From positions 60,195-124,194 of IMG/VR virus record IMGVR_UViG_3300021431_000087: a stretch of DNA of 64,000 nt; one strand, given 5' to 3'. Below, one piece after another: positions 1 through 64,000 of this stretch (position 1 is the first letter of the stretch; the number at the start of each line of letters is the position of its first letter). A model generated the notes under the pieces. The model ran no database searches. It worked only from the letters and a program-made list of their open reading frames with translations, and had not been told where the DNA came from. The stretch is from a virus. Lineage: Duplodnaviria; Caudoviricetes. The position numbers and the translations under genes were made by a program.

Positions 1-247
1 TTGGCTTTCCACCTACAAGGATAATGTCGCCAACCTCAACCTTATTTGTTGGAATAACAAAAAACATCTCATCACCTACGTTGAAGCAGAAATTAGTAAC
101 ATTGGTTAAAGTCCCTTTCTTTATATTATAGGACTTGTAGCCGTTAGAGCACTTGACAGCGATGCTGCCATTCATAGTAAGACGGCACATGCCTGATGCT
201 ATCTTACCAAACATACCATTAAAGGAGTTCTGAATGTTTTCAAACAT
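1..247 (-). CDS. Phage hypothetical protein, N-terminal part (runs off window)
   Basis: Hand translation from ATG at 247: MFENIQNSFNGMFGKIASGMCRLTMNGSIAVKCSNGYKSY..., open to the window edge. Confidence 0.7.
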   Translation of the reverse strand, partial: MFENIQNSFNGMFGKIASGMCRLTMNGSIAVKCSNGYKSYNIKKGTLTNVTNFCFNVGDEMFFVIPTNKVEVGDIILVGGKP

Positions 248-282
248 AATTATTTATTTTTTTTGTTTATATTATGCAGGAC

Positions 283-717
283 TCAAACCTGCGTTAGTTT
301 TTCTTTCCATAGTTTTGTCCCGTCGAGCGTTGTGCGTCTGCCCAATACCTCTACGAGGTATTTCTTTCCTTTCTCCGCGCCCCATTCCTCACGACCCTCG
401 CGGTACTCGATGGCTTTCAACTCGAAGGTCATGCGGCGCGATTCATCATCCTTCTTCGGATAACCCAACGAGAACTGGACGTGGGTGTAATCGGTGGGTA
501 CGCCTTTCTTCGTACAGTGGCTTACGGCACAGTAACCTCCCCAGTCACAATCGCCCTTCGAGCGGCAAAGCCGCTTCACCCAATAGAAGACATCCCGATA
601 TTCCTCCGTCTTCTCGCCAGACTCTATCATTCTGTAGTACTTAGCCTTCAGTGGCTGATACAGGATTTTAATTCTTTGCTGTTCCATAGTTATTCCTCCG
701 CTCTTGATTTTACACAT
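283..717 (-). CDS. ASCH/PUA-like domain protein
   Basis: YYRMIESGEKTEEYR motif (GxKxxExR); real start possibly the second Met. Confidence 0.75.
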   Translation of the reverse strand: MCKIKSGGITMEQQRIKILYQPLKAKYYRMIESGEKTEEYRDVFYWVKRLCRSKGDCDWGGYCAVSHCTKKGVPTDYTHVQFSLGYPKKDDESRRMTFELKAIEYREGREEWGAEKGKKYLVEVLGRRTTLDGTKLWKEKLTQV

Positions 718-1220
718 TGACGCACTATCTGCTCGGTGATGATATTGTTATTGGCCGTAGCCATCTGGTCGAGTTTCTCCACGTCAAATTCCTCGGCAGA
801 GAACTTGAACTGAATCCAATTTGGCTCAAACTCGCGGTAGTCGAGGAACGTCTTCGGTTCGTCTGTTTCGAGAATGTATTTCACCATGCGCAGCAGACGC
901 TCACCTGCTGGCTTCGACTCCACAAATCCACTGACATCATACTGGCTGGCCCCACGGCTCTTCCAATACTCGCCGCCGCCTTTAGGACGTTTATCCTTCG
1001 GGTCGAAGCGCACAATGTCACTGTCGAAATACTCAATGGCCACCGATACACCTTTATTCCCAAAACCAAGATTGCCGGAAAAAGGACGATATCTGCGGTT
1101 ATTGTTCTCGATATAGAAAGGCACATCTTTGGGGTTAACATGGTTTATCCCGCAAGTGTGCATCCAGTCTTGCACCCACTTTATCAGGTCGTGAAGGGTG
1201 ATTACTTCTTGTTCGTTCAT
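690..1220 (-). CDS. Hypothetical phage protein
   Basis: 176-aa ORF in a tightly packed minus-strand run. Confidence 0.7.
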   Translation of the reverse strand: MNEQEVITLHDLIKWVQDWMHTCGINHVNPKDVPFYIENNNRRYRPFSGNLGFGNKGVSVAIEYFDSDIVRFDPKDKRPKGGGEYWKSRGASQYDVSGFVESKPAGERLLRMVKYILETDEPKTFLDYREFEPNWIQFKFSAEEFDVEKLDQMATANNNIITEQIVRQCVKSRAEE

Positions 1221-1223
1221 GAT

Positions 1224-1580
1224 TTATTCCTCCTTGTCTTTAAGTGTTTTCTTTAGTTCTGCTATCAATGCATCTGCATACCTGATGGCAAGAATAGCGG
1301 ATGCTTTTGGATAACTCATTCCGTTCATCCATTCCTTCTGATCAGCATTCACGGATATTGCTGCATTAGGAAGAAGCTCCTTGGCTATCTCATAGCGTCG
1401 CTGTTCCCAGTCGATAGAATCTTCCGCTTCTTCTATTTCTACGTAGTTGTCATAGAAGCTGACTGGCAGGTTCATCAACTCGCCTTCGCTATTTCGGAAC
1501 ATGGTATAGCTGCCGTCAGCACCGTATCGCTCAACATCTACTATTTCTCCTGTTTTCTTGTCTCTTGCCTTCATTGTCAA
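1224..1580 (-). CDS. Hypothetical phage protein (DWEQRRYEIAK family)
   Basis: DWEQRRYEIAKE...YADALIAEL motif; related to 11577-11882. Confidence 0.75.
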   Translation of the reverse strand: MTMKARDKKTGEIVDVERYGADGSYTMFRNSEGELMNLPVSFYDNYVEIEEAEDSIDWEQRRYEIAKELLPNAAISVNADQKEWMNGMSYPKASAILAIRYADALIAELKKTLKDKEE

Positions 1581-2047
1581 TCCTTCTTAAATAGTTCTTC
1601 ATCAAACGAGTCAAACCTCTCTACCCATTCGTGGGTCTTTAGATTATATCTTCCGATAGTCCAATTTATCACCACAGATGTATTGTTTGGCAGTTCAAAG
1701 TACTTCTCTACGAAAGCCTTCCATTCCTTTTCTGCCTCCTCGCGAGAATTGATATGGCACACATCGTCGTCGTCAACGTTATGTTCACAGTAGAACTGGT
1801 CTGTTATCTGGTCAGCAATGTCATCGAGCGACGGCGCGAATTGTGTGACGTTCACTTCCTCAATAATACCGACCCATATAACATCAGTATAATCGTCCAT
1901 ATCCTCATCCCAATAGTTGCCGTCGGGATGATCGTATGCGTCCTGCGCAAACGCAATAACCTCGTCAATGGAATCGAACATATCAGTGAAACACTCCGTA
2001 TCACTGAGGCCAAAGCCGTACTTTACTTTTTTATCTTCCATAATCAT
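1577..2047 (-). CDS. Acidic hypothetical protein
   Basis: Start/stop overlaps with both neighbours. Confidence 0.7.
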   Translation of the reverse strand: MIMEDKKVKYGFGLSDTECFTDMFDSIDEVIAFAQDAYDHPDGNYWDEDMDDYTDVIWVGIIEEVNVTQFAPSLDDIADQITDQFYCEHNVDDDDVCHINSREEAEKEWKAFVEKYFELPNNTSVVINWTIGRYNLKTHEWVERFDSFDEELFKKD

Positions 2048-2622
2048 TACTTTTTACTTCTTGCAAATCTAAAATCTCTACACGCATCCGCTAATTCGTT
2101 CCCATGAGGGCAGAACCTCCGAAGCATTGACATCGTAAGATTTGCGGACATTCCACTGTGCCCTTCCGACATGAACACGTCGTAAGCCTTCTCCAGACGT
2201 GCTGCCAAAACAAGCGACTCATCACGCATTATCTTACAGCAGTCAAGCACTTGCTCCAGCTCCATTCCATGATAGAGGTCGCCGAGACGAATAGGAACAA
2301 TCTCATCCCAATACTCCAACTCGCTATCCAATACAAGACCACGCGCTTCGTTTCGGTAATGCTCGGTCAGTTGCGGTATTCTTGCCCGATGCTCGCGCTC
2401 AGCACGTTCATACTCTTCTCTCCACTTTCGTTGCCCTTCTTCAAATTCAGCCTTTGTCTTACCAAGAACTTTCATATAGGCTTCATCAACGCTGTCTGTG
2501 GAATAAATTTCCTTTCCATTGAACTTGCCAAAGCACGGTTCGCCTGCGTTCTCGGATTCTTTCTTCAGCCACTCAATGGCTTCATCAAGATTTGTACCTC
2601 CAGGTATTCTTATCTCTTTCAT
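2047..2622 (-). CDS. Hypothetical phage protein
   Basis: 191-aa coupled ORF with GHSGMS motif. Confidence 0.7.
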   Translation of the reverse strand: MKEIRIPGGTNLDEAIEWLKKESENAGEPCFGKFNGKEIYSTDSVDEAYMKVLGKTKAEFEEGQRKWREEYERAEREHRARIPQLTEHYRNEARGLVLDSELEYWDEIVPIRLGDLYHGMELEQVLDCCKIMRDESLVLAARLEKAYDVFMSEGHSGMSANLTMSMLRRFCPHGNELADACRDFRFARSKK

Positions 2623-2645
2623 CTTTTTTAATACATTCTAAAATA

Positions 2646-2972
2646 TTACTCCCTATAATCATCATAAATCTCCACCTCCCAAAGACCTTCTTTGTTAGAC
2701 GGCTTAAATAAGATAATTTTTCCGTACTTCTCGACGAACTTATGCAAGTCGGGAATATCGCACATCCAGGCCTTCGTCGGTTTCTTATAATAACCGCATA
2801 ATCCTTTTTCATCTTCCCTTTCTACGTCAAGTAAATAACGAAACCTCTCTTTTACGCTTTCTGATGCACTTGCAGCTATAATTTCATATTTATGGATTTC
2901 GCATGGAACAGCCTCTTCTATAGGTTGTTCGTAATCCCATGTACTTGATCTTGTTACAATATACTTTGTCAT
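2646..2972 (-). CDS. Hypothetical protein
   Basis: ORF in operon, C-terminal EIYDDYRE. Confidence 0.65.
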   Translation of the reverse strand: MTKYIVTRSSTWDYEQPIEEAVPCEIHKYEIIAASASESVKERFRYLLDVEREDEKGLCGYYKKPTKAWMCDIPDLHKFVEKYGKIILFKPSNKEGLWEVEIYDDYRE

Positions 2973-2978
2973 ACTTTT

Positions 2979-3536
2979 TTAGTTATCAAAAGCAAACACC
3001 ACACGACACTCATATTCTCCTGTCGATTCAATGCCCTCACAAAGGGAGACAAGACCAAGCCACTCCACATAGTCAGCATAAGGCTTCATCGTTTCGTCCT
3101 CCTGTTTGAAGCAATCATCAAAACACTGCCTTAACTCCTGTGTGGTAAGCCATGAATGAGAATGAAGGTCTGGGTCTGTTATCGTAAGGTGGTTTTCATC
3201 CACCCATTTTGAGCAACCTAATTCTACCCATTTTTCAGCCATTTCCTTTAAGCAGTAACGCTCTCCCCAGTCTGCTGCCGCTTTATCGTCTGTTACGTAC
3301 AAATAGAAACTGTTACGAGTAGCCCAATCTATTATGTCATTTGGAAGCCCACGTGGTTCAAACTGAACTTTATAATAATCACCATATGCTCTCACATTTG
3401 CCATTCGTGCAAACATTCCGTATATACGGCAACGAAACTCACCCAAGAAACCGACATTGTACCATTCGTTTCTTTCATTAGGATAAGATTTTTTCCTCCT
3501 TCTCCGTTCTACTCTTAAATGTATATCACAACCCAT
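2979..3536 (-). CDS. Conserved phage hypothetical protein (MGCDIH...HSHSW...RVVFAFDN family)
   Basis: MGCDIH, PRGLP, HSHSWLT and terminal FDN motifs. Confidence 0.75.
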   Translation of the reverse strand: MGCDIHLRVERRRRKKSYPNERNEWYNVGFLGEFRCRIYGMFARMANVRAYGDYYKVQFEPRGLPNDIIDWATRNSFYLYVTDDKAAADWGERYCLKEMAEKWVELGCSKWVDENHLTITDPDLHSHSWLTTQELRQCFDDCFKQEDETMKPYADYVEWLGLVSLCEGIESTGEYECRVVFAFDN

Positions 3537-3540
3537 AGCT

Positions 3541-3924
3541 CTATATGTTTATTATTTTTCCGTACTTTTTCAATTCTTCAACCATCCATCCGTAACCGCA
3601 AAAACCTTTTGATTGTTTTTCGGCTTTCTTGGCTTCGGATGGAGTGACAAACTTTACTTCAACACAAGCCGACCACCCGTCATCCCAATGGTAATAAAAG
3701 CGACCCTCTTTGAGATTGGGATAAATAGGTTTACCTCTCATGGTAGCCGTGCAAGTCATCGCATAAAAACGACCTTCACCACTCCATTTCCCGTTCCAAC
3801 TACCCACACCAGGCATGGTAAGGATAAAAAGAGCTTTTGTCTTCTTTTCTTCTTTCATATTATCATTTCTTTTCAAATTTCTCACACGGCTTTCCATATA
3901 ATGGTGCGCAATAGAACAAGCCAT
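3541..3924 (-). CDS. Hypothetical protein
   Basis: SWNGKWSG / WDDGW motifs; real start probably the downstream Met. Confidence 0.65.
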   Translation of the reverse strand: MACSIAHHYMESRVRNLKRNDNMKEEKKTKALFILTMPGVGSWNGKWSGEGRFYAMTCTATMRGKPIYPNLKEGRFYYHWDDGWSACVEVKFVTPSEAKKAEKQSKGFCGYGWMVEELKKYGKIINI

Positions 3925-4366
3925 TTTCTTCCTTCGGTTTCAGTTCGCATACCATTGTATCATAGTACTGTCGTCTGAAGGTGCGCCCTTTGACCCTATG
4001 CTTGCAGTCCTTACACCGGTATTCGTTCGGTGCAAGCTTTTTGCTCTTTCGCTTGTACACTACCACCGTCCTGCCGACAATCTTTGCCGTGCAATCATCT
4101 GGGATAGTGTATTCTCCTTCTTTCAAGTCATCCCGCGTAGGCTCTTCTTTCATATCAAAGGGATTGTACGGCATATCCTCTTCTCTTACACCTGCCGCCT
4201 TGCAGACACGATAGACGACCTCGTCAAGGCTCGCACATTTGGGATTGGAATAGATGCCCCACGCTTTCGCACAGTCGGCACAATCATCATTTGTTATGCC
4301 GTCTATGGCTTTGCCAGCAATATCAGCCTCCCACAGTCTCTTAAACTCTTCCTTTGTGTAAACCAT
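3863..4366 (-). CDS. Cys-rich hypothetical protein
   Basis: CKDCKH and further Cys residues. Confidence 0.65.
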   Translation of the reverse strand: MVYTKEEFKRLWEADIAGKAIDGITNDDCADCAKAWGIYSNPKCASLDEVVYRVCKAAGVREEDMPYNPFDMKEEPTRDDLKEGEYTIPDDCTAKIVGRTVVVYKRKSKKLAPNEYRCKDCKHRVKGRTFRRQYYDTMVCELKPKEENGLFYCAPLYGKPCEKFEKK

Positions 4367-4369
4367 ATT

Positions 4370-4582
4370 TTATTCTACTTTATAAAGATAACATGTTTCG
4401 TCTGCCGTCGTGATGAACACCACATCGGGAACGACAAGGTTGAAAACCATTCTATTGAAGGTCTGAATATACGTTGCCCTCGGTTTTATCTCCCCTTGGG
4501 TTATCTGCTTTACTATCGGCTGATATATGCTGCCCTTACGGAAAACATAAAGCGACTTCAACAAATCCTTTGCCTTTGCCAT
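4370..4582 (-). CDS. Hypothetical protein
   Basis: 70-aa ORF in operon. Confidence 0.55.
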   Translation of the reverse strand: MAKAKDLLKSLYVFRKGSIYQPIVKQITQGEIKPRATYIQTFNRMVFNLVVPDVVFITTADETCYLYKVE

Positions 4583-4892
4583 ACACTTCTACTTTTTAAA
4601 CAGACCAATCTTTATCATTATAATGGCAATACACCTTGTTCCCTTCCGTTCCATTGCAATATTTGCAAGTGTCACAGTTCTTTCTTTTTAATGTGCAACT
4701 GTCTGCCACTATTCGAATTCGACGCATTTTCATATATCAATCCTCCAATTCTACTTCACGACTACGCATGATGTTATGGATAGCTTCTCGGCACTCTTCA
4801 GTGTCGGCCTCCATAATAAGCCTGCGGAACGTGCTCCTGTAGGTGGTCTCGTAGGCTTGCTCTAACAATTCTTTGTCCTTTTCTGTCATAAT

Positions 4893-5285
4893 TCAAAATA
4901 TATCTTGTTCGTCTACTGCCATCCCATCGTGGATGAGCCCCATAAAGTCGAACTTGCGCTCACAAAGCCATTTTACACGTTTAAAGGACGGAGTGCTTGC
5001 AAACATATCCAAATCCCCGTAATGAGGTAATTTTGCGTATTCTTTACGCTCTTCTATTGTCATGCTCTCCATCGTCCGAAGTATAGGTTTCACAAACTCT
5101 ACGTGAAAATGCTGCGTGCCAAGGAATGCCTTCTCGCCTATAGGCACGCACTCTACCGAGCCACGATACACATCTATGGATTGCAACTTACAAGGAAACT
5201 CCTGAAAGTCGTGCTTGACCTTCAAGCCGTAGGGCGCATACAAGCATAAGGCAGAAAGTCTCTCCCTAATCTCTTCCTTTGTCAT
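4893..5285 (-). CDS. Hypothetical phage protein
   Basis: PYGLKV...KPILRTMESMT...FDFMGLI pattern seen in Bacteroidota phage proteins. Confidence 0.7.
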   Translation of the reverse strand: MTKEEIRERLSALCLYAPYGLKVKHDFQEFPCKLQSIDVYRGSVECVPIGEKAFLGTQHFHVEFVKPILRTMESMTIEERKEYAKLPHYGDLDMFASTPSFKRVKWLCERKFDFMGLIHDGMAVDEQDIF

Positions 5286-5454
5286 TTTCTTCGCCCTCTC
5301 CTTCTATTGTTAATATTATCAATATTGTGGCTACACTTTTCGCATGGGTGATAGCCAGATTCGAACCAATTCCACCCCTTATACCGAGTGCATTGCTCGA
5401 TAACTGGGAACACTTTACATTTATATGAATCGTCCATAATTTTTATTTTTCAAT

Positions 5455-5730
5455 CTATTCAAATATACTACGCATGTCCGTTTCAAAAGACTGGGAAAAT
5501 CCGCATTCTTCATCATAATCATCTGCCCAGTTTCTTTCAATTCTGTCCATCCTATCAAAATAGGAGTTTCTTCGGTCTGAGGATATTTGCTTCTTGCACT
5601 CCTTGACTTGCCCGTCCGTCAAAGAAAAAAACGAAACGTTGGAATGCGCCCATAATACGTATTTTGGGTTTGTCTTTATGACCGACTCCACGCTTTGCCC
5701 TTTATACATGCCAAAAGTAAATTTGTCCAT
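5455..5730 (-). CDS. DUF3820/exonuclease X C-terminal-like small protein
   Basis: FTFGMYKGQSV...PKYVLW motif. Confidence 0.6.
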   Translation of the reverse strand: MDKFTFGMYKGQSVESVIKTNPKYVLWAHSNVSFFSLTDGQVKECKKQISSDRRNSYFDRMDRIERNWADDYDEECGFSQSFETDMRSIFE

Positions 5731-5771
5731 ACCTTTTCTTTTTAAGGTTTAATCTCTTCCTTTGTTATAAA

Positions 5772-6182
5772 TTATTCTCCTTTCTCTTCGGGATTAAGTG
5801 TAAACTGTTCGCGGAACTTTTCTTCAAGCTTCGGGTACACCTTGCACATTTGGTCAAGATACCCCGCAGACGGTTTCTCTCCTTTGATAATTTTATCAAA
5901 GTCGTCTTTCCATTTCTCTGGGACACTGAACACATAGTAACCGTATGTGCCGTCAAACTCATCATCGTAAGTCTTTACAAAGTTCGGGTCTTTATAAAGT
6001 GTTTCCTCACCAAATCCACAGTTGCGGTTACCACCACCGACCCTTGTGAGGACAATAATCTGTCTGTCCTCGCCAACAAAGCAATCACGGAACCTCGGAT
6101 AATCATCAGGGTGTCTGCCAAGCATCGGCAGAATCAAAAACGTAGCGGGATTTACCCCGTTTAAAATATTGTATAAGCTCAT
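5772..6182 (-). CDS. Hypothetical phage protein
   Basis: RFRDC...TRVGGGNR...DDEFDGTY. Confidence 0.7.
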   Translation of the reverse strand: MSLYNILNGVNPATFLILPMLGRHPDDYPRFRDCFVGEDRQIIVLTRVGGGNRNCGFGEETLYKDPNFVKTYDDEFDGTYGYYVFSVPEKWKDDFDKIIKGEKPSAGYLDQMCKVYPKLEEKFREQFTLNPEEKGE

Positions 6183-6206
6183 ACCTCTCTTTTTTAAAGG
6201 TTGTTA

Positions 6207-6668
6207 TTATAATTCGTTTACATCGACCCACTCAAATACCTCACACTCACGGAACTCGTTACCTCCGTAGAAGAAACGATGTGCGATGGTTTTGTCATCG
6301 AAATCACCTACCCACAAGCACACCCAATGGTGTAACTTGTTATCAAGGCCACCGATACCACGTACAAGATACTCACCTGACGCCGCCGGCTTCTCATCGG
6401 GAAATTTCCTCCACCCCTTCTTGCCTTGCTTTACATCGGGCTTGGGCGCAAAGTTTGGGCATTTACCATACCATTTACCATACTTAAGCTCAAGAAGCTG
6501 GCTCTCAGCCTCTTCAATAAGGGTGTCCATAACCTTCCTGATAACCTCATTGTTGCCGATACCTGCCTTCGTGCCATTTCTGTAGAGAATATGTATCTCC
6601 CTTACCATCTCACGGTGTGCCTTATAATCAGCAATCACCGACTGAAGCATTTCTTTCTTGCTCATCAT
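6207..6668 (-). CDS. Hypothetical protein (C-terminal DUF551-like)
   Basis: WRKFPDEKP...GEYLV. Confidence 0.6.
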   Translation of the reverse strand: MMSKKEMLQSVIADYKAHREMVREIHILYRNGTKAGIGNNEVIRKVMDTLIEEAESQLLELKYGKWYGKCPNFAPKPDVKQGKKGWRKFPDEKPAASGEYLVRGIGGLDNKLHHWVCLWVGDFDDKTIAHRFFYGGNEFRECEVFEWVDVNEL

Positions 6669-7042
6669 ATTTCTATATCTTTGGAACTGATAATATGTGT
6701 TTCAACGTACTCCATCGTAAACTTGAAACCACGACGTTTCAACTCGGCCATAAGCTCACGTGGGGTAAAATCCTTTAAACGCAGGAAACGGGCATCGGTG
6801 GCATCCTTCTCCTTCAGCTTTGCAATCTTCTTGTCAAGCTTTGCCATGATCTGATGTTTCCTCGTACACTCCTTACATGTTTTAAGCCTCCCGAGCCGGG
6901 AACTGCGATACATACTTAATGGTAGCTCCTTGCCACAGCATTTACATACTTGCATCTCTTCCATTTCTTTCATATTCTTTTTTATGGTTAAGTGTTCTTT
7001 GAAAAGATGGCTAACGATAACCATCTGCACCTTTATTATCAT
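6665..7042 (-). CDS. Zn-ribbon protein
   Basis: CKCCGKELP...CKEC; LKDFTPRELMAELKRRG; real start probably downstream. Confidence 0.65.
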   Translation of the reverse strand: MIIKVQMVIVSHLFKEHLTIKKNMKEMEEMQVCKCCGKELPLSMYRSSRLGRLKTCKECTRKHQIMAKLDKKIAKLKEKDATDARFLRLKDFTPRELMAELKRRGFKFTMEYVETHIISSKDIEI

Positions 7043-7071
7043 ACTCTGCCCATTTGGGTTTGCATACGATA

Positions 7072-7079
7072 CAAAAGTA
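7072..7079 (-). promoter_or_regulatory. Bacteroidota sigma-A -7 element (TACTTTTG)
   Basis: TAnnTTTG on the minus strand upstream of the leftward gene run. Confidence 0.6.
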
Positions 7080-7195
7080 CAAATAATATGTTTTATAACA
7101 AAATATATTTTGTTTTGTTATCTAACTATGGCTTCTTTTAGCAATTTGCCTGAATAGCAGGCAGTTGCAAACTTTCTTATGGTAGTTTGAAGATA

Positions 7196-7426
7196 CTATG
7201 CCTTTTCCCCCTTATTAATATAACGTTCAAGGATTTGCATTGCGAGGGCAATACTCAGTTTTTCTGCGCCTTCCCCTAAATCCTCTGTCCTTAATCTTAC
7301 CATTTCGCCCTTTAACTTTTCCACGGCCTCCTGCATTTTTTCAACCGCAGTCTCTTCCGACAATAGGAGCAACGTAGCCGCAGCCGTCTTCAAATGCTTG
7401 TCATGTATGCTGATAATAATATCCAT
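7196..7426 (-). CDS. Hypothetical protein
   Basis: 76-aa ORF. Confidence 0.55.
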   Translation of the reverse strand: MDIIISIHDKHLKTAAATLLLLSEETAVEKMQEAVEKLKGEMVRLRTEDLGEGAEKLSIALAMQILERYINKGEKA

Positions 7427-7431
7427 GGTAT

Positions 7432-7752
7432 TCAGTCTTTCGTCCTTTCCTCAAACTCCTTCACTAAGCGGTCATACTCACCCCGTACTTTCTTCTCTAC
7501 GAAATCAAAGTTGGTGTCATAGGAGATGGAACGCACTCCCTTCTCGTTGGAATCATCCTCACCGCGACCATGAATATTAACGGTAACGGTGGCCTTATAC
7601 CTCGGTTTTCCCTCCTCATCCTTATTCTCATTACTCTTCAGCCAGTCAAGGACACCGAGCATATCCTCACACTCCCCTATCTTTCCGATAAGAGCCTTAT
7701 TTCCCTCATCTTTTCCGTATTTCCGGGCGCGTTTAAAATCATTGTAGTTCAT
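7432..7752 (-). CDS. Hypothetical protein
   Basis: 106-aa ORF. Confidence 0.6.
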   Translation of the reverse strand: MNYNDFKRARKYGKDEGNKALIGKIGECEDMLGVLDWLKSNENKDEEGKPRYKATVTVNIHGRGEDDSNEKGVRSISYDTNFDFVEKKVRGEYDRLVKEFEERTKD

Positions 7753-7780
7753 ATTCTCTAAATTATATGTTTGTTAATAA

Positions 7781-8194
7781 TTATCTGTAAATGCCTTTAA
7801 AAAGTTTCTCGTAAAGTTTCCCGCACATCACGTCACTGTTCTTTATCCGTATCGTCCTTACCCCTATGCTGCGGAAATCCGCATCCCGCCGTCTGTCGTG
7901 ATCCTTCTTGAGCCTATGTACGGAACCGTCGATTTCCACGGCAATCATTCTCTCTGGGAAGAAGAAATCAAGGAAATAAGACCTTCCCCTTATCTTGAAA
8001 TATGCCTGTCGCACGGGCTTATCATCGAACTGAGCAAGCATCCTCGCAGTCATCTTCTCAGGCAGCGTCACCCTGCGGAGCAAGGTTCTGCGTGTCTCGG
8101 TGACCCATTTTCTTGCCGCAGGTGCAAGGCTTTCAATGCCGAGAACCTCCACTCCATCCAACCGTATCTTTTCCGTTGTATATATTTTTCTCAT
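7781..8194 (-). CDS. DUF559/Vsr-like endonuclease
   Basis: YFLDF...AVEIDGSVH...DRRRD...GVRTIRI. Confidence 0.8.
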   Translation of the reverse strand: MRKIYTTEKIRLDGVEVLGIESLAPAARKWVTETRRTLLRRVTLPEKMTARMLAQFDDKPVRQAYFKIRGRSYFLDFFFPERMIAVEIDGSVHRLKKDHDRRRDADFRSIGVRTIRIKNSDVMCGKLYEKLFKGIYR

Positions 8195-8341
8195 TCATCC
8201 ACATCAAGAACTTTATACTGCAATCCCGTCAGACCTGAGCAAGTCTGCGTGCATCCTGCGCAGTATTCCTCGGCATCCTTCCTTTCATTGTAAGGATAGC
8301 CAGCCCATCTCTTAAAGACGCCTCCTTCAAATGCACCTACC

Positions 8342-9046
8342 CTATACCGCATGAGTTTCCCTCCAATCCTTTAACACGGTCTCCGCCCTCTTAAAATCCA
8401 TCATTAGCAAAGATTCCGCCATTCTATGTATCATTATCATTATATCCTCCTCCTTGAATTCCTTGTCACCGAGAGAATGGATTGTCTGCACGACGGCAAT
8501 GATTCCCCCTGCAATTGCCATAAGACGTTTCGTATCATCCTCCGCCTCTACCTGCCGCTCAACGTCTATCAGTTCGATGTCCTCCCTTGTCATGGGAATA
8601 GGAGTGCCTTCCTCCGACATCCTATACGTCTTCACATCACATCCGTAGACTACCCTCAAGCTGTCTATCACTCCGATGCGGGACTGCGAAAGGATATCCT
8701 TACAGAGAGACCATATGTCATACGGCAGCGTCTCGGTCACTATGTCTCCTTCCCCCAACACTGAGTCCTTTATCCTTTGCAAGACCGAACTGTCAAAGTC
8801 CTCGGAGAAGTACTCCTCTGTGTCTATCTTCCATCGGTAAAGCCTTCCTACTACCTGATGCATCCAATACTCATAACGGCACATATTGCAGAATGCCATG
8901 TCCTGAAAATCCGCTATCTCTTCATTGCGGATAAAGGAGACGGGTGCGCAGACTTTCCTCAACGCCGCAAGCTTATCCATCGTCTTATTAAAGAAAACGG
9001 CAAGCGGTGACACGTCATCTATCTTATCGAAATATTCCAGTTTCAT
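8342..9046 (-). CDS. Hypothetical protein
   Basis: 234-aa ORF. Confidence 0.65.
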   Translation of the reverse strand: MKLEYFDKIDDVSPLAVFFNKTMDKLAALRKVCAPVSFIRNEEIADFQDMAFCNMCRYEYWMHQVVGRLYRWKIDTEEYFSEDFDSSVLQRIKDSVLGEGDIVTETLPYDIWSLCKDILSQSRIGVIDSLRVVYGCDVKTYRMSEEGTPIPMTREDIELIDVERQVEAEDDTKRLMAIAGGIIAVVQTIHSLGDKEFKEEDIMIMIHRMAESLLMMDFKRAETVLKDWRETHAV

Positions 9047-9399
9047 TCTATGGTATCGAATATTGTTTCTTGTCTATCCATGAATTCACTCCTTATCTCC
9101 CCCAACGTAGCCTTCCTATACATTCGCTTTGCCGTCGCCGCATCTTCCGCACTCACGTCTTCCTCCATCAGCCTGTTTAGGGCATACATAAGATACTCAC
9201 GTTTCTTTATCCTTCCATCTCCCTTGCCTACATTCAAAAGGTTTGAACTCATCCTCCATCTCTTGCATACATATGACGGAGGAACCATTCCCTCTCCCAA
9301 AAGGCATATCCTGTTTTTATTGTCGAAGCGCTTATGCTCACAGGAGGCGCAGCATTTCTTTATAGGAATACCCATATTGTTATTCTCGTAAGGTTTCAT
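9043..9399 (-). CDS. Cys-rich hypothetical protein
   Basis: CCASCEH motif, coupled to downstream ORF. Confidence 0.65.
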   Translation of the reverse strand: MKPYENNNMGIPIKKCCASCEHKRFDNKNRICLLGEGMVPPSYVCKRWRMSSNLLNVGKGDGRIKKREYLMYALNRLMEEDVSAEDAATAKRMYRKATLGEIRSEFMDRQETIFDTIE

Positions 9400-9482
9400 T
9401 TTTTCTCTTTTTTATTTCTATACCCTCATCATTTTCTTTCTTGCAAGTCCATCACAGGTCACATTCGTATCAATCCCACGGG

Positions 9483-9809
9483 TCAGTCCTTATTGATTAC
9501 ATTCATGTCTATATATGTTCCACCTGCAAAGATGGTATAAACAATCCTTCCGTTCGGTTTATCGCCCTGTTTCGATTTCTCATAAGGTCGTCGGTACTCA
9601 GGCCGCTCACACTCAGTCAGCCGCTGCGCAAGCTCATCTGCGGAAGTGTGGCTCTCCACCCATGGCATTGCCATCAGGTCAAGGTCGTGGACGGCAGAAC
9701 CGTGAATGGCTATTGCCCATCCACACTCTGCCGCCACCTTGCGATACTCCGGGAAGCGGAATATCCAGAAGATAGCATTATTGTCCTTCAGTTTCTCCAA
9801 GTCAAACAT
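9483..9809 (-). CDS. Minimal nucleotidyltransferase-like protein
   Basis: hGS...DLDL motif (IHGSAVHDLDL). Confidence 0.55.
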   Translation of the reverse strand: MFDLEKLKDNNAIFWIFRFPEYRKVAAECGWAIAIHGSAVHDLDLMAMPWVESHTSADELAQRLTECERPEYRRPYEKSKQGDKPNGRIVYTIFAGGTYIDMNVINKD

Positions 9810-9854
9810 ACGTCAGTCATCCTTTTTCATTAGTTGGGCAATAAGGGCATTGGC

Positions 9855-10142
9855 CTACCCCGCAGCTTCACATAGTTCGTTGTACTTACTTACGGCTTTT
9901 AGATAATCATTCAAATCTGCATAATCTTCCATTCGCGGTAGTTCTGGTTTATATTTCGGCTTGTTAAGACCCTTTACCCAGTAACAATTCAATTTCCACC
10001 AAGTGAAGTCAAAGTAAAAGTAAAGGTTGTGTTTTACCTTACGGACGGAAAGATGTGGGAGTTTTCCAAATCCGTCATGACGTACCCAGTTAATCCACAT
10101 CCAACTATCACTCTTCTTGAAATGATGATGATACAAACTCAT
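9855..10142 (-). CDS. Hypothetical protein
   Basis: 95-aa ORF. Confidence 0.55.
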   Translation of the reverse strand: MSLYHHHFKKSDSWMWINWVRHDGFGKLPHLSVRKVKHNLYFYFDFTWWKLNCYWVKGLNKPKYKPELPRMEDYADLNDYLKAVSKYNELCEAAG

Positions 10143-10144
10143 TG

Positions 10145-10573
10145 TCAGTCCTCCATTTCTTTCTCAAAAGCTCGCACAATGGTAGCAATGTTCGCTTTCG
10201 ATGTTTCATACTGTTCCATCACCTTTCGTAGTTTTTCAACTGCAAGATTTTTTGTTTCCTTGATGGCATCGTCTCGGTAGTACTTAAGAGCACCGTGGGG
10301 CATTACTTCGGTTATGTCGATTTTCTTTACTAATCCACGTACGAACTTAAACCCGTTATCACGAAGAGCCTTGTTGTAGCCGCTCATAAAAGCGAAGCCG
10401 ATTTCACAAAACACTTTTGTCAACTCTCCCATCCACTTTGTGTCCCACCCATTCATCCTGCAAACATACTCGGAGTAAACGTCAGTAACTTCTTTCAAGT
10501 CCATCATCTCGTCTATGTGAGCAGTGCGGTCTTCTATCTCGGATTCCAACTGCTTGACGGTTCTCTTTCGCAT
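10145..10573 (-). CDS. Hypothetical protein
   Basis: Start MRKRTVK at 10573 chosen because it avoids overlap with the upstream gene. Confidence 0.6.
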   Translation of the reverse strand: MRKRTVKQLESEIEDRTAHIDEMMDLKEVTDVYSEYVCRMNGWDTKWMGELTKVFCEIGFAFMSGYNKALRDNGFKFVRGLVKKIDITEVMPHGALKYYRDDAIKETKNLAVEKLRKVMEQYETSKANIATIVRAFEKEMED

Positions 10574-10616
10574 TTGTTGGACTTTCCATTCTTTGAGACT
10601 TTTGATAAATACCATA

Positions 10617-11108
10617 TCAATCCTCATTGAAGTTAAAGTCACCCTTGATGATTTCTTCCACGTCGTCAGCGGTGAAGTTGAAACCGTCAATGTTTCCATC
10701 TTCGTCAATATACATGACGATGTAGTCACCCCACTCACCTATACAATCGGGAACGTAACTCTCGACCGAGACAATGATGTTCTCCAACGAATCAAGGAGC
10801 TGGTAAACACCATCGTCGCAGACCTTGTAGTGAACTCGTGCCGTCGTTCCCTTCGGCCAGTCAACAATACAACCCCTCTCTACGTCGATAGTCGGTTGCC
10901 AACGCCAGTGATCGGAGTAGATATTTGACTCAGGCTCGTCTTTCACCTTGACGGCAAACGGCATACGTGGAACGGCATTACCTTTGCATTCGTACATATC
11001 CACGTCTGGTGTTCCGTCTATGTCAGAATCTTCCCAATAATGTACTCCTGCATCAACTTTGAGGTATCGCAAATCCACTTCCCTTGTCACCTTGATCTTC
11101 GTTTTCAT
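10617..11108 (-). CDS. Conserved phage hypothetical protein
   Basis: AGVHYWED...HYKVCDDG...YVP...GDYI. Confidence 0.7.
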   Translation of the reverse strand: MKTKIKVTREVDLRYLKVDAGVHYWEDSDIDGTPDVDMYECKGNAVPRMPFAVKVKDEPESNIYSDHWRWQPTIDVERGCIVDWPKGTTARVHYKVCDDGVYQLLDSLENIIVSVESYVPDCIGEWGDYIVMYIDEDGNIDGFNFTADDVEEIIKGDFNFNED

Positions 11109-11131
11109 TTGCTTACTTTTTGATATTTAAT

Positions 11132-11248
11132 AAAAATAGGAAACCTCGAAAGAGCACTACTTCTTTCTCGGTTTCCTCTACTTTATATATTAAAGTAAAA
11201 ATTCATTTTTAGTGCCAATGTAGTGCCCTTGAACACATTGCAAAAGTA
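11132..11248 (-). promoter_or_regulatory. Leftward promoter (-7 at 11241-11248) with structured leader / terminator hairpin
   Basis: TACTTTTG; hairpin 11138-11177 followed by ATTTTT on the minus strand; 11220-11229 complementary to 11151-11160. Confidence 0.55.
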
Positions 11249-11344
11249 ATATTTTAATTCAAAAGAAATGCAATATATGCGTATTTTATTGTTGCTATTA
11301 AGCATTTTTAGCATATATTACTTTGAAAATAAATACTTTATTCG

Positions 11345-11352
11345 TACCTTTG
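11345..11352 (+). promoter_or_regulatory. Rightward -7 promoter element (TACCTTTG)
   Basis: TTTG about 20 nt upstream; divergent from the 11241 promoter. Confidence 0.65.
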
Positions 11353-11436
11353 TATCGCTTGGATGAAAAACATAGTTGTGAAACTATATGTCTAAAAAAC
11401 GCATTTTAAATCACAGCCCACGGCGGTGGGCATTAT

Positions 11437-11535
11437 GGGTGGATCGGCAGCTCGCCACGGTGGCGGCTTAACTGAATTTTCAGAACAGGTAATATCGCGA
11501 TTATTGAAACAAGGGTTCGACTCCTAATCCACCTA
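11437..11535 (+). ncRNA. tRNA-like / pseudo-tRNA element
   Basis: GGGTGGAT/ATCCACCT terminal stem, GGTTCGACTCC T-loop, internal hairpins; no canonical anticodon arm. Confidence 0.4.
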
Positions 11536-11576
11536 CTACTGATAAAGTCAAAAAGGAATGTATAAATAGATATGAT

Positions 11577-11882
11577 ATGAAAGCAAGAAAAAAGGGTACT
11601 AATGACCCATTTGAGGAAATTGACTGCCTGCAATTTAAAAATAGCTATGTGCTTTATAAGGCAGATATGATAGAGTTTGAGAATGAATCAAAAGGTAATA
11701 AACCAGATGTTGAATATTGGGAACAATTAAGGCATCAATCAGCCATTGCTGCTATGCAAGGTATGTTGGCGAATCCAGAACTTTTAGATAAAATTAGCCT
11801 TGATTATAGAATCACAATAGAAAGGGCAGCTGTTGGATACGCAAATGAGCTTGTAGAACAACTTAAAAAGAAAAAGGCATGA
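11577..11882 (+). CDS. Hypothetical protein (AAIAAMQG family)
   Basis: YWEQLRHQSAIAAMQGMLAN. Confidence 0.7.
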   Translation: MKARKKGTNDPFEEIDCLQFKNSYVLYKADMIEFENESKGNKPDVEYWEQLRHQSAIAAMQGMLANPELLDKISLDYRITIERAAVGYANELVEQLKKKKA

Positions 11883-12061
11883 TATATTTACTGATATTTT
11901 ATTGGATTTTTGCTGCATTATTTTGCTTTGGAGCAATTTACCGTATAGCAAAATCTAAAAGTAAAAGTATATTTGGTGCATTTGTTGGTTGCTTGATATT
12001 TGGAGGTATTCTCTTCCCAATGTATCTTGGTATAAGTTTAAATTTTGAACAGTATGAATAA
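11879..12061 (+). CDS. Small membrane protein
   Basis: Two hydrophobic segments. Confidence 0.6.
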   Translation: MIYLLIFYWIFAALFCFGAIYRIAKSKSKSIFGAFVGCLIFGGILFPMYLGISLNFEQYE

Positions 12062-12413
12062 AATATGCACATCGCTTGAGCAATCCAAGAAACTTATAGA
12101 GTTGGGGATTGATGTTAATACTGCTGATATGTACTATGATGTCAATAGTTACGGCATACAAGGCAAACCAGAAGTTGCAGTAGGAACAGTATGGGAAAAG
12201 GATATTCCTGCTTGGAGTCTTACTTCTTTGTTGGAATTAATGCCCGAAAGAATTAAAATCGGTGATGAACTTTCGTTTTGTCTTACTTCAAAAAAATCAT
12301 CAACTGGATTTAGTTTTGGTTATAATTTAAATGGAAGTACATTTGTAAAAGATAATCCTATTGACGCTGCATTTGAAATGGTAGTTTGGTTGTTAGAAAA
12401 TAAAAAGATATGA
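12045..12413 (+). CDS. Phage protein, EQSKKL...PAWSL family
   Basis: Paralog of 12410 and 23457. Confidence 0.75.
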   Translation: MNSMNKICTSLEQSKKLIELGIDVNTADMYYDVNSYGIQGKPEVAVGTVWEKDIPAWSLTSLLELMPERIKIGDELSFCLTSKKSSTGFSFGYNLNGSTFVKDNPIDAAFEMVVWLLENKKI

Positions 12414-12826
12414 AGAGTTATACAGACATTGAACAAAGTAAGAAGTTAGCCGAGATACTGCCACTTGAAAGTGCAGATATGGCTTGGTGTAACAATTCTA
12501 TAAGAGGAGTTAATTATACTGATGAATATTCTGCAAATCTTTACACAGTAAAAGAAATGCAAGAGTGTTTTGATAAAGCGCTAAACGGATGGGATAAGTA
12601 TTGGAAACTAATCCCATGTTGGTCACTTGCATCATTGCTTAGTGTTTTACCAAGTGTAATCACAAGGAAAGGGAAAAGAATGTTCCTTACTTTAGAAAAG
12701 GCGGGAGCATATAATCTTTATTACAAATCACCAGATAGACTTGATGAACTTTGGGAAACAAAAGAAGATGTAATTGATGCTTGCGTGACTATGATTGAGA
12801 ATTTACATGAACTTAAAATGCTGTGA
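12410..12826 (+). CDS. Phage protein, EQSKKL...PCWSL family
   Basis: Paralog of 12045 and 23457. Confidence 0.75.
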   Translation: MKSYTDIEQSKKLAEILPLESADMAWCNNSIRGVNYTDEYSANLYTVKEMQECFDKALNGWDKYWKLIPCWSLASLLSVLPSVITRKGKRMFLTLEKAGAYNLYYKSPDRLDELWETKEDVIDACVTMIENLHELKML

Positions 12827-14199
12827 CTATGGAAAAGAAAGAAGCAATGAAAATATTAAAGGATTTTCACGATAAGTCTGCACTGTTTTCAGTAAGAACA
12901 GCACTTGATGTCATTATCCCCGAACTTAAAGGGAACGAGGATGAGGATATAAAGAAAGCAATACTTGAACTTGTCAGACAATCATCAGAAGTTCTTGACA
13001 AGCAAAATCAGAATAACATGATTGCCTGGCTTGAAAAGCAAGGTTATACTAAAAAAGATGTTGATGATGCTTACTTGAAAGGAATATGTCATACTAAACA
13101 TGAACTTGAAAAGCAAGGTGAACAAGAGTCCGCTGATAAGCATGAACCAAAGTTTAAAAATGGGCAGTGGATAGTTTGGCAAAACAAATGCTATAAGGTC
13201 AACTATAATGGGTGTGGCTATGGATTGATTGACCAAAACGGTTTAAGTACATCATTAGAATACGGAACTGTTGATACTTCTGCTCGTTTGTGGAATATTA
13301 CCAAAGATGCAAAGGACGGTGATGTACTTTATTCGCTTGACACTTATCAACCATTTATATACAAAGCAAGAAATATACACGAACAGGCTACTGCATATTG
13401 TGGTATCAACAAGTATGGAAAATTCTTTGTATGGAATACCAACGATTGCATTATCACGCTTGACAAGTATATTCCAGCCACCAAAGAGCAGCGTGATACT
13501 CTGCTTAAAGCAATGGCTGATGCAGGATATACCTTTGACTTTGAAAGTAAAGAGTTGAAAAAGATTGAACATAAGTCTACTGATAGGCGCGAGCCAAAGT
13601 TCAAGGTTGGTGATTGGGTTACAAATGGTATCGAGACAGTACAAATTACTGGCTATGACATAGATTATGGGTATCAAGTGGATTACAAAGGCAAATTACA
13701 GCACCGTGATACTGATATTATTGAAAAAGAATATCATCTTTGGACCATCCAAGATGTAAAGCATGATGATGTGCTTGTTGTAAATTGGGATAATGGCTAC
13801 AAATTGGATGATAAAAAGAAAGAGTTAAAGAAGCTTTCACAACGTATGATTTCAGCAGAAGCAAAGGAAGCACTATATGATAAACCAACTGACGAAGAAA
13901 TGAAAGAGTTACTCAGAACAGAGTATGAAAAAGGCAGAGCTGATACTATTGCTAAAATGTATGTACCAACCCAAATATCACCAGAAGAAAGCCTTGGAGT
14001 ATCATCAGAGAAATACATGGCTATTGTCGACACTTTTACGCAAGGTGGGCAAAAACCTGCTAAGTGGAGTTTAGAGGATGAAAGAGTCATTGCAATTATA
14101 AACAATGCTCTTACAGAGAGTAATACACAACCTGATGATTATGATAAGGTTTATGATTGGTTGGAATCGCTTAAACAAAGAATAAAAAGTTATGAATGA
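12823..14199 (+). CDS. Modular hypothetical protein with internal EPKFKxGxW...LWxIxDxKxxDVL repeats
   Basis: Two internal repeat units in the translation. Confidence 0.8.
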   Translation: MTMEKKEAMKILKDFHDKSALFSVRTALDVIIPELKGNEDEDIKKAILELVRQSSEVLDKQNQNNMIAWLEKQGYTKKDVDDAYLKGICHTKHELEKQGEQESADKHEPKFKNGQWIVWQNKCYKVNYNGCGYGLIDQNGLSTSLEYGTVDTSARLWNITKDAKDGDVLYSLDTYQPFIYKARNIHEQATAYCGINKYGKFFVWNTNDCIITLDKYIPATKEQRDTLLKAMADAGYTFDFESKELKKIEHKSTDRREPKFKVGDWVTNGIETVQITGYDIDYGYQVDYKGKLQHRDTDIIEKEYHLWTIQDVKHDDVLVVNWDNGYKLDDKKKELKKLSQRMISAEAKEALYDKPTDEEMKELLRTEYEKGRADTIAKMYVPTQISPEESLGVSSEKYMAIVDTFTQGGQKPAKWSLEDERVIAIINNALTESNTQPDDYDKVYDWLESLKQRIKSYE

Positions 14200-14452
14200 A
14201 GAAAGATATGATGAAATTAAAGAAGCAGCAAAAGAACGGGCAAATCAATATAGCCATCCAGTTCAATGGAATGATGTTTATAATGGATTTATAAGCGGAG
14301 CAAGATGGGCGGATGAACATCCTGACGCTATAGATATGAATTATCTTCGTTGCTGGTACCAAGATTCTGTTGATGAAACTCAGGAACCTATATGGACTGA
14401 TAAGCATATCGAAGAGTTGTTTAATGATTTTTATTTAATTCCTAAAAGATAA
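14192..14452 (+). CDS. Hypothetical protein
   Basis: FISGARWADEHP motif. Confidence 0.65.
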   Translation: MNEERYDEIKEAAKERANQYSHPVQWNDVYNGFISGARWADEHPDAIDMNYLRCWYQDSVDETQEPIWTDKHIEELFNDFYLIPKR

Positions 14453-14568
14453 AGTTATGACAGAAGAAATGAAAAAACTGGTAGCCGAAATGTACAATAA
14501 TGGATGGAACCCTGAAGACATATCAGATGAATTAGGGCTTGATGAAACGGAAGTGATTAATTACTGTT

Positions 14569-14826
14569 GTGAATTACTTTGATATGGAAGCACCAGAGAA
14601 GATATACTTAGATAATTACGGGTCTGGTTTTAGTCATGGATTTCATACTAACAAACTATATGATAATGATATTGAATATATCAGTACTGATGCCTTTATT
14701 GAGAAGGTTTGTGTGAAACTAAAGAAGTTAATGTATGATAACCTTATGTTTCAAGGCAGATTGCATCGTGAAGAAATTATTGACAACTTTGTTGAAGATT
14801 TCAAAAATAGAATAAAAGGAGAATGA
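14569..14826 (+). CDS. Hypothetical protein
   Basis: MEAPEKIYL...DIEYI...DAFIEK. Confidence 0.6.
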   Translation: MNYFDMEAPEKIYLDNYGSGFSHGFHTNKLYDNDIEYISTDAFIEKVCVKLKKLMYDNLMFQGRLHREEIIDNFVEDFKNRIKGE

Positions 14827-14830
14827 AGTT

Positions 14831-15052
14831 ATGGAAGGTAAACAGAAAATTTATCACAATGTTCCAAAAAGAAAGGCAACTGGTACATTAAAGGAGATGA
14901 TTGATGAAAGTAATAAACTCCTTGCGTTAGAGCGCAAAGCCTGCATCACTAAGACTATTGAATGGTTTTTCATACAACTCAATGATGGTGACATGGAGTG
15001 TAGGGATATTGAAAAGTTTGTTGATAACTACATAAAGTACATGGAGGAATAA
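14831..15052 (+). CDS. Hypothetical protein
   Basis: 73-aa ORF. Confidence 0.55.
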   Translation: MEGKQKIYHNVPKRKATGTLKEMIDESNKLLALERKACITKTIEWFFIQLNDGDMECRDIEKFVDNYIKYMEE

Positions 15053-15205
15053 AATATGAATGAAGAAGATGTTAGGAAAGCAATGCAAGAAGGATTTGAT
15101 AAAGTTAAACCTATTGTTGCTAATATGACAGGTGAATTAATGGATGCCTATCAACTTGGTTTTAAGACATGTTTTAAGTTATTAACTGGACAAGAATTTT
15201 GAGTT

Positions 15206-15529
15206 ATGACACAGTATATTGACAAATCCGTTGTAAAGGCAGAGATAGAGAGATGGCGAGATGGGATAAAGAAAGGTATCCTTTCTATTCCCTTAACAGG
15301 TAGCGATAGAGCCTATGCTACATATGAGTATGAAATATTAGGGAAAGTAAGAGATTTTCTCGACACCCTTGACACCCTTGAAATGAAAGATGTGGACTTG
15401 GATGAAGAATTTGACAACTATACAAAAAACATTTTGGCTTGTGATATTCAATTTGAACCATTTACGCACTTGTATAATTGTGCAAAACATTTCTTTGAAC
15501 TCGGATTAAATGCAAATAAAGGAGAATAA
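15206..15529 (+). CDS. Hypothetical protein (QYIDKS..AEIE family)
   Basis: Paralog of 15873; AKHFFELG. Confidence 0.7.
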   Translation: MTQYIDKSVVKAEIERWRDGIKKGILSIPLTGSDRAYATYEYEILGKVRDFLDTLDTLEMKDVDLDEEFDNYTKNILACDIQFEPFTHLYNCAKHFFELGLNANKGE

Positions 15530-15535
15530 TAGAGT

Positions 15536-15871
15536 ATGATTAGAGAAGCGTATGTTTCATTTGAAGTGGCTAAGCTACTTAAAGAAAAAGGATTTAGAGA
15601 ACCTTGTACCGCTTTGAATCAACTTGTTATTAAAGACGGTGAAAAACCGTTTATGAAAGTAACGCATCAGAAAGCAATGGCATGGTTGAGAGAAGTGCAT
15701 GATATCGAAACATGTGTTGAATATAGCATTCCTGATGATGCTTATAATTACACAATTATAGTAAAAGATGTTACTAATGGTTTTACTATCATCCATTCAG
15801 AGGGTACTTATGAGTTTTATGAAAAGGCAACTGATGAATTATTAAAATATTGTCTTGAAAATTTGATTTAA
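15536..15871 (+). CDS. Hypothetical protein (YVSFEVAKLLKEKGF family)
   Basis: Recurrent Bacteroidota-phage N-terminal motif. Confidence 0.7.
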   Translation: MIREAYVSFEVAKLLKEKGFREPCTALNQLVIKDGEKPFMKVTHQKAMAWLREVHDIETCVEYSIPDDAYNYTIIVKDVTNGFTIIHSEGTYEFYEKATDELLKYCLENLI

Positions 15872-15872
15872 C

Positions 15873-16226
15873 ATGGCACAGTATATAGACAAATCCGCTG
15901 TAGTGGCGGAGATAGAGAAACTGCAACTCTGCACAATGGATGAACACATGAATTTCTATTCGGCAGAGGCACAGGGAGAGTACAATGCTCTTTCTAAGTT
16001 AGAGTTTTTCCTCAACACCCTTGAAGTGAAAGAGGTTGATGAAATAATCAAAAACGCAGAAGACCATGCTTATTTTGCAGGAAGCGAAAATACAAGGGAA
16101 AAGTTGATTGACAAGGCTTGCAAGTGGTGGGAAGTGGAACTAACATACCCATCAATGACGCCAGATGAAATCAAGCGGTATAAAAATAGAGTTAGAAAGT
16201 TCCGAAAAGATATGGAGGATAAATGA
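15873..16226 (+). CDS. Hypothetical protein (QYIDKS..AEIE family)
   Basis: Paralog of 15206; IDKACKW motif. Confidence 0.7.
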   Translation: MAQYIDKSAVVAEIEKLQLCTMDEHMNFYSAEAQGEYNALSKLEFFLNTLEVKEVDEIIKNAEDHAYFAGSENTREKLIDKACKWWEVELTYPSMTPDEIKRYKNRVRKFRKDMEDK

Positions 16227-16435
16227 TGGTATTTCAAGATTATAAGATTGAAGGCAATAAAATAACCTTCACAAAGGAAGAACTGCAAGAAGCTTATGAA
16301 CATTTTTGCAAGGTTGCTGATAAATACAAACCTCAAAAGAACCGAGAATGGGATATGCGTTATGCCTATTATTTGGGTAAATGCACAATTCTGCGTGATA
16401 TGCTTAAATTGTTTGAACCGATAGATTTCATTTGA
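16223..16435 (+). CDS. Hypothetical protein
   Basis: Paralog of 18005 (..LKLFEP). Confidence 0.65.
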   Translation: MMVFQDYKIEGNKITFTKEELQEAYEHFCKVADKYKPQKNREWDMRYAYYLGKCTILRDMLKLFEPIDFI

Positions 16436-16545
16436 TTATGACTAATAGAAACTTAGAAGACATAAGGGCAAACACTGTCAATGAATGCTACTACTGCACT
16501 AAGGATAGTAAGGATTGCTCTGTATGTGTATGGAGGAAATGAATT

Positions 16546-17070
16546 ATGACAAGAGAAGATGCAAAAAGAATTCTTGCCTGTAGAGGCAATGGCTATTCAG
16601 AAGAAGACTTCAATAATGCTCTTGAAGTAGTATTTAACAGTATTCCATCACTCCTATCTGATGTTAATGAAGCAGTAGATAAGTACACCGATAACCCTGC
16701 TAATTATCTTGAATATAGCGATGATGGGTGGGAAGATAAAACAGATATAGACTATGTGGAACGTGCTTTTAAGGCAGGTGCTGAATGGAGACAAAGTAAC
16801 CTATGGAAATCTGCTGATGGTGATGATGATCTTCCAGAGTTGGAAAGGGAGGTTGTAGTCTTTACCCAGAACTTCCCTAATGATGCCGGCATAATGAAAG
16901 TTGGTATTGCTCATCGCCCTAACCCTAAAGGATGGAATGGCAGGAATATTTTAACAGGTGAGGTAGAACATTTTGTTCCTAAGACCTATGGTAAAGGTGG
17001 ATGGTCTATGCCTGATGTTAAGATTTGGTTGGATGCACCACTACCATTTAAAGAAGGAGGTGAGGAATGA
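16546..17070 (+). CDS. Hypothetical protein
   Basis: AFKAGAEW motif. Confidence 0.7.
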   Translation: MTREDAKRILACRGNGYSEEDFNNALEVVFNSIPSLLSDVNEAVDKYTDNPANYLEYSDDGWEDKTDIDYVERAFKAGAEWRQSNLWKSADGDDDLPELEREVVVFTQNFPNDAGIMKVGIAHRPNPKGWNGRNILTGEVEHFVPKTYGKGGWSMPDVKIWLDAPLPFKEGGEE

Positions 17071-17098
17071 AAAAATTGATATTATTAGCACACAATAA

Positions 17099-18223
17099 AT
17101 GGAAACATATTTAATAAATCTTATAATTATAGTGATAACGTTTGCATGCGGATTTTACTTTGGCTTTAGACAAGGTTGTAAGTTTGTGTGGAAAAAAATA
17201 ATGAACTACCTTAAAAGCATTGGAAAATCCGATATAGAGATTGGTAATATTTTTGTTGAATTAAGTAAAAGTAAATATGTATAAACAAGATTATAAACTC
17301 ACAATCTCCTCAGACATCAACGGTGAATTTTATTGGCAGATGTTTAAAAAAGGAGAGCCAATACATCCAACAGCGGATGAAAAGCTATTAATGAAAGAAA
17401 TGATTAATAATGTAAAACATGGAATAGAAGTAGAAAAATTTTTAAAGACCACTAAGGAAGAAGAATCTAAAAAGGAAGATAAAATATGGAACGTAGATTA
17501 TTTTTAATTTTATTAACACTCACTGCCATTATGATGGTGGGGTGTGTGAATCAAGAAGATGTAGCCGCATCTATAGAAAAAGGAGATTTTGCAACTATTG
17601 AATATGACAGTTGCGAATATCTACTTAGAATGGATGGTTATCAGGGGTTTCTTGCTCACAAAGGCAACTGCAAGTATTGCCAAGAAAGAATAAAGAAAAT
17701 GATAAAGGAAGTGAAAGATGAATAAACGTGTATTTCCTTATAAAAAAGGAAAGATATATAAAGCACACCAAGAAGGAGAGACTTTTTTAATAAAAGTATT
17801 GAATTTTAATTATCCTTCTCATCGAAGAGGAATTAGGGACTATTTACAAATGTGTGTTGAAAGACTTGATACGCATTATATTTTTGATGTTAACAGACAA
17901 GGTTATCAAACGCTTAATAAATATGGGAACTATGTTCCGGATTTAAAAGAAAAAATAATAATAGATTTAGAACCTTTAGATGATTTAAATTAAGGAGGTG
18001 AAGAATGACATTAAGAAAAGATGAATACATGATTAAGGGTGACTCTATTATAATACCAAAGAAGACTCTGGAGAAACTGAGAAAACATTATGACAAAAAA
18101 GCTGATGAATATGGCACTTTTTCTTTTACAATGCTTGGTTATGATGTTTCGCCTGTCTATTATACAGGTAAGACTGATATATTAACGGATCTGTTGAAAC
18201 TTTTTGAACCATTGGAAGGATGA
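17099..18223 (+). CDS. Run of five small ORFs (17099-17284, 17277-17507, 17486-17725 lipoprotein-like, 17718-17993, 18005-18223)
   Basis: Translationally coupled + strand ORFs; 17486 has a hydrophobic N-terminus ending MVGC. Confidence 0.6.
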
Positions 18224-18660
18224 AAACATACACGATAGAACTTACGGAAAGACAAGTAAAGCTGTTGTCCTATACCTGCGACCGCATGGCACGACTTATA
18301 CAAGGGCAGGATTGGACGTATCAGGAGCTTATGGAAGAGGCGTGGGAGAAGCGATGCAAGAAGGCGGTAGGCGGTCACGGCATGGATAAGGAATGGAACG
18401 GTGGATGGTATGCCATGCGTCACGATGCGGAACGAATGAGTAAGGAAATAAAGAAACGTTTCTGGGGACTCGAAAGCAATGCACTGTACGGCATTCACTA
18501 CGACGACACGGCTGACATCCTATGGGATATACATCAATGCCTAAGACATCAGCTCTGGCTCGATAAGCCGGAAGGAGAGAAATCACATATAACAGTAGAT
18601 AGCGACACCCCTATGATGGTGGGTAGTGAACCTTTAATAAATATAATGAGAAATGAATAA
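18220..18660 (+). CDS. Hypothetical protein
   Basis: 146-aa coupled ORF. Confidence 0.65.
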   Translation: MKTYTIELTERQVKLLSYTCDRMARLIQGQDWTYQELMEEAWEKRCKKAVGGHGMDKEWNGGWYAMRHDAERMSKEIKKRFWGLESNALYGIHYDDTADILWDIHQCLRHQLWLDKPEGEKSHITVDSDTPMMVGSEPLINIMRNE

Positions 18661-21404
18661 TAGAAAAGAACTTATCGAACGATGGAAGACTATAGCCAAT
18701 GCGGTCTTTGGGGCTGAGAATAACATCATAGCCGACTGGCGACCACGCCTTGAATCAGCAACTAAGGAAAACAGCAAAGAGATGGCAGATGCGTATCTCG
18801 AAGCAATAGCAAAGGAGATAATTGATAACTCTAATTTGAAGTTTGAGGATGAAGAATAACGACCATATTTGTAAGGAGTGCCGACACGTCAGATACGACA
18901 ATAGGCACAATGTGAGTTGTTTGCCACCTGCGGCAGACTACCCTATGGAATTAGTGAGTGAGTATTTACCTGCGTGTTTTAGATTTGAGGAATGATGGCT
19001 ACGACAACAAGACCATGCTTTTCCAACGGCAGCGAGGCTGAGTGGTGGATGGATAGAAATTGTGATCATTGTATCAAGGCTTGGAGATTGAAAGACAACG
19101 GCGTAGATTACACTAAGTCTCGCTGTAAAATACAAGACGAGATACTCACACAATGGATGGGGCGTGGTGATGAGTCAATAAATCAACGTACCTACGATGT
19201 GACGCAGAAGGCTGATTGTCCCTACAAGATGGAACATTACCCTAAGCGTAAACCTAAGAAAAAAGATAAGAATCAATTAGAATTAGGATTATGAAAGTTT
19301 TTATTTTAGTATTATGCGTGTTGTTGCTGTTCCTCCGTTACAGGGCATACCACATCTTCAAATCGAGGTGTATGGAACACACGAGTGAGTTTGGTTTTGT
19401 GCTCGGATCGTTCTTCGGTGCAATAATAGACGGTGTTTGTTGGTATTGGATTTTTAGGATTATTGGATTATGAACAAAACGCATTACAGATTGGCATTAA
19501 AGACCATCGGGAAAGGTCTGTGCATATTCTTTAAATCATGGGGAGTGACGCTGAACCGTCTGCTCCATGACATATTGCACGGCATCAGGCATCACTGGCT
19601 GTTTGCTGTTACTCTTGTTGCGATCTATGTGGTTATGTTCGTTGTAATGGCTCAAAGCAGGGCAATGTACCATCATTCCTGCATGGTAAACTACCAATTG
19701 AGCCAGTCACTTGATAGCATAAAAATATTAGTTGAGAAATGAGAATTGTAATAAATAAAACCGAAAGGGAATGTGAAATATTACCAGCACCACCTAATTC
19801 TTTTTATATTGACGAATGTGCGTATGGATTCCCGCTATATGTAGCTATCGCACCTGCCGTAACGGAACATGAAAAGTGTTGCGGAAACATCGTTACATGT
19901 CCTATATTTTGCCATAATAATGGATATGATAGCGCAACGCCAACGGCAATTCAGAATTACCTTACGCTCCAAATGTTTGAAGAATTGCTTCATGCCTACT
20001 ACGAAGAGGGTTTTTGTTACGAACTTGCTGATGGAGCGAAAGACTTATTTCGTGATTTTGAAGGGCATGGTGTTAAGATGGATGAGAGAGTAAAACAATA
20101 TGTAGAGGAATTAACGTCAAGGTAAAATGGCAAAATCCGACACTTTAGAAATGAAAACAGAAAGTGAAACTTACACCTACACCATTTGGGTGAAGGTGGA
20201 TGAAAGACCAGTAATCGAAAGGATAAAGGTATGATAGGAACATTTATAATCGGAATGCTAACTGGCATGTCGGTGGAGACACTTGCCATCATCGGCATTG
20301 TAGCATACTTTGCAAAGGGAAACAAAAATGAAGAAGTTTATAAGGACATATCAGATTCCACAGAGGATCACGATGGAGATATTTAACTTGCCCTGCGTTG
20401 TCGGGGTGGGGAAGATAGAGAATGAGCCAGTGTATGAACTTGCATACGGTGTGCATGACATCGACGGTGAAGATGTGTACTATGTACCATCGGGTCGCTG
20501 GCTTTGCGAGTTGGAAGATAACAGTTGGTTGGTATTAACTGATGAAGAATATGGGAAAGTTAACAAATAAAGAATTAATGGCCGGTAACTACGTCCTTTG
20601 TCACGACCATGGTTGGAACAGCGACGGTACAGTTTGGGAGGAAGACAAGATATGCACTGTCGTGGAAGTTAATGAAAGACACTTGTCATTAGCGTATAAT
20701 AATGACGGCGTCAAAGAGGAGGGCGATTTCAAAATATCGGAATGCGAAGGCATACTTATAACGGTAGATGTTCTTGAAAAGATCGGTTTTGAACCATTTA
20801 TAGCAGGGCAACTGTTATGGAACAAATGCAAGGACTTCGTCGTGACCATCGTGCCGGATATAAGCAATCTTCCAAACTCCACACACAGATGCCTTGTCGG
20901 CATAAGGAATGTGTACACTAACGCTAAGATAGCGTTGGACTACTTGCACGAACTACAGAATGCATTAAGTATCTGCGGAATAAAAGAAGAAATAGAATGG
21001 CGAGAATAGTAGGAATGGACGGAGTTCCTCGGATTGAGATAAACGGGACTCCGTGGAAACAACAGATAAAGCAGTTCGCTGCGTTCCACGAGGAACTTGC
21101 GAGGGCAATGAGTCATGATGATTATCTGTGCATAGAAACGAAAGTTGGAACAATAGAATTTCATTTCAAATAAAAGAATATGGAAAAGGTATTAAGTCTT
21201 TGGTATGCCGTGAGTAAGACAGGGCAAGGGAGAATCTTCACCTCCAAGCCTGTAAGGAACGGGAACTTCGGCATATGGACAGGCAACCACCTCGGCTTTG
21301 CCACCGAGACCGTGATATATATGGAAACGGAAGGGTTCACCCTGCCCACCTTGAGGTGGGATGATGAGCCCATTAAGCTTGCTTTGACGCTTAGTATGGA
21401 TTAG
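18653..21404 (+). CDS. Run of small hypothetical ORFs (18653, 18992, 19291, 19470, 19739, 20310, 20542, 21180)
   Basis: Co-oriented, several overlapping by 4 nt. Confidence 0.6.
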
Positions 21405-21490
21405 AAAGAACAATCTTGATAAGAAAAGATAATTGTCGCCGTTTTATGCTAAAGATTGATAACATACTTGGTTATTAAATACGTTTTTCG

Positions 21491-21560
21491 TACTTTTGTA
21501 TCGGCAATAAGCCAGAACCCTTAGAACCGGCCACCCCAGGGTTATAGGATGGGCAAGAGT
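21491..21560 (+). promoter_or_regulatory. Promoter plus conserved AACCCTTAGA leader
   Basis: TACTTTTG 21491-21498, AACCCTTAGA 21516-21525, AAGAGT-ATG. Confidence 0.65.
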
Positions 21561-21899
21561 ATGAAGACCACTTTCAAGCAGCAGATGAGCGAGATTATGA
21601 ACACCGCTTGGCAGTTCGTGAAGAAGAACGGTATGAGCATGAGCGAGGCTCTGCAGATGGCTTGGCGCAACTACAAGCTGCGCTGCGCAATGACACAGCG
21701 TATAGTAAAGTTCTACTTCCAGAAGGTAGACGGTGTTACGGTGCGAGAGGCCTACGGCACGCTGAGATCCGACATGCTGCCTCCCACATCGGGCGAGAGC
21801 AGCCGCCGCCCGAACCCCACGGTGCAGGTTTACTTCGACACCGCGAAGGGAGAATGGAGATGCTTCAAGAAGGCTAACCTTCTGCGAGTAGCATTCTAA
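21561..21899 (+). CDS. DUF2693/WYL-like SH3 beta-barrel protein
   Basis: VKFYFQKVDG..REAYGTL...YFDTAKGEWRCFK. Confidence 0.75.
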   Translation: MKTTFKQQMSEIMNTAWQFVKKNGMSMSEALQMAWRNYKLRCAMTQRIVKFYFQKVDGVTVREAYGTLRSDMLPPTSGESSRRPNPTVQVYFDTAKGEWRCFKKANLLRVAF

Positions 21900-21936
21900 T
21901 AAGGCAACGGCAGGGCTAACCACCCTGCCACCACCA

Positions 21937-23460
21937 ATGAAAGATATGACGGAGAAAGAACTTAGAGAAAAGGTTACCATCCGTAGGATGCAGCAGGGCT
22001 GCTATAAGGTGACCATAAACTTTCGGGGCAGGGAGTATTCATGCCAAAGCCACAACTCACTTGCCTGGGACGACCTCGGTGACGATGTTCACCGCAGCTA
22101 CTACAAGACCGACAAGCAGTGCCTTGAGGCTTTCTACGAAGAATGTAAAAGAAAAAACGACCTATGATTAAGACTATGAACAAGCTTTACAGAGCCGAAT
22201 TAAAAGCCGCACGTCGGCTTGCAAGGTGGGCAGACGGACATTCATCCACCATTGATATTATATGCGCCACAGCGGCGTTTATTTGCGCAATTTACGTATT
22301 TTTATGTTACCCGCTATGAGAACAACGACAGCATACAAACAGCAGATCGAAGAGAAAGCGTTTGAACGGCGCATTAACTACGATAAGTTCAGCGAGATAC
22401 GGCATGAGGTGCGCTCGGGCATTCTTGCCAAGATGCGCTACCATCAAAAGGTGGCAGCGGAGGTGTACGGCAAGATTGTGTATCTCACCGAACCAGAGGT
22501 GAGGGCTTTACAGGTTCTTGCCAAGCGTAAGGCAGAAGATTCCGACGAGGATTTTAAGGAGTTTACCGATAACGTCATCATCTACTCGCATTGTCATAAG
22601 CGCAGGTCGAAATATAAAATGATTTTCCGAAAGGACGGCAATTTCGAGAACGAGTTCGAGCCTGGATTCTTCGACGTTAACAAGCGACTATATGAACTAT
22701 TATAGCTTACGAGAATAATAAAGTTTAACCATAAAATAATTCTATCATGTTAATCAAGACAAAATTCAACATCGGTGACAAGGTCTTCACCATTGACACC
22801 ACTTATCTCAAGGTAAGGGAGTTTGAGGTAAATCGTATAAATGCCTTCACGGTAGGTGACACGGTAAACGTACGACTCTATGACAGTGAGTCCTACAACG
22901 CCAACGGCTATGACGAGAACAAATGCTTTCACACGGAGGCAGAACTGATGACCTTTATAACGACGAAGGAAGATGCAAAGACACTTTGAAATGACGGTAA
23001 GGGAGAAGGATGGATCAGTGCTCCATCCTTCCTATGTCGGAGAAGTTGGAGAGAATGCCGAGAGATTCCTGAGAGGGTTCTTCGGTCTTGACAATCCCGA
23101 CGTGGAGAGCTACGAAATCCAAGAGGTGTACTACTGCTGCATCTGCGGCAGGCGTATAGAAGGACACCCGCACAACGCTGCACCATTACGTGACGGTGTC
23201 TGCTGCGACGAGTGCAATATGACAAGGGTTGTTCCCGAAAGAATAAAAATGGCGAAAGAACAATGATACAGGTAAAGACTAAAAACGGATGGACTCTCAA
23301 AAGTTATCGTGCCGAAGGCAACGACACGTGGGAGTTCATTAGTTGCGGCACACACAGCCTTGCACAGGAGGTGGCCGCATTGGTACGTGAACAAGGCAAG
23401 ACCTGCGAGGTTGACTTTTCCTCGTATGGTTGGTATGTAAGAATTAAAATAGAAGATTGA
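21937..23460 (+). CDS. Run of small hypothetical ORFs (21937, 22262, 22747, 22973, 23212)
   Basis: Co-oriented ORFs; 22973 has CCICG...CCDECN Zn finger. Confidence 0.6.
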
Positions 23461-23807
23461 CTATGCAGTACACAACGATCGAGCAGAGCAAGCGGCTCGT
23501 AGAGCTTGGGCTTGACCCATCCACATCAGATATGTGGTACAGCGAGAAATACGGGATTCAAATTGGCTTTGCTGGCAAGAGGACACCCGCATGGTCGCTC
23601 GACGCCCTTCTGAAGGTGATTCCATGCCCCTACCAGATGACCCGTGGAATTGACGGTAAGGTGCAGTTTACGCTGCTCACCGTCTCACGAGACGACACCT
23701 TTGAAACAGAGCTGGAGGCAGTCTATACGATGGTCGTTTGGCTGCTTGAGAATGATTTGTTAGACCCCATAAAACTGAAGAATTATGATTCCAAGAGAGC
23801 AGATTAA
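23457..23807 (+). CDS. Phage protein, EQSKRL...PAWSL family
   Basis: Paralog of 12045/12410. Confidence 0.75.
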   Translation: MTMQYTTIEQSKRLVELGLDPSTSDMWYSEKYGIQIGFAGKRTPAWSLDALLKVIPCPYQMTRGIDGKVQFTLLTVSRDDTFETELEAVYTMVVWLLENDLLDPIKLKNYDSKRAD

Positions 23808-23962
23808 GTATGCCCAGCAAGAAATCCAAAAGGCAGGGCGGGAGCTTGTCAGCGCAAACATGCGTCTTGAAGGCTCAAAGTATGAGAGCGATATGCGAAA
23901 GGTGATGGATGCGCTTTCCACACTGAACACAAGGTTAATAAACGATTTAAGAAAGTAGGGCT

Positions 23963-24517
23963 ATGCAAGAAATAGAGTTCCGAGGACAAAGAATTGATAA
24001 TGGAGAATGGGTATATGGATTTCTCTACCAGATTCCATTACCAAGTGGAGTTGGATGTATGATATTGACCACGGACAACTACCACGAGGATAATTCTATA
24101 GACCCGAAATATCACCTCGCTTTTACCTTGTGGGTAGATTTGTTCCCCGTTAAGCCAGAGACTGTTGGTCTGTTCACTGGATTGCTCGATAAGAACGGCA
24201 AGAAGATATACGAAGGTGACATCGTGAGGTATTACTGCATAGTTCCCCGCTGCATCAATCCTGACTGCGACCCGTTCAACCGGATATACGAGTCTATCCT
24301 AAAGGAAATTAATGGGGTCGTTTCCTATGAATGCGGCATGTTCACTTGCGACGATTATTCTCCATTGGCATTTTGCGGTCTTGAAAATTTGGAAGAACTA
24401 CGCAAAGACCTTGACGTTTCCGAGGAGGATGGATGGGGTGACGCTGAAGGCAACGTTATCGATGAGTCTGTTCTCGGTATAAAAGTAATTGGCAACATTC
24501 ACGACGAAAAACAATAA
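23963..24517 (+). CDS. YopX family protein
   Basis: IEFRG..NGEWVYG; TGLLDKNGKKIYEGDIV; VIGNIHD. Confidence 0.9.
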   Translation: MQEIEFRGQRIDNGEWVYGFLYQIPLPSGVGCMILTTDNYHEDNSIDPKYHLAFTLWVDLFPVKPETVGLFTGLLDKNGKKIYEGDIVRYYCIVPRCINPDCDPFNRIYESILKEINGVVSYECGMFTCDDYSPLAFCGLENLEELRKDLDVSEEDGWGDAEGNVIDESVLGIKVIGNIHDEKQ

Positions 24518-24698
24518 AGATGAAGTTTACATTACACATAAGGATTGACAACCCCAAAAAGGGTATTAAGGAAAGAATAATGGAAGAGGTTGCATTATAT
24601 CTTAAACGCAATGGATATTCTTTCGATGTAGGTTTCAATCCAAATGAGTTAGATATTGATTCTATGGGCAAAGCTTAACAATTATAAAAGAAACAATT

Positions 24699-25787
24699 AT
24701 GGCACACAATCTTGAAATCAACAACGGCGTAGCGTCCTTCGCAGAAAACGGGCGCAAGGAGCGTGCATGGCACGAATTGGGACAGGTATTTGACCGTCCA
24801 ATGACCGTCAAGGAGGCACTGGAGGCTTCCCACGCCAATTATGAAGTCACGCTAAACAACGTGGCGGTGATAACCCCTGCAATAGCCGAGGCAATGGCAA
24901 CGGGCAACGTTCCCGCAGACCTTCTCCTTGACGCAATGGTGAGCGGTAAGAAAGCCACACTCCGCACGGACAAGAACAAACCTCTTGGCATCGTCGGCGA
25001 TAGCTACGGCATCGTACAGAACATCGATGCCTTCACGTTCATCGACACCCTCTGCACGGGGCAGGTCGGTGACCACGTTCCCGTCATTGAATGCGCAGGG
25101 GTGCTCGGCAGTGGCGAGCGGGTTTTCATAACCGCAAAGTTCCCTGATGACATCATCCTCGACAACAAGGGCGACGACAAGGTAGAGATGTATATGATGT
25201 TCACCACCTCTCACGACGGAACGGGAGCAGTCAAATGTGTCGTCAGTCCAGTGAGGACGGTCTGTGAAAACACGATGCGAATGGCTCTCGCCCATAACGC
25301 CGGCATGCTTTCCCTCCGCCACTCATCAAACATCATGCAGCGGCTTGACCTGACTTCCAAGGAAAATACCGAGTTCGCTTTCAAGGCACTCAACCTTATG
25401 AAGGTTTACAAGAAATCCCTTGAGCAGAGGTTTGACCATCTGCGCAACATTAAGATTGCGGAGCAAGACCTCGACCGTATCCTGGCAGAGGTAGTGCTTT
25501 CCGAGAAATCGATGGAAACGTACCGTAAGTTCGGCACGATGGAACACGAGGATATCCCCACCCAGTCCAAGAACACCTTCGAAGCTATGAAGATGGCGGT
25601 GGAGAACGGTATAGGACAGGAATATGGCGAGCGAGGAACTGGATTGTGGGTCATGAACGGCATCACGTCGTACTACCAAAACAATGCTACTTGGCGCAAC
25701 GAGGAAATCAAATTCGACAGCATTCTGCACGGTTACACCTCCAAGAAGGTGCTCGATGCCTGTCTTGCCGTAGAGAACCTATTATAA
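24699..25787 (+). CDS. DUF932 (TIGR03299-like) phage/plasmid protein
   Basis: MAHN..AWHELG; LGIVGDSYGIVQN; TSHDGTG; PVRTVCENT. Confidence 0.9.
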   Translation: MAHNLEINNGVASFAENGRKERAWHELGQVFDRPMTVKEALEASHANYEVTLNNVAVITPAIAEAMATGNVPADLLLDAMVSGKKATLRTDKNKPLGIVGDSYGIVQNIDAFTFIDTLCTGQVGDHVPVIECAGVLGSGERVFITAKFPDDIILDNKGDDKVEMYMMFTTSHDGTGAVKCVVSPVRTVCENTMRMALAHNAGMLSLRHSSNIMQRLDLTSKENTEFAFKALNLMKVYKKSLEQRFDHLRNIKIAEQDLDRILAEVVLSEKSMETYRKFGTMEHEDIPTQSKNTFEAMKMAVENGIGQEYGERGTGLWVMNGITSYYQNNATWRNEEIKFDSILHGYTSKKVLDACLAVENLL

Positions 25788-26013
25788 GAAATCTCCATCC
25801 ACGGGAGGTTTCGGCTGCCCAACCTGCTCTGGGTAGCCATTTTTTGCTAACTTATGATAACTGGTTGCCCATTTGTGATAAGGTATGCTAAACTCTTGCT
25901 AAATGAAGCTAAATTGCTCGCCTAAACGATTGTTTTTCAACCGTTTGCAATTACCTTTGCATCGAACCCTTAGAGGCCAAGAGCGCAAGGCCATAACACG
26001 GCGCAGCAAGAGT

Positions 26014-26922
26014 ATGAATACTACAAAGAAGTCATTAAGCGAGCAGGTAAACGAAGTGTTGAAAAGCAGGATGAGCCGCCCCAAGAAGCAGGAGGCCATC
26101 GTAAAGCTCGGCGTTACTCCTTTTGAGGCAATGTGCCTTGTGAGGAGTTACATGCCTGCCCCACGCCCACTACCATTCTCCTACACCTTCGGGGTAGAAA
26201 TTGAATGCGTAGGATGCCGATACACCGAGTTCTTCGCAGCAGCACGCCGCAACGGACTCGAGGTGATGGATCAGGTATACTACAACCACAGGGACATCCC
26301 CCAATTCAAGCTGACCACCGACTCGAGTATCAGCGGGCACAATCCCGCCGAGTGCGTCACCCCTGCCTTGAACGGCAACGACCAAGGTTTCGAGAGCCTC
26401 AAGGCTTGCTGCAAGAGCCTTCGGGAGATTGGCGCTACGACCAACTCCTCCTGCGGACTCCACGTACACATCGGGGCTGCAAGCCTTACCGACCTTGAGT
26501 ACTGCAACGTCTTCGTCAACTACATGAGGATGGAGACCGCCATCGAGAGCTTTCTTGCCCCGAGCCGCCGGGGTAGCTACGCAAGATGGTGCAACAGCCT
26601 CCGCAACCACGAATACGGTGTTCTTCACGCCACCACGAAAGAGCAGATGCGCTACGCCTTGAACAGCGACCGCTACCACAGGGTAAACCCCTGCGCCTAC
26701 GCCGCCCACAAGACCATCGAGTTCAGGCAGCACCAAGGCACTGCGAACTACACCAAGATAAGCCACTGGGTTAAGTTCTTGGGCAAGCTCGTAGAGTTCA
26801 GCAAGACTACCCGCCTTAACGCCGACATCAACCGCATCGAGGACATCCCTTTCTTGAGCGAGAACGATAAAGCCTACTTCTGCAGCCGCAGAGCCGAATT
26901 CGAGGCTCGTGCCGCTCGGTAA
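26014..26922 (+). CDS. Amidoligase (COOH-NH2 ligase type 2) family protein
   Basis: TFGVEIE, DSSI, ECVTP, SCGLHVH, RYHRVN, TIEFRQH; start set by the conserved leader. Confidence 0.9.
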   Translation: MNTTKKSLSEQVNEVLKSRMSRPKKQEAIVKLGVTPFEAMCLVRSYMPAPRPLPFSYTFGVEIECVGCRYTEFFAAARRNGLEVMDQVYYNHRDIPQFKLTTDSSISGHNPAECVTPALNGNDQGFESLKACCKSLREIGATTNSSCGLHVHIGAASLTDLEYCNVFVNYMRMETAIESFLAPSRRGSYARWCNSLRNHEYGVLHATTKEQMRYALNSDRYHRVNPCAYAAHKTIEFRQHQGTANYTKISHWVKFLGKLVEFSKTTRLNADINRIEDIPFLSENDKAYFCSRRAEFEARAAR

Positions 26923-27025
26923 CCACGGAGAGGCACAACTACCCCACCCGAGCGCAAAGAGCGCAACGGCGGGGCAGAAAACGGCAAAATATAGAAAATT
27001 AAAGTTTAACATCATTAAATAGACT

Positions 27026-27541
27026 ATGATAAAAGAAGAATGGAGACCGATAAAGGATTACGAAGGACTTTATGAGGTTAGCGACTTAGGCCGGGTTCGC
27101 TCTTTAAGAAACAAAAATCGCATCCTTAAACCTTCAAATAATCAAAACGGCTATCTGCAAGTGACCCTAAGCAAAGACAATAATATACAGGCGCTTCTTA
27201 TCCACCGTCTTGTAGCAAATGCTTTTCTTGACAATAAACAGAATCTGCCACAAGTAAATCATATAGATGAAATTAGAACAAACAATTTTGTTACCAACCT
27301 CGAATGGGTTACAGCGAAACAGAACTTGAAGCATAGCAACGTCTGTAAAGTTATGAAAGCCGCTGCCGTAAAAGCTTTGGAGAAACCCGTTAATATGTAT
27401 AACATGTATGGTGAGTTTGTGAAAAGATTTGAAAGTGCAACGAAAGCTGCGGACTTTATTGGTGGGTATCAACAGAATGTTAGTGCTTGCTGTTACGGCA
27501 AAATTAAATCCTACAAAGGATATGTATTTAGATTTGTTTAA
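27026..27541 (+). CDS. NUMOD4-HNH-NUMOD1 homing endonuclease
   Basis: EEWRPIKDYEGLYEVSDLGRVRS; HRLVA..F; VNHIDE..NN..NLEW. Confidence 0.9.
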   Translation: MIKEEWRPIKDYEGLYEVSDLGRVRSLRNKNRILKPSNNQNGYLQVTLSKDNNIQALLIHRLVANAFLDNKQNLPQVNHIDEIRTNNFVTNLEWVTAKQNLKHSNVCKVMKAAAVKALEKPVNMYNMYGEFVKRFESATKAADFIGGYQQNVSACCYGKIKSYKGYVFRFV

Positions 27542-27577
27542 CGATTAAATTAAAATAAAATAGAAAGGATAAACGTT

Positions 27578-28129
27578 ATGTGTGTAATAATAATTTCCCC
27601 AGCGGGTCATGCCCTCCCCACCAAGAAAGAGCTGAGGGCAGCGTTTAAGCGTAACCACGACGGATGCGGATTCGTCAGCGAGAGTGACCACTACAAGAGC
27701 CTCGATTTTGAGGATTTCTACGCAAGGCTAAAGAAAGTCCCGAAGAACGAGAACTGCATCATCCATTTCCGGTGGGCTACCCACGGCAAGGTGTCCCTTG
27801 CCAATTGCCACCCGTTCTATGACGAGAAATCAAATACGTGGTTCATGCACAACGGCATCCTCGCCATCACACCCTACAAGGGCAAGACGGACAGCGAGAC
27901 GGCTTTCAAGAAATACCTCGTCCCTGCTATCCGCACGTACGGTCTCTACTCGAAAGAGCTGCAGACCATCGCTCATAACATCATAGACTCGTCCAAGTTC
28001 GCATTCATGCAGAACGGGCAGATTAAGACCTTCGGACGGTTCATTGAATACAATGGCTGTTACTACAGCAACCTATACCACCTGCCATACACCGCCTTCA
28101 TCCAGAATAGGTGGACGTACGCAGGTTGA
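27578..28129 (+). CDS. Class II (Ntn) glutamine amidotransferase
   Basis: N-terminal MC, NHDGCG, HFRWATHG, NCHPF, HNG, TDSE. Confidence 0.9.
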   Translation: MCVIIISPAGHALPTKKELRAAFKRNHDGCGFVSESDHYKSLDFEDFYARLKKVPKNENCIIHFRWATHGKVSLANCHPFYDEKSNTWFMHNGILAITPYKGKTDSETAFKKYLVPAIRTYGLYSKELQTIAHNIIDSSKFAFMQNGQIKTFGRFIEYNGCYYSNLYHLPYTAFIQNRWTYAG

Positions 28130-28133
28130 GAAA

Positions 28134-28265
28134 AGGGTGTCCTTTAGGCACCCCACGTGGTAGTCATACTCACCACGTTTTTCTAAGGGTTCGGGACGGG
28201 ACGTTGAGAAACGTATACCGTCCCTTTTCTAAAAACAAAAAACGGGGCTTTTAACGCCTCGTTTT
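28134..28265. terminator. Cluster of hairpins at a convergent junction
   Basis: GGGTGTCC/GGCACCC, GGGACGG/CCGTCCC, AAAACGGGGC/GCCTCGTTTT. Confidence 0.55.
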
Positions 28266-28336
28266 CTTTATCCGTATACCTTATCCACCCAGTCCATATC
28301 AAAGCGACACGGGCAAAACAAATCGCAAGAACACGC

Positions 28337-28804
28337 CTATTTATCACCCCTCCAAAGCGGAGAGTTGCTCCACAACACCTTGCCGACCCAGAACATAAGA
28401 TATGTGCCGTCGCAGGTGATGTCCTTCAGGGCAACGGTCGCCGTCAAGGCACCCCTGCCGCGACCTACATGGATGACGATGGCATCGAACGGCGTGAGAT
28501 ACCGCTTGCCGTCCTCCTCATAGGAACATTTGCGCTTGTAGTAGTCATTCGTCCAATCACGAAACTCGATGGGCTTTGCCCCGGTAATGATAGCATCGAA
28601 GTACACCTTGTGGATGGAGAGATGCAGTGTCTTCATCCCATTCGTCTTCGGTTTCAACGGCTCCTTTAAGGCCACCACATCCTTCGGTTTGGGGAGCAAA
28701 GCGTCTAACTCTTGCTTTGTTACCAACTTGGCAAGTTTCTTGCCCTTTTCCTCGTAGGATAACGAGGACTTCAAAATCGATTGTATTTCTTGCTGTAAAG
28801 TCAT
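28337..28804 (-). CDS. ASCH domain protein
   Basis: LHLSIHKVYFDAIITGAKPIEFR. Confidence 0.8.
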   Translation of the reverse strand: MTLQQEIQSILKSSLSYEEKGKKLAKLVTKQELDALLPKPKDVVALKEPLKPKTNGMKTLHLSIHKVYFDAIITGAKPIEFRDWTNDYYKRKCSYEEDGKRYLTPFDAIVIHVGRGRGALTATVALKDITCDGTYLMFWVGKVLWSNSPLWRGDK

Positions 28805-28805
28805 A

Positions 28806-29042
28806 TCAGTATATACCTAACTTTTCTTCCTTGTCGACATCGACCTCTTCTATCTCAGCGTACCCTTCCTTGTGTCGCTTTACCCATGCCTCCGCCTTTT
28901 CTTTCGTAGAAGCAATGTGGAAAAGCTCAAAATCCTCTTGGTCTCTGTAGTAGACAACAAAAACTTTCATAACGCAAACAAATCTTTTTCGTATATCCAA
29001 CGCTTGATGTGGCAATGTTCCCACATGCCGGAATAATAGCAC
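28806..29042 (-). CDS. Hypothetical protein
   Basis: Probable start MKVFVVY; STKEKAEAW. Confidence 0.55.
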   Translation of the reverse strand: MLLFRHVGTLPHQALDIRKRFVCVMKVFVVYYRDQEDFELFHIASTKEKAEAWVKRHKEGYAEIEEVDVDKEEKLGIY

Positions 29043-29431
29043 TCGTCATCGCTGTCAAACCGATTACGATCGAGGTCGTAGTCTGCAAAGCGCAAACCTC
29101 CGTCCGTGCTTTCAAACATAATTCTTCCTGTCTGCGGTTTCTCGCTGCCATCGTGCCACAATGACTTATTGCATCGGTTATAATAGTATCGCAACAACTC
29201 GGTCAATGCAAGGTCGTTTATCCATTTCTGGTCATCAAGGAACGTAGTAATAGTCGCCTTGTCACGATTGATGTCATAAAGCATACCTTCCAACGGCTGT
29301 TTCACAAAGTCTTCAAGGCTGCATTTATGCAATCCGCAGACAGAAGCAAAAACGATGTTGCCTTTGCCATATTCTTCCAACACCATTCCTTTTATGTGCC
29401 GGTGTTCTTTGTCTTTGTCTTTCTCGCTCAT
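28967..29431 (-). CDS. Hypothetical protein
   Basis: LWHDGSEKP...RWIYEKDL. Confidence 0.65.
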   Translation of the reverse strand: MSEKDKDKEHRHIKGMVLEEYGKGNIVFASVCGLHKCSLEDFVKQPLEGMLYDINRDKATITTFLDDQKWINDLALTELLRYYYNRCNKSLWHDGSEKPQTGRIMFESTDGGLRFADYDLDRNRFDSDDECYYSGMWEHCHIKRWIYEKDLFAL

Positions 29432-29623
29432 AACTTCGGATTGTTATTTGCCATGAACATTATGGCATCATGAATATACTCGGCCATCTTCCTCGCTCCT
29501 GCAAGGTAGCCGTCAATGAAACACTCTCCTCCGTCCACAATAGGACGGTCTTTCAAATACTCGGCAAAGGACTCTGCCGCAAAGTTCCTTAAATCTTCCT
29601 CGCTCATAATCTTGTTCTATTTT

Positions 29624-30139
29624 TTAATCCCACCATTCCCACATCTTGTATTCGCGGATAAGGTTATACAGGTGCATGGCTTTGCGTGTACGAAGATTGA
29701 CGGAATAGGTTATCGCAGCTCCCCATCTTCCGTTTCTCCGAGCGTTTTTAATCGGCTCATCACGAAAGAACCTCCGCTCGTTACGTTCGTTTATATGGCA
29801 TGGAAATGGTACTGAATCGTCAATGCCTGCGTCAATCAACTCAAATAAGCCATCATCACGCTCTTTCCATTTAACGTCACCCACGCTTCGTTTCTCCATC
29901 CACGTTCTATATGCAGCGTCATCTTCCAAAATGATGTCAATTAACTTTATGCAGACGCTCATGTCGCGGACGTTCTGTTCCCATCCCACGTGCCTTTGTG
30001 CTTCCCCTATGTAGTCACGCATCCGCTGGAGTTTCTTCTTCTCCAGAGCAAGCAGAAAGCACCAGTCCCAATCGTGGTCGTTAGCGAGCAGCCGCTTGTA
30101 GGCGTGTATTGGGTTTCTCCTATGCAACTTCCTTTTCAT
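29624..30139 (-). CDS. Hypothetical phage protein
   Basis: DHDWD...terminal WWD. Confidence 0.7.
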   Translation of the reverse strand: MKRKLHRRNPIHAYKRLLANDHDWDWCFLLALEKKKLQRMRDYIGEAQRHVGWEQNVRDMSVCIKLIDIILEDDAAYRTWMEKRSVGDVKWKERDDGLFELIDAGIDDSVPFPCHINERNERRFFRDEPIKNARRNGRWGAAITYSVNLRTRKAMHLYNLIREYKMWEWWD

Positions 30140-30885
30140 ATCTCAAAACATTTATCTAATCTGAATCCGTTCATCTGTCCTTTGTGTTCCACGTAGCCGA
30201 GCTGATTGCATATCACCTCCGTGTTGAACACCTTGCAGTTGATGTTCGTATGCGAGTGTCCGTAGACCCAATAGTCAATCCTTCCGTCCTCCATCAGATA
30301 GTGAAGGTCGGTGGCAAAGGCAGACCGCAGCGGGCTTGTGAGGTGTTCCGTGGCTATCGTCAGCAGAGACGGTGAGTGGTGGGTGACAACAACGATATGC
30401 TTGGCGGTAGATGCCTCGACCATTTCCTTTATCATTCTAACGCAGAACTCATGCTCGTGCCTATACACATGCGGAGTCAGTCTATAATCTCCAAACTCTA
30501 TCATTCGGAAATCATTCAAGCCACATTTTACAGAAAGTTCATGTTCTGGTGCAATGTCAGACCATAGCGTGGAGAATATGAAATCCGTATCTTCTATCCG
30601 AGCAACTTTATTCTGATAGTATGCAACGTTAGAGTATATTGGCTTAACGAAACTTTCAGCATAGTCTGCAAGGTTACTACCATAGAACTCATGGTTTCCT
30701 GGCACGGCAAGCACATGTTTGTAATTCTTTCCTGCCCATTCCCAGAACCAAGCACAATCCTCTATGTACATAACATCTCCAGCAAGCAGAAGTATGTCTC
30801 CTGCCACTTCCAACGGATTCTCACACAGCCACTCTCGGTTGGCTCGGAACTCCAAATGTAGGTCTGATGCGTATTGAATCTTCAT
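30136..30885 (-). CDS. Calcineurin-like metallophosphoesterase
   Basis: SDLH, AGD, GNHE, THH, GHSH motifs. Confidence 0.9.
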   Translation of the reverse strand: MKIQYASDLHLEFRANREWLCENPLEVAGDILLLAGDVMYIEDCAWFWEWAGKNYKHVLAVPGNHEFYGSNLADYAESFVKPIYSNVAYYQNKVARIEDTDFIFSTLWSDIAPEHELSVKCGLNDFRMIEFGDYRLTPHVYRHEHEFCVRMIKEMVEASTAKHIVVVTHHSPSLLTIATEHLTSPLRSAFATDLHYLMEDGRIDYWVYGHSHTNINCKVFNTEVICNQLGYVEHKGQMNGFRLDKCFEI

Positions 30886-30896
30886 TGCCTTTTATT

Positions 30897-31391
30897 TTAA
30901 GCATCTGCAAACACCTTCCCGTCATCAAGTGTTACTTGCAATTTCGTGTACTCACAATGGAATCTTTCTTTTAGTTTCCAAAAATAACGCCTACACGCCA
31001 ACTTGCAGGCTTGCAGGTCATGAAGAAGATAGTTGCCACATGTCTCTGGTGTTGTGGCGGGCACTTCCTCTTGCTCGCTTATCCACCGTAGACACTCCAT
31101 CGTCAGATAGCGCATTTTCTCTACATCATATCCTTTGCGCATGATAACGTACATTCCCGTCAAGCACCCCATCGGGCCTACATAAACCACGTCATCCTTT
31201 ACCACGCTATTCCTGAACCACGTAGCCATCAAGTGCTCGATGCTGTGCATGGCCGCAGGAGCGATGGCAGGCTCCTTGTTCGGCTCCGTGAAACGAAGGT
31301 CAAAGGTCGTAAAATCCTTATCCTCACGGGAAACATATATCCCCGGCTTCAACTTTGTGTGGTCAATCGTAAAACTTGCTATCGCTTCCAT
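30897..31391 (-). CDS. luxS: S-ribosylhomocysteine lyase (AI-2 synthase)
   Basis: SFTIDH, HSIEH metal motif, GPMGCLTG catalytic Cys, CGNY. Confidence 0.92.
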   Translation of the reverse strand: MEAIASFTIDHTKLKPGIYVSREDKDFTTFDLRFTEPNKEPAIAPAAMHSIEHLMATWFRNSVVKDDVVYVGPMGCLTGMYVIMRKGYDVEKMRYLTMECLRWISEQEEVPATTPETCGNYLLHDLQACKLACRRYFWKLKERFHCEYTKLQVTLDDGKVFADA

Positions 31392-31394
31392 ATT

Positions 31395-31859
31395 CTATTC
31401 TTCTAAAGTTTTAACCCAAACTGTGCAACTGTTGTCATCCATACTGGTTAAATGCTTGTAGTAAAACGTACGTTCCACCACTCTATACCACTCTTGCTCC
31501 AACCTTACGGACTCTCCGACGTTCGGAACAACGGGACTGTCCTCCGTATGGAAAATCACATATTCCGAGTCTGGGTCTTGAAAAAATACTCTCATATCTT
31601 ATAAATCATGTTCTGCCAAATACTTTCTGCTCCATCCCTCGAAGGCATCGATATTCTTGAACTTCGGATGCGCCTCTATCACATTCCCGTCAAAAGTCAA
31701 CGTTCCGGCCTCCGCTCCTATGAAGCAATACTCAAAGCGTGATGCGTTCTTGCTGAATCCCAACTTGTAAACGGCATATATATCTCCATTTTCCTTCCTG
31801 TCGAGGTGCGCATGAGGTGTGCGCATATTTCTCGTTGCTGAAACTCTATGAAATCCCAT
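31395..31859 (-). CDS. Two small hypothetical ORFs (31395-31595, 31599-31859)
   Basis: Lead the luxS gene run; -7 element at 31876-31883. Confidence 0.55.
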
Positions 31860-31993
31860 ATTTTCTCTTTTTCGACAAAGATACGAATAAACATCGAGAA
31901 AACAACAAAAACTATGCTAAAGTATCTTATTGTAGGCATTTTTTGGCGATGTGTGCTAACAAAAGATAGTTAATACTAAACTGTGATTTTATA

Positions 31994-32025
31994 TTTGAAC
32001 GTTAAATAGTTTTATGTTATCTTTG
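31994..32025 (+). promoter_or_regulatory. Bacteroidota sigma-A promoter of the RAMP cassette
   Basis: TTTG 31994-31997, 20-nt spacer, TATCTTTG 32018-32025. Confidence 0.75.
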
Positions 32026-32080
32026 TGTCGTATTTAGTAAACGCCGCAAGGCATAGTAATAACAATTTATAACAGCGTAT

Positions 32081-32650
32081 ATGAAAACGTTAAAATTCCA
32101 AATTACGGGTACACGGCCTTTGATGCTGAATAACCCGCGAACTGTCAACCCATTTGACAAGTATTCAAAACTATTGAAGCCGCTGACGAGCAAGCGCACC
32201 AAGACCGAGGACGACCTCATGGAGATTTCCCGCCTCAAGTTCCTTGCCAGTTTGTACGTTGACGAAAAAGGTTATTTCCTCCCTCAGGAGTGCATCGAGC
32301 GTAGTATTATCGAAGCCGCCAAGGAGCGCAAACTCGGCAAGAAGTTTGAGCGCAGTTTCAACGTTATCGACCGTGCACCGCTTGACTTCAAGGACAACAA
32401 AAAGAAGCCTGAGCAACTTTTCGATATGGGTAATATGTACGTCGATGTCCGAGCCGTAGGCATCAAGAACGCTCGTATCACCACCACACGCGCCATCATT
32501 CCGAACTGGAGTGCCACCTTTGAGTGCTGGTTTGACGAAACCCAACTTGACGAGAAGGAGGTGCTTGACGTGTTGGAGATTGCTGGTCTTCGCTATGGTG
32601 TCGGCACGTACCGCCGCCTCTACGGACGATTCTCTGTGAAGAAGATTTAA
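32081..32650 (+). CDS. Cas7/RAMP-like RNA-binding protein (standalone phage RAMP)
   Basis: N-terminal beta strand + PLML, LP..CI..SI helix, thumb-like VGIKNARITTTR, C-terminal Gly-rich loop AGLRYGVGTYRRLYGRF; fold inferred by eye. Confidence 0.7.
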   Translation: MKTLKFQITGTRPLMLNNPRTVNPFDKYSKLLKPLTSKRTKTEDDLMEISRLKFLASLYVDEKGYFLPQECIERSIIEAAKERKLGKKFERSFNVIDRAPLDFKDNKKKPEQLFDMGNMYVDVRAVGIKNARITTTRAIIPNWSATFECWFDETQLDEKEVLDVLEIAGLRYGVGTYRRLYGRFSVKKI

Positions 32651-32664
32651 CGCTTCATATTTGC

Positions 32665-33248
32665 AGAGTAGTATAGCAATGCGTAGAAGAACTCCCGTGA
32701 CGGATTCCTTGCCGTGGTTCGACCCCACGGGCGGGAGCTATTCTCAGCTAAGTTTAGTAGAGCCTTGTGTAGACGAGACGAGTTTTGTTTAGCAAAGTTA
32801 TGCGCAGTTTAGTTAAGACGAACTCCCACAATGGTTGTATGTAAGGTTCGATTCCTTCAGTGGGAGCATTTAGTCCAGATTCGTAAAGCACAGTGGAGTG
32901 TAGTACAGTATGGCTCAGTTGAGAGAAGTTTAGTTCAGACCTGTACAGCAAAGACGAACTCCTATCATGGTGCAAGCATCGGTTCGATTCCGATGGTAGG
33001 AGCAAAAAGTTAAGTTCGGATTAGCAGAGTCCAGCGAAATATAGTTTAGCAGAGTAAAGAAGAACCCTCACTATGGTACAAGCCGTGGCTCGATTCCACG
33101 GGTGAGGGCAAAAAGTCCAGCAAAGACCAGTATAGCGAAGTGGTGTCTTGTATGGCTATGCAAAGCCATCCAAAGTTTAGCAAAGAACGGTTAAGTAAAG
33201 ACGAAGGCAGTAACGGTTCACGTTGGGGTTCGATTCCCCGAACTGCCC
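32665..33248 (+). ncRNA. Array of five 5-nt-periodic (WGH-NN) tracts, each followed by a tRNA-like element; putative guide-RNA array
   Basis: Tracts 32665-32689, 32746-32820, 32872-32956, 33008-33062, 33114-33203; tRNA-like elements 32692-32737, 32823-32866, 32959-33002, 33065-33108, 33206-33247. Confidence 0.85.
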
Positions 33249-33279
33249 AAAATGTTTAACATTTAAAACATAAGCGAAT

Positions 33280-33753
33280 ATGGAGAATAAAAAAGAATTG
33301 ACGGCAGAGGTGCTTAATCCTCTGATGGCTGAAATAGCCGAAAAGTTTGGTGACGGTGCGCTCATTCCTCACGAATGGCTGCGCAAGAAGTTCGACATCA
33401 AAGATCCTTCAATGGCTGACTGCGAAAGCGAAGAGGACTTTATCGCCAGACTGCGTGAGCAGCAGTTCCTCTATATGGGGTGCATCGACCAACTGCGATG
33501 GGCAATGCTTCAGAAAGAGCAAATGTACCTAAAGAACGAGTGGGGTGACGGATATTCCATCCTACTGCCAACAGAGCAGGTTTCTTTCGGCTACAACGAG
33601 TTTGTGAAGACCATCAAGAAAGCCACTAAAGAAGCGGATGCCATCATCAATAATGTGCGCCCCGTTCCCGACATCAACGCTGCGAAAGACAATGACATTC
33701 GTGCAAGGTTCGGGATGATGCGTGATATGCTGGCAAGCATAAAGAAAAGATAG
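33280..33753 (+). CDS. Accessory protein of the RAMP cassette, winged-helix-like
   Basis: YLKNEWGDGYSIL resembles a wHTH wing; helical C-terminus; same transcription unit as the array. Confidence 0.6.
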   Translation: MENKKELTAEVLNPLMAEIAEKFGDGALIPHEWLRKKFDIKDPSMADCESEEDFIARLREQQFLYMGCIDQLRWAMLQKEQMYLKNEWGDGYSILLPTEQVSFGYNEFVKTIKKATKEADAIINNVRPVPDINAAKDNDIRARFGMMRDMLASIKKR

Positions 33754-33786
33754 AATAGTTAATGTTAATTTGTACATATTTTGGCA

Positions 33787-33818
33787 AGCCTGTCCGTGAT
33801 GGATAGGCTCTGCTTTTT
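33787..33818 (+). terminator. Intrinsic terminator closing the RAMP cassette
   Basis: AGCCTGTCC-GTGAT-GGATAGGCT hairpin, then CTGCTTTTT; convergent with terL. Confidence 0.65.
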
Positions 33819-35238
33819 ATAGAAAATCTGACAATATTTGATCGTCAGACGCACCGCCTACAACCCCTCCTCTTTCAATAATCATCGTAAGGACATCTTC
33901 TGCGTCATCATGTGCATTTCTTCCTTCCTTTCGGTAACTTTTCACGGATGAAGCGAACTCTGGCCATCGACGTTCCCAATCCACAGGAAATACAATCATA
34001 TTGTTTACTTCACAAGCCCTTGTGAAGATTCTGACATTTTTGTTGTGGTGCTGCGTGAAAGTAATAAAAGTCGTTTTGTGGTTTTCGTACTCACGACTTA
34101 TACGTTCCACGTTTCTGGCAAAAGCCCTGCCTCCATTATTTGATTCAATGACACAATACCTTATCTCATATTTCGCTAAATCCTGCGCCAACATTTGTTC
34201 CGTTGCCTCTTGGCTTTTCTTTGTGTATATAACACTCGTCACGTAGTATCCATCTTTCATTGAAAGGTAGGTTATGCTACACAAATAATCCTCGCCAACA
34301 TCTGCGGTGTCGCAACAACAGCACATTGTCCCCAGCTTGACGGGAGGTAAAACTTCATAAGTACGAAATGCGTGCTCATAAAGCAAGCCTTCTAAAGGCA
34401 TAGGATTTTGTTGGTATTGTGTTTGAAAAACATACGAATTGGCAGCATTTATCTTATCAAGTTCCTCAAGTGTATGCTTGTATGGCCACAGTGCTTCACG
34501 CTCTCCGTTCTCGTTTATCTGTATAACTGGCAGTGATATCACCCGCCACTCGTCTGGTTCTATTTCCTGCAAATAGCCGCAGAGGTCATGCTCATGCAAA
34601 CGCTGCATGATAATGATAATGGGTGTGTTACGGGAATTGACGCGGTTTCTGATTGTTGTTTCAAAACGTCGGTTCACACGCTCACGGACAACATCGGAAA
34701 GGGCATCCTCCGGCTTGATAGGGTCATCGATAATGATCGCGCCACCAAAACGATACGGTTCACATTCCCTTTCGACAAGACCAGCACCGAAACCCGTAAT
34801 CTGACCGAGCGTAGATGTGGCGTACAAGCCACCTCCTTGGTCGGTTTCCCACTGAGATTTCATATTCTTTCCGTAGGTGATACGGGTAGGATAGAGCCGT
34901 TGATATTCTTCGTTTTGAACTATATTTTTTACGGCAATAGAGTTGTCTTGTGCAAGGTTGGCAGAATAAGAGAGGTGGATGAATTTGGCAGAAGGATTGA
35001 CGGCTAACCCCATAGCAATGAAGTTCTTTACTGCAAGTTCCGTTTTTCCATACCTCGGCGACAAATTAATAATAAGTTTATTACATTTTCCGTTAAGGAC
35101 ATCATCAAGGGCATCACAGATAAGCTTGTGGTGCCTGCCTATGATGAACTTCATGTCGTTGTTCTGCTTGAAGAAGTACCTTGTGAAGTTAAGGGAACTC
35201 TTCAGCGTCCAAGCCCTCAAAATGTCCGTGTCTGTCAT
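33817..35238 (-). CDS. terL: Terminase large subunit
   Basis: LIINLSPRYGKT Walker A, IIIDDP Walker B, IMQRLHEHDL, QYQQNP, IESNNGG, HDDAED. Confidence 0.93.
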   Translation of the reverse strand: MTDTDILRAWTLKSSLNFTRYFFKQNNDMKFIIGRHHKLICDALDDVLNGKCNKLIINLSPRYGKTELAVKNFIAMGLAVNPSAKFIHLSYSANLAQDNSIAVKNIVQNEEYQRLYPTRITYGKNMKSQWETDQGGGLYATSTLGQITGFGAGLVERECEPYRFGGAIIIDDPIKPEDALSDVVRERVNRRFETTIRNRVNSRNTPIIIIMQRLHEHDLCGYLQEIEPDEWRVISLPVIQINENGEREALWPYKHTLEELDKINAANSYVFQTQYQQNPMPLEGLLYEHAFRTYEVLPPVKLGTMCCCCDTADVGEDYLCSITYLSMKDGYYVTSVIYTKKSQEATEQMLAQDLAKYEIRYCVIESNNGGRAFARNVERISREYENHKTTFITFTQHHNKNVRIFTRACEVNNMIVFPVDWERRWPEFASSVKSYRKEGRNAHDDAEDVLTMIIERGGVVGGASDDQILSDFL

Positions 35239-35630
35239 TTCACCTTACCTTGCTTTACCTTCCAACAGCAATCGAAAATCCACTCTATCAAGTATGCCGC
35301 AAACTCCTCCATCCCGTCACTGTCATAGTCTGGGAGGTCGGCGTTAATCTCGCTGACAAATGCCGTAAGGGCGTGATAGCATTCGTGAACAAGCTGTTTC
35401 GCCTCTAACCCCGTGTCAAAGAAGAAAACGATACCGAGCCTGTTGTCGGATTTCCGCTCGCACTTGCATACCCACGCATCGACATAGCGCATATCCACGT
35501 CGTCTTCCGTCAGCTCTTCGCCTCCCTTCTTGCGAAAGTGTTCCCTGACGAACTCCCCAGAACCTTTGACTATCCACAACAGACGAGGATAGAGAATAGG
35601 GTCAAACTCGTATATTCTCCCCTTGCTCAT
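35235..35630 (-). CDS. Zincin-like (HExxH) protein
   Basis: LVHECYHA...EEFAAYL. Confidence 0.65.
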   Translation of the reverse strand: MSKGRIYEFDPILYPRLLWIVKGSGEFVREHFRKKGGEELTEDDVDMRYVDAWVCKCERKSDNRLGIVFFFDTGLEAKQLVHECYHALTAFVSEINADLPDYDSDGMEEFAAYLIEWIFDCCWKVKQGKVK

Positions 35631-36007
35631 TTGAAATAGAACTCATCGAACTGCTCGGAAAGGAATCCTGCGAGATACGCAGCAGACTCTATGTCGTTCA
35701 CTCCGCACCATTGGAGTATCCTGTCCTCCACGTGCCGTTTCTCATGCCCGTAACGATTCCTCTTTATTCTTCCGTTCGTCATCCGATAGAAGATTACTAA
35801 CATTTGCCCTTTATCAAAATTCCGCCACGTATCACCACCATCGCACTTGTCCTGCTTTACGAACTCCAATGTCGCCTCCGCATCTTCGGGGAGCAGCTCT
35901 ATTTCCTCGCAGCAGGCTTTTACCTCGTCCGCATCATCGGGCGACTCTACTTGAACAAGGGTAATATTGATGTCATAGAGGGGAACGGCAAACTTTAGTT
36001 TTTTCAT
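35627..36007 (-). CDS. Zincin-like (HExxH) protein
   Basis: GHEKRH...ESAAYLAG. Confidence 0.6.
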   Translation of the reverse strand: MKKLKFAVPLYDINITLVQVESPDDADEVKACCEEIELLPEDAEATLEFVKQDKCDGGDTWRNFDKGQMLVIFYRMTNGRIKRNRYGHEKRHVEDRILQWCGVNDIESAAYLAGFLSEQFDEFYFK

Positions 36008-36345
36008 ACAGCCAAATCATCTGTTATATCCTCTACAATCCTTACGTTTCTCAGAAGCGGCTCACCGTCCGCTCCATTTCCTACATAGTCTCCCTCGACG
36101 AGGTATGCTCTTTGTGGGTCATCCACCTTGTAAAGCAATCCAAGCTGCGACAACAGCCCGTAAAGAGTTGACACCTTTGATTCGTTAATTGGTGACGGTA
36201 TGACAATATTCCATTTACCGTGCGAAAACAGAGCATCATAGCATGACACACCTATTTCCTCTCCGACTTGAACACCGCCTCGCCATACTTTCGATTTCTC
36301 ATCTTTTGGGATAGCTCCAATACGGATATATCTTTCTTTACCCAT
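36004..36345 (-). CDS. Hypothetical phage protein
   Basis: YIRIG..P; GVSCY; GADGEPLL. Confidence 0.65.
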   Translation of the reverse strand: MGKERYIRIGAIPKDEKSKVWRGGVQVGEEIGVSCYDALFSHGKWNIVIPSPINESKVSTLYGLLSQLGLLYKVDDPQRAYLVEGDYVGNGADGEPLLRNVRIVEDITDDLAV

Positions 36346-36346
36346 A

Positions 36347-36844
36347 TCAGCAGCTTTCCTCGATTCGTTTCAGCCATTCTTTCGCCTCGTCAGGGGTCAT
36401 TGATTGCGGAGCCATGCTCTCTCCGTTGGTGGTAACGTCCACCTGCTTCTTAACCGCACCGAACTGACGGTCACGAAGAAGGTTCATCGTTCCCGTTTTC
36501 CCATTCTTCATATCCCACATTGCAGCCATCGCAAGGGTACGCATATAGACTGGTGTCTTCTCACTCTTTGCAATTGCCTGCAAGGCGGTCGTGTCAAGGG
36601 AAAGTACCATCAGCTCGATTGCATGAATCTCACTGTCATCAAGCATCGTATTCTCCTTGACCTGCTTTACTGTCAGCAGACCTTCCATCAGCTCCTTTAC
36701 ACGGCTTTTCGGTCTGCCTTTCGGGTTTCCCGACTCACCGGGCTTCCAGCGGGGCTTGATATGCTCCTGCCCCTTCTTGGAACCTTCGGTCATGCCTCTG
36801 CGGTTGCCTTTCTTGTTTAGTTTTAACTCTTCGTCCATACTCAT
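36347..36844 (-). CDS. DUF5681 protein, probable terminase small subunit
   Basis: WKPGESGNPKGRPK; QVDVTTNGE; upstream of terL. Confidence 0.75.
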   Translation of the reverse strand: MSMDEELKLNKKGNRRGMTEGSKKGQEHIKPRWKPGESGNPKGRPKSRVKELMEGLLTVKQVKENTMLDDSEIHAIELMVLSLDTTALQAIAKSEKTPVYMRTLAMAAMWDMKNGKTGTMNLLRDRQFGAVKKQVDVTTNGESMAPQSMTPDEAKEWLKRIEESC

Positions 36845-36878
36845 ATATTTAAAAATTCCGTTATTTTTTATCTCTTAT

Positions 36879-39071
36879 TTATGTATTACACAAATTGTCA
36901 AGCTCCTCTTTCGTGAAGATTTCCATGATATTCGTCTGCGTGCCGTCTGGATTGATTCTAAACACATCTGCATAGTTGCCGCGCAGCTTAATGTAGCGGA
37001 AAATTATAACCTTCACGTAATGGGGTGAAAGCTCACAAAGTCGTGCGCTGCGACCGAGCTGCTCGGCGGCGATAAGGGTTGTTCCGCTTCCAGCGAATCC
37101 GTCATAGACAACGTCGCCCTTCTTGGAAGAGTTCTTCATAAGATAACCGAAAAGACCGACGGGTTTCATGGTCGGATGCAGTACCGATTTTGTCGGTCTG
37201 TCCCAATCTATCACGGTCGATTGCTTTCGGTCTGAATACCAGTTGTGTGCTGCACCGTCCTTCCAACCGTACAAGCAGTTGTGCGTAATTATTCCGTCGG
37301 CGATATAATGATGATGTTTCTCCACGGCAAGGGAATATACCATGCCGTCAAATGGCTTATAATCAACTTTTTCTATAACCTCCCATGTAAAATTTGGGTT
37401 GTCCTTCCCGTTGCCAGTAGGTATAGGCACCTGCATCAGTTCAGGGATAAGGTTACAAGCGTTGATTTTAGCCGTCACCCTTGTGCTGAAACGCTGTCCA
37501 ACAGTCAGTTTGGTTATTAGCGGGAAACGCTCCGAACGTCCAAAGTCATGCAGTAAACGATACGCATTTTCTCTTAACAATTCCAAGTCCAACGCATCAT
37601 AAATATCCGCTATCTGCTTTTCATTCCGTACATTTTCCGTGACAGCCATCCCTCTCTCAACTTCCCAATGGGTATAAGGTATACCATATTTAACCGCAAG
37701 AATCTGCTCACCTACTTGGGCATCCAGTCTGTTGTCATACAATTCAATAAGCCACGCTTCCTCCGCCTTCTCTTGTGATAGTCTGCTCTTTAAGCCGAAC
37801 TGACGTGCATCGTATGCTCTTGTATGACCTACGCGCCACCAATTTCCACGACGCATAAGATAAGTGCAATATGCTTTCTTGCAATTGCCATTGAAACGTA
37901 TGCTGAAATCATGGTTGTCTGTCGTTTTTGTGGTATGTTCTCCTACAGAAATGGAATACAACAGCCCATCGTAGTGTCTGCTTGCCGTTTCTATAGCATA
38001 ACCCCCGTTTCTATATCCAACTACCTGACCACTAAGCGAATCATAAGAAATAACCCTGTCTCTATTTGTTAGGGTCTCTATTGGCTTGACACCTTCTATC
38101 GTCTGTACAAGCGTACCTGCTGGCTGACATGGCTCATGTTTCCAGTGATAGTCCTGCCTTCCGAGGACAAGGCTGTTCTTGTTCCAGATAAGGTTCTGCC
38201 GCAAGTCCATGTCACCGATATTGATAAGAGCCTTCCTAAAGTAGAAAGAGTAGGAGTCGGAATGGAAAATGTAGTATGTGCCGCCAGCCTTAAGGTTCGC
38301 CTTTGCCTCGGTAAAGGCATCGGTCAGGAAAAGCTCAAAATTATCGTTGCTCATCTTGTCGTTAAGGACAACAAGACCGTCAGCGCGCTGCTTTCCACTT
38401 TCCTCATACCCATAGGCTACATTATAAGGTGGATCGGTAAGCCAAAGGTCTGCCTGCTCCCCATTGGGGAATAGCCTGCTTACGCATTCCTGCTTCGTAG
38501 AGTCACCGCATAGCAGCATATGCCTTCCGAGCTTCCAAAGGTCGCCCTCTTGAACAATGTCGTCTTCAAGCACGTCATCCTGCTCAAAGTCATCATCCTC
38601 CTCTACGGTGCTTTCCTCCTGTGGTGTCGGGGCTTCCTCGGTATTATCCTCCACAGCCTCTCCGATTTCGGGAATATCAATAGCCGCGAGTTCTATCTCG
38701 TCCATTGACCATTCGTCAATGAGCAACTGGAAGTCCCACTCACCGAAGCCGCTGTTGTCCTTCAGGGCGATGCGGTGAATCTTGTCCATAGGGAAACCGT
38801 GGTGCAGTATCTTACATGGTACCTCCTTGTAGCCAAGTTCCTTCATGGCACGGTAGCGCATGTTACCGCCAACCACCACATAACCGAGGGAAGGATCGTC
38901 GGTGTCATAGACTATCAACTCGCGCAGTTCGAGCATCTCCGGGTCATCCTTGATGCTCTGCACAAGTTTCTTGTACTTCTCGTCACGTATAAAGCGGGGG
39001 TTTTTCTGTAGTCCCTTCACCTGCCCTATATTTGGGAACACCTGTCCTATCGGCAGCAATTTTGTCTCCAT
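36879..39071 (-). CDS. ParB-N + N6/N4 DNA methyltransferase containing an intein
   Basis: NPRFI..ParB-N, CGDST, TDPPYN, HPTMKPV, DGFAGSGTT. Confidence 0.9.
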   Translation of the reverse strand: METKLLPIGQVFPNIGQVKGLQKNPRFIRDEKYKKLVQSIKDDPEMLELRELIVYDTDDPSLGYVVVGGNMRYRAMKELGYKEVPCKILHHGFPMDKIHRIALKDNSGFGEWDFQLLIDEWSMDEIELAAIDIPEIGEAVEDNTEEAPTPQEESTVEEDDDFEQDDVLEDDIVQEGDLWKLGRHMLLCGDSTKQECVSRLFPNGEQADLWLTDPPYNVAYGYEESGKQRADGLVVLNDKMSNDNFELFLTDAFTEAKANLKAGGTYYIFHSDSYSFYFRKALINIGDMDLRQNLIWNKNSLVLGRQDYHWKHEPCQPAGTLVQTIEGVKPIETLTNRDRVISYDSLSGQVVGYRNGGYAIETASRHYDGLLYSISVGEHTTKTTDNHDFSIRFNGNCKKAYCTYLMRRGNWWRVGHTRAYDARQFGLKSRLSQEKAEEAWLIELYDNRLDAQVGEQILAVKYGIPYTHWEVERGMAVTENVRNEKQIADIYDALDLELLRENAYRLLHDFGRSERFPLITKLTVGQRFSTRVTAKINACNLIPELMQVPIPTGNGKDNPNFTWEVIEKVDYKPFDGMVYSLAVEKHHHYIADGIITHNCLYGWKDGAAHNWYSDRKQSTVIDWDRPTKSVLHPTMKPVGLFGYLMKNSSKKGDVVYDGFAGSGTTLIAAEQLGRSARLCELSPHYVKVIIFRYIKLRGNYADVFRINPDGTQTNIMEIFTKEELDNLCNT
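37278..38129 (-). mobile_element. Intein (284 aa) in the methyltransferase
   Basis: KHEP|CQPAGTLV...TTDNH...YSLAVEKHHHYIADGIITHN|CLYGW. Confidence 0.9.
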
Positions 39072-39429
39072 ATACTCTTATGTTATCCTTTATTATGCTG
39101 CAAAATTAGGAAAAATGTATTTAGTTACCAAATATTTTTGTGTTTTTGTATCGGTTCAATTCGTCTAAAAAAGAAAAGGAGCGGCTTTTTTGCCGTTCCC
39201 TTGCCCTGTGTGCGCCTTAGATGCGCTTTGTGGTATAGATAATCAGTTTACTAAAAATAAGCCGCCACATCGCTTTATTTGCCGTCTTTCTCTTTGACAT
39301 AGTCCTTACACCTATAGAACCGCATCCTGTTCTTTAGACAATAGCCGCCCGTGTAGGCGCAAGTCTCGCAAAGAGAAGCCTTGCATGCCAAATTACGTCC
39401 ATATTTGGTATCATCCTCTTTCATCGTAT

Positions 39430-39687
39430 TCAGTCCTCCATTGCTTTACGGAAGTCAGTAATCATTAAGTCGGCATCAATCCAACAACCTTCATCATCTC
39501 TAATCTCATAATCTTTATCATAAAAATGTTTACTTAGCCACTTGCAAGCCTTTTCAATCATCGTCTTGTCCGCCCAAACAGCCCCATCAAGAATGGCAAG
39601 TTTAATTTCTTCTTTTAGTTCTTCGTTCTCCATCCCTTTGCCTTTAAAAGACAAAGCATATTTCAATCTTTCGTCTTTTCGTGCCAT
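39430..39687 (-). CDS. Hypothetical protein
   Basis: GAVWAD..IEKACKWL...DFRKAME, shared with AT-rich block proteins. Confidence 0.65.
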   Translation of the reverse strand: MARKDERLKYALSFKGKGMENEELKEEIKLAILDGAVWADKTMIEKACKWLSKHFYDKDYEIRDDEGCWIDADLMITDFRKAMED

Positions 39688-39701
39688 ATTACCACCTTCT
39701 A

Positions 39702-40097
39702 TTATTTAAATACCCAATACCCATAAACGCACCTTGTACCGCCTCTTGACGGGTCAAAGATGTCGTTTATAACTCCGTCAATCACCGCTACGAGATGTCC
39801 GCTACAATTGCAGACAATGCGCCCCGAAGGAAGTTCGTCTGCTTTGAGGTGCACCTTACACCCAGACCCTATAGTCATGGTTGGATGCCACTCTCCACCG
39901 AAGTACTGCAAAAGTTTCTTTACGTCTTTGTGCTTTATGCCGTTTCTCGGAGAGTAGCCAAGAAATTTCTTAGCCTCGCCATAGACATCTTTGTAGTCGC
40001 GTTCAGAGGCAATCGCAACCGACCGTACTACGCAGTCACTCACTTCTTTTGCCTTGAAATACCTTGAACGGCCTCCATCGTTGTATATAAATCCCAT
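39702..40097 (-). CDS. Conserved phage protein (DCVVRS...HLVAVIDG)
   Basis: Conserved Cys/His/Asp pattern, possible papain-like fold. Confidence 0.7.
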   Translation of the reverse strand: MGFIYNDGGRSRYFKAKEVSDCVVRSVAIASERDYKDVYGEAKKFLGYSPRNGIKHKDVKKLLQYFGGEWHPTMTIGSGCKVHLKADELPSGRIVCNCSGHLVAVIDGVINDIFDPSRGGTRCVYGYWVFK

Positions 40098-40102
40098 AAT
40101 CC

Positions 40103-40354
40103 TTAATCTTTTGAAAAGTAAGTAAAAAACTCAACCATTCTCTCACCGCTGGCATGGTGTTTCTCATCCGTCACCTTGTGGTAGCAGCGGTCGCCCTTGA
40201 AGTAACCCCTTACGAAGTCACCTGCGATAAATGGGTGTTTGTATACCGTGAGGTTTCTGCCCTCGCCGTTGTAGCTCTTGCCGTCCCATCCTGCGAAGGT
40301 GATGCGCACCTTGCGGTTTGTCTTAATCATCATGTCTTTGCTGTAGGTAGCCAT
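40103..40354 (-). CDS. Hypothetical protein with conserved leader
   Basis: Start after AACCCTTAGA...AAGAGT leader; promoter at 40424-40431. Confidence 0.65.
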   Translation of the reverse strand: MATYSKDMMIKTNRKVRITFAGWDGKSYNGEGRNLTVYKHPFIAGDFVRGYFKGDRCYHKVTDEKHHASGERMVEFFTYFSKD

Positions 40355-40603
40355 ACTCTTTCTGCGTCCTGTTATGGTCTTTCGCCTGACCTCTAAGGGT
40401 TTAGCCTTCTTATGAAGGTAGTGCAAAGATAAGAAAAAAGAGCGATTATTGCAAGTAAATAATCACTCTTTAGCTTTTAAAGCCTTACTTTAGCTTTAGT
40501 TATCTAAACTACCACCCGATAAGACGGTTTTCCATATTCACGCCTGCCCTGCGGATGCGCTCGCGTTGGGCGTCTGTCAGGGTGTTCCTGCGTAGCCTTG
40601 CCA

Positions 40604-40963
40604 TTACTTATCTACCTCTTTTTTCCTTTTTAAACGATTTGCCTCTTCTATAACTTTATTCCACACTTCCTTTGCATTTAACGAGGTGTGGTCGAAATAT
40701 CTGTAGAAATCACCATCTTCCCTGCTACTCTCTTTCAGTTCGTACGATTTGCCTATATCCCTTGCAGATACCCCGTTACCAAAATCAATAGGTCTCTTAT
40801 CTTGCGGAGCCCATTCACCTGACCTTACGCGTTCTTGTGTTGTCTTGTTCAGCGATGGATAAGTAGCACGCCCGTGTGCCCTGTCCGTCCTACCGCCAAT
40901 GGCGTTCCGTGAGCGCAGCCCCATCACTCCGTTTTCCCTTGCGGTCATTACTTCCTTAGCCAT
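40604..40963 (-). CDS. MAxE-ARE leader family protein
   Basis: MAKEVMTARENGV. Confidence 0.75.
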   Translation of the reverse strand: MAKEVMTARENGVMGLRSRNAIGGRTDRAHGRATYPSLNKTTQERVRSGEWAPQDKRPIDFGNGVSARDIGKSYELKESSREDGDFYRYFDHTSLNAKEVWNKVIEEANRLKRKKEVDK

Positions 40964-40987
40964 AATTTTCTTTTTTTGTTATTTCTT

Positions 40988-41407
40988 CTATACCCCCATG
41001 TGCTTCTTCCGATACTTTAACGTTATCAAGGCATCACGCTCTTTGGAGGTGAGCGTACCTTCCTTTTCGTGGCGCAAGAGAGCTTTGTCGTAGTCATGGT
41101 TGATGACGTTAGAAAAGCCGCCAGAGCGCTGTAGATGGGTGAGGTATGAGTCATACCCACCTTGGAATTTTTGTGTCTGCACTTGCATCGCGCTTGACGC
41201 TTCCGAACGGCTGATACCTCGTCCTGTCAGCCTTTTTGCCTCGTCGTTTGCAGCCTTGTATATTCGTTCCTTGTCAGCGTTTGTCCGCGCCGTTCTCATC
41301 TGACTTGCCATCGTCCGTAGTAAGCCTTCCCTTGTTCCGCCACTTCTTGAAACGGCATTTATCGGCTCTGCCATTAACTCCCGAGCAACAGTTGTTTCAC
41401 TTGCCAT
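40988..41407 (-). CDS. MAxE-ARE leader family protein
   Basis: MASETTVARELMAEPINA. Confidence 0.8.
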   Translation of the reverse strand: MASETTVARELMAEPINAVSRSGGTREGLLRTMASQMRTARTNADKERIYKAANDEAKRLTGRGISRSEASSAMQVQTQKFQGGYDSYLTHLQRSGGFSNVINHDYDKALLRHEKEGTLTSKERDALITLKYRKKHMGV

Positions 41408-41594
41408 GTTTCACTCCTTTTTTTAATGCCCTTGATAGAATTTCCCGACTTGTCAGCACACCATCGAGGACGGCATGACCCTTTTTTCGCTCTTTCTGTT
41501 CCTCACGTGCCCGTTTCAGCTCGTCTGCCGTGAGGTCTTTCACCGTCAACCCGAACGGGGCAAGACGGGCATTTATCTGCTTGTCGTTTGTCAT
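41397..41594 (-). CDS. Small hypothetical protein without the leader
   Basis: 65 aa, coupled between family members. Confidence 0.6.
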   Translation of the reverse strand: MTNDKQINARLAPFGLTVKDLTADELKRAREEQKERKKGHAVLDGVLTSREILSRALKKGVKHGK

Positions 41595-41597
41595 ATA

Positions 41598-41852
41598 TTA
41601 ACCTCCTCTTCTCTTTAGTTCCTTATCAATCGCATCAACCCTTGCCTTTGTCGTTTCATAGAAATCGTCCGACCAGCCATTCCGTGATGTAGCCTCATTA
41701 AAGTCTCTAACCGCCAGTTGTCTGTAAAAACGTAGATTTTCGGTTGAAGTGGTTGCAGCATCAAACGGAAGGATGCGTCTGCTTCCACTTCTTCTTTCTG
41801 CGTTTATCGCGTTTACGCGACTTTCCCTTGCTATTGTCGTTTCTGCTGCCAT
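41598..41852 (-). CDS. MAxE-ARE leader family protein
   Basis: MAAETTIARESRVNAINA. Confidence 0.8.
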   Translation of the reverse strand: MAAETTIARESRVNAINAERRSGSRRILPFDAATTSTENLRFYRQLAVRDFNEATSRNGWSDDFYETTKARVDAIDKELKRRGG

Positions 41853-41853
41853 G

Positions 41854-42456
41854 TTAGCCTCCTATCTTTTTTATTATTCTTTTTATTCTTTCATAATAAT
41901 TCTTATCGTTCCGATTCGCTCTCGCCTCGGCATAATCGAGTTTCTGCCCCTTGTGGTCAACCCGATATACGGGCTTTTCCATGTCTCTGTTCACTTGCGA
42001 GCGGATAGACTCATACTGCTCGGGGTTATCCTTGAAGCGGTAAGCCACCTTCTTTCCTTTTGACGTGCTGCGAATATCACCCCACTTCTTATCGAGTGCC
42101 TGCGCCACATTACGCAACTTAACACTTCCGTAGTAGTCGTTGATATCATCCTCCGAGCCTTTGTTGAACCACCCATCTGGGTCTAAGCCGAAGAACGGAT
42201 ACCACTTGCCGCTTTCCACGCTGTATTTCCTACCTTGCCCCGTGGAGAGGTAGAACGGCATATCCACCCCGTTGATATTGACAAGAACTATCTTTCGGTC
42301 AGCGAAGTCTATCATGCCTTGGAAAGAACCGTCTACACGCATCTTGTGGAAGTGCGTCCCTTCGGGCAGACCGTCAGACTTTAGTCTTACAGCCTTACCC
42401 TCCGCATTGATGGGGTTCACGGAACTCTCACGTGATTTATAGACTTCGCTTGCCAT
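41854..42456 (-). CDS. MAxE-ARE leader family protein
   Basis: MASEVYKSRESSVNPINA; globular core PFYLSTG..GKWYPFFG..GWFNKG. Confidence 0.8.
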   Translation of the reverse strand: MASEVYKSRESSVNPINAEGKAVRLKSDGLPEGTHFHKMRVDGSFQGMIDFADRKIVLVNINGVDMPFYLSTGQGRKYSVESGKWYPFFGLDPDGWFNKGSEDDINDYYGSVKLRNVAQALDKKWGDIRSTSKGKKVAYRFKDNPEQYESIRSQVNRDMEKPVYRVDHKGQKLDYAEARANRNDKNYYERIKRIIKKIGG

Positions 42457-42472
42457 TTATCCCCACTCTCTT

Positions 42473-42694
42473 TTAACCGAGCATTCTGTCTACAGTCCGC
42501 CTTATCCTTGTATTGTTCCTCTGTTCATTGGCAGGAACGTAAGGCTGATTGCCGGATATGTTTCCGTACCTACGCTGTAAAGAGTAAGCACGGGCACGTA
42601 CAGCCTGCTCCGTTGTACTCAAACCATTACGTCTTGCTTCCTCACGATTTGCAAAACTCCTCGTTCTGCTGCTCATAAAAACTTCCTTTGCCAT
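42473..42694 (-). CDS. MAxE leader family protein, Arg-rich
   Basis: MAKEVFMSSR. Confidence 0.7.
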   Translation of the reverse strand: MAKEVFMSSRTRSFANREEARRNGLSTTEQAVRARAYSLQRRYGNISGNQPYVPANEQRNNTRIRRTVDRMLG

Positions 42695-42699
42695 ATTCT

Positions 42700-43359
42700 T
42701 TATCCTTTCTTTTTAGTATAGTTCCAACCAAGCTCATTCGCCACAAGTTTGTTCACCTTATGCCAGTAAGTCGCCATATATCTCTCGTTTGCCACATCGG
42801 TCATCCGTGCCCTTTGGTAGTAGTACTGCCCTTCTGATAAGACCTGTTCTTGCGCATTCTTGAACGCCCGTCGAACAGCCGCCTGCTTTACGCCCCACCC
42901 GCCTTTCGGACGCTTGAACGAGAAGGTGTAGTTAGGTGTCACAGCCCGCATTTCCTTGGCGTTGTACTTCACGGCAATAATCATATCGTCAGGGGTGAAG
43001 GAGTTTCCTATGCTTCCGTAGCCAGTCTTGCCGATGGCGTCTGGGTGATTGTGCGTGAAGATGATATCATCCCTTCGGTTGCCGTTTGCGTCCTTCGGAA
43101 TATCCTTGTCGTAGACTGGGACTGCATCGTGCTTCTTGCCTTGTCTGCGGTTCAGTTGGTAGCCTTCGCTGTCATAGTAGGCCATCGCCTCGTTCCACTC
43201 CTGACGCTGCTTATGCTCGTAGGAGAGGATGGCACGTTTCAAGGCAGCGGAGTATCCGTTCTCCGTTACCCCTCCTACCGTTCTTGCCTCTCCACGTACC
43301 GCATTGGAAGTGTTGCGTATTGTGGAATATTCCCGTGCCGATGTAACCTCTGTAGCCAT
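42700..43359 (-). CDS. MAxE-ARE leader + JAB/MPN-like domain
   Basis: MATEVTSARE; THNHPD...SFTPDDM...EMRAVT. Confidence 0.75.
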   Translation of the reverse strand: MATEVTSAREYSTIRNTSNAVRGEARTVGGVTENGYSAALKRAILSYEHKQRQEWNEAMAYYDSEGYQLNRRQGKKHDAVPVYDKDIPKDANGNRRDDIIFTHNHPDAIGKTGYGSIGNSFTPDDMIIAVKYNAKEMRAVTPNYTFSFKRPKGGWGVKQAAVRRAFKNAQEQVLSEGQYYYQRARMTDVANERYMATYWHKVNKLVANELGWNYTKKKG

Positions 43360-43361
43360 TT

Positions 43362-43700
43362 TTATCTCCGTCTTCTATATCTCATTTCATCAAGAGCGAG
43401 GTTTGCCCATTTCCTACTATTTTCCCGTGCCGATGGGCTGATGCTGTACCGCGTAGAGAAATGGTTTGCCACGGCATAGAAATTGCCGAGCTCACGGTCT
43501 GTCATTGACTCTTCCTCAAGGTGACGCGCTGCATCACGGGCATCAGCATTGGATTTCTCCAACGTCCGTGTTATGGATCGCCACTCACTATTCGGGACAC
43601 TGTTTACATCGCGCGGTATTGGAATACGTCTTTGCGCCCGTCCGCTACCGTTTATTGGATTTGCGCGGTTTTCTCTTGCTACGATAGTTTCACTTGCCAT
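43362..43700 (-). CDS. MAxE-ARE leader family protein
   Basis: MASETIVARENRANPING. Confidence 0.8.
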   Translation of the reverse strand: MASETIVARENRANPINGSGRAQRRIPIPRDVNSVPNSEWRSITRTLEKSNADARDAARHLEEESMTDRELGNFYAVANHFSTRYSISPSARENSRKWANLALDEMRYRRRR

Positions 43701-43703
43701 ACA

Positions 43704-43916
43704 CTATATATTTTCAAGTTTCCTGTTTACCTCGCTCATGCGGCGGTTATATTCACTCTCCGATATTTCCCCTCTTGCGTAAAGAGTGCGGATGCCGCCT
43801 TTCTGGGCGTTATACAAGGCTATGTAGTCGGCTCTTGTATGACCGCTCCTCCTTGCCCTTTCGGAGTTAAGTGGATTAACGTTCCGTTCTCTTGCAATCG
43901 TAGTTTCTGATGCCAT
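43704..43916 (-). CDS. MAxE-ARE leader family protein
   Basis: MASETTIARERNVNPLNS. Confidence 0.8.
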   Translation of the reverse strand: MASETTIARERNVNPLNSERARRSGHTRADYIALYNAQKGGIRTLYARGEISESEYNRRMSEVNRKLENI

Positions 43917-43922
43917 AGTTTT

Positions 43923-44642
43923 TCATTCAAACATTTGTAATAATTCCTCACCTTTAACAAACTTCACGTCAGGCGCAACCCCCATGAGGTCGCAGAACGC
44001 CACGAAGTTATCATAGTTGGAGAACGAGAGAGTGACGTGTGCCGCCTCGTCGTTGCGGTAGTCCTTCTCCATCTCCTTAGTCTTAGCCTTTCCCGCCTTC
44101 ACCCTTGCCTTTGCCTCCTCGTACTCAGCAGTGCCTTTTTCGGGGACTTTCTTCGTCGGGGTGACAAGCTCGGAAAGGATATCCACCGTTTCCTCGTTAG
44201 AGCCGTTGGCGATGTTCAGGATGTCGTCAATCTCACTCTGGTCGAGTCCGATTTCCCCGAGGTCTATATCATTGGCAAACTCGGCAAGAAGGTCAAGGTC
44301 TGCCTTGGTGTCGCCTGCGGCCATATATGCAAGCTGCTGCTTTTCCTCATGCTCGTCCATGTGCACGACCTCTACCTTCACGTCATAGTCCGTCTCGGTT
44401 GTACCATCATAACCATAGTACAAATCCATAGCGGAAATACGGCGGTGTCCGTCAATAAGGTTACCTGTGGTCTCGTTCCATACGATACCACCAAGATAAC
44501 CTACTTTCTTGAGGTTCTTCGCCTGCTGCTTGATACGGTCTTCTTTATGACGTTTTGGGTTGATCGGGTTCTTCTTTATCTCGGAACGTTTCACCACCCT
44601 CGTCTCTGACGTTTCAAGTGCCTTAACTTTCTTTTTTGCCAT
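43923..44642 (-). CDS. ParB/Srx-like N-terminal domain protein
   Basis: NPKR...GIVWNETTGNLIDGHRR. Confidence 0.85.
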   Translation of the reverse strand: MAKKKVKALETSETRVVKRSEIKKNPINPKRHKEDRIKQQAKNLKKVGYLGGIVWNETTGNLIDGHRRISAMDLYYGYDGTTETDYDVKVEVVHMDEHEEKQQLAYMAAGDTKADLDLLAEFANDIDLGEIGLDQSEIDDILNIANGSNEETVDILSELVTPTKKVPEKGTAEYEEAKARVKAGKAKTKEMEKDYRNDEAAHVTLSFSNYDNFVAFCDLMGVAPDVKFVKGEELLQMFE

Positions 44643-44653
44643 TACTCAAGAAT

Positions 44654-44929
44654 TTAGAAATACTGTCCTCTGTTCCGACGCAACATATTTTGTGCTGCAC
44701 GGTTTATTCGCTGATAGTTACGCCACTCCTGCTCGTTCCGTGCCCCCGTCTTTGACGGATTGAACGGTTCGGTGTTGGCATACTGCGAATTAAGCCTTGA
44801 GGCGCGACGAATGATTGCGTCGTTTACATACCCCGTCATGGTGGCATTAGCCCGCGTACGTGCGCTGTAAGCCACTGCATTGACGGGATTTACCCGACTC
44901 TCTCTTGCTATAGTTGTTTCTGCTGCCAT
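44654..44929 (-). CDS. MAxE-ARE leader family protein
   Basis: MAAETTIARESRVNPVNA; C-terminus similar to 46432. Confidence 0.8.
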   Translation of the reverse strand: MAAETTIARESRVNPVNAVAYSARTRANATMTGYVNDAIIRRASRLNSQYANTEPFNPSKTGARNEQEWRNYQRINRAAQNMLRRNRGQYF

Positions 44930-45008
44930 ATCTTATCCTTTCTTTTTTGCAAATATAATCAAATTTCGTTGATAGTCAAAAATTTACATGCTAAAGATAG
45001 CAAAGGAA

Positions 45009-45725
45009 CTAATCGGATTCATTCTTCTCCGATTCTTCCTTTTTCTTTTTCTCTTTGTAGTCGTACTCAAACAAAAGACGCTCACAATCAGGGTACTCAT
45101 CATAGAGCTTGTGCAAGTCCTGCGGGAATTTCTCACGGATATAGAGCAGATAGTCGAGATCGGTGATATTCTGACCACTCGACTGTCCCTTTCCGTAGCA
45201 CTCTGGACGAATCAGCCCCATACGGTCGATATACTCCAGAATATCCTTGTTCTTATAGTGTGAGAGAGGATAGGCTTTCTTCGATTTCTCGCAGATAGCC
45301 TCCATTTCATACGTGCGAAGCATACAGCGACGGTTGAGGGAATCGCTCTGCTTGAATCCGTAGAGCGCCCACTGTATGCCCATCTTCTTGCGAACCATGT
45401 CCGTAAGTGTCGCCATTGTCTGCAACTTCGTCTTCGGGTCTTTCCAATGCCCCATGTAGCCGTACTTGATGTACGAGAACACGGCGAAGTGCGGAATCTG
45501 CACGAACTCACAGTTGGGGTACTTCTTACGGGCGTAGTTAATGTAACGGTTGATGTGCTCCATGTTCTTTACCACGTACATAAACACGCACACCACACGC
45601 TTGAACCTCGGTGCGCAGATGTCAAGTAAGGCAATGCTGTCTTTGCCCGATGCAGAGTGGAACAGTATCACCTCGTCCGTACGCTTCGCTATCTCATCCG
45701 TTATCGCTATAGCCTTTCCTAACAT
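45009..45725 (-). CDS. PAPS-reductase / PP-loop family protein
   Basis: SASGKDS PP-loop, GFKQSDSLNRR, YPL. Confidence 0.85.
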   Translation of the reverse strand: MLGKAIAITDEIAKRTDEVILFHSASGKDSIALLDICAPRFKRVVCVFMYVVKNMEHINRYINYARKKYPNCEFVQIPHFAVFSYIKYGYMGHWKDPKTKLQTMATLTDMVRKKMGIQWALYGFKQSDSLNRRCMLRTYEMEAICEKSKKAYPLSHYKNKDILEYIDRMGLIRPECYGKGQSSGQNITDLDYLLYIREKFPQDLHKLYDEYPDCERLLFEYDYKEKKKKEESEKNESD

Positions 45726-45805
45726 AACTCTTGTCCTTTTTGCTAAATTATTATAATTTCGGTATCTTTTTCGACTTTTTACTTGCACGTTTCGCAGAAA
45801 TTGCT

Positions 45806-45894
45806 TATCTTTGCATCAACAAAAGGACATATATAGGTAAATACCTACCGCCCTTTTTGATAAGACCTTCGCCCAGCCGAGGGTCTTGTTGTTT
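45806..45894 (+). ncRNA. Putative ~75-nt sRNA with own promoter and terminator
   Basis: TATCTTTG 45806-45813; AAGACCTTCG/CGAGGGTCTT hairpin 45862-45887 with U-rich tail. Confidence 0.45.
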
Positions 45895-46390
45895 ATCCTA
45901 TAAAGTAGAGCGTTTCATATCCTTTTTTGTATTGAGCGGTCTTAACTATCCATCTGCGTCCATTATGACTCATCCTATAGACATTGAAATTTGTTATCCC
46001 ACGCTTCTTTTTCTTTTCGATATTCTTTACGTCCTGCGGATTACTCATATCCTTATCCTCACCAAGAGGGCTGACGCGTACCTTGCGAAGTCGTGAAGGA
46101 TTGTTCCACGCTTCTTTTGCAGCATCAAGAGCACCGAACGAGCCTGCGTGATTCAAGAACTCTTTCTTTGCAGAGGAGGATTTCGTCAATTTCCCCGAAT
46201 ATAAATTGTCGTATGGTATGCGCTCGCTATGACTTGTTGGAAGGCTATCAGAATGAACAAGGGTGTTACGCTTTTGTTTGAGACGACGCTTATAGGACTG
46301 GTGTGCCGTTGCCGCCTGTCTTGCAGAGCCTCGCTGAGCGTTCAACGCTTTTACAGAACCTTCCCTTGCTATCGTTATCTCCTTTGCCAT
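45893..46390 (-). CDS. MAxE-ARE leader + LPD3/BECR nuclease-like domain
   Basis: MAKEITIAREGSV; C-terminal beta meander ending LYFI; domain call tentative. Confidence 0.65.
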   Translation of the reverse strand: MAKEITIAREGSVKALNAQRGSARQAATAHQSYKRRLKQKRNTLVHSDSLPTSHSERIPYDNLYSGKLTKSSSAKKEFLNHAGSFGALDAAKEAWNNPSRLRKVRVSPLGEDKDMSNPQDVKNIEKKKKRGITNFNVYRMSHNGRRWIVKTAQYKKGYETLYFIG

Positions 46391-46431
46391 CCTTCTTTCT
46401 TAATGGGAGGACGCTGTGTCTCCCCTCTTTT

Positions 46432-46659
46432 TTATTGGTTACGTACCCTATTTAACATCCTTCTTTCCGCATTTGCAATACGATTAAAGTTGCGGAGTTC
46501 CTGCTCAGCATTACCCGTATTATTTCGTGCCATCATACTATCCGCTCTTGCGCGAATGGCACGAACTGTATTGATAACACGATTGTTCGAGCTATTTGTT
46601 CCGTAAGCGATTGTCCTTTCACTCACTCCTCCACGATATGAATAAGCTTCACTTGCCAT
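46432..46659 (-). CDS. MAxE leader family protein
   Basis: MASEAYS; EQELRNFNRIANA similar to 44654. Confidence 0.7.
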   Translation of the reverse strand: MASEAYSYRGGVSERTIAYGTNSSNNRVINTVRAIRARADSMMARNNTGNAEQELRNFNRIANAERRMLNRVRNQ

Positions 46660-46687
46660 AGTTTTTATCCTTTCTTTTTGTTGTTTT

Positions 46688-47092
46688 TTACTTTTTCTTT
46701 GCCGCAGCAGCGAGACGCTTCAGCCGTCTCACGCCTTGGTTCAATTCCCTATTATACGCTGCCCTCTCCGCCTTTGCCTGCGCAAGCAGGTCACGGTCGG
46801 TGGTGAAGGCAGTGTTCGCATAGTTCCCAAGCGGATATTTCTCACGTAGCGAGTTACGAAGGTTGCGCACCTCCGTCTCATAAGCATCGTCAATCCGCCT
46901 GTCGCGCTCGTCACGGCGCAAAGACTCATAGATACGCATGTTCACACCCTGCTCCTCCAACTCAGCCCTGTAGGCCGCACTGATGGGGCGGGTGGTAATA
47001 CTGCGGAACGGGTTTGCCTGCCGCCTTGCAGACAAACTGACCGCATTAAGAGTATTAACACCACTTTCGCGGGCTATTGTAACCTCTGACAT
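46688..47092 (-). CDS. MAxE-ARE leader family protein
   Basis: MSEVTIARESGVNTLNA. Confidence 0.8.
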   Translation of the reverse strand: MSEVTIARESGVNTLNAVSLSARRQANPFRSITTRPISAAYRAELEEQGVNMRIYESLRRDERDRRIDDAYETEVRNLRNSLREKYPLGNYANTAFTTDRDLLAQAKAERAAYNRELNQGVRRLKRLAAAAKKK

Positions 47093-47168
47093 AAAACTGT
47101 TTTTTTAAATTTAATACATGAATAAAAAAAAAGGAAAAGGGGAAAAAAATCTTCCTCCCCTATCCATA

Positions 47169-47342
47169 CTAAAGACCAGCACGACGAGCGCGTGCAGTCT
47201 GACGAGCACCCACGGTACGGATGGTATTGCGAAGGGCACGTCCTCCCTCACCACCATACTGGCCTCTGTACTGAAGGCGTCCTGTGTTCTGGTTCACGCT
47301 ATACACGCCATTCGGTCTTGTACCTTTTACTGTCTCTGCCAT
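47169..47342 (-). CDS. 57-aa Gly/Arg-rich peptide (not in ORF track)
   Basis: Hand translation MAETVKGTRPNGVYSVNQNTGRLQYRGQYGGEGGRALRNTIRTVGARQTARARRAGL*. Confidence 0.7.
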   Translation of the reverse strand: MAETVKGTRPNGVYSVNQNTGRLQYRGQYGGEGGRALRNTIRTVGARQTARARRAGL

Positions 47343-47386
47343 AATCGTAACAGATTAACATTCAAAACTCATATATTAAATTTCTG

Positions 47387-47460
47387 CGGATGTGGCTGGA
47401 TTCAAACCAGCGGCCTATTGGTTAACAGCCAATTGCTCTGACCTTCTGAGCTACACAACC
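47387..47460 (-). tRNA. tRNA-Asn(GTT)
   Basis: GGTTGTG acceptor, ATTGG-CTGTTAA-CCAAT anticodon arm; T-loop TTTGAAT variant, one acceptor mismatch. Confidence 0.85.
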
Positions 47461-47467
47461 ATTTTCG

Positions 47468-47539
47468 TTGCGGAAGATGGGTTCGCACCATCGACCTCCT
47501 GGTTATGAGCCAGGCGAGCTACTACTGCTCCATTCCGCG
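47468..47539 (-). tRNA. tRNA-Met(CAT), initiator-like
   Basis: CGCGGAA/TTCCGCA with C1xA72 mismatch; CCTGG-CTCATAA-CCAGG. Confidence 0.88.
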
Positions 47540-47631
47540 ATATGAAAGGCATCCTCCGCTATCCCATGTGCCGCTGCCCTGTGTGCGAAGTACGGCGGAT
47601 CAATCCGTGCGGCTTCCTTTATGCCTTTTTG

Positions 47632-47716
47632 CGGAGAGTGAAGGATTCGAACCTCCGAGCCATTTCTGACTGACACGTTAGCAACATGTTGCTTTCGACC
47701 TCTCAGCCAACTCTCC
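47632..47716 (-). tRNA. tRNA-Ser(GCT)
   Basis: GGAGAGT/ACTCTCC, ACATG-TTGCTAA-CGTGT, long variable arm, GGTTCGAATCC. Confidence 0.9.
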
Positions 47717-47855
47717 TGATTGCGCTCTTTTCTTACCACAAATGATGTGGTCGTGCTTACGGGATTACTCGAGTTTACCGCAAAAATACACCATCGCGCC
47801 TTTTTAAAGGGCGGGGCTATCACTCCTGCGCTGACTCACCCCGTTGCCCTTTCGC

Positions 47856-48404
47856 TCATTTGCCCCCGTCGGGCTTAAGGTCGGTATCAAGCACCTCACC
47901 GATGACGAAGTAATAGAACAGCGGTCGGTTGGGGTCATTCTTCGCCTGGAAACTCGCCACCAGCTCATCGAATTCATGGAAATCGAAGCGCTGCTGCATA
48001 TCCGCCACGTTCTGGTCGGTGATGCCAATGAGCGCATTCTCCGTCACGCTCACGTCCAAGAACCACGAGTTGTTGTAGTTGTGGAAGTGAATCTTCTCAA
48101 CGGGGCGGGTGGCGCACATAAACTCCTCGAAAGCCTCCATCACCTCTTCATCATCACCGTGCTTTTCACGGAACTCCGTCATCCACTTGTCTACCTTCTT
48201 GTCCGTCAGGCGGTCAAAGTAGTGCTCGCTAAAAGCACGTATCTCAACCTTTTTCTCACCCTTTACGATAGCCTCGGCGAACTCGCGCCGCATTATCAGG
48301 TTCATGCACCTGACAGGCTCCGGTTGAGGAGCCTGAAACCTCTCACAGAACTCATCCATCGCAGCGAAATACTGCTCATCAGTCATGCTTGTGTACTTAC
48401 TCAT
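47856..48404 (-). CDS. ASCH domain protein
   Basis: [21 protein letters not shown]; IHFHNY. Confidence 0.8.
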
Positions 48405-48479
48405 ATCCTTCGTTTTTTAATTTTGTGCTATCCGCACGTTGCAAAATTAATAAATTTGTATTTAGTAACCAAATATTTT

Positions 48480-48776
48480 CTAAATTAATTGCTCCGTGAA
48501 TTTTCTCATCGTATCTTCGCTGAAATTCACGGATACCTCACAGCCCTCTTCGTCGAAGGCGCAGAAGTCCATTATCGTGAGCCGGGCGTAGTCTCGGACA
48601 TATGCTCCAGTCCCTTCCATATATCCTCCGCAGAAGTGGTCATCCTCTACATGTCCGTCCTCCTCGAACTCATACTCGAGGCTGAGTATCTCCCCGCCCT
48701 TCTCATACTCCATGGTATGCCGTCCCACGTCCACGTGACCAGACATCACAAGGTAATCATTACTATCCAAAACCAT
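48480..48776 (-). CDS. Acidic hypothetical protein
   Basis: 98-aa ORF. Confidence 0.55.
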   Translation of the reverse strand: MVLDSNDYLVMSGHVDVGRHTMEYEKGGEILSLEYEFEEDGHVEDDHFCGGYMEGTGAYVRDYARLTIMDFCAFDEEGCEVSVNFSEDTMRKFTEQLI

Positions 48777-48886
48777 GATGCTTTCGGTTTTTGGCGGTTT
48801 CTTTGGCTCGTGTCGCCTTATCTGCCGCCAGGTTGAACAACTGCCCGACAGCTGCCTTTTCGGGCAGCAGAAGGGCTTTATTTTCG

Positions 48887-49162
48887 CTATTCGGCATTAT
48901 CCCCGACGCTTATAAAGCATGGAGTCGCAAATATACGGTATTCATGCTCTAACATAAACTTTTCGTTTAATGCATGCGCACCGACCACATTTGCATCCTC
49001 GGTCACTTCACTGTAGAGCAGATTTGCCGATAGATCCTCCTTGCGCCACTTATCGACTGAATTCTTGCAGTAGCCCTCTGCACCACCGTAGCTTTCAAAA
49101 CGCTTGATAAGCGTGGTGGTAAGCAAGTCGGTCGGGCGGCACTCGGCTATATAAAAAACCAC
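48887..49162 (-). CDS. Hypothetical protein, start uncertain
   Basis: Follows promoter 49231-49238 and an AACCCTTAGA leader, but the nearby ATG is out of frame. Confidence 0.45.
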   Translation of the reverse strand: MVFYIAECRPTDLLTTTLIKRFESYGGAEGYCKNSVDKWRKEDLSANLLYSEVTEDANVVGAHALNEKFMLEHEYRIFATPCFISVGDNAE

Positions 49163-49320
49163 TTCATATTTCTTTTGCCTCTATGACCCTGGAGGCGCGG
49201 TTCTAAGGGTTTTCTTGCAATCTTGCGATACAAAGGTACGAAAAAAGTATTTATCCTCAAAATATCTTATCATTCTTTAGCAGAAAAGACACAAAGTTTA
49301 TCTTTCATTATCTGAGAACC

Positions 49321-51408
49321 TTAAAAAGGCGCATCATCATAGCTCGTGGATGCGAACGGCATGCCGTCCTCATCATCGTACCCGATGGTGCCTTCCACGG
49401 AGAGGGCATCCTCGTTCCAGTTATAGATAATGCTCTCCGCCATGTCGTTCTTCAGCCTGTTACTCTCCTCCTCGAACCACAGCTTCACGAGAGAGCCCAT
49501 CAGCGTTCCCTTGGCGCGGAACTTGGCGATCTCTATGACGTTCGTGCAGCCGCTTGCTATCACGTCCTCATATTCAAACTTGTCGAGGAAATCTGGGGCG
49601 CTCGTCCTGAAATCATTGTTCACACGGGACATGATGAAGATATTGTCCGCCTTGTTCCCTATATCTCCCGAACCGCTGATGTTGTCGATGCGGATGTAAC
49701 CGATGGACTTGTGCGGATGGGCGACGAGGTGGATATGGATGTTCAGTTCCTTCGCAAGGTCTTCGAGTCTCTGCAGCAGCACCGCCTGCCTATCGTACTT
49801 GTTTTCCTCGAGCATACGGATGTCGAGCACCATGAGGTTGTCAAGGAGTACCGTGTCGATGTTCTCCTCCCGGACGAGATTGCGTATCTGTTCCTCTATC
49901 TGCGTGAAGTTGTCCCCGTACCTGTTGTTGAAGAGCCAGAGATAACGGTCTATCCACTTGTCGATCTTCCCTGCCACCGCATCATCCGTTACGAAATAGT
50001 CCGTTCCTGAAAACCTGTGGTTATACCGTTTCCCCGCCGCCTGCAAGTAGAGCCACTGCTTCACCATGTCGCCCGTCAGCTCACCCGTCCACAGGGCACT
50101 CTTGAAACCTTTCTGCGCAGCGTTGAGGATGAGCATGTTCAGCAGGCTCGATTTCCCGCAACCCCTCTTGCCCGTCCATACCGACACCATGCCACGCTTG
50201 AAACCAAGTCCTCGGCGGTCTATCACCGTTATTCCCGAGTCGATGAAGTCTCCCTTGGAGAACGGCTGGCGGCGTATCTCGGACATCTTCAGCCACACCT
50301 TTCCCTTCTCCTCCGTCTGCACGATGGGCTGCGGCCTCTGATCCGCCGTCTCCTCATGCATTTGGGGCTGCCTGCGGTACTCCCCATGTGGTCTGTCCTC
50401 CCAGTCATATGCATCCGGCTCGAAGAGCAGCCGCACGTCACGCCACGTCTTCCCCGAGCAGGTGTTGTGCAGGCAGATGAAACCTATCGCACCGTTGTCC
50501 CGTTGGAAGATGCATGCATCCTTGTGCTTGTGCTGGTCATTGAAAGGGCAGTGGTCGAGAATGTATTTCGTTCCTCCGGATACCCTCTCCGTCCTGTAGC
50601 CTATGCCATGTCTGTTGAGGAACTCCTCGAGGTCGAAGCGCCCCGCATTGTTTCCGCCCCGCCGCTCCTGCCTCGGCTCGTCCTCGGGATACATGGCGGC
50701 GACCTTCCTGAAATACGCAATGTCCGTCAGCCTTATCTCATCTGGCACACGGACTATCTCCGACTGCCGCCACGGACGGTCGGGAGTGTTCTCGCCCTTC
50801 CTTGCCGTCACGCCGTAGAGCTTGCAGATGCGGGATGCATTGAAGACCTTCTCATCAATATCCACATGATTGTCGGAGAAAAGGAGTGCAAGCACCTGAA
50901 GGAACTTCTTCACCACTGCCGTGGTCTCCTCGTTGACCGCAATCCTGCACGGTATCACCACATGGTATCCGTTGCCGCTCCTGCAGATTATCGGCTCGTT
51001 GAACCCCTGTTCGAGGAGAAAGCGGAATACCTCGACCGCCTTGCGGTGGGCGTGCTCGAGCTCCTCGTTGCTTGCGCTCACCCCCGCCGGGCGCTTCGGG
51101 TCGAGGTCTACCAGGACGTGCGTCCTTTCCACGATGTCCACGTCACCCGTCGTCGGCTCTCTCGTCACGAGAATCATCTTGTCTTTCTGCGCCCTTCCGT
51201 AGCAGGCCTCGTTGATACGGTTGAGCGTGAAGTATATCTGTGCGTGCGGGCTGCTGTCAAAGGGCAGGATGGCGCTTATTATGCGCTCCACGTCCGTAAA
51301 GTATCCGCTCCAGTTGCGTTTCCCGTCAAGGATGCGTATCTCGGTCAGGTGATCTCCCTCCTCCTTGAACACCTGCCACCACCTCCGTATGGTCTCTTGG
51401 TCTATCAT
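49321..51408 (-). CDS. Primase-helicase (AEP-like N-terminus, Zn ribbon, SF4 helicase)
   Basis: VDLD, SGNGYH, CPF..H..C.H..C, GKRGCGKS, LLDNLM, LVAHP, ISGSGDI. Confidence 0.88.
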   Translation of the reverse strand: MIDQETIRRWWQVFKEEGDHLTEIRILDGKRNWSGYFTDVERIISAILPFDSSPHAQIYFTLNRINEACYGRAQKDKMILVTREPTTGDVDIVERTHVLVDLDPKRPAGVSASNEELEHAHRKAVEVFRFLLEQGFNEPIICRSGNGYHVVIPCRIAVNEETTAVVKKFLQVLALLFSDNHVDIDEKVFNASRICKLYGVTARKGENTPDRPWRQSEIVRVPDEIRLTDIAYFRKVAAMYPEDEPRQERRGGNNAGRFDLEEFLNRHGIGYRTERVSGGTKYILDHCPFNDQHKHKDACIFQRDNGAIGFICLHNTCSGKTWRDVRLLFEPDAYDWEDRPHGEYRRQPQMHEETADQRPQPIVQTEEKGKVWLKMSEIRRQPFSKGDFIDSGITVIDRRGLGFKRGMVSVWTGKRGCGKSSLLNMLILNAAQKGFKSALWTGELTGDMVKQWLYLQAAGKRYNHRFSGTDYFVTDDAVAGKIDKWIDRYLWLFNNRYGDNFTQIEEQIRNLVREENIDTVLLDNLMVLDIRMLEENKYDRQAVLLQRLEDLAKELNIHIHLVAHPHKSIGYIRIDNISGSGDIGNKADNIFIMSRVNNDFRTSAPDFLDKFEYEDVIASGCTNVIEIAKFRAKGTLMGSLVKLWFEEESNRLKNDMAESIIYNWNEDALSVEGTIGYDDEDGMPFASTSYDDAPF

Positions 51409-52160
51409 GATTTTCTCCCGTATTTGTATGCCATGCCGTCGACGAGGGAAAGTGCCTCATGCATCTCATAGGCATCCTGCGCCCAGTCGTCAAACAGACA
51501 TATTGATCCGTTTTCTATTCCATCACGTATGGCGTCCTGCTCATCCGCGAATCTGTCCGCCTCTTCCAACGTGTCAAAACGAATACCGTAGGCGTAAGAA
51601 TACTTAGCCTCTCCCTTCGTGCAATCTCTTAGGCTCTTTCCTTCAAAGACTACGGCTTTTGTCATCTTTTTCAGTCTGTCTACAGTCCTCACCCCATATT
51701 TCTTCTGCATTTCCTCAACGCTGAGGTTAGAGGTGAGGATAAGCAGGATGCCGTTCCTTTCAGCGAAATCGACTATCTCGTTGAAGATGTGCCTGTGTTC
51801 ACCATACACGACAGCCTCTCCCTCTACGCCGAAATCATCTATTATGATTATCTCGTGCTTCTTTACTTCGTCAATCTTTCTCGACATTTCATAGGCTGAT
51901 ACGCAAATATAGTCCCATTTCCATTCATCGAACATGGCCGTGATTATTTGAGTGCAGATGACGGTCTTTCCCAATCCGAAATCACCGACGCACAGAAGTC
52001 CTTTACCTCCGTTATCTGTAAGCCAATCCACTATTTCATCATAGCATTGCAGCCATGTGTATCTGCCAACATAAAAACTCATTCCTTCATCAATGAGTTC
52101 TTTCCCCCATGCATTGTTTATGCGTTTTGGAGTCTTTTTCTCTTTGAAAGTGTACATCAT
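51405..52160 (-). CDS. DnaC/IstB-like ATPase
   Basis: GDFGLGKT, IIIDDFGVE, LTSNLS, YGVRTVDRL, GKSLR. Confidence 0.85.
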   Translation of the reverse strand: MMYTFKEKKTPKRINNAWGKELIDEGMSFYVGRYTWLQCYDEIVDWLTDNGGKGLLCVGDFGLGKTVICTQIITAMFDEWKWDYICVSAYEMSRKIDEVKKHEIIIIDDFGVEGEAVVYGEHRHIFNEIVDFAERNGILLILTSNLSVEEMQKKYGVRTVDRLKKMTKAVVFEGKSLRDCTKGEAKYSYAYGIRFDTLEEADRFADEQDAIRDGIENGSICLFDDWAQDAYEMHEALSLVDGMAYKYGRKS

Positions 52161-53134
52161 GTAAAAAATGTTTTTTTATTCTTGAATTTGTTTTCGTCGT
52201 ATTCGGTAATGATACGCCCGACCTCCATGTTCGGCGAATTGCTTCTCCTTCCGCTTGCCGCCGCTACGATTTCGTTGTATTGGGAGTTTATCATTCCTAC
52301 TTTCATATGGTCTAAAAGCCATTGGTTTCTTATGCTTCCAAGAAGTGCTTTCAGTGCGTTCAGCATATCGTCATCTTCACATGGCATCCCACGCTGGCTC
52401 CTTGAAAAGCGTATCTTTTGCAGGAGCTGTTCCATTTGCTTTCCGTCAGCAGCCGTCCAGTAGTACTTGTCATTCGGGTTTATTTTCTCTTGATAAAATG
52501 CTTCAAAAACATCACGGGCTTTCCCGACAAGTGTCTTTTCTTTCTTAAAACCCGCTTTGCGGGAAATATATCTTTTTTCTTTCTTTTTTACAATATAATT
52601 ATTATTTATATTATCAATATTATTATTAATATTATCATAATATAACACGCGTGTGAGTGCGTCACAAGTTGCGTCACAAGTTGCGTCACAAGTTGCGTCG
52701 CAAGTACCACCTAACTGTTTGCTATTCAATCGTTTAGTTGCGTCACAAGTTGCGTCACAAGTTGCGTCACAAGTTGCGTCGCATCTTTTCTCTTCCGTCA
52801 TAACGTCCTCAGTATCAGCGAGATGCTTCATCGTTATCACGGTCATCCGCTTATATGAAGTCCAAACGATATAATCGTTTTCCACAAGTTGAAAAAGAAA
52901 CCTTCGGACTGATGCCTCAGACCAAAGAAATGCATCGGCTAACTCACGCAAGGAAGTGACGATTTGACCCTTCTTGCATGGTACTTTGAAAACAACATCA
53001 TCTGCCTTTGCGTAACGGACGTTGTACGCAAGGTACAAGAAAGCCTCCACCTTGCTAAACCTATGCCTTTCGGAAGCCAAGCTCTCTAACACCCCACGAG
53101 GTATAGCAACATAACCCTTCTTTTCTTTTGCCAT
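52157..53134 (-). CDS. Phage replication initiator protein
   Basis: GYVAIPR, KGQIVTSLRELADAFLWS HTH; internal iterons; next to DnaC-like gene. Confidence 0.8.
   Translation of the reverse strand: MAKEKKGYVAIPRGVLESLASERHRFSKVEAFLYLAYNVRYAKADDVVFKVPCKKGQIVTSLRELADAFLWSEASVRRFLFQLVENDYIVWTSYKRMTVITMKHLADTEDVMTEEKRCDATCDATCDATCDATKRLNSKQLGGTCDATCDATCDATCDALTRVLYYDNINNNIDNINNNYIVKKKEKRYISRKAGFKKEKTLVGKARDVFEAFYQEKINPNDKYYWTAADGKQMEQLLQKIRFSRSQRGMPCEDDDMLNALKALLGSIRNQWLLDHMKVGMINSQYNEIVAAASGRRSNSPNMEVGRIITEYDENKFKNKKTFFT
52658..52784. repeat. Eight 12-bp iterons (TGCGTCACAAGT) in two blocks of four; probable origin of replication
   Basis: Blocks 52658-52705 and 52739-52784, adjacent to a very AT-rich tract at about 52565-52645. 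Confidence 0.85.
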
Positions 53135-53170
53135 ATATGCACTCTCAATAACCGCACCATTGTTTGCAAA

Positions 53171-53289
53171 TGTATGGGAAGGGCGGTGCATTTACCCTTG
53201 TCGGTGGGCTGCAAACTCCACCTATCCCATACAAGTTAAAAGAGAAAAAGTGAATTCCCTTTCACGTTCTCCCCGTGGGTGCAAAGATA
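53171..53289 (-). promoter_or_regulatory. Promoter and structured leader of the initiator gene
   Basis: TATCTTTG 53282-53289; TGTATGGGA/TCCCATACA stem enclosing two hairpins. Confidence 0.55.
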
Positions 53290-53428
53290 AAACCAATATG
53301 CGAAATATGCAAGACACAAAGTGCTAAAATGAATTAAATGTCATATATTGCATATCCACGCATACTAAAATATATAAATTCTTATATTTTGATAAAAGCT
53401 TGCGTCTTTTGAAAATATATTCGTACTT

Positions 53429-53887
53429 TTGTATCGGATAATCGATAAAGAAAATATGGAGAAGACAATAAACCACTATTCCTACACGAACGCGGCAGGC
53501 ATGCCTATAAGCATCCGTACAGAGAAATATGGAGTTTGCGGATTTGACGTATTCGTGACTGTCGAGAAACTCGGACTAAGGAACGCAAGAGCAATCCTGT
53601 TCAAGAACTTAAGAGGCGAATGGCTTATAGCACTCGGCGAGGTCAACGGAAGGAACACAATGATAAGACCTGCCGACGACATCCTAAAGGCAATGCTCGC
53701 AGACAGGAATACCCCGACGGAAGAACGCAGGAGATATGACGACGCAGAACGTGAGCGAAAGAGGAAGGAGCGTGCGTTCGACAACCTCTACAACGAAGGG
53801 GCGGAAGGCTACAACCCATACCGCCGCAACAAGCAGGGCATCAAGGACAATACCCCCATCTACAAGGAAGACGACGAAGAAGACTGA
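53429..53887 (+). CDS. Hypothetical protein with own promoter
   Basis: TACTTTTG 53424-53431; probable start MEKTINH; FDNLYNEGAEGYNPY. Confidence 0.65.
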   Translation: MYRIIDKENMEKTINHYSYTNAAGMPISIRTEKYGVCGFDVFVTVEKLGLRNARAILFKNLRGEWLIALGEVNGRNTMIRPADDILKAMLADRNTPTEERRRYDDAERERKRKERAFDNLYNEGAEGYNPYRRNKQGIKDNTPIYKEDDEED

Positions 53888-53911
53888 GAAAACCAAGGGA
53901 AAGACATCGGC

Positions 53912-54358
53912 TCACCCTTGGGATAACGCTTCTACATGCCTCTCGATAGAACGTATCGCCTTCAGCACCATCGTCATCTCACATCTCGGTCTTATGAGGA
54001 CGCCATTCACGATGAGCCCTACGTACCAAAGAAGGCGGAACGCCATCGCTATCTCCTCGCAGTAGCACGATGCGATGTCCTCACAGTCAAAGCCGCAAGG
54101 ATGGGCGGGCAGCGTAACGACCGTCTTCCTCGACAGCCTTATGCCATTCCTCAAGTAATCACGCAGGTACCAAAGAGCCTTGTTGCAGTCCTCGATTTCC
54201 TTTTCACGAAGGGTAAGCCCCTGCTCGCCCTTAAGACCTGCACGCGATATATATTTCATGGCATTCGCTATATCACATGTGTAGTAGCGAATTATATCAA
54301 TTATTTCTATACCATTTTTCAGCTGATAATAAGATGGATGTTCTACTCTATTGCTCAT
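53912..54358 (-). CDS. DUF3310 (SaV-like) protein
   Basis: VEHPSYY..GIEIIDI..NAMKYISRAGLK..EDCNKALWYL. Confidence 0.85.
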   Translation of the reverse strand: MSNRVEHPSYYQLKNGIEIIDIIRYYTCDIANAMKYISRAGLKGEQGLTLREKEIEDCNKALWYLRDYLRNGIRLSRKTVVTLPAHPCGFDCEDIASCYCEEIAMAFRLLWYVGLIVNGVLIRPRCEMTMVLKAIRSIERHVEALSQG

Positions 54359-55043
54359 ATCTCTTTTTACTGTAAAAATAGACTCCTTTTATACATTTTC
54401 CACTATCCAAATATCCTCCTTGTGTAATACGGCTATGGCTGATTGAGTAGTGCATTTCAGCATCACGCATCGACTTAAAACAACCTATCAGTTTTTGTTC
54501 TGCGTCGTAAGCATATATTACTTTACCTACTCCGTGTTGTATATTTTCTTTCATGGAACACCACTCTAAATTCCACACACAATTATTCTGTCGGTTGTGG
54601 TCTTTATGGTTGACAGTGTCATAATTCTCGGGGTTGTCGATAAAAGCTGATGCAACCAGCCTGTGAACGTAAAAAAGTGTATTTTTGCCGTTCAAGACAA
54701 ACATTACGGTCATATAACCATTCTTAGACTTAACCTGTTCCCTAATCAGAAGAGTTGCCTTGTTTCTGATTCTTCCGAAAGAACTGACCTCATAGTTGGC
54801 ATGTTCTGCGCAGTCACGCCATTGTTCTTCCACGTTTCCAAAAAGGGTTCTGCCTTCTCTTAATCCAGCATAAAGTCCTTTTCTCTTCTGACGATGGCGT
54901 GATTTACACTCCTTGCACCGTTCTTGCAGTCCGTCCCACTTGACCATGTTTTTGTTGAAGTTGTCCAACGGTAGCCAGCGTTTGCACCGCCCGCACCATT
55001 TATACTCTTTGCCGTCAATATCCTTGTGGTCTATTCGTTGCAT
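54348..55043 (-). CDS. Zn-finger NUMOD4-HNH homing endonuclease
   Basis: CGRC..CKEC; YEVSSFGRIR; VHRLVA; VNHKD..NN..NLEW. Confidence 0.88.
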   Translation of the reverse strand: MQRIDHKDIDGKEYKWCGRCKRWLPLDNFNKNMVKWDGLQERCKECKSRHRQKRKGLYAGLREGRTLFGNVEEQWRDCAEHANYEVSSFGRIRNKATLLIREQVKSKNGYMTVMFVLNGKNTLFYVHRLVASAFIDNPENYDTVNHKDHNRQNNCVWNLEWCSMKENIQHGVGKVIYAYDAEQKLIGCFKSMRDAEMHYSISHSRITQGGYLDSGKCIKGVYFYSKKRYEQ

Positions 55044-55116
55044 ATCTGTATTTCTTTCTATTGATTACTAAACCCCAGAACTGGGATGCTGAACCGTTTC
55101 CTTTCTTCCTCCCATA

Positions 55117-55812
55117 CTATTCATCTTTCTTTATCGCAAATCCGTCCTTTATACAGTTTTCCTCGAACCTTTTGCTGCGCTGCGTCTCGTCATCATAAAA
55201 GATGGTATATCTGTCCCTTGTCCCCTCGGAGCAGTCTTCCGCAAGGAGATACCCCCTGTTAAGGGCACTGTGCCTGTGCTGCGTCTGGCTTCTCGTGAAT
55301 GGTTTCATGACTACAGCCTTCAGGTTCGTCTTCCTCTTCAGTCCATATATGACACGCAGCTTCTCCATGTGGATCATCTCCTTTCTTTGGATGCTCCTCA
55401 AACGCATGTTCTCCTTGTATCTCTCAAAGTCCGTGCGCCTTAGCTGCGCCATCGCCGATTCGCCCTCTCCTTTATGGAATCTCTCCCACCGCCTGCGCAC
55501 GCCATCAAGGGTAGCCTCGCTCACGGGATGCCCCCGTTTCCTCTCATAGCATCCGTTCCTTTCATTCGTCCTTGCCGCCACCCTGCCCCTGCGCCTGTTG
55601 ATGGCCTTCATCCCTTCCTCGCTCTTGGAAGACACGCCAAGCCGCCTTGCATGGCTGCGGACGGCATAGATGCTGATACCCATCGCCTTCGCCAGACGGG
55701 CATTCTCCGTCACTGGAAACCATCTCTTCAGCCAGCGCTCCTGTTCCTCACTGAGCAAGACCTCGCTGCCGTTCCTGCCGCCGCGTAGAATTTGTCCCGG
55801 AAACCTTCTCAT
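55117..55812 (-). CDS. Basic HTH-containing protein
   Basis: NARLAKAMGISIYAVRSHARRLG. Confidence 0.65.
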   Translation of the reverse strand: MRRFPGQILRGGRNGSEVLLSEEQERWLKRWFPVTENARLAKAMGISIYAVRSHARRLGVSSKSEEGMKAINRRRGRVAARTNERNGCYERKRGHPVSEATLDGVRRRWERFHKGEGESAMAQLRRTDFERYKENMRLRSIQRKEMIHMEKLRVIYGLKRKTNLKAVVMKPFTRSQTQHRHSALNRGYLLAEDCSEGTRDRYTIFYDDETQRSKRFEENCIKDGFAIKKDE

Positions 55813-56372
55813 ATCCTAACCTTTATCCCTTTCTCCTTACTCAGCCTTCTTGCCTCTGCGGTATAATGTCTTATCATTTCACGCAGCTCGTCTCCGCTCC
55901 ATTTCCTTGCACCGTGAGCGCGAGCGCAGAGGTCGTCATAAGCCTTCTCTCCTATTTTCTGTTTCAAATGCGCCGTGTAGCCCTCGAGATGGTTGGCATC
56001 GGAGCAGTTGCAGACGGAACACTCGGAGGAACAGTTTTGCTCGTCCCACCTCGTAGCCATGTTCGACCGCCCGAAGTAATGCCCGCACTGCATCATCTCA
56101 AAGGGTAGCACCCGTCCGCATGAGATGCACCTCGTCCTGCCGCCGTCCATGGCATCCCTAAGCCTTATGTAGACCGAAAAGACTATGTCAAGATGCGTTT
56201 CAAGGCTGCTCTTGGTGCTTTTCCTTGCCTTTTTTGCCCTTTCCTTCGCTCCTGACGGCGTTTTGCATCCATGCTCGGGCGATTGCTCGGTCGGAGCGGT
56301 TTTAAAGCCGTAGGAGCGCTTAAAGACGCCCCTCTTCAATGGAGTCTTCCTCTTTAACGTACTGTATGCCAT
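55809..56372 (-). CDS. ninG: NinG/Rap recombination endonuclease
   Basis: FSVYIRLRD..CISCG..CGHY..RWDEQN..CSVCN. Confidence 0.85.
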   Translation of the reverse strand: MAYSTLKRKTPLKRGVFKRSYGFKTAPTEQSPEHGCKTPSGAKERAKKARKSTKSSLETHLDIVFSVYIRLRDAMDGGRTRCISCGRVLPFEMMQCGHYFGRSNMATRWDEQNCSSECSVCNCSDANHLEGYTAHLKQKIGEKAYDDLCARAHGARKWSGDELREMIRHYTAEARRLSKEKGIKVRI

Positions 56373-56374
56373 CC

Positions 56375-56590
56375 CTACAGCCTCCTTGATATACGCCCCT
56401 TCGTCATGTCGTAAGGGGAAAGTTCAACACGTACCCTGTCACCTGTAAGGATACGGATATGGTTAAGCCGCACCCGTCCGCTCGGATAGGCTATTATCTC
56501 TACGCCGTTATCGAGCTCTACCCGAAAACGGTCGCTGCCGAGGGTTTCCGTAACCCTGCCGACGCTCTCTATTGCTTTCTTGCCAGCCAT
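56375..56590 (-). CDS. infA: Translation initiation factor IF-1
   Basis: [46 protein letters not shown]. Confidence 0.92.
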
Positions 56591-56603
56591 GTCTTTTCTA
56601 TGG

Positions 56604-57029
56604 TTAAACATTTTCCGTTGCACTATAGACCAAACGGACATCAATCCCTTTGAGGTAGTGCATCATCTTAAAACGCAGCTCCGCATCACGGGTCACGACG
56701 GCCTTGCTGCCCTTCACGTCCTCAACGACCTCCATACCATCCTTCTCATAGACGAAATCCGCCGTATATGACACACCGACATAGGAACGGCGGCGCACAA
56801 CCTTATCCTTCGTCTTAAGATGAACGACCACATCCCTGTACTCATCGGGGAAAAGCTCGTAGCAAACCTGCCTGCGCAGGTTATGGATAACGCCGCTCCG
56901 CTCCATGCCGCAAAGGAATATATACCTGTCGCGCTCCTTCACCGATGCAAAGCGTATGCCCTTGTAGACACAGCTCTCCGCATGATACTTGTTGCCGCGG
57001 CTCTTCCTTACAAGAGGAAACATATTCAT
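56604..57029 (-). CDS. DUF1064 (PD-(D/E)XK) protein
   Basis: [27 protein letters not shown]. Confidence 0.88.
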
Positions 57030-57604
57030 TGCTCTCTGTATTTCTCCATGTTACGTCCCCAAGAGGGGTTATCCTTCTTCCTGCGAACAAGCGAAGCCGC
57101 CTTGTTGCATATCATCCTGTACATATCGTCGCAGGTGTCAGGCCATGCGAAATCCTTCATGTAGCCAGAGTTTTCCTGGAAATACTTCAACTTTTCCTTC
57201 GCCATGGCAAGAACCTGACGGATGTCGTTGAACATCTCGAAATGCGTGTCCTTGTCATACTTGTGGATGATATCATCGATGTCCATCACCGATGTCTCTA
57301 TTATATCTGAGCACATAAAGAGTACCACGCCAAGCGTCATTATCCTTTCCTTCTCCTCCGAAGGTATATCAAACTTATCAATATTTATGTTTTCCACCTG
57401 CGACTCTGCCTCTTTCATATAGCTGAAGACGACATCAGAGAACAGACGCTCTATACTCTGCCCAACGGAAAGCGCCTCACGGAAGTTCCCGCTCCTCTGC
57501 AGCACACCCTGCTGCACGCGCAGCCGCTGTATCTGCGGGTCATTGTCAAACTGACTGCGAATCTTGCACATCAAGTCCGCAGGAATATCCCTCACGTCCA
57601 TCAT
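57026..57604 (-). CDS. Hypothetical protein
   Basis: 192-aa coupled ORF. Confidence 0.65.
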   Translation of the reverse strand: MMDVRDIPADLMCKIRSQFDNDPQIQRLRVQQGVLQRSGNFREALSVGQSIERLFSDVVFSYMKEAESQVENINIDKFDIPSEEKERIMTLGVVLFMCSDIIETSVMDIDDIIHKYDKDTHFEMFNDIRQVLAMAKEKLKYFQENSGYMKDFAWPDTCDDMYRMICNKAASLVRRKKDNPSWGRNMEKYREQ

Positions 57605-58074
57605 ACGCCCGTATGGCCGAAGCCACCCCCCCTGTCATTAGACATATCAAGAGAACTCACCTGCTCGAGCTCCGTCTCGGGAACGTCCACGATGCGCATT
57701 TGCGCGATGCGGGTGCCTTCGGGTATGACGAAGGTGGCGCTGCTGCGGACGTTCACCTTAAGGATAACACCGACGCGACCCCTATAATCCTCATCAACGA
57801 GACCTATCTCCACGTCCGCATCGAGCCGGTACTTCTCGGCCTTAATCCCGTCATAGGAACGCAGCACCTCCACACCTTTGGAGGCGAAACCGCTGCGGGG
57901 CTGGATAATTGCTGCCTTGCCACTTGGCAACTCCATGCGGAAACCAAGGTCTATCACCTGACGACCGAAGAAAACCGTCACGTTATGCGGGCAGTACAAG
58001 TCATAGGCAGCAGCATACACACTGCCCTTCGAAGGCATCCTGCCACCTTCTAACAAAATCTTTATCTTTTCCAT
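57601..58074 (-). CDS. dut: Trimeric dUTPase
   Basis: AAYDL, PRSG, GLVDEDYRG, RIAQ, RGGGFGHTG. Confidence 0.92.
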   Translation of the reverse strand: MEKIKILLEGGRMPSKGSVYAAAYDLYCPHNVTVFFGRQVIDLGFRMELPSGKAAIIQPRSGFASKGVEVLRSYDGIKAEKYRLDADVEIGLVDEDYRGRVGVILKVNVRSSATFVIPEGTRIAQMRIVDVPETELEQVSSLDMSNDRGGGFGHTGV

Positions 58075-58078
58075 ATAA

Positions 58079-58450
58079 TTACTTGAATTTCATTGGTTTA
58101 AAGTCATCTATAACATAGCACTCCTCAAAATACACCTCAAGACCGATAGCCGTGGCGACATGAAGCTCCGTAAGGCAGCCCGCAGAATGCGTCCAACGGC
58201 TCATGAAATAAATGGCATCGCAAGAAAGGAGGTTCTCAAGGTCTGCCCTCATATGCTCATTCGTCGTCGCCGTGGAAGGGAGACCGTTGCACAAAGGGTT
58301 GAACACCTCAAAACCGACGGACTCAAGCAACAACTGCCGCTCGGAGAAGGCGGAACGGCGCTCAGAAAGGTCATAGCCGCTAATCGGGCCAGACAGATAA
58401 ATACGTTTTTTAATTTCTTCCATGGTCTTATTTACATTTAGAAAACTCAA
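58079..58450 (-). CDS. DUF4406 / nucleoside deoxyribosyltransferase-like protein
   Basis: IYLSGPISG..FNP..CDAIY..WTHSAGC..E. Confidence 0.85.
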   Translation of the reverse strand: MSFLNVNKTMEEIKKRIYLSGPISGYDLSERRSAFSERQLLLESVGFEVFNPLCNGLPSTATTNEHMRADLENLLSCDAIYFMSRWTHSAGCLTELHVATAIGLEVYFEECYVIDDFKPMKFK

Positions 58451-58537
58451 AATGAAAAAATAGTTTTCTTAGTCCGTTGCTTATGCCTCCATTTTCCGTT
58501 GATTCGGTTTAACGGCGGCATGGCAAAACACTAATAC

Positions 58538-58819
58538 TTAGTCATATATGGTATCTCCGTTTTTTACGTCTATTTCTTGTATTTCCATTTCTTTCCTTTC
58601 TATATTCTCCATCAATGTATTGACGAAGAACGTCTCGAGGCTTTTGCCGAAAATATCACGGTAGTCCTTTATCGCCTGCATCATATATCCTTGCCTTTCT
58701 TCCGTGCCCTTCTTTTGTTCAAGCCCCTTTAAGGTCTGCCTGAGCATATCCACCTCCTGTCTGAGTTGTCTTTCCTCGTTGCGGAGAAAGATAATCCTTT
58801 CTTGTATATCTTTTTCCAT
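58538..58819 (-). CDS. Coiled-coil hypothetical protein
   Basis: 93-aa ORF. Confidence 0.55.
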   Translation of the reverse strand: MEKDIQERIIFLRNEERQLRQEVDMLRQTLKGLEQKKGTEERQGYMMQAIKDYRDIFGKSLETFFVNTLMENIERKEMEIQEIDVKNGDTIYD

Positions 58820-58822
58820 GTT

Positions 58823-60007
58823 CTATACGATTATGGTATTTGTGAGCTTGCGTCCCCGAGAGAACACCGCCCATTGTTTAGAGTCGGCTTTTTCAAGTCC
58901 TATTTTCAGGTCGGCGACCCGTCCGAATCGTCTATACGTTCCGCCGATGTCTATGCACCATGCTTTCTTGTTCGGGAAGGGTCTTATGCACCGTCCGAGC
59001 ATTTGGTAATAGAGAGCGAGGGATTTTGTCGGTCTTGCAAGGATGATGGTGTCGAGTTCAGGGTAGTCGAATCCTACTGCGAGCACCATGCAGTTCACTA
59101 TGACGCTTATGCGTCCGTCCTTGAAATCCTTTATAAGCCGTTCCCTTTCCTTGTTAGGCGTTTCTCCCGTAACGATAGCTGCCGACTCACCACATTCCTG
59201 CAACTTATTGACGAGGTATTCCGCCTCCGTGGTGAAACGTGTGAAGACGAGGATGCCTTTTCTCGGCACTCCGCTCTTCGGATGCAGGACACGCAGCGTA
59301 AGGCTCAGCAATTTTTCATAGAATCCGCTGCGTCTGTATTCGTCTACGAGCGATTTGTCATCGTAGTCGGAACCCGTGCTGTTGGAGCGGACATTTTCGA
59401 GGTTCATGTCTGTAAGGTCGAAATATTCGGGGTCTGCGAGATATCCTCGTGAGAGCAGTTCCGTTATCTGGCATACATAGAGGACGTAGCTGAAGATATG
59501 TGGTCGTGTCCGTGTGAGAAACTTCAACTCCGATCCTCCGCGTCTGCTTGAAAGGCGGTATGGCGTGGCTGTGAGCCCGACAACCTTCCTGTCAGCACGA
59601 TGATGGATAAATTTCTCGTACATGCCTCCGTCACTGTTCACGCCATGTGCCTCGTCTATGATGATAAAGCGGAAAACGTCAAAGTCCTCTATGTGATTGA
59701 TGGCTGATTTGATGGTGGCGAAGGTTATCAAGGATATTTTCTTCTGTCCTACCGATGCAGAATACATGCTGCTTTCGCCTTTTGCGACCTTCTCCATCTT
59801 CTCATAGTTTTGTAATAAAATTTCTTTACTTGGGCAAAATATGAGGATTGGCGTGCCAAGGCGGTGTGCGATATCGGCTATTATATGGCTTTTGCCGCCG
59901 CCCGTGGGAACGACAATAAGTCCTCCGCCCTTCTTCTTCCGGTCTTGGAAGTAGGCGATGGAGGCATCCGATGCTGCTTTCTGGTAAGGTCTTAGGACTA
60001 TGCTCAT
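58823..60007 (-). CDS. SF2 DEAH helicase (RadD/YejH-like)
   Basis: LRPYQ, PTGGGKS, DEAH, TATP, QMLGR. Confidence 0.92.
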   Translation of the reverse strand: MSIVLRPYQKAASDASIAYFQDRKKKGGGLIVVPTGGGKSHIIADIAHRLGTPILIFCPSKEILLQNYEKMEKVAKGESSMYSASVGQKKISLITFATIKSAINHIEDFDVFRFIIIDEAHGVNSDGGMYEKFIHHRADRKVVGLTATPYRLSSRRGGSELKFLTRTRPHIFSYVLYVCQITELLSRGYLADPEYFDLTDMNLENVRSNSTGSDYDDKSLVDEYRRSGFYEKLLSLTLRVLHPKSGVPRKGILVFTRFTTEAEYLVNKLQECGESAAIVTGETPNKERERLIKDFKDGRISVIVNCMVLAVGFDYPELDTIILARPTKSLALYYQMLGRCIRPFPNKKAWCIDIGGTYRRFGRVADLKIGLEKADSKQWAVFSRGRKLTNTIIV

Positions 60008-60075
60008 ACAAGATACAAAGGTACAAAAAAAATCTCAAATATGTTTGGTTATCAAATACTTTATTTGCAAAAAAA

Positions 60076-60826
60076 TTAAAATAGCGACAGCTGCCTTGTC
60101 TCTTCCCATATCCTCTGCTCGGCAATCTTGCAATAATTGTTGGATATTTCAGAACCGATATATTTCCGTTTCAGCTTTGTTGCCATCAAGGCAGTCGTCC
60201 CGCTACCCATAAACGGGTCATAGACCAAATCACCCTCCTTGCTGCAACATTTAATGATATTGCCGACAAGGAGCTTGGGAAAAGGTTCGGGATGCTTCGT
60301 ATTCGTCTCGAAGTTGATGTTCCACACGTTTTGTCTGAAGGCGGACTGTGACTTATCGAAGAAGACGTTCTTCGGGTCTTTCACAATCCAGTAGATATAT
60401 TCGGTTATAGGCTGGAAATAATGTGGGTCATTGGCGCAGCTGCTTCCTCTATTCCATATTATCTGCTGATGAATACTGAAGTCGTACACCCATTTGGGCG
60501 GGATAATAACGCCGTCCACAAGAATATCCTTGTGGTTATAGAATATACTGCCCGTTGGCTTTAGGACTCGGATGCACTCGCTTAGAATGTTTCTCTGCCA
60601 TGCCTCATAAGCCTCTTGCGGCATATTATCGGAATAGGTGTCGTAAGCTATCTGGTCGCCCACGCATGGCCGACCAGAACCCGCTTGTGCCCTTGTCTGT
60701 TGCGTATGCGTTCTTGTTGTACGGCGGCGACGTTACAATAAGGTCAATGGAATTGCTTTCAAGACGCTGTAGCGTATTCATGCAATCCTCGTTAAAGATA
60801 ATATTTGTATCCATAGTGTTTACCAT
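60076..60826 (-). pseudogene. N4/N6 DNA methyltransferase split by a 1-nt frameshift
   Basis: TSPPY half (60626-60826) and HPEPFP/DPFMGSGTT half (60076-60663) join if one base near 60654 is removed. Confidence 0.75.
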
Positions 60827-61246
60827 AAATTTAGCGATTCGTCTTTTTTATTCTGCTTCCATTCTTTTTCTGGATGCTTCTTCTTGTACTCTTTCTGACA
60901 ATCCTTGCAATAGCTTTGCAGCCCGTCGCGGGTGAACCTCGAAGCATTGAATTGCCAGTGCTCGAGGATTCGCCCGCAATGGGGACAACGCTTACCTTGT
61001 TCGGAAAAGAGGTCATTTGACATATTTTTCTTGTTTTATCCTATCCTTGACAAAATTATAAATTATGCCTGTGTAATCAGAGGAATACTTATCCTCAAGG
61101 ATATATAGCGTTTTTCCTGTCGCGCACATGACAGAAACCTCAAACAAGAAACGCTCGTAGAAATCAATCTTCTGCTGCATTTCGGCAACAAGAGCCACCT
61201 CATTGTCATTCAGTCTCCTGACCTTGGTTGGTTTGCGTCTTTTCAT
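60820..61246 (-). CDS. Two small ORFs (60820-61023 Zn ribbon; 61013-61246)
   Basis: CPHC..CKDC; coupled. Confidence 0.6.
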
Positions 61247-61248
61247 GG

Positions 61249-61884
61249 TCAGAAATCTCCGTCAAAGTCCTTTATTTGCGCACTTGGCTGCGGTTCCGAA
61301 AACTCCACCCCGAACAGCTCAAGCATCTGCGCACGGTTGTTCTCATCCGATGACCATATCTCGCTTGTGTCTGGCACTTCGTACCCCTTGGCAAGGACAA
61401 AGACCTTCCTCGCCTCGTTCCATGTGTAGGTGAGGTAGTAGCCTGCGATGGCAATGGTAAAGGTGTCCGAACCTTTCAGCTTCTGCTCCACCGTTCCGAG
61501 CTTCACCTCAGCAGCCATCGTTGCCACCTCCTGCAATGCGGATGCATAACGCTCCTCTGCCTCCTTCTTCATACGCTTCGCCTCTTCCAAGGCTTCCTCG
61601 AGTTGCCGCTTGCGCTCCGGCAGAATATTCTCCACCAATTGGCAGTACTCGGCGCGGATAGCGCTTTTCTCTTGGTCATCCATCACACGGGTGACATACT
61701 CCGTTTCTGGGAACGTAGCCGTTAACGTTCGGCCGATAAACTTCATCACATCACGCTTTGTCTCTAACTTCTCGCTTTCGACAGCACTGATGAAATCAAG
61801 TTCAAGAGGAAACTCCTCCCGCACAATGTCATCGAGTACATACTGCGGGTTCTGAGGACAATAGTTTTCTAAGTTCTGATTCAT
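61249..61884 (-). CDS. Hypothetical coiled-coil protein
   Basis: 211-aa ORF. Confidence 0.7.
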   Translation of the reverse strand: MNQNLENYCPQNPQYVLDDIVREEFPLELDFISAVESEKLETKRDVMKFIGRTLTATFPETEYVTRVMDDQEKSAIRAEYCQLVENILPERKRQLEEALEEAKRMKKEAEERYASALQEVATMAAEVKLGTVEQKLKGSDTFTIAIAGYYLTYTWNEARKVFVLAKGYEVPDTSEIWSSDENNRAQMLELFGVEFSEPQPSAQIKDFDGDF

Positions 61885-62216
61885 AATTGTTTGTTTTTAT
61901 AAATATTTTTTCCTTTATAACATCCTAATCCGAACTGCTTGCTGCAACATTCCTGAAAGAATGTACATACTCCGCACGAACACCATTCATGCCCCATATA
62001 CTCATGATATGTATTGCATTCTGGAAAATTGCAAAGCATTCCGTCTACATGTGAGCATCCTTCTTCACGAAATACGGGGCATTTGCGAACGGGGTCTCCG
62101 TTGCGCCACAGATACCATATCCGTTTAATTTTATTCAAGATTCCCATAACTTTCAATGAATATATTAACGTCCATATAGTCAATTCCGAAGTTCTCTGCG
62201 GTCTTGAGGTCTGCAT
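61881..62216 (-). CDS. Cys-rich hypothetical protein
   Basis: GCSHVDG..C; real start probably MGILNK. Confidence 0.55.
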   Translation of the reverse strand: MQTSRPQRTSELTIWTLIYSLKVMGILNKIKRIWYLWRNGDPVRKCPVFREEGCSHVDGMLCNFPECNTYHEYMGHEWCSCGVCTFFQECCSKQFGLGCYKGKNIYKNKQL

Positions 62217-62670
62217 CCGACCACCCTATGGGCAAGCCCGACGCATCTCCAATCATCAGCATCTCTTCCTTGCTCGCCATCACTCCATGACGTGGCAGAT
62301 ACTTGTAGCAAGCGTTCACAAGCATACCTACCCTCGGCTTGCGGTAAATGTTATCCTTGTCATTGCTCTTGCAATAGTTGTACTCCACGGGAATGCCAAG
62401 GTATTCCTCAAGTGAGAACTGAATATAGTTCATCTTTCCTTTACAGAAATGCCTTTCATTGACAAATCCGCTTTCAATGCCTCCCTGGTTACTGATAATA
62501 ACAAGCATTTCAAAGCCGTAGTTCTTGATAGCATCAAGCACTTCAAACTTGAAACGCATGTCCCATATTCCGCTTGGGAATGTGTTACCCGACACGGTTT
62601 CTATAAGCGTGCCGTCAAGGTCTGCGAAGAGCACCTTCTTAGGGTGCATCATTTGGTCTGTTATGTTCAT
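62131..62670 (-). CDS. HAD-family polynucleotide 3'-phosphatase-like protein
   Basis: DLDGTL, SNQGG, RKPRVGM, IGDASG..SDAD. Confidence 0.88.
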   Translation of the reverse strand: MNITDQMMHPKKVLFADLDGTLIETVSGNTFPSGIWDMRFKFEVLDAIKNYGFEMLVIISNQGGIESGFVNERHFCKGKMNYIQFSLEEYLGIPVEYNYCKSNDKDNIYRKPRVGMLVNACYKYLPRHGVMASKEEMLMIGDASGLPIGWSDADLKTAENFGIDYMDVNIFIESYGNLE

Positions 62671-62805
62671 TCTTTCAGTTTTTACAATACATAATTATTG
62701 CCGCAAGCATATCTCTCGGCTCGTCAAGCTGATGCTTCTCAATGGTCTCAAGGATATTCCGTTTGGTGTCCTTTATGCCATCGTCGTAGCCTTCAAAATA
62801 ACCTT

Positions 62806-63257
62806 TCATTCTATAAATTGCTTTCTTTTTTTCCAATCAAATCCGAATCCGCACAGCCACATGGCAATTTCTACGCTGAGCGGGCTGTAATCCGAGATGT
62901 AATCCCGTCCCGTTATTATGTAATAAACGGGAATTGCGAGAAAATCAAAGAACCACAACACAAACAGCGAACAAAAAGCCAATAAGACTCTCGGAATGAA
63001 AAGCACTACCGTGAAAAATCGTTTTAAATAAATCATTCTATCAGTCGTTTTACTTCTTTCCAATCAATCTTCTCGCCCGTAAAAGGGTCGTACATAAACC
63101 GCTGAAGGTTCGTAGAGTAGCGGAAATCGCAATACTGCCTTGCAGTGATAGCGGATATTCCATCACGGATATGGTCGTACAGATCGCTGACCGTACAGAC
63201 GCAAGTGTACTCAAATGTCACGGAAAGAACACCTATCGTCGTCTTGAAGTTTGTCAT
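62806..63257 (-). CDS. Two small ORFs (62806-63063 membrane; 63033-63257)
   Basis: Hydrophobic segment; coupled. Confidence 0.5.
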
Positions 63258-63691
63258 AAATATTTCTCATAAAGTGCTATTTGTTTTTCTGCCTCTAACA
63301 AAGCATCAAATTCATTTGGTGAAGGAATATACAACCCTGCCTCTGAGGCTGACCAGTTGCGGAAACGGTCTATAGCCGTAGACATTTCGCCCGTGTCAAG
63401 GTCACGGGTTGAACGCATATAGGTAACGACAATCCCGTTCCTGTTCGCCCTTTCTCTTGCGAAGATATCATGATTTACCTGCCGCTTGAAAAGGTCGTAC
63501 TTTACCGTTTCCAAGTCGTAGCCGAACTCCGAGGCAAAATAAGAAAGAACGACATGAAGATAGGAGTTCTGGCTCAGTGAACGCTGATGCTTGCGTTCCT
63601 TTACCTCTACCGCCACCTGCCGTTTCAGGAGATATTCGCAGTAAGAACGGAACTTGCTGCGCTCACCGTCTTTTGACAAATCTAATATCAT
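63254..63691 (-). CDS. NinB/YbcN-like protein
   Basis: RSLSQNSYLH...STRDLDTGEM. Confidence 0.75.
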   Translation of the reverse strand: MILDLSKDGERSKFRSYCEYLLKRQVAVEVKERKHQRSLSQNSYLHVVLSYFASEFGYDLETVKYDLFKRQVNHDIFARERANRNGIVVTYMRSTRDLDTGEMSTAIDRFRNWSASEAGLYIPSPNEFDALLEAEKQIALYEKYL

Positions 63692-63694
63692 ACG

Positions 63695-63922
63695 CTATTC
63701 AATGAGTCTGTATGTGGCGTAGCTGACGTGGTTTCCAGTCAGGGGGCTGACACTCTCCGTGCGCTCCGTCACGATGTTATAACCTTCCTCTCGCAGGTCT
63801 GCTATACGCGCTCCGAGACGCATTGATCCATATTCCCGTAGTGCCACCATCGGGTTGATAAAGCCATATCTCCGCAGGTGGTTGAGGATATAATGTTTCT
63901 GACTGTTCCTTCTTTCTTTCAT
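63695..63922 (-). CDS. Helix-turn-helix protein (HTH_39-like)
   Basis: SQKHYILNHL..G..A..YG..RLGARIADLREEGYNI. Confidence 0.8.
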   Translation of the reverse strand: MKERRNSQKHYILNHLRRYGFINPMVALREYGSMRLGARIADLREEGYNIVTERTESVSPLTGNHVSYATYRLIE

Positions 63923-63976
63923 AACGTTTATTTTTAAAGGTCAGCCCCGCCGAGGCAGAGCCGACCATGTTTTACA

Positions 63977-64000
63977 TTAGAATGGAAGATCGTTATTCTG
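63977..64000 (-). CDS. C-terminus of a probable SSB-like protein
   Basis: Ends ...QNNDLPF*. Confidence 0.45.
   Translation of the reverse strand, partial: QNNDLPF

Follow-up and report, generated by a model that had tools for sequence, protein, structure and literature searches.

A large phage of ruminant-gut Bacteroidota appears to carry a complete VIPR system of the kind known from Escherichia phage SUSP1, with genes for Vipr and Vap1 and an array of guide RNAs (vrRNAs), and we give the explanation set out below, taken as a whole, a probability of about 0.82. VIPR is a CRISPR-related, RNA-guided DNA-silencing system that was first described in 2026 preprints (bioRxiv 10.64898/2026.04.26.720920, 10.64898/2026.04.26.720927 and 10.64898/2026.10.15.759431), and has so far been studied in two proteobacterial systems. 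The source genome is that of a 124-kb rumen/gut phage, in which the VIPR cassette lies between minus-strand genes. The window analyzed is a stretch of 64,000 nt from this genome, and all coordinates refer to it.

Location and organization of the cassette

The borders of the cassette were evident from a BLASTn comparison with a close relative without VIPR (G001; 119.6 kb, ~90% nucleotide identity), where homology extends up to position 31930 and starts again from 33902. In G001, the spacing between terL and the gene for an 86 aa protein is 88 bp, and a search of its genome found no Vipr homolog. The 1.97-kb cassette is accessory, and its features are as follows.

31931–33901, + strand: whole VIPR cassette, an insertion relative to G001
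31994–32025, + strand: promoter motif read from the sequence, TTTG (31994–31997), 20 nt, then TATCTTTG (32018–32025)
32081–32650, + strand: vipr (189 aa), Cas7-like RAMP (PDB 36pp_D, phrog_4652, AF2 and Foldseek)
32665–32691, + strand: probable leader tract, 5 pentamers with only 4 variable dinucleotides
32692–32738, + strand: tRNA-like module 1, with 7-bp acceptor stem, 13-nt linker, T arm and discriminator C (model R1, E 2.3e-6)
32746–32822, + strand: vrRNA guide 2 (probable), 15 pentamers, 14 variable and a constant AGACG
32823–32867, + strand: tRNA-like module 2 (model R1, E 2.5e-11)
32872–32958, + strand: vrRNA guide 3 (probable), 17 pentamers
32959–33003, + strand: tRNA-like module 3 (model R1, E 4.6e-12)
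33008–33064, + strand: vrRNA guide 4 (probable), 11 pentamers
33065–33109, + strand: tRNA-like module 4 (model R1, E 4.3e-10)
33114–33205, + strand: vrRNA guide 5 (probable), 18 pentamers
33206–33248, + strand: tRNA-like module 5 (model R1, E 9.8e-8; weak Rfam mascRNA-like match)
33280–33753, + strand: vap1 homolog (157 aa), related to phrog_5926 and to the Felixounavirus gene next to vipr
33787–33817, + strand: intrinsic terminator, a 10-bp stem (hairpin 33787–33809, terminator scan) followed by a T run

The order vipr, array, vap1 is read from the + strand, and the two ORFs (32081–32650, 189 aa, and 33280–33753, 157 aa) are flanked by the minus-strand ORF 31599–31859 and terL (33817–35238). 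The original prediction, made from the sequence without database searches, had described just such a + strand unit inside minus-strand genes, with a 189-aa gene, an array and a 157-aa gene, and its coordinates, strands and every countable statement hold. It had also given the unit its own promoter and terminator; the motif TTTG-N20-TATCTTTG is present, which we take to be the Bacteroidota −33/−7 form, and the hairpin with its T run was recovered by the scan. Metatranscriptome contigs from the source sample span only 32049–32696, covering vipr and leaving the array beyond 32696 uncovered, contigs being unable to show small RNAs, RNA ends or absence. One RNA-library contig starts at 32049, downstream of the promoter motif, which is a weak hint.

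The absence of cas1, also noted in that prediction, was borne out by a search of the 124-kb genome for Cas1 (PF01867), which gave no match while control genomes were positive, and the ORF list around the cassette shows neither a Cas5 or large-subunit gene nor repeats of crRNA type. A CRISPR-Cas class 1 effector would combine Cas7, Cas5 and a large subunit with crRNA repeats of 25–40 nt, and a two-gene cassette in a genome without a Cas1 match does not fit this description. A remnant of CRISPR type III was likewise rejected because no partner genes were seen around the cassette.

Vipr and Vap1 proteins

By sequence, the 189-aa protein is a true, full-length homolog of Vipr. A phmmer search matched residues 1–187 of 189 to PDB chain 36pp_D ('SUSP1 Vipr protein'; E 1.1e-28), and the protein is also similar to phrog_4652 (E 5e-44) and to the Vipr of Felixounavirus (37% identity; BLASTP, 2e-38). 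The likeness to VIPR put forward in the original prediction is confirmed by this homology to SUSP1 Vipr. The fold predicted by AlphaFold (AF2; pLDDT 92.6) matches that of a Cas7-type RAMP, as had been proposed for this gene, with Csm3, Cmr4 and type VII Cas7 as the top Foldseek matches (prob 1.0, E ~1e-5), so that the structural check suggested at the outset came out in favor. The C-terminal Gly-rich motif, G-V-G-T-Y-R, picked out earlier as a RAMP-type loop, aligns to the SUSP1 G-loop, G-V-G-D-W-R, and all the residues that are invariant across 21 homologs are kept. Neither this protein nor the 157-aa protein matched a Pfam family. Among relatives, 80 viral Vipr loci were collected, nearly all with period-5 tracts adjoining vipr; the proposal to look for such arrays beside homologs was thus answered in essentially every locus fetched.

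What had been called an accessory gene proved to be a homolog of vap1, on the evidence of its similarity to phrog_5926 (E 2.3e-15) and to the gene directly after Felixounavirus vipr (BLASTP, E 5e-9), the latter itself matching phrog_5926 (7e-76). It lies 3' of the array in all loci with tRNA-like modules. A sequence search of the PDB with the 157-aa protein gave no match, and the best Foldseek match to its model had an E value of 0.09; the list of weak matches is dominated by winged-helix DNA-binding domains, which is suggestive of a winged-helix-type fold but nothing firmer.

The pentamer array

The intergenic stretch can be parsed into five tracts of 5, 15, 17, 11 and 18 pentamers, 66 in total, and the autocorrelation of G has maxima at lags 5, 10 and 15. 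In a scan of the whole 124-kb genome for AG periodicity, the array was the only place to pass. Position 1 of the pentamers is mostly A (A52/T9/G4/C1; 79%), position 2 is G in 64 of 66, and position 3 is best described as 'not G' rather than strictly Y, given its composition of T33/C19/A14/G0. Positions 4 and 5 carry 0.08 and 0.03 bits of information, respectively, and all five tracts end in AGA(C/A)G-AA. On recounting, the tract sizes, position biases and tract ends given in the original prediction were exact; its consensus AGY-NN stands as regards A1, G2 and the free dinucleotide, and is better written AGH/AGY at the trinucleotide because of the A residues at position 3. This trinucleotide is not GGY, and falls inside the 'related consensus' that the VIPR papers allow. 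Coding sequence and simple tandem repeats were rejected as explanations of the tracts since no ORF is present and positions 4–5 vary freely.

The 66 pentamers probably represent four guide RNAs preceded by a short leader tract. X19, a contig from a different study, matches the cassette exactly through the leader and tRNA-like module 1 and diverges afterwards, and tract 1 probably serves as a constant leader instead of a guide. The earlier view of a five-tract guide array therefore survives for tracts 2–5, with tract 1 the probable exception.

The preference for A at position 1 may be tied to the protein. Vipr here has N17 and T177, the corresponding SUSP1 residues being H17 and D177, both of which contact G1 according to the SUSP1 cryo-EM paper. 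Among Vipr homologs, those with H17 and D177 have G1 at 73–97%, those with H17 and T177 have G at 63% and A at 29%, and those with N17 and T177 have A1 at 72–97%. This pattern suggests that an N17/T177 pocket favors A1, with few independent changes lying behind the correlation and a sister pair (L046, H17; L066, N17) in which it is not clearly seen. According to the companion of the cryo-EM paper, the substitutions tried in SUSP1 guides included GGY to AGY, and silencing was abolished when the GGY motifs were perturbed.

tRNA-like modules between the tracts

Each of the five tracts is followed by a module of about 44–46 nt that consists of an acceptor stem (7–8 bp) and a T arm (4–6 bp), with the T loop TTCGAyy and a C after the stem in 5/5; a linker of 11–13 nt, containing GG, replaces the D and anticodon arms. 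These are the elements that had been described as tRNA-like separators. In an alignment of 27 modules, compensatory changes were seen in 10 of 11 pairs, and the covariance model R1 gave 56 matches, all within arrays immediately 3' of vipr and none at a real tRNA. The modules are not true tRNAs, as they lack a D arm, an anticodon arm and an anticodon. ARAGORN detected no tRNA in the VIPR locus, and an Rfam search of the locus gave no tRNA match at E ≤ 1 and no ribozyme family, all matches being sub-threshold.

Cleavage by RNase P and RNase Z requires an acceptor/T-arm stack and a T loop. The modules have the features of a minihelix-type substrate of these enzymes, namely a coaxial stack of ~12 bp, a 7-nt T loop and an unpaired discriminator, and would most likely be recognized by RNase P and RNase Z of the host, the former cutting 5' of the module and the latter after the discriminator base. 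Such cutting would separate each guide from its neighbors and from the mRNA. Maturation of the phage's own tRNAs would call for 3' cutting of the RNase Z type, as CCA is not encoded in their genes.

The modules might instead be 3' tails that stay on the guides, like the SUSP1 pseudoknot, capping or nucleating the Vipr filament and protecting the 3' end, with the 5' ends made in some other way. In SUSP1, an invariant structured tail follows every tract and is retained on the vrRNA; here, each tract is joined to one module by the constant AGA(C/A)G-AA, and guide plus module comes to 105–140 nt, near the published vrRNA size of ~100 nt. Against this, in loci L039–L045 a module directly follows the vipr stop codon with no tract before it, which fits punctuation, the junction motif is absent from the L002/L005 group, and the modules have preserved just what the two enzymes require, including the GG in the linker. 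We consider retention somewhat unlikely; it could also hold in part, with RNase Z cutting while the tail stays on the guide.

Another possibility is that the main role of the modules is to provide homology by which co-infecting phages can swap guide cassettes, a recombination-based substitute for CRISPR adaptation in which processing would be secondary. The identity of X19 extends over the 3' end of vipr as well, and immediately after 32739 this contig has another pentamer guide; phages with different guides have near-identical modules. The five modules of this array, however, differ a good deal among themselves, which would make them poor substrates for homologous exchange, and divergence after a conserved element is expected of hypervariable guides under any model. 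As the main function of the modules, exchange seems quite improbable, and release of the guides by host tRNA-processing enzymes remains our preferred reading.

Predicted targets and self-avoidance

Targets were predicted in silico using the published 1-nt-skip rule (NN-x), the match threshold for targeting in the VIPR papers being 80%. Guide 2 matches positions 1141–1181 of L171 at 27 of 28 bases with a skip of 1, and 7 of 8 bases outside the searched pattern match too. The site is antisense to the last codons at the 3' end of a foreign phage's Amidoligase_2 gene. Guide 3 has its best site in amidoligase homologs, at their central conserved motif (26/32 in L186), and guide 5 matches the terL gene of relatives, at 28/34 in G001 and L083 and 27/34 in many others; a best site is thus carried by the close relative that lacks VIPR. 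For these three guides, none of 200 shuffles reached the observed scores, the top scores occurred at skip 1 with skips 0 and 2 at control level, and every site is in codon phase, the skipped base falling on the wobble position. Among the guides of relatives (n = 154), there were 13 matches of at least 85% at skip 1, compared with 1 at skip 0 and 4 at skip 2. Guides 2 and 3 are therefore predicted, by base matching, to be aimed at the amidoligase of rival phages, and guide 5 at terL. The guide 3 and 5 matches (81–82%) fall on conserved protein motifs, so part of their score reflects ancestry shared with whatever the true target is. A non-contiguous code of NN dinucleotides had been proposed for this array; it has been shown experimentally in the VIPR papers, and here predicts targets for three of the four guides.

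The phage has its own homologs of both target genes, neither of which is targeted.

25903–26922, + strand: own Amidoligase_2 gene (PF12224, E 1e-28)
34354–34404, − strand: own terL site, homologous to the guide 5 target (24/34 = 71%, below the 80% threshold)

Own amidoligase scores 16/28 with guide 2 and 22/32 with guide 3, and the range for the phage's own target homologs is 57–71%. Nothing in the phage's own genome scored above control at skips 0–2. In the 80 Vipr loci collected from relatives, too, no site rose above control for its guides.

Pattern scans of viral, metagenome and genome contigs found no 100% target for any guide. The exact pattern of guide 5 dinucleotides 1–10 gave 0 matches in viral contigs, dinucleotides 3–12 gave 0 in metagenome contigs, and dinucleotides 8–17 gave 3 in viral contigs, which are AT-rich and were attributed to chance. 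Sub-patterns of guides 2, 3 and 4 gave 0 in viral contigs, as did guide 3 in genome contigs. No target was found for guide 4; three exact 20-base matches in genome contigs, from unrelated MAGs (Flavobacteriaceae, Betaproteobacteria and an uncultured proteobacterium), were treated as chance since ~1 is expected at that database size.

The lack of a 100% target, the orphan guide 4 and an array without an RNA contig would all suit a VIPR remnant that is inactive or in decay, with guides that have ceased to function. This is very hard to reconcile with two intact ORFs and retention of the invariant Vipr residues, with the near-constant G2, with five modules that all score well with the model, and with a guide that matches a natural gene at all but one base, and we regard decay as highly improbable.

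Proposed mechanism and implications

In the working system that we favor, one promoter would probably drive vipr, array and vap1 as a single transcript, from which the guides are cut at the modules. Vipr protomers would coat each guide, one per pentamer, holding A1-G2-Y3 and exposing N4-N5, which would pair with double-stranded DNA read as NN-x-NN-x with one base skipped. The four guides would be aimed at rival phages and not at the carrier, their targets being homologs of the phage's own genes that have diverged enough to spare self. Binding would silence transcription with the assistance of Vap1, by analogy with SUSP1.

With this locus, the range of VIPR comes to include large phages whose hosts are gut organisms of Bacteroidota type, and amidoligase and terminase targets with own copies spared fit the published view that competing viruses use VIPR against each other. 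Guide release by host tRNA-processing enzymes, if it takes place, would parallel in nature the tRNA-guide arrays that have been engineered, and would be another solution besides the pseudoknot tails and hammerhead separators already published. H17N plus D177T may switch the trinucleotide from GGY to AGY and, if so, could provide orthogonal Vipr/guide pairs for multiplexed silencing. A broader reading, which we put forward as a rather unlikely speculation, is that mini-tRNA modules are a general second route by which VIPR guides mature, host RNase P/Z taking the place of Cas6, and that an N17/T177 Vipr is AGY-specific and orthogonal to GGY; being conserved between phages with different guides, the modules may also act as recombination handles through which guide cassettes are exchanged and renewed. 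The gain is incremental, since the VIPR family, its code and non-GGY repeats were already known.

Comparison with known systems

RNA mimics of tRNA occur beside functional RNAs for release by RNase P/Z in MALAT1 mascRNA (RF01684) and in engineered polycistronic tRNA-gRNA arrays. These are eukaryotic or man-made and have a fuller cloverleaf, and their likeness to the modules is functional, not one of homology. Among CRISPR systems, the closest structural matches of the predicted fold are Cas7-family RAMPs (Csm3, Cmr4 and type VII Cas7), with a common RRM core, G-loop and thumb. They differ in having a period of 6 with one flipped base, compared with a period of 5 and three flipped bases for Vipr, which is a single small RRM protein without cas10, cas5, cas6 or cas1.

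Within VIPR, repeats were given as 'YNNNG' in the first paper, and non-canonical arrays with WGT/NN, TGH/NN and GAC/NN motifs have since been reported (bioRxiv 10.64898/2026.10.21.760802). According to the accessible text of that report, these are period-5 arrays beside Vipr-like folds with a non-GGY trinucleotide, and WGT/NN describes the present clade well; the same text is confined to motifs and folds, and does not cover tRNA-like modules, targets or a link to the G1 pocket. The original prediction had held that the AGY scaffold and tRNA-like separators make a distinct variant. The AGY scaffold alone does not, because non-GGY repeats including WGT/NN were already published, whereas the separators remain distinctive to the extent that the searchable text of the VIPR papers makes no mention of tRNA-like tails. 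The vrRNA arrays interspersed with hammerhead ribozymes (VIPR types I and V, first VIPR paper) likewise have structured RNA between guides, but hammerheads cut themselves, while the separators described here have no ribozyme features and would need host tRNA-processing enzymes.

The nearest counterpart is the type II VIPR of SUSP1 (Vipr, Vap1 and four vrRNAs; PDB 36pp). Differences are evident in the repeat (A1 at 79% here, G1 there), in the pocket residues (N17/T177 and H17/D177), in the tail (a tRNA-like acceptor/T-arm and a pseudoknot), in the gene order (vipr, array, vap1 here; vrRNA1, vipr, vap1, vrRNA2–4 there), in the Bacteroidota-type gut host, and in the predicted targets, which are other phages' homologs of the carrier's own genes here and a satellite there. 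Both systems are phage-borne without cas genes and share homologous Vipr and vap1, pentamer guides of 10–17 units with a fixed trinucleotide and a free dinucleotide, a structured element after each tract, and a 1-nt-skip code that fits natural targets, by which rival mobile elements are hit and self is spared.

Locus organization and pentamer array

The cassette ORFs lie on the plus strand between minus-strand genes, 31599-31859 on one side and terL (33817-35238) on the other, with the following features:

31994-32025, plus strand, promoter-type motif TTTG-N20-TATCTTTG (read from sequence)
32081-32650, plus strand, vipr ORF, 189 aa
33280-33753, plus strand, vap1 homolog ORF, 157 aa
33787-33817, plus strand, hairpin and T run downstream of the vap1 homolog (terminator scan)

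Both the motif and the hairpin of the original prediction are present. Parsing of the 629-nt gap between the ORFs reproduced exactly the tracts of 5, 15, 17, 11 and 18 pentamers (66 in total; the first is termed the leader, the others guides 2-5), and gave base counts that agree with the original prediction: position 1 is A in 52, T in 9, G in 4 and C in 1, position 2 is G in 64/66, position 3 is T in 33, C in 19, A in 14 and never G, and positions 4 and 5 vary freely, each with <0.1 bit of information. G autocorrelation has maxima at lags 5, 10 and 15, and all five tracts share the predicted ending AGA(C/A)G-AA. A periodicity scan detected no second array of this kind elsewhere in the 124,194-bp virus record containing the window.

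Vipr and Vap1 proteins

The 189-aa protein matched no family in a Pfam search, but among PDB chains phmmer aligned it over its full length to 'SUSP1 Vipr protein' (36pp_D, E 1.1e-28), and it was assigned to phrog_4652 (PHROGs). Its AlphaFold model (21 homologs as input, pLDDT 92.6) was closest to Csm3, Cmr4 and type VII Cas7 by Foldseek. These results uphold the Cas7/RAMP-like nature proposed for the protein and its likeness to phage VIPR systems. The locus is a confirmed VIPR system; the original prediction holds in both its observation and its interpretation. According to the available text of the VIPR preprints (2026; bioRxiv 10.64898/2026.04.26.720920, 10.64898/2026.04.26.720927, 10.64898/2026.10.15.759431 and 10.64898/2026.10.21.760802), Vipr protomers form a polymer on vrRNA built of GGY/NN pentamers; the fixed trinucleotide is flipped out while NN dinucleotides pair with DNA, one target base being skipped per unit, and competing mobile elements are silenced at transcription.

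By tblastn, 130 phage records carry a vipr homolog; most are Felixounavirus phages (Escherichia, Salmonella and Shigella), and identity is <60% in all (37% among the matches listed). Gut-metagenome entries of a large protein collection gave a further 137 homologs at 47-70% identity, and those few with names are labeled Phocaeicola, Muribaculaceae and Ruminococcus.

The 157-aa protein matches phrog_5926 (E 2e-15), as does the Felixounavirus gene directly 3' of vipr (E 7e-76), and the two align at E 5e-9; judged by sequence, the accessory gene is vap1. A homolog lies 3' of the array in all related loci bearing tRNA-like modules. The Vap1 model (pLDDT 88.9) gave weak structure matches, mostly to winged-helix DNA-binding domains.

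tRNA-like modules

The modules have an acceptor-type stem of 7-8 bp, a linker of 11-13 nt in which A-Y-G-G-T is conserved, a T stem of 4-6 bp with the loop TTCGAyy, and an unpaired C after the stem; CCA is not encoded, and neither ARAGORN nor Rfam called a tRNA at the modules. RNAalifold found both stems in 27 different modules (window and ten loci), with compensatory changes in 10/11 pairs. A covariance model built from the modules had 56 matches in 371 kb, all on the vipr strand and within arrays, including the five in the window (E 5e-12 to 2e-6); in the same 371 kb it matched neither the window's three real tRNA genes nor the short-separator clade or SUSP1-like loci. The tRNA-like separators originally proposed are upheld by this covariation and by the matches at all five window modules.

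The three phage tRNA genes (Asn-GTT, Met-CAT and Ser-GCT; 47386-47716, minus strand) also have no encoded CCA end (0/3). In the related phage loci L039-L045, a module immediately follows the vipr stop, ahead of the first tract (e.g. L042:3081-3122), and an additional long tract lies 3' of vap1 (e.g. L042:3745-3840).

In minihelix substrates, bacterial RNase P and RNase Z recognize the acceptor/T-arm stack. Because the modules form such a stack, we infer that these enzymes would cut the array transcript at the modules, giving separate guides. Alternatively, the module may be retained on the guide as a tail rather than cut off; metatranscriptome contigs from the source sample cover 32049-32696 and are silent on processing.

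Mobility and guide variation

A contig from X19, a bovine metatranscriptome run of another study, equals window 32546-32739 save one base, through the vipr 3' end, leader and module 1, and continues beyond 32739 with a different pentamer guide; this shows conservation of the leader and module 1 alongside variable guides. The closest relative found, G001 (119.6 kb, ~90% nt identity around the insertion site), has no Vipr, and 88 bp separate its terL from an 86-aa gene where the window holds the 1.97-kb cassette.

TerL of G001 has 793 aa versus 473 aa in the window (L166:16385-18766; G001 36385-38766), with an intein-like insertion near the C-terminus and a nested 214-aa ORF (L166:17983-18627) resembling an HNH-type endonuclease. 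The window terL shares 47% identity with the terL of Bacteroides fragilis phages. Runs containing parts of the window are labeled goat, sheep and bovine gut, full alignment covering those of the source sample.

Predicted targets

Targets were scored in silico at skip 1, where each NN pairs with a target read NN-x.

Predicted targets of the window guides (site; score; shuffled maximum; own copy)
Guide 2: L171:1141-1181, antisense to the 3'-terminal twelve codons plus stop codon of an amidoligase (PF12224) gene; 27/28; 22; 16/28
Guide 3: central motif of the PF12224 amidoligase family, best in L186; 26/32; 22; 22/32
Guide 4: no target found
Guide 5: a single site in terL, read in codon phase, with G001/L083 scoring highest; 28/34; 24; 24/34

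None of the shuffled guides (0/200) attained the observed scores, the guides did not cross-match the other target gene family, and nothing in their own phage genome exceeded shuffled controls at skip 0-2. A metagenome scan with a 20-base guide 2 sub-pattern retrieved one contig only, L171, on which dinucleotides outside the searched pattern match 7/8 bases; the amidoligase targeted there shares 41% identity with the one carried by the phage itself (25903-26922). The order of Amidoligase_2 and an adjoining class-II glutamine-amidotransferase-like gene is identical in the window (25903-28075) and L171 (571-2273). Guide 3 scores 25/32 and 24/32 in further amidoligase homologs. Across 76 terL homologs, guide 5 reaches 27/34 in many more, its best site being in VIPR-less G001, and falls to control level at skip 0 and skip 2.

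For guides of relatives against the fetched DNA, matches of at least 85% numbered 13/154 at skip 1, 1 at skip 0 and 4 at skip 2. Several are aimed at vipr or its neighbors in other phages, and VIPR appears from these matches to target VIPR loci in other phages, as the available text reports for the SUSP1 family. L047:2128-2192 and L052:2000-2064 match the 3' end of a foreign vipr (L049:608; 23/24), and L008:3119-3203 matches just beyond a foreign vap gene (L007:3932; 30/32), all at skip 1.

Related loci and repeat position 1

The comparison set of 80 viral loci with Vipr was sorted into three groups; in the tree, D177 and T177 groups are parted with 100/98 support.

Groups of Vipr loci
SUSP1-like: 35-42% identity; H17/D177; GGY/NN, arrays mostly upstream of vipr; without tRNA-like module
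Window-containing group: T177, residue 17 being N or H; AGY or mixed (G/A)GT; a single tRNA-like module after each tract
Derived clade L047-L065: N17/T177; AGY; short separators (~11 nt); no detectable vap1

No tRNA-like module was found in the derived clade. Its AGY/NN arrays are long (up to 7-9 tracts, e.g. L055:3084-3574), with conserved spacers of only ~11 nt, of the type A-T-A-T-C-C-A-A-A-y-y-T.

The available text of the cryo-EM VIPR paper has H17 and D177 reading G1. In the alignment, the window Vipr has N at 17 and T at 177; K33, R138 and R179 are retained, and position 178 remains aromatic. Repeat position 1 is G (73-97%) with H17/D177, G (63%) or A (29%) with H17/T177 (32 loci, many near-identical), and A (72-97%) with N17/T177. 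Single guides of L007-L038 mix GGT and AGT pentamers (e.g. L008:3119-3363), and the H17/T177 state of these loci resembles a specificity intermediate between the two. One sister pair (L007 group versus L039 group) agrees with the link between residues 17/177 and base 1, and another (L046 versus L066) shows no clear agreement; the putative link is mechanistically pointed, with few independent changes behind it. As far as the available text of the first VIPR paper goes, GGY>AGY was among the guide substitutions tried, and disturbing GGY motifs abolished silencing.

Comparison with known VIPR systems

The VIPR family, its code and inter-phage targeting are already described in the available literature text. 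The proposal of a distinct variant stands in part: non-GGY repeats, including WGT/NN, have been published (available text of bioRxiv 10.64898/2026.10.21.760802), whereas tRNA-like separators, and likewise the residue 17/177 link, are absent from the VIPR literature text searched; 'tRNA' and 'tRNA-like' do not occur in that text. SUSP1-like VIPR combines H17/D177 with GGY/NN repeats and arrays mostly upstream of vipr, while the window has N17/T177, AGY repeats and a downstream array; and SUSP1-like loci are without the tRNA-like module, of which the window carries one per tract.

Follow-up and report, generated by a model that had tools for sequence, protein, structure and literature searches.

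The segment at 32081-33809 of the window (the whole 64,000-nt stretch of viral DNA analysed here) is very probably a VIPR locus made up of vipr, a vrRNA array with five units, vap and a terminator, in which the tract 5 guide is directed against the large terminase gene (terL) of rival phages. Preprints from 2026 describe VIPR (Viral Interference Programmable Repeat) as a phage-borne RAMP system (bioRxiv 10.64898/2026.04.26.720920, 10.64898/2026.04.26.720927). Its vrRNAs carry 9-16 pentamers, each with a conserved GGY and a hypervariable NN, and a structured 3' tail (bioRxiv 10.64898/2026.04.26.720920), and they have been shown experimentally to bind dsDNA on either strand while skipping 1 nt, the wobble base (bioRxiv 10.64898/2026.04.26.720920, 10.64898/2026.04.26.720927). 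The VIPR RNP, known for the SUSP1 and P. fulva systems, forms a helical filament on dsDNA and represses transcription; type II VIPRs are reported to repress and not to cut. Natural VIPR targets are competing phages and satellites, with no self match of at least 80% NN, and disrupted NN pairing abolishes silencing in the VIPR paper. The locus described here has every sequence-level feature of a VIPR. The mechanism is already known from preprints of April-October 2026; the tail and array layout is apparently undescribed and the natural targets are newly identified. The original prediction had reached the central VIPR rule, a noncontiguous guide with a 1-nt wobble skip, from raw sequence alone, and, judged by sequence matches, the rule appears to hold in a natural locus remote from the E. 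coli and Pseudomonas models.

Layout and components of the locus

The array occupies a 629-bp intergenic stretch (32651-33279) between ORFs of 189 and 157 aa, and the latter (vap, plus strand) converges on terL on the minus strand (Table 1). Each of the five units is a pentamer tract followed by a minihelix of 43-47 nt. Pentamers of tracts 2-5 have G at position 2 in 97% of cases and A or T at position 1 in 92%, with G absent at position 3 and near-uniform use of bases at positions 4-5. This vrRNA-type repeat has the consensus WGH, which is related to GGY but is not GGY. A run-finder built on the pentamer pattern returns only these arrays across six phage genomes. Direct repeats of CRISPR type are absent from the window by TRF and from the array on reading, seven neighbouring ORFs scanned against Pfam and PHROGs reveal no Cas families, and blastn of the locus against GenBank phages gives no match. 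Logan contigs from RNA libraries span vipr and the array start (unit 1), although such contigs cannot prove transcription, RNA ends or processing.

Table 1. Coordinates of the locus and of its sub-threshold cognates in the same genome (window numbering)
Feature	Position	Strand	Description
vipr	32081-32650	+	189-aa RAMP (Cas7/Csm3-like) filament protein; phrog_4652
Tract 1	32665-32689	+	5 pentamers, short run; same in all close relatives
tRNA-like minihelix 1	32692-32738	+	7-bp acceptor-like stem, GG-bearing linker, 6-bp T-arm, T-loop TTCGACC
Tract 2	32746-32820	+	vrRNA variable region, 15 pentamers
tRNA-like minihelix 2	32823-32867	+	Covariation
Tract 3	32872-32956	+	17 pentamers; NN complementary to coding strand of Amidoligase_2 motif ECVTPAL
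tRNA-like minihelix 3	32959-33003	+	Covariation
Tract 4	33008-33062	+	11 pentamers
tRNA-like minihelix 4	33065-33109	+	Covariation
Tract 5	33114-33203	+	18 pentamers WGH/NN; NN string resembles positions 1-2 of terL codons 279-295
tRNA-like minihelix 5	33206-33248	+	Best Rfam look-alike mascRNA, E 0.24, sub-threshold
vap	33280-33753	+	157-aa accessory protein; SUSP2 gp039 homologue; phrog_5926
Terminator-like hairpin	33787-33809	+	Closes the vipr-array-vap unit
terL, own allele of large terminase	33817-35238	-	phrog_38 E 5e-95; Pfam Terminase RNaseH-like
Own terL codons 268-295	34354-34437	-	Sub-threshold cognate of tract 5 and its variants
Own Amidoligase_2 motif ISGHNPAECVTPALN (ORF 25903-26922)	26328-26375	+	Tract 3 cognate, 22/32, sub-threshold; skipped base is the wobble base
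Own GATase_4 motif IIHFRWATHGK (ORF 27578-28129)	27757-27792	+	Cognate of L030/L033 tract-2 variant, 18/24, sub-threshold

Vipr proteins are small (~20 kDa) single-RRM RAMPs with a G-rich loop and a thumb, and the 189-aa protein conforms to this type. Its AF2 model has a pLDDT of 94.9, and its top Foldseek matches in the PDB are all Csm3, Cmr4 or type VII Cas7 (E 4e-6, prob 1.00, TM up to 0.60). It is 37% identical to SUSP2 gp040 over the full length (E 3e-37), and full-length homologues are found by tblastn in 130 GenBank phage records, mostly FelixO1-like coliphages, including Felixounavirus/Suspvirus and SUSP2. The C-terminal motif GxGxYRxxxGRF is nearly invariant. The RAMP fold and the Vipr-clade homology of this neighbouring protein support the predicted guide. 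The adjacent Vap is homologous to SUSP2 gp039 (BLASTP E 4e-9 over 138 aa); its AF2 model has a pLDDT of 78.7, and its fold matches are weak and winged-helix-like, with none at E <= 0.001. The vipr and vap pair is kept in all relatives. In SUSP2, gp040 is followed by the vap homologue gp039, and GGYNN tracts flank these genes. A TRAP-like RNA-binding ring was considered as a reader of NAG repeats and rejected: TrpBP (PF02081) is absent from the genome, and the RAMP fold was then found.

Residues that contact the guide provide a link between the protein and its repeat. In the SUSP1 structure, which shares its numbering with SUSP2, R138 and W178 hold G2 and H17 and D177 read G1 (bioRxiv 10.64898/2026.04.26.720927). 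Pairwise alignment with SUSP2 places the G2-holding residues at an invariant R137 and a near-invariant Y177 in the present protein, and R39, K82, G87 and K88, the clamps on the non-target strand, are retained as R39, K81, G86 and K87. The G1-reading H17 and D177 are replaced by N17 and T176, which would fit a shift from GGY to WGH with G2 kept and G1 now A/U. A GGY>AGY change abolished SUSP1 silencing (VIPR paper, fig. S12 legend), so the WGH unit would have to rely on an altered G1 pocket. The altered fixed trinucleotide and the matching G1-residue changes suggest a route to re-engineer repeat specificity.

The minihelix has a 7-bp acceptor-like stem, a short linker with GG and a T-arm with a TTCGATT-type loop. 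In the minihelix alignment, 96.9% of cells are paired and 12 of 13 pairs have compensatory changes; covariation is 0.897 compared to 0.22 in shuffled and 0.14-0.25 in slid alignments. The array has the conserved structured 3' tail of a VIPR, with a structure unlike the SUSP1 pseudoknot. The minihelices have no D or anticodon arm and are not tRNA genes. Neither ARAGORN nor Rfam at the gathering threshold (RF00005) calls a tRNA in the array; their only calls are three genuine tRNA genes (Asn-GTT, Met-CAT, Ser-GCT) clustered at 47386-47716 on the minus strand. Covarying minihelices and Vipr homology point to an RNA and away from a pac site or other DNA-level repeat. The term tRNA is absent from three VIPR preprints, and ‘tRNA-like’ from a fourth.

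Comparison with known systems places the locus near type II VIPRs of the SUSP1/SUSP2 clade, with which it shares a small RAMP, a homologous accessory gene, pentamer guides, a structured tail, a 1-nt wobble skip, targets in competing phages on either strand and the lack of a self match of at least 80%. It differs from SUSP VIPR in its repeat unit ([A/T]G[T/C/A]NN instead of GGYNN, with the G1-contact changes H17N and D177T), in an array that lies between vipr and vap instead of flanking the genes, in acceptor/T-arm minihelices instead of a pseudoknot tail, and in its setting in a gut Bacteroidota phage instead of an Escherichia phage. The natural targets found for it are conserved enzyme motifs (terL, GATase_4, Amidoligase_2), whereas those of SUSP VIPR are a satellite recombinase and lysogeny regulators. 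Published VIPR tails and arrays comprise pseudoknot tails, staggered arrays and hammerhead-interspersed arrays, and YNNNG and other consensus units have been reported. WGT/NN, TGH/NN and other non-canonical arrays have come from a genomic language model (bioRxiv 10.64898/2026.10.21.760802) and, like the present one, set a degenerate trinucleotide beside a Vipr-like fold; its passages on VIPR give motif, repeat number and fold and no targets. Class 1 CRISPR Cas7 filaments (Csm3, Cmr4, type VII Cas7) share the protein fold and the principle of one protomer per fixed guide segment with periodic pairing gaps; their period is 6 with 5 paired bases, whereas here it would be 5 with 2 paired bases. 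In contrast to CRISPR-Cas, the repeats themselves hold the guide information, and the flanking ORFs scanned contain neither Cas5/Cas6/Cas10/Cas11 nor adaptation genes. As in mascRNA/MALAT1 and hammerhead-interspersed VIPR arrays, a structured element after each RNA could set its ends. Unlike mascRNA-type punctuation, the minihelix has no D or anticodon arm, and an RNase P cut would part tract from tail.

Tract 5 and the large terminase gene

Tract 5 consists of the pentamers AGTCC AGCAA AGACC AGTAT AGCGA AGTGG TGTCT TGTAT GGCTA TGCAA AGCCA TCCAA AGTTT AGCAA AGAAC GGTTA AGTAA AGACG. The minus strand at 34404-34354, within terL, reads PMPLEGLLYEHAFRTYE, and the tract 5 NN string agrees with it in frame at 9/17 dinucleotides and 24/34 bases (70.6%); the string, the terL segment and both counts given in the original prediction are exact on recount. 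Neither the window nor the rest of the 124-kb genome holds a better period-3 gapped match of the NN string than this site. In a shuffled-NN null, 24 matches are reached in 4/300 and 3/200 shuffles of dinucleotide order, i.e., about 1%, and periods 2, 4 and 5 give no significant match (p >= 0.97). Taken alone and with five tracts allowed for, the match is marginal and no more than suggestive. The guide NN equals the terL coding strand, again as predicted, so the RNA would pair with the template strand. The middle of the tract (33148-33171, TGTCT TGTAT GGCTA TGCAA AGCCA TCCAA) breaks the WG rule and could fold into a 6-bp hairpin, AUGGCU/AGCCAU. Despite their degeneracy, these units have NN that agree with the target. 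Two other ways to read the tract were rejected. Translation with the base after NN as third codon base yields stops (TAG, TAA) and a third-base agreement of 7/21, and pentamer position 3 as carrier of the skipped target base agrees at just 3/16.

Close relatives, here the contigs with a 189-aa protein from the same 90% cluster, replicate the match and remove doubt over it. They keep the five minihelices while tracts 2-4 are replaced wholesale, as is tract 5 in one of them; guides are swapped wholesale between near-identical phages and tails are kept. Tract 5 of L030, L031 and L033 differs from that of the window at two NN pairs, both of which raise the own-terL match, to 26/34 at the same site, a value reached in 0/1500 shuffles. 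In L032, tract 5 is unrelated-looking and has 21 pentamers, and its best genome match is again the own terL in the same frame (30/42), beginning 11 codons upstream of the window tract 5 site. The non-overlapping 5' part (pentamers 1-11) agrees with terL codons 268-278 at 15/22, at a position fixed beforehand. Pentamers 1-10 of the window tract and 12-21 of L032 differ at 3/20 NN bases and at 7/10 third positions; NN is kept while position 3 varies, which points to selection on NN. Mismatches between tract 5 and own terL are often synonymous or conservative (AG vs TCG, Ser; CT vs TTG, Leu), which suggests that the true cognate is a diverged terL.

The original prediction held that the guide is aimed at terL of a related competing phage. 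Database searches return near-perfect gapped matches in related-phage terL: 32/34 for the L030-type tract 5 in L051/L052 and 39/42 for the L032 tract 5 in L053. For the tract 5 of the window, the best target found is terL of L051 at 29/34 (85%), compared to 24/34 for its own allele, and terL of a related 120-kb virus record (G006) scores 28-33 with the tract-5 variants. The foreign terL match includes Ser AGC where the own allele has TCG. Third codon bases vary freely across the matched targets, in keeping with the proposal that an NN-x-NN-x guide defeats synonymous escape, and the own allele, at 70.6%, lies under the 80% NN cut-off of the VIPR paper, as expected if mismatches spare it. Among 120 TerL homologues, related-phage TerL at 80-88% identity fit the guide-implied peptides at up to 16/17 and 19/21 (P0135 and P0145 at 16/17 by protein alignment), compared to 11/17 and 13/21 for the own TerL. 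A nine-dinucleotide seed occurs at 50 loci in IMG/VR; terL accounts for 50/50, all sharing one codon frame across the motif ..QYMQNPKP[IM]EGLMY.

The loci of L051-L053 yielded neither vipr nor vap within 6 kb of their matched terL, and the G006 record, about 75% complete, has no vipr match. Across a handful of distinct alleles, terL beside the module or a vap remnant has a 68-76% NN match, and terL with no module found nearby has 85-94%. Alleles near the module fall just below the published threshold and the others above it, which makes them a natural experiment on mismatch tolerance. When all tracts are compared with 79 terL loci and G006, only tract 5 variants match. L032 tract 3 also reaches 22/28 in L075/L078, outside coding sequence, and this match is taken as chance. 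The tract 5 copy of the window is a poorer guide than the copies of its relatives. A metagenome scan with the 3' half peculiar to it (AA at codons 288 and 290) gave 13 matches, 0 of them in terL, so this copy may be partly degenerate or aimed at an unsampled allele.

The own TerL differs at eight amino-acid positions in the target segment, which lowers the match to its sub-threshold value. Selected non-synonymous escape is not statistically supported as an explanation of these mismatches: non-consensus residues make up 8/28 of the target segment and 96/445 elsewhere (p 0.26). Q276 and L286 are two of only 13 departures of the own TerL from the consensus of at least 80%. A deviant terL (SYVFLTQYQQDPRPAEGLLYEHPFRTYE) also occurs on L136 (3516-5680) and matches the tract-5 variants at 68-76%. 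This 5.7-kb contig keeps a vap convergent on terL, has other genes in the place of vipr and the array, carries no vipr and is possibly a decayed or replaced module. Many close TerL homologues (P0132, P0133, P0141, P0150-P0158) are 600-820 aa long and have inteins (Hint_2, Intein_splicing, LAGLIDADG_3), which sit at residues 65/66 or 446/447 of the window TerL; the own terL has none. Intein homing was rejected as an explanation of the match, with insertion sites that lie away from the target site.

Other guides, proposed mechanism and alternatives

Guides in this lineage also match two other enzyme genes. In the IMG/VR phages L205/L206, a class-II glutamine amidotransferase gene (GATase_4) carries the motif LIHFRFATHGSI, to which the L030/L033 variant of tract 2 corresponds at 23/24; the match lies on the other strand and skips the wobble base. 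The same variant also matches the GATase_4 gene of the window (27578-28129) in frame. Tract 3 of the window has its top own-genome match in Amidoligase_2, at the ECVTPAL motif; the codon frame is kept and the skipped base is again the wobble base. Searches gave tract 3 no foreign allele above 80%, and in IMG/VR seed scans its 3' half gives matches that fail to extend and its 5' half gives 0 matches. No target was identified for tracts 2 and 4 of the window in its own genome, the 79 terL loci or G006, and the tracts of another lineage (G001-G005) have no significant target in their own genomes. Only period 3 is significant, with terL and GATase_4 matched in frame and the skip at codon position 3, and the best own-genome match is 70.6% (24/34), below the 80% self-match limit. 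These are natural guide-target pairs (terL, class-II amidotransferase, amidoligase) in an abundant gut phage group.

It can be proposed from these relations that the array is transcribed on the plus strand into units of 5-18 pentamers, [A/U]G[U/C/A]NN, each with a minihelix as 3' tail. Filament assembly, DNA binding and repression are carried over from the published system. By SUSP1/SUSP2 homology, one Vipr protomer would cover each pentamer, bury the fixed trinucleotide and present NN, and the filament would read dsDNA as NN-x-NN-x with the codon wobble base skipped. Tract 5 would aim at the most conserved large-terminase motif (..VFETQYMQNPKPMEGLMYEHPFKTY..), in the form present in related phages for which searches gave no such locus. 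On binding, terL of a rival, whether co-infecting or resident, would be silenced and packaging of the rival's DNA blocked. Host tRNA enzymes might process the array at the minihelices, and the tRNA-like tail may tie guide maturation to these enzymes. We lean narrowly towards the view that the locus represents an undescribed VIPR architecture in which the minihelix is both filament-nucleating tail and cut signal for host tRNA enzymes, WGH/NN is read by a remodelled G1 pocket (H17N, D177T), and several guides act against invariant catalytic motifs of rivals' terL, GATase_4 and Amidoligase_2.

The notion that the gapped match is a coincidence, with the tract an unrelated repeat RNA or DNA element, draws on the window tract alone, for which p is about 0.013 before correction for tracts and registers. 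It carries a vanishingly small probability and is refuted by replication in relatives (including the 15/22 extension of L032 at its prefixed place), by foreign terL matches of 39/42 and 32/34, and by the seed scan, in which all 50 matches fall in terL in frame; the protein is, moreover, homologous to an experimentally characterised system. It is very improbable that tract 5 is chiefly a regulator of its own terL (70-76% NN match), one that sets timing or dosage in late packaging, and not a weapon. The array lies about 600 bp from the own terL, three guides of the lineage have their best own-genome matches in own genes, in frame, and VIPR may tolerate mismatches, but foreign alleles match far better (85-94%) than the own one. 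The VIPR paper, without self matches of at least 80% and with silencing lost on NN disruption, also argues against self-regulation, as do other lineages in which the module lies in a recombination gene cluster far from terL. Some action of tract 5 on the own terL may nevertheless occur.

A reading in which the module is a mobile element comparable to a free-standing homing endonuclease, with a guide that marks the sensitive terL by the insertion point and repair that copies the resistant allele together with the module, is very improbable. It would account for the position of the module next to the resistant terL allele, with none found beside the matched alleles (L051-L053, G006), for L136, where vap and a resistant allele occur without vipr, and for the attraction of inteins and an HNH endonuclease gene to the same genes. 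Against this stand a locus without a nuclease, a Vap with weak, winged-helix-like fold matches, type II VIPRs that are reported to repress and not to cut, and other guides that target genes 5-8 kb off. Repression of rival genes by a VIPR thus remains the preferred reading.

Array variety and neighbouring genes

Arrays of other relatives vary in number and arrangement of units. The G001-G005 relatives have plainly WGT/NN repeats. G001 (IMGVR_UViG_3300045988_083298) has a third tract of 22 pentamers at 45199-45308, downstream of vap and apart from its two-unit vipr-vap array. L025 (4574-5394) has five minihelices, with units 2-3 recurring as units 4-5 through a segmental duplication, and its last tract lacks a minihelix; another arrangement among relatives is a single minihelix flanked by tracts. 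L026 (4574-4695; vipr about 51% identical) has a lone tract of about 20 nGTNN pentamers that runs to the vap start codon without a minihelix, so the tRNA-like tail is not universal even in VIPRs of Bacteroidota phages. In the high-GC phages L003 (3001-4062) and L004 (3001-4120), whose vipr is 31-38% identical, vipr abuts the next gene and there is no intergenic array; any guide RNAs must therefore lie elsewhere.

Several neighbouring genes deserve mention. In L033, an RNA 2'-phosphotransferase (PTS_2-RNA/Tpt1), a tRNA-splicing-type enzyme, is encoded upstream of vipr (101-622, minus strand), beside the tRNA-like-punctuated array. A free-standing HNH homing endonuclease gene (NUMOD4, HNH_3, I-HmuI NUMOD-like) lies at 27026-27541 (plus strand) of the window, between the Amidoligase_2 and GATase_4 genes, which are the same two genes matched by VIPR guides of the lineage. 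Just upstream of the VIPR locus, a phage-encoded LuxS gene (30897-31391, minus strand; Pfam E 4e-45) stands beside a metallophosphoesterase gene (30136-30885, minus strand).

Follow-up and report, generated by a model that had tools for sequence, protein, structure and literature searches.

Miniature tRNA-like elements between the guides of a phage VIPR array, probable signals for host tRNA-trimming enzymes

Introduction

How most VIPR guide arrays get cut into units is not known. VIPR is a CRISPR-related gene-silencing system, first described in 2026, in which a vrRNA composed of GGY/NN pentamers carries a polymer of Vipr protomers; double-stranded DNA is read by the NN dinucleotides, one base being skipped per unit, and a conserved structured 3' tail follows each tract. 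The pseudoknot tail of Escherichia phage SUSP1 is kept on the mature guide, where it caps the 3' end (10.64898/2026.04.26.720920; 10.64898/2026.04.26.720927). The array considered here lies in a 64-kb stretch of phage DNA (the window), and each of its five tracts is followed by a small element that resembles the acceptor and T-arm portion of a tRNA. The question raised by the locus is what these elements do for the array, and in particular whether they are the means by which one transcript becomes several guides.

The reading favoured here, to which a probability of about 0.6 is given, is that the elements are structured constant modules of a VIPR vrRNA array in a Bacteroidales phage, and that host tRNA end-maturation enzymes use them to dice the transcript into guides. 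If this is correct, host tRNA-processing enzymes would constitute a third guide-maturation route, beside Cas6-type proteins and self-cleaving ribozymes, and the array would be a naturally occurring parallel to the tRNA-guide arrays engineered for multiplex CRISPR.

The locus as a VIPR system

On the strength of homology, the locus is a VIPR system. The family profile of its Vipr protein matches the SUSP1 Vipr protein (PDB 36pp_D) over residues 1-187 with E 2.3e-33, the AF2 model of the protein (pLDDT 91.4) finds its best Foldseek matches in Csm3/Cas7, and identity to proteins of Felixounavirus phages is 37%. The gene on the far side of the array, vap, encodes a protein with 23% identity over 138 aa (BLASTP, E 5e-9) to gp68 of Escherichia phage dune, whose gene is adjacent to the vipr of that phage. 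Blastn of positions 32000-33800 against phage records returned no match. Close relatives of the system occur in assemblies of Bacteroides, Duncaniella, Porphyromonadaceae and Prevotella, so that the host is probably a member of the Bacteroidales.

Between the two genes a unit consisting of a tract and then a 42-46-nt element is repeated five times (Table 1). The tracts are poor in C, and those lying between elements carry AG in a single 5-nt phase, in 12/17, 14/18, 9/12 and 12/19 of their pentamers, while AG in the other phases is near zero. The junction AGA[C/A]-GAA stands directly 5' of all five elements, and the spacing from the last AG over 5 nt to the element is fixed in all five units. 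The fixed trinucleotide of the repeat gives AGY/NN here and is WGT or RGT in close relatives; non-canonical VIPR repeat classes of such kind have been noted (10.64898/2026.10.21.760802). All five tracts are followed at the 3' side by a covarying element, which supplies the structured tail expected of VIPR with a fold unlike that of the SUSP1 pseudoknot. Together, the 5-nt AG phase and the Vipr and vap1 homology support the conclusion that the elements punctuate a real guide array, as the preliminary description had supposed. A TRAP-like protein-binding RNA, built of (G/U)AG with a 2-nt spacer, was considered as the identity of the tracts and dropped given the Vipr homology, and the GGT of the element linker was ruled out as a final Vipr-binding repeat, being out of phase with the tract and 17 nt past the last AG.

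Table 1. Parts of the vipr-array-vap unit, in window positions
Feature	Positions	Strand	Description	Support
Candidate -7 promoter motifs, Bacteroidota-type, TAnnTTTG x2	31990 and 32018 (31990..32025)	+	5' of vipr	Regex scan
vipr	32081..32650	+	189-aa RAMP/Cas7-like Vipr protein	Profile, fold, phrog_4652
Tract 1	32651..32691	+	Short vrRNA guide tract, ~5 AG-phased pentamers, end AGAA-GAA	
Element 1	32692..32737	+	tRNA-like minihelix, acceptor CTCCCGT/GCGGGAG, T arm CGTGG-TTCGACC-CCACG	42.7 bits, E 2.7e-9 (model R2, built without the window)
Tract 2	32738..32822	+	15 pentamers, single phase, end AAGAC-GAA	
Element 2	32823..32866	+	tRNA-like minihelix, CTCCCAC/GTGGGAG	E 1.4e-10 (model R2)
Tract 3	32867..32958	+	17 pentamers, end AAGAC-GAA	
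Element 3	32959..33002	+	tRNA-like minihelix, 8-bp CTCCTATC/GGTAGGAG, T arm ATCGG-TTCGATT-CCGAT	E 3.2e-12 (model R2)
Tract 4	33003..33064	+	11 pentamers, end AAGAA-GAA	
Element 4	33065..33108	+	tRNA-like minihelix, CCCTCAC/GTGAGGG	E 9.2e-10 (model R2)
Tract 5	33109..33205	+	18 pentamers, end AAGAC-GAA	
Element 5	33206..33247	+	Second-subtype minihelix, first base G, GGCAGT/ACTGCC, linker AACGGTTC	E 1.8e-8 (model R2)
vap	33280..33753	+	157-aa accessory gene, vap1 homologue (SUSP1-type)	BLASTP; phrog_5926
Intrinsic terminator-like hairpin and T run	33787..33819	+	Closes the vipr-array-vap unit	

The vipr gene, the five guide tracts and vap appear to form a single transcription unit. The only copies of TAnnTTTG, which we take to be the Bacteroides promoter consensus, that a regex scan found at this locus lie ahead of vipr, none being present inside the array; nor was any internal promoter or terminator signal found there. 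A sigma-70 scan gave matches no commoner than in shuffled sequence, sigma-70 being in any case not applicable to Bacteroidota. With no promoter motif inside the array and the terminator coming only after vap, the guides would have to be cut from a vipr-array-vap transcript. A permissive Rfam scan of positions 32500-33400 found no ribozyme family at E up to 10 and no hammerhead catalytic core between guides, and among the eight neighbouring ORFs scanned there is neither a Cas6 nor any cas gene besides the Vipr RAMP.

Candidate targets of the guides were sought as well. When tracts 2-5 were compared with the phage's own 124-kb genome and with the collected loci of relatives, allowing 0, 1 or 2 skipped bases, no target rose above shuffled guides; under the 1-nt rule the best scores for tracts 2-5 (19/28, 22/32, 15/20 and 24/34) are those of shuffled guides, and a 3-base skip rule matched solely the guides' own DNA. 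Separate earlier claims of target matches in terL and an amidoligase gene (24/34 bases; 9/16 dinucleotides) proved to be at chance level by the same comparison with shuffled guides. Exact 1-nt-skip patterns for tracts 3 and 2, each represented by the ten dinucleotides nearest its 3' end, retrieved nothing from IMG/VR, and natural targets may be imperfect or missing from that collection. Since natural targets are expected in competing elements, these results leave the guide function of the tracts untouched.

Fold and covariation of the elements

Read on the + strand, the five elements share an acceptor-like stem of 6-8 bp, a linker of 9-14 nt and a T stem of 4-6 bp, with the acceptor 3' strand beginning 0-2 nt past the T stem in each. 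The linker has A-Y-G-G at its 5' end, the T loop reads TTCGAYY on a T stem closed by G-C, and just 9-14 nt separate the acceptor strand from the T stem, leaving no anticodon arm. The preliminary description had been right in all of this: its five positions and the stems it quoted are correct, and the TTCGATT-type loop, the linker motif and the lack of an anticodon arm are seen in every element. The acceptor abuts a 5-bp T stem to give a coaxial stack of 12 or 13 layers; the base 5' of the 7-bp stem pairs with the discriminator in 27/38 distinct elements, which creates the 13-layer stack likewise present in tRNA-Sec and may bear on cutting by RNase P.

The residues that are held constant are those of the tRNA T loop. 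Among distinct copies the consensus GTTCGAnnC (T54 T55 C56 R57 A58) is almost invariant, and the closing G53-C61 pair occurs in 37/38 and 47/47 of them in two alignments. In most of the 38 distinct copies the acceptor strand runs straight into A-Y-G-G, with the GG far nearer the stem than in tRNA, and this GG and the T loop could together form a tRNA elbow. When single sequences are folded thermodynamically, all but one of the five elements take on the acceptor and T-arm shape, the z-scores being modest (-0.9 to -2.4); the three tracts that were folded have no greater structure than their shuffles.

A second line of evidence is comparative. The covariance model R2 was trained on 50 elements, all of them taken from phages and genomes outside the window, and searching with it amounts to the model search that had been proposed for the elements. 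Run over both strands of the 64 kb, it recovers exactly the five elements, at E 3.2e-12 to 1.8e-8; the next-best match in the window, at E 0.74, falls on the T arm of a real tRNA. A tRNA-like model of the element gives 91 matches (38 distinct) in 503 kb of related loci, all 91 of which lie on the vipr strand and within arrays. When four whole genomes were searched, all matches below E 1e-4 fell in the VIPR array, and the only two others are weak (E ~0.009), so that the real tRNA genes of these genomes are essentially unmatched.

The five elements are 64-79% alike, and their stems covary. Covariation was counted on model-fitted alignments, with shuffled sequences and slid partners as controls. 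In 38 distinct sequences 92.2% of the pair cells are paired, as against 59% when shuffled and 46-51% when slid; in 47 distinct sequences from which the window was left out the value is 90.2%, as against 52.5% and 43-52%. Two-sided changes occur at 12/13 pairs in both sets, and the conservation of structure over varying sequence noted from the five elements extends, with these compensatory changes, across the 47 distinct relatives. G-U pairs are found at several pair positions in the set of 38, which fits an RNA transcribed in the + strand sense.

Judged by fold and covariation, the five elements are mimics of the top half of tRNA, that is, of its acceptor and T-arm. They have none of the cloverleaf, with its D arm and anticodon arm, that marks a genuine tRNA, and neither ARAGORN nor the Rfam tRNA model (RF00005) called any of the five, whereas the same tools called three real tRNAs in the window, at 47386-47716. 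Nor do they resemble the constant part of a CRISPR array, since they are not near-identical direct repeats accompanied by Cas6. Because tRNA finders and Rfam do not call such elements, annotation pipelines would miss the module.

Mimicry of tRNA might serve ends other than the array. Defences directed at tRNA are often countered by tRNAs or tRNA-like RNAs that the phage itself encodes, and this phage has its three real tRNAs, so that the elements might be decoys of a tRNA-targeting defence, or else substrates for aminoacylation or CCA-tagging that serve in regulation, in which case their position within the array would be secondary. We regard this as very improbable. Without an anticodon arm they cannot decoy anticodon nucleases, their acceptor sequences vary freely and contain no visible identity element such as G3:U70, and their strict placement, one per tract, suggests a function linked with the guides. 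Duplication of tRNA 3' halves is frequent among integrating elements, and decayed tRNA genes or att-site remnants devoid of function might leave something of similar appearance. Here the acceptor stem has both its strands, which covary in 47 distinct copies, and close relatives show no loss of pairing; the elements are regularly spaced, and conservation of the module extends to more than one phylum, all of which makes such an origin scarcely credible.

Distribution of the module

Periodic tracts are present downstream of vipr in essentially all of those among 80 IMG/VR loci with Vipr homologues whose Vipr identity is at least 44%. A well-supported, Bacteroidota-associated clade of the Vipr tree comprises 44 rows; the element is found in a 25-row subclade and in the basal locus L073, and a nested subclade of 18 rows, mostly from rumen samples, carries between its tracts the linear motif GTTATATCC in place of the element. 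As this motif replaces the module in a sister clade, tRNA mimicry is not needed for array function. In Actinomycetota, the module ends or flanks GGC/NN tracts in Piscicoccus intestinalis NBRC 104926 and in a Haloechinothrix MAG, where the repeats are canonical and Vipr is just 32-35% identical. The second subtype, represented here by element 5, is common to the last element of L001, a related phage, and to the Actinomycetota arrays.

Two layouts depart from the order of tract and then element. In the L045 clade the order is vipr-element-tract-element-vap, with the first element directly after the vipr stop codon and no tract before it, and in the Piscicoccus locus, L100, it is element-tract-element-tract-element. 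Where no guide precedes an element, the element cannot be serving as the tail of one, yet it can define the 5' end of the next guide. Solo copies, alike in acceptor, A-Y-G-G linker and T arm, occur in five of the 150 Bacteroidales genomes searched, where they occupy short inter-ORF gaps; at the two annotated loci, L124 and L125, the element lies just 5' of a Mu-like transposase gene (phrog_310). Neither Vipr nor a periodic tract is present within ~1.5 kb of the solo copies, and the module is therefore independent of Vipr.

These observations bear on the possibility that Vipr or Vap binds the element as a specific handle, comparable with the repeat handle of a crRNA, and that the resemblance to tRNA is coincidental. 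In CRISPR systems a protein handle forms the constant part of the guide, and the authors of the satellite preprint view the SUSP1 tail as making the vrRNA competent for Vipr complex formation. A handle of this kind is nonetheless unlikely here: the fold is kept beside Vipr proteins of such low identity, with different repeat motifs, and is absent from a closer clade; solo copies lie far from any Vipr; and the stems covary freely, only the shape and the tRNA-specific loop residues being kept. The distribution as a whole, in Bacteroidales and Actinomycetota, on both sides of guides and in solo copies, favours a host-enzyme (RNase P/Z) signal over a Vipr-specific handle.

Comparison of close relatives separates the stable part of the array from the changing part. 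The near-identical phages L001 and L002 have identical elements and tracts that differ by substitutions and 5-nt indels, and a bovine metatranscriptome contig has one changed letter relative to the window as far as the end of element 1, beyond which it carries another 5-nt-periodic tract. The guides turn over and the module persists, as expected of a constant part.

Cutting of the array

Recognition by RNase P, by RNase Z and by the CCA-adding enzyme depends on the stacked acceptor and T stems and on the elbow, and not on the anticodon arm (PMC4919913), and in Haloferax tRNA-like elements flanking a crRNA suffice for its Cas6-independent maturation (PMC6546412). In the proposed mechanism, host tRNA end-maturation enzymes would recognise the stacked acceptor/T helix and elbow of each element. 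RNase Z would cut just 3' of the element, which would free the 5' end of the next guide and, after the last element, that of vap mRNA; RNase P might in addition cut at the 5' edge. Acting together, the two enzymes would yield unit guides with neither Cas6 nor ribozyme, whereas the 3' cut alone would leave the element on the guide as a tRNA-like 3' cap, perhaps CCA-tailed, the counterpart of the SUSP1 pseudoknot tail. The possible outcomes are that both cuts are made and guides end in ...GAA, that the 3' cut alone is made and the cap is kept, or that the outcome varies by unit.

Several features of phage and hosts are consistent with this scheme. RNase P RNA (type A) is encoded in 5/5 carrier genomes tested, and full-length RNase Z in all four of the Bacteroidales carriers; the Actinomycetota carrier has only weak RNase Z-like matches, the best at 47.5 bits, and no clear RNase Z, which counts against the scheme. 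The tRNAs of the phage encode no CCA, so that their 3' ends require an endonuclease cut and CCA addition, and the trailer of the phage tRNA-Ser, G-CAAAAAG, is identical to that of elements 3 and 4. As to transcripts, assembled metatranscriptome contigs cover vipr and reach element 1, with stops at 32643, 32696 and 32739 that are not readable as RNA ends.

The proposal of the preliminary description, that host RNase P and RNase Z process the array, is thus upheld in part. The tRNA mimics do punctuate a guide array, carriers do encode RNase P RNA and the module does occur outside VIPR; the enzymes, their cut sites and the fate of the element are what we infer from these observations. Host tRNA enzymes would be the most economical explanation of the array's punctuation, and the elements probably let such trimming enzymes separate the guides.

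Whether the element would then be excised or retained is evenly balanced, the protective 3' cap that had been offered as an alternative being equally alive. The AGA[C/A]-GAA junction suits a single guide-plus-tail unit as well as it suits an RNase P leader, and because an RNase P cut would part the guide from its tail and the SUSP1 tail is kept, full excision may not happen. A further alternative dispenses with tRNA enzymes: the element would be mainly a retained 3' cap or tail that shields the vrRNA against 3' exonucleases and signals where the Vipr filament ends (or starts), and cuts between units would be made by general RNases (RNase E/G/Y, or exonuclease trimming to the structure). Position and approximate length (~40 nt) are those of the SUSP1 tail, which is seen by cryo-EM to cap the 3' end; the invariant distance from the last repeat to the element in five of five units, the conservation of elements beside variable tracts in L001 and L002, and the RNA contig that stays near-identical through element 1 before entering another periodic tract would all be expected of such a cap. 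A plain hairpin would do for this purpose, however, leaving the conservation of the T loop, G53-C61 and linker GG unexplained, and neither the elements that lack an upstream guide, in the L045 clade and L100, nor the solo copies of Mu-like prophages can be guide tails. Cutting by general RNases around a mere cap is accordingly judged rather unlikely, albeit the most serious competitor to cutting by host tRNA enzymes.

The recurrence of the module invites a broader reading of cutting by host tRNA enzymes. The module is small, at ~44 nt, accepts any sequence in its stems and is met with again in distant hosts as well as outside VIPR, and for these reasons it may be a general phage RNA-processing signal. 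More specifically, and more tentatively, the 42-46-nt armless tRNA mimic could be a portable cassette of bacterial mobile elements for punctuation by host enzymes, used in VIPR arrays across Bacteroidota and Actinomycetota and between the early genes of Mu-like prophages so that polycistronic RNAs are cut at fixed points; in VIPR it would take the place of Cas6 or ribozymes and, once CCA had been added, would also serve the guide as its 3' cap. This possibility, which we do not hold to be the likelier one, would if true supply a bacterial-virus counterpart of the mitochondrial tRNA punctuation model. For practical purposes the element is a simple marker for VIPR arrays with non-canonical repeats.

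Relation to known systems

The nearest known relative is type II VIPR, comprising Vipr, vap1 and vrRNAs, of Escherichia phage SUSP1 and a Pseudomonas fulva prophage (10.64898/2026.04.26.720920, 10.64898/2026.04.26.720927). Shared with it are the homologous Vipr and vap1, carriage by a phage, pentamer guides with three fixed and two variable positions, and a ~40-nt structured module directly 3' of the tract. The repeat is GGY/NN there and AGY/NN here. The array here sits between vipr and vap and is packed without spacer hairpins, whereas ~60-nt segments separate the units in the SUSP1-like phage dune, and the 3' module is a hairpin-type pseudoknot in dune and a tRNA acceptor/T-arm mimic here.

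The array architectures listed in the preprint texts are pseudoknot tails, staggered arrays, hammerhead-interspersed arrays and single vrRNAs. Hammerhead-interspersed vrRNA arrays of VIPR types I and V, as presented in the legends of figs S19-S20 (10.64898/2026.04.26.720920 / 10.64898/2026.04.26.720927), share with the present array a structured RNA between guides and, as predicted here, the cutting of units without a Cas6-like protein. According to those legends they self-cleave, whereas no ribozyme was detected here and the predicted cut would depend on host enzymes. VIPR itself has been known since 2026, and a tRNA-like tail or separator is a variant absent from the preprint texts: the word tRNA does not appear in the texts of four 2026 VIPR preprints or in one supplementary text, figures aside, although their authors may still have seen the elements. 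The present analysis adds arrays from Actinomycetota, layouts in which a guide stands between two elements, solo copies from Mu-like prophages, a match with the trailer of the phage's own tRNA and the test with the window left out.

Outside VIPR, engineered polycistronic tRNA-gRNA arrays have tRNA units that flank the guides for release by RNase P and RNase Z. The element-guide-element layout of the L045 clade and L100 is like that of such tRNA-flanked guides. In the Haloferax t-element-crRNA-t-element 'icrRNA' (PMC6546412), tRNA or tRNA-like units likewise flank guides for RNase P/Z release, as is predicted here. The engineered arrays are man-made and use whole tRNAs or natural t-elements, whereas the layout described here is natural, its unit is a 42-46-nt armless minihelix and its cleavage is predicted.

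A further comparison is with mascRNA/MALAT1, MEN-beta and other tRNA-like RNase P/Z substrates, and with mitochondrial tRNA punctuation. There a tRNA-like fold within a longer transcript acts as an end-forming signal (PMC4919913), as the elements are predicted to do. No Rfam family is above threshold in the array, and a mascRNA match to element 5 is the sole Rfam hint; at 19.9 bits (E 0.31), below the family threshold of 42.5 bits, it is a likeness and not membership, mascRNA being eukaryotic and having a small anticodon-like stem.

Diversity of VIPR arrays and their separators

The tRNA-like module of the window, a minihelix of acceptor and T-arm after each guide tract, is also found in VIPR arrays of Actinomycetota that are built on canonical GGC/NN repeats, in Piscicoccus intestinalis NBRC 104926 and a Haloechinothrix MAG. 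The Actinomycetota modules have an acceptor that starts with G and a linker reading ACGGTC or ACGGTT, and the Piscicoccus array lies upstream of vipr and has an element as its first unit. A sister clade whose Vipr loci come mostly from rumen samples has its AGY/NN tracts separated by a short linear motif (AAAGTTATATCCAAAC-like) that is not a tRNA-like fold. Another conserved motif (GGATTGGTTTATTGGAATGGA-like) separates tracts of looser periodicity at L076, a locus whose Vipr is 42% identical.

Guides also vary beside the module. Apart from one changed letter, a bovine metatranscriptome contig agrees with the window from the end of vipr through tract 1 and element 1; beyond element 1 it enters a tract that is 5-nt-periodic and unlike that of the window. 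This looks like replacement of a guide alongside a conserved module. Besides the element-tract-element unit that separates vipr from vap, loci of the L045 clade have a second array of periodic tracts, which begins directly downstream of vap.

Mini tRNA-like elements also occur solo in Bacteroidales genomes, in short intergenic gaps with neither Vipr nor a periodic tract nearby. At the two annotated loci, L124 and L125, a small ORF (with a weak HTH match in L124) precedes the element, and a Mu-like transposase gene (phrog_310) lies directly downstream.

Coordinates of arrays, solo elements and phage genes
Feature	Location	Strand	Remarks
Arrays with tRNA-like module, Actinomycetota	L100:2095-2442 (Piscicoccus); L112:3500-3700 (Haloechinothrix)
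Linear-motif arrays	L054, L057, L061, L068, about 3100-3560 in each		18-row subclade of Vipr tree
Array with GGATTGGTTTATTGGAATGGA-like motif	L076:3140-3700
RNA contig match	window 32546-32739		run X3; contig runs on beyond
Second array after vap	L045:3760-3875; L050:3737-3827
Solo elements	L124:1501-1548; L125:1501-1549	-; -
Solo elements	L129, L126, L127, L122
LuxS (S-ribosylhomocysteinase) homologue	window 30897-31391	-	PF02664, E 4e-45
ParB-N + DNA methyltransferase ORF	window 36879-39071	-	730 aa
tRNA-Met	window 47467-47539	-

Other genes of the phage

The top of the acceptor stem of the phage tRNA-Met is a C1-A72 mismatch, the hallmark of bacterial initiator tRNA; CCA is encoded in none of the three phage tRNAs. 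The LuxS homologue, which adjoins a metallophosphoesterase, may be a quorum-sensing-related auxiliary gene. An internal part of the ParB-N/methyltransferase ORF matches an intein splicing domain (PF14890) below threshold, at E 5e-7 and 30 bits, the cut-off being 35.8.
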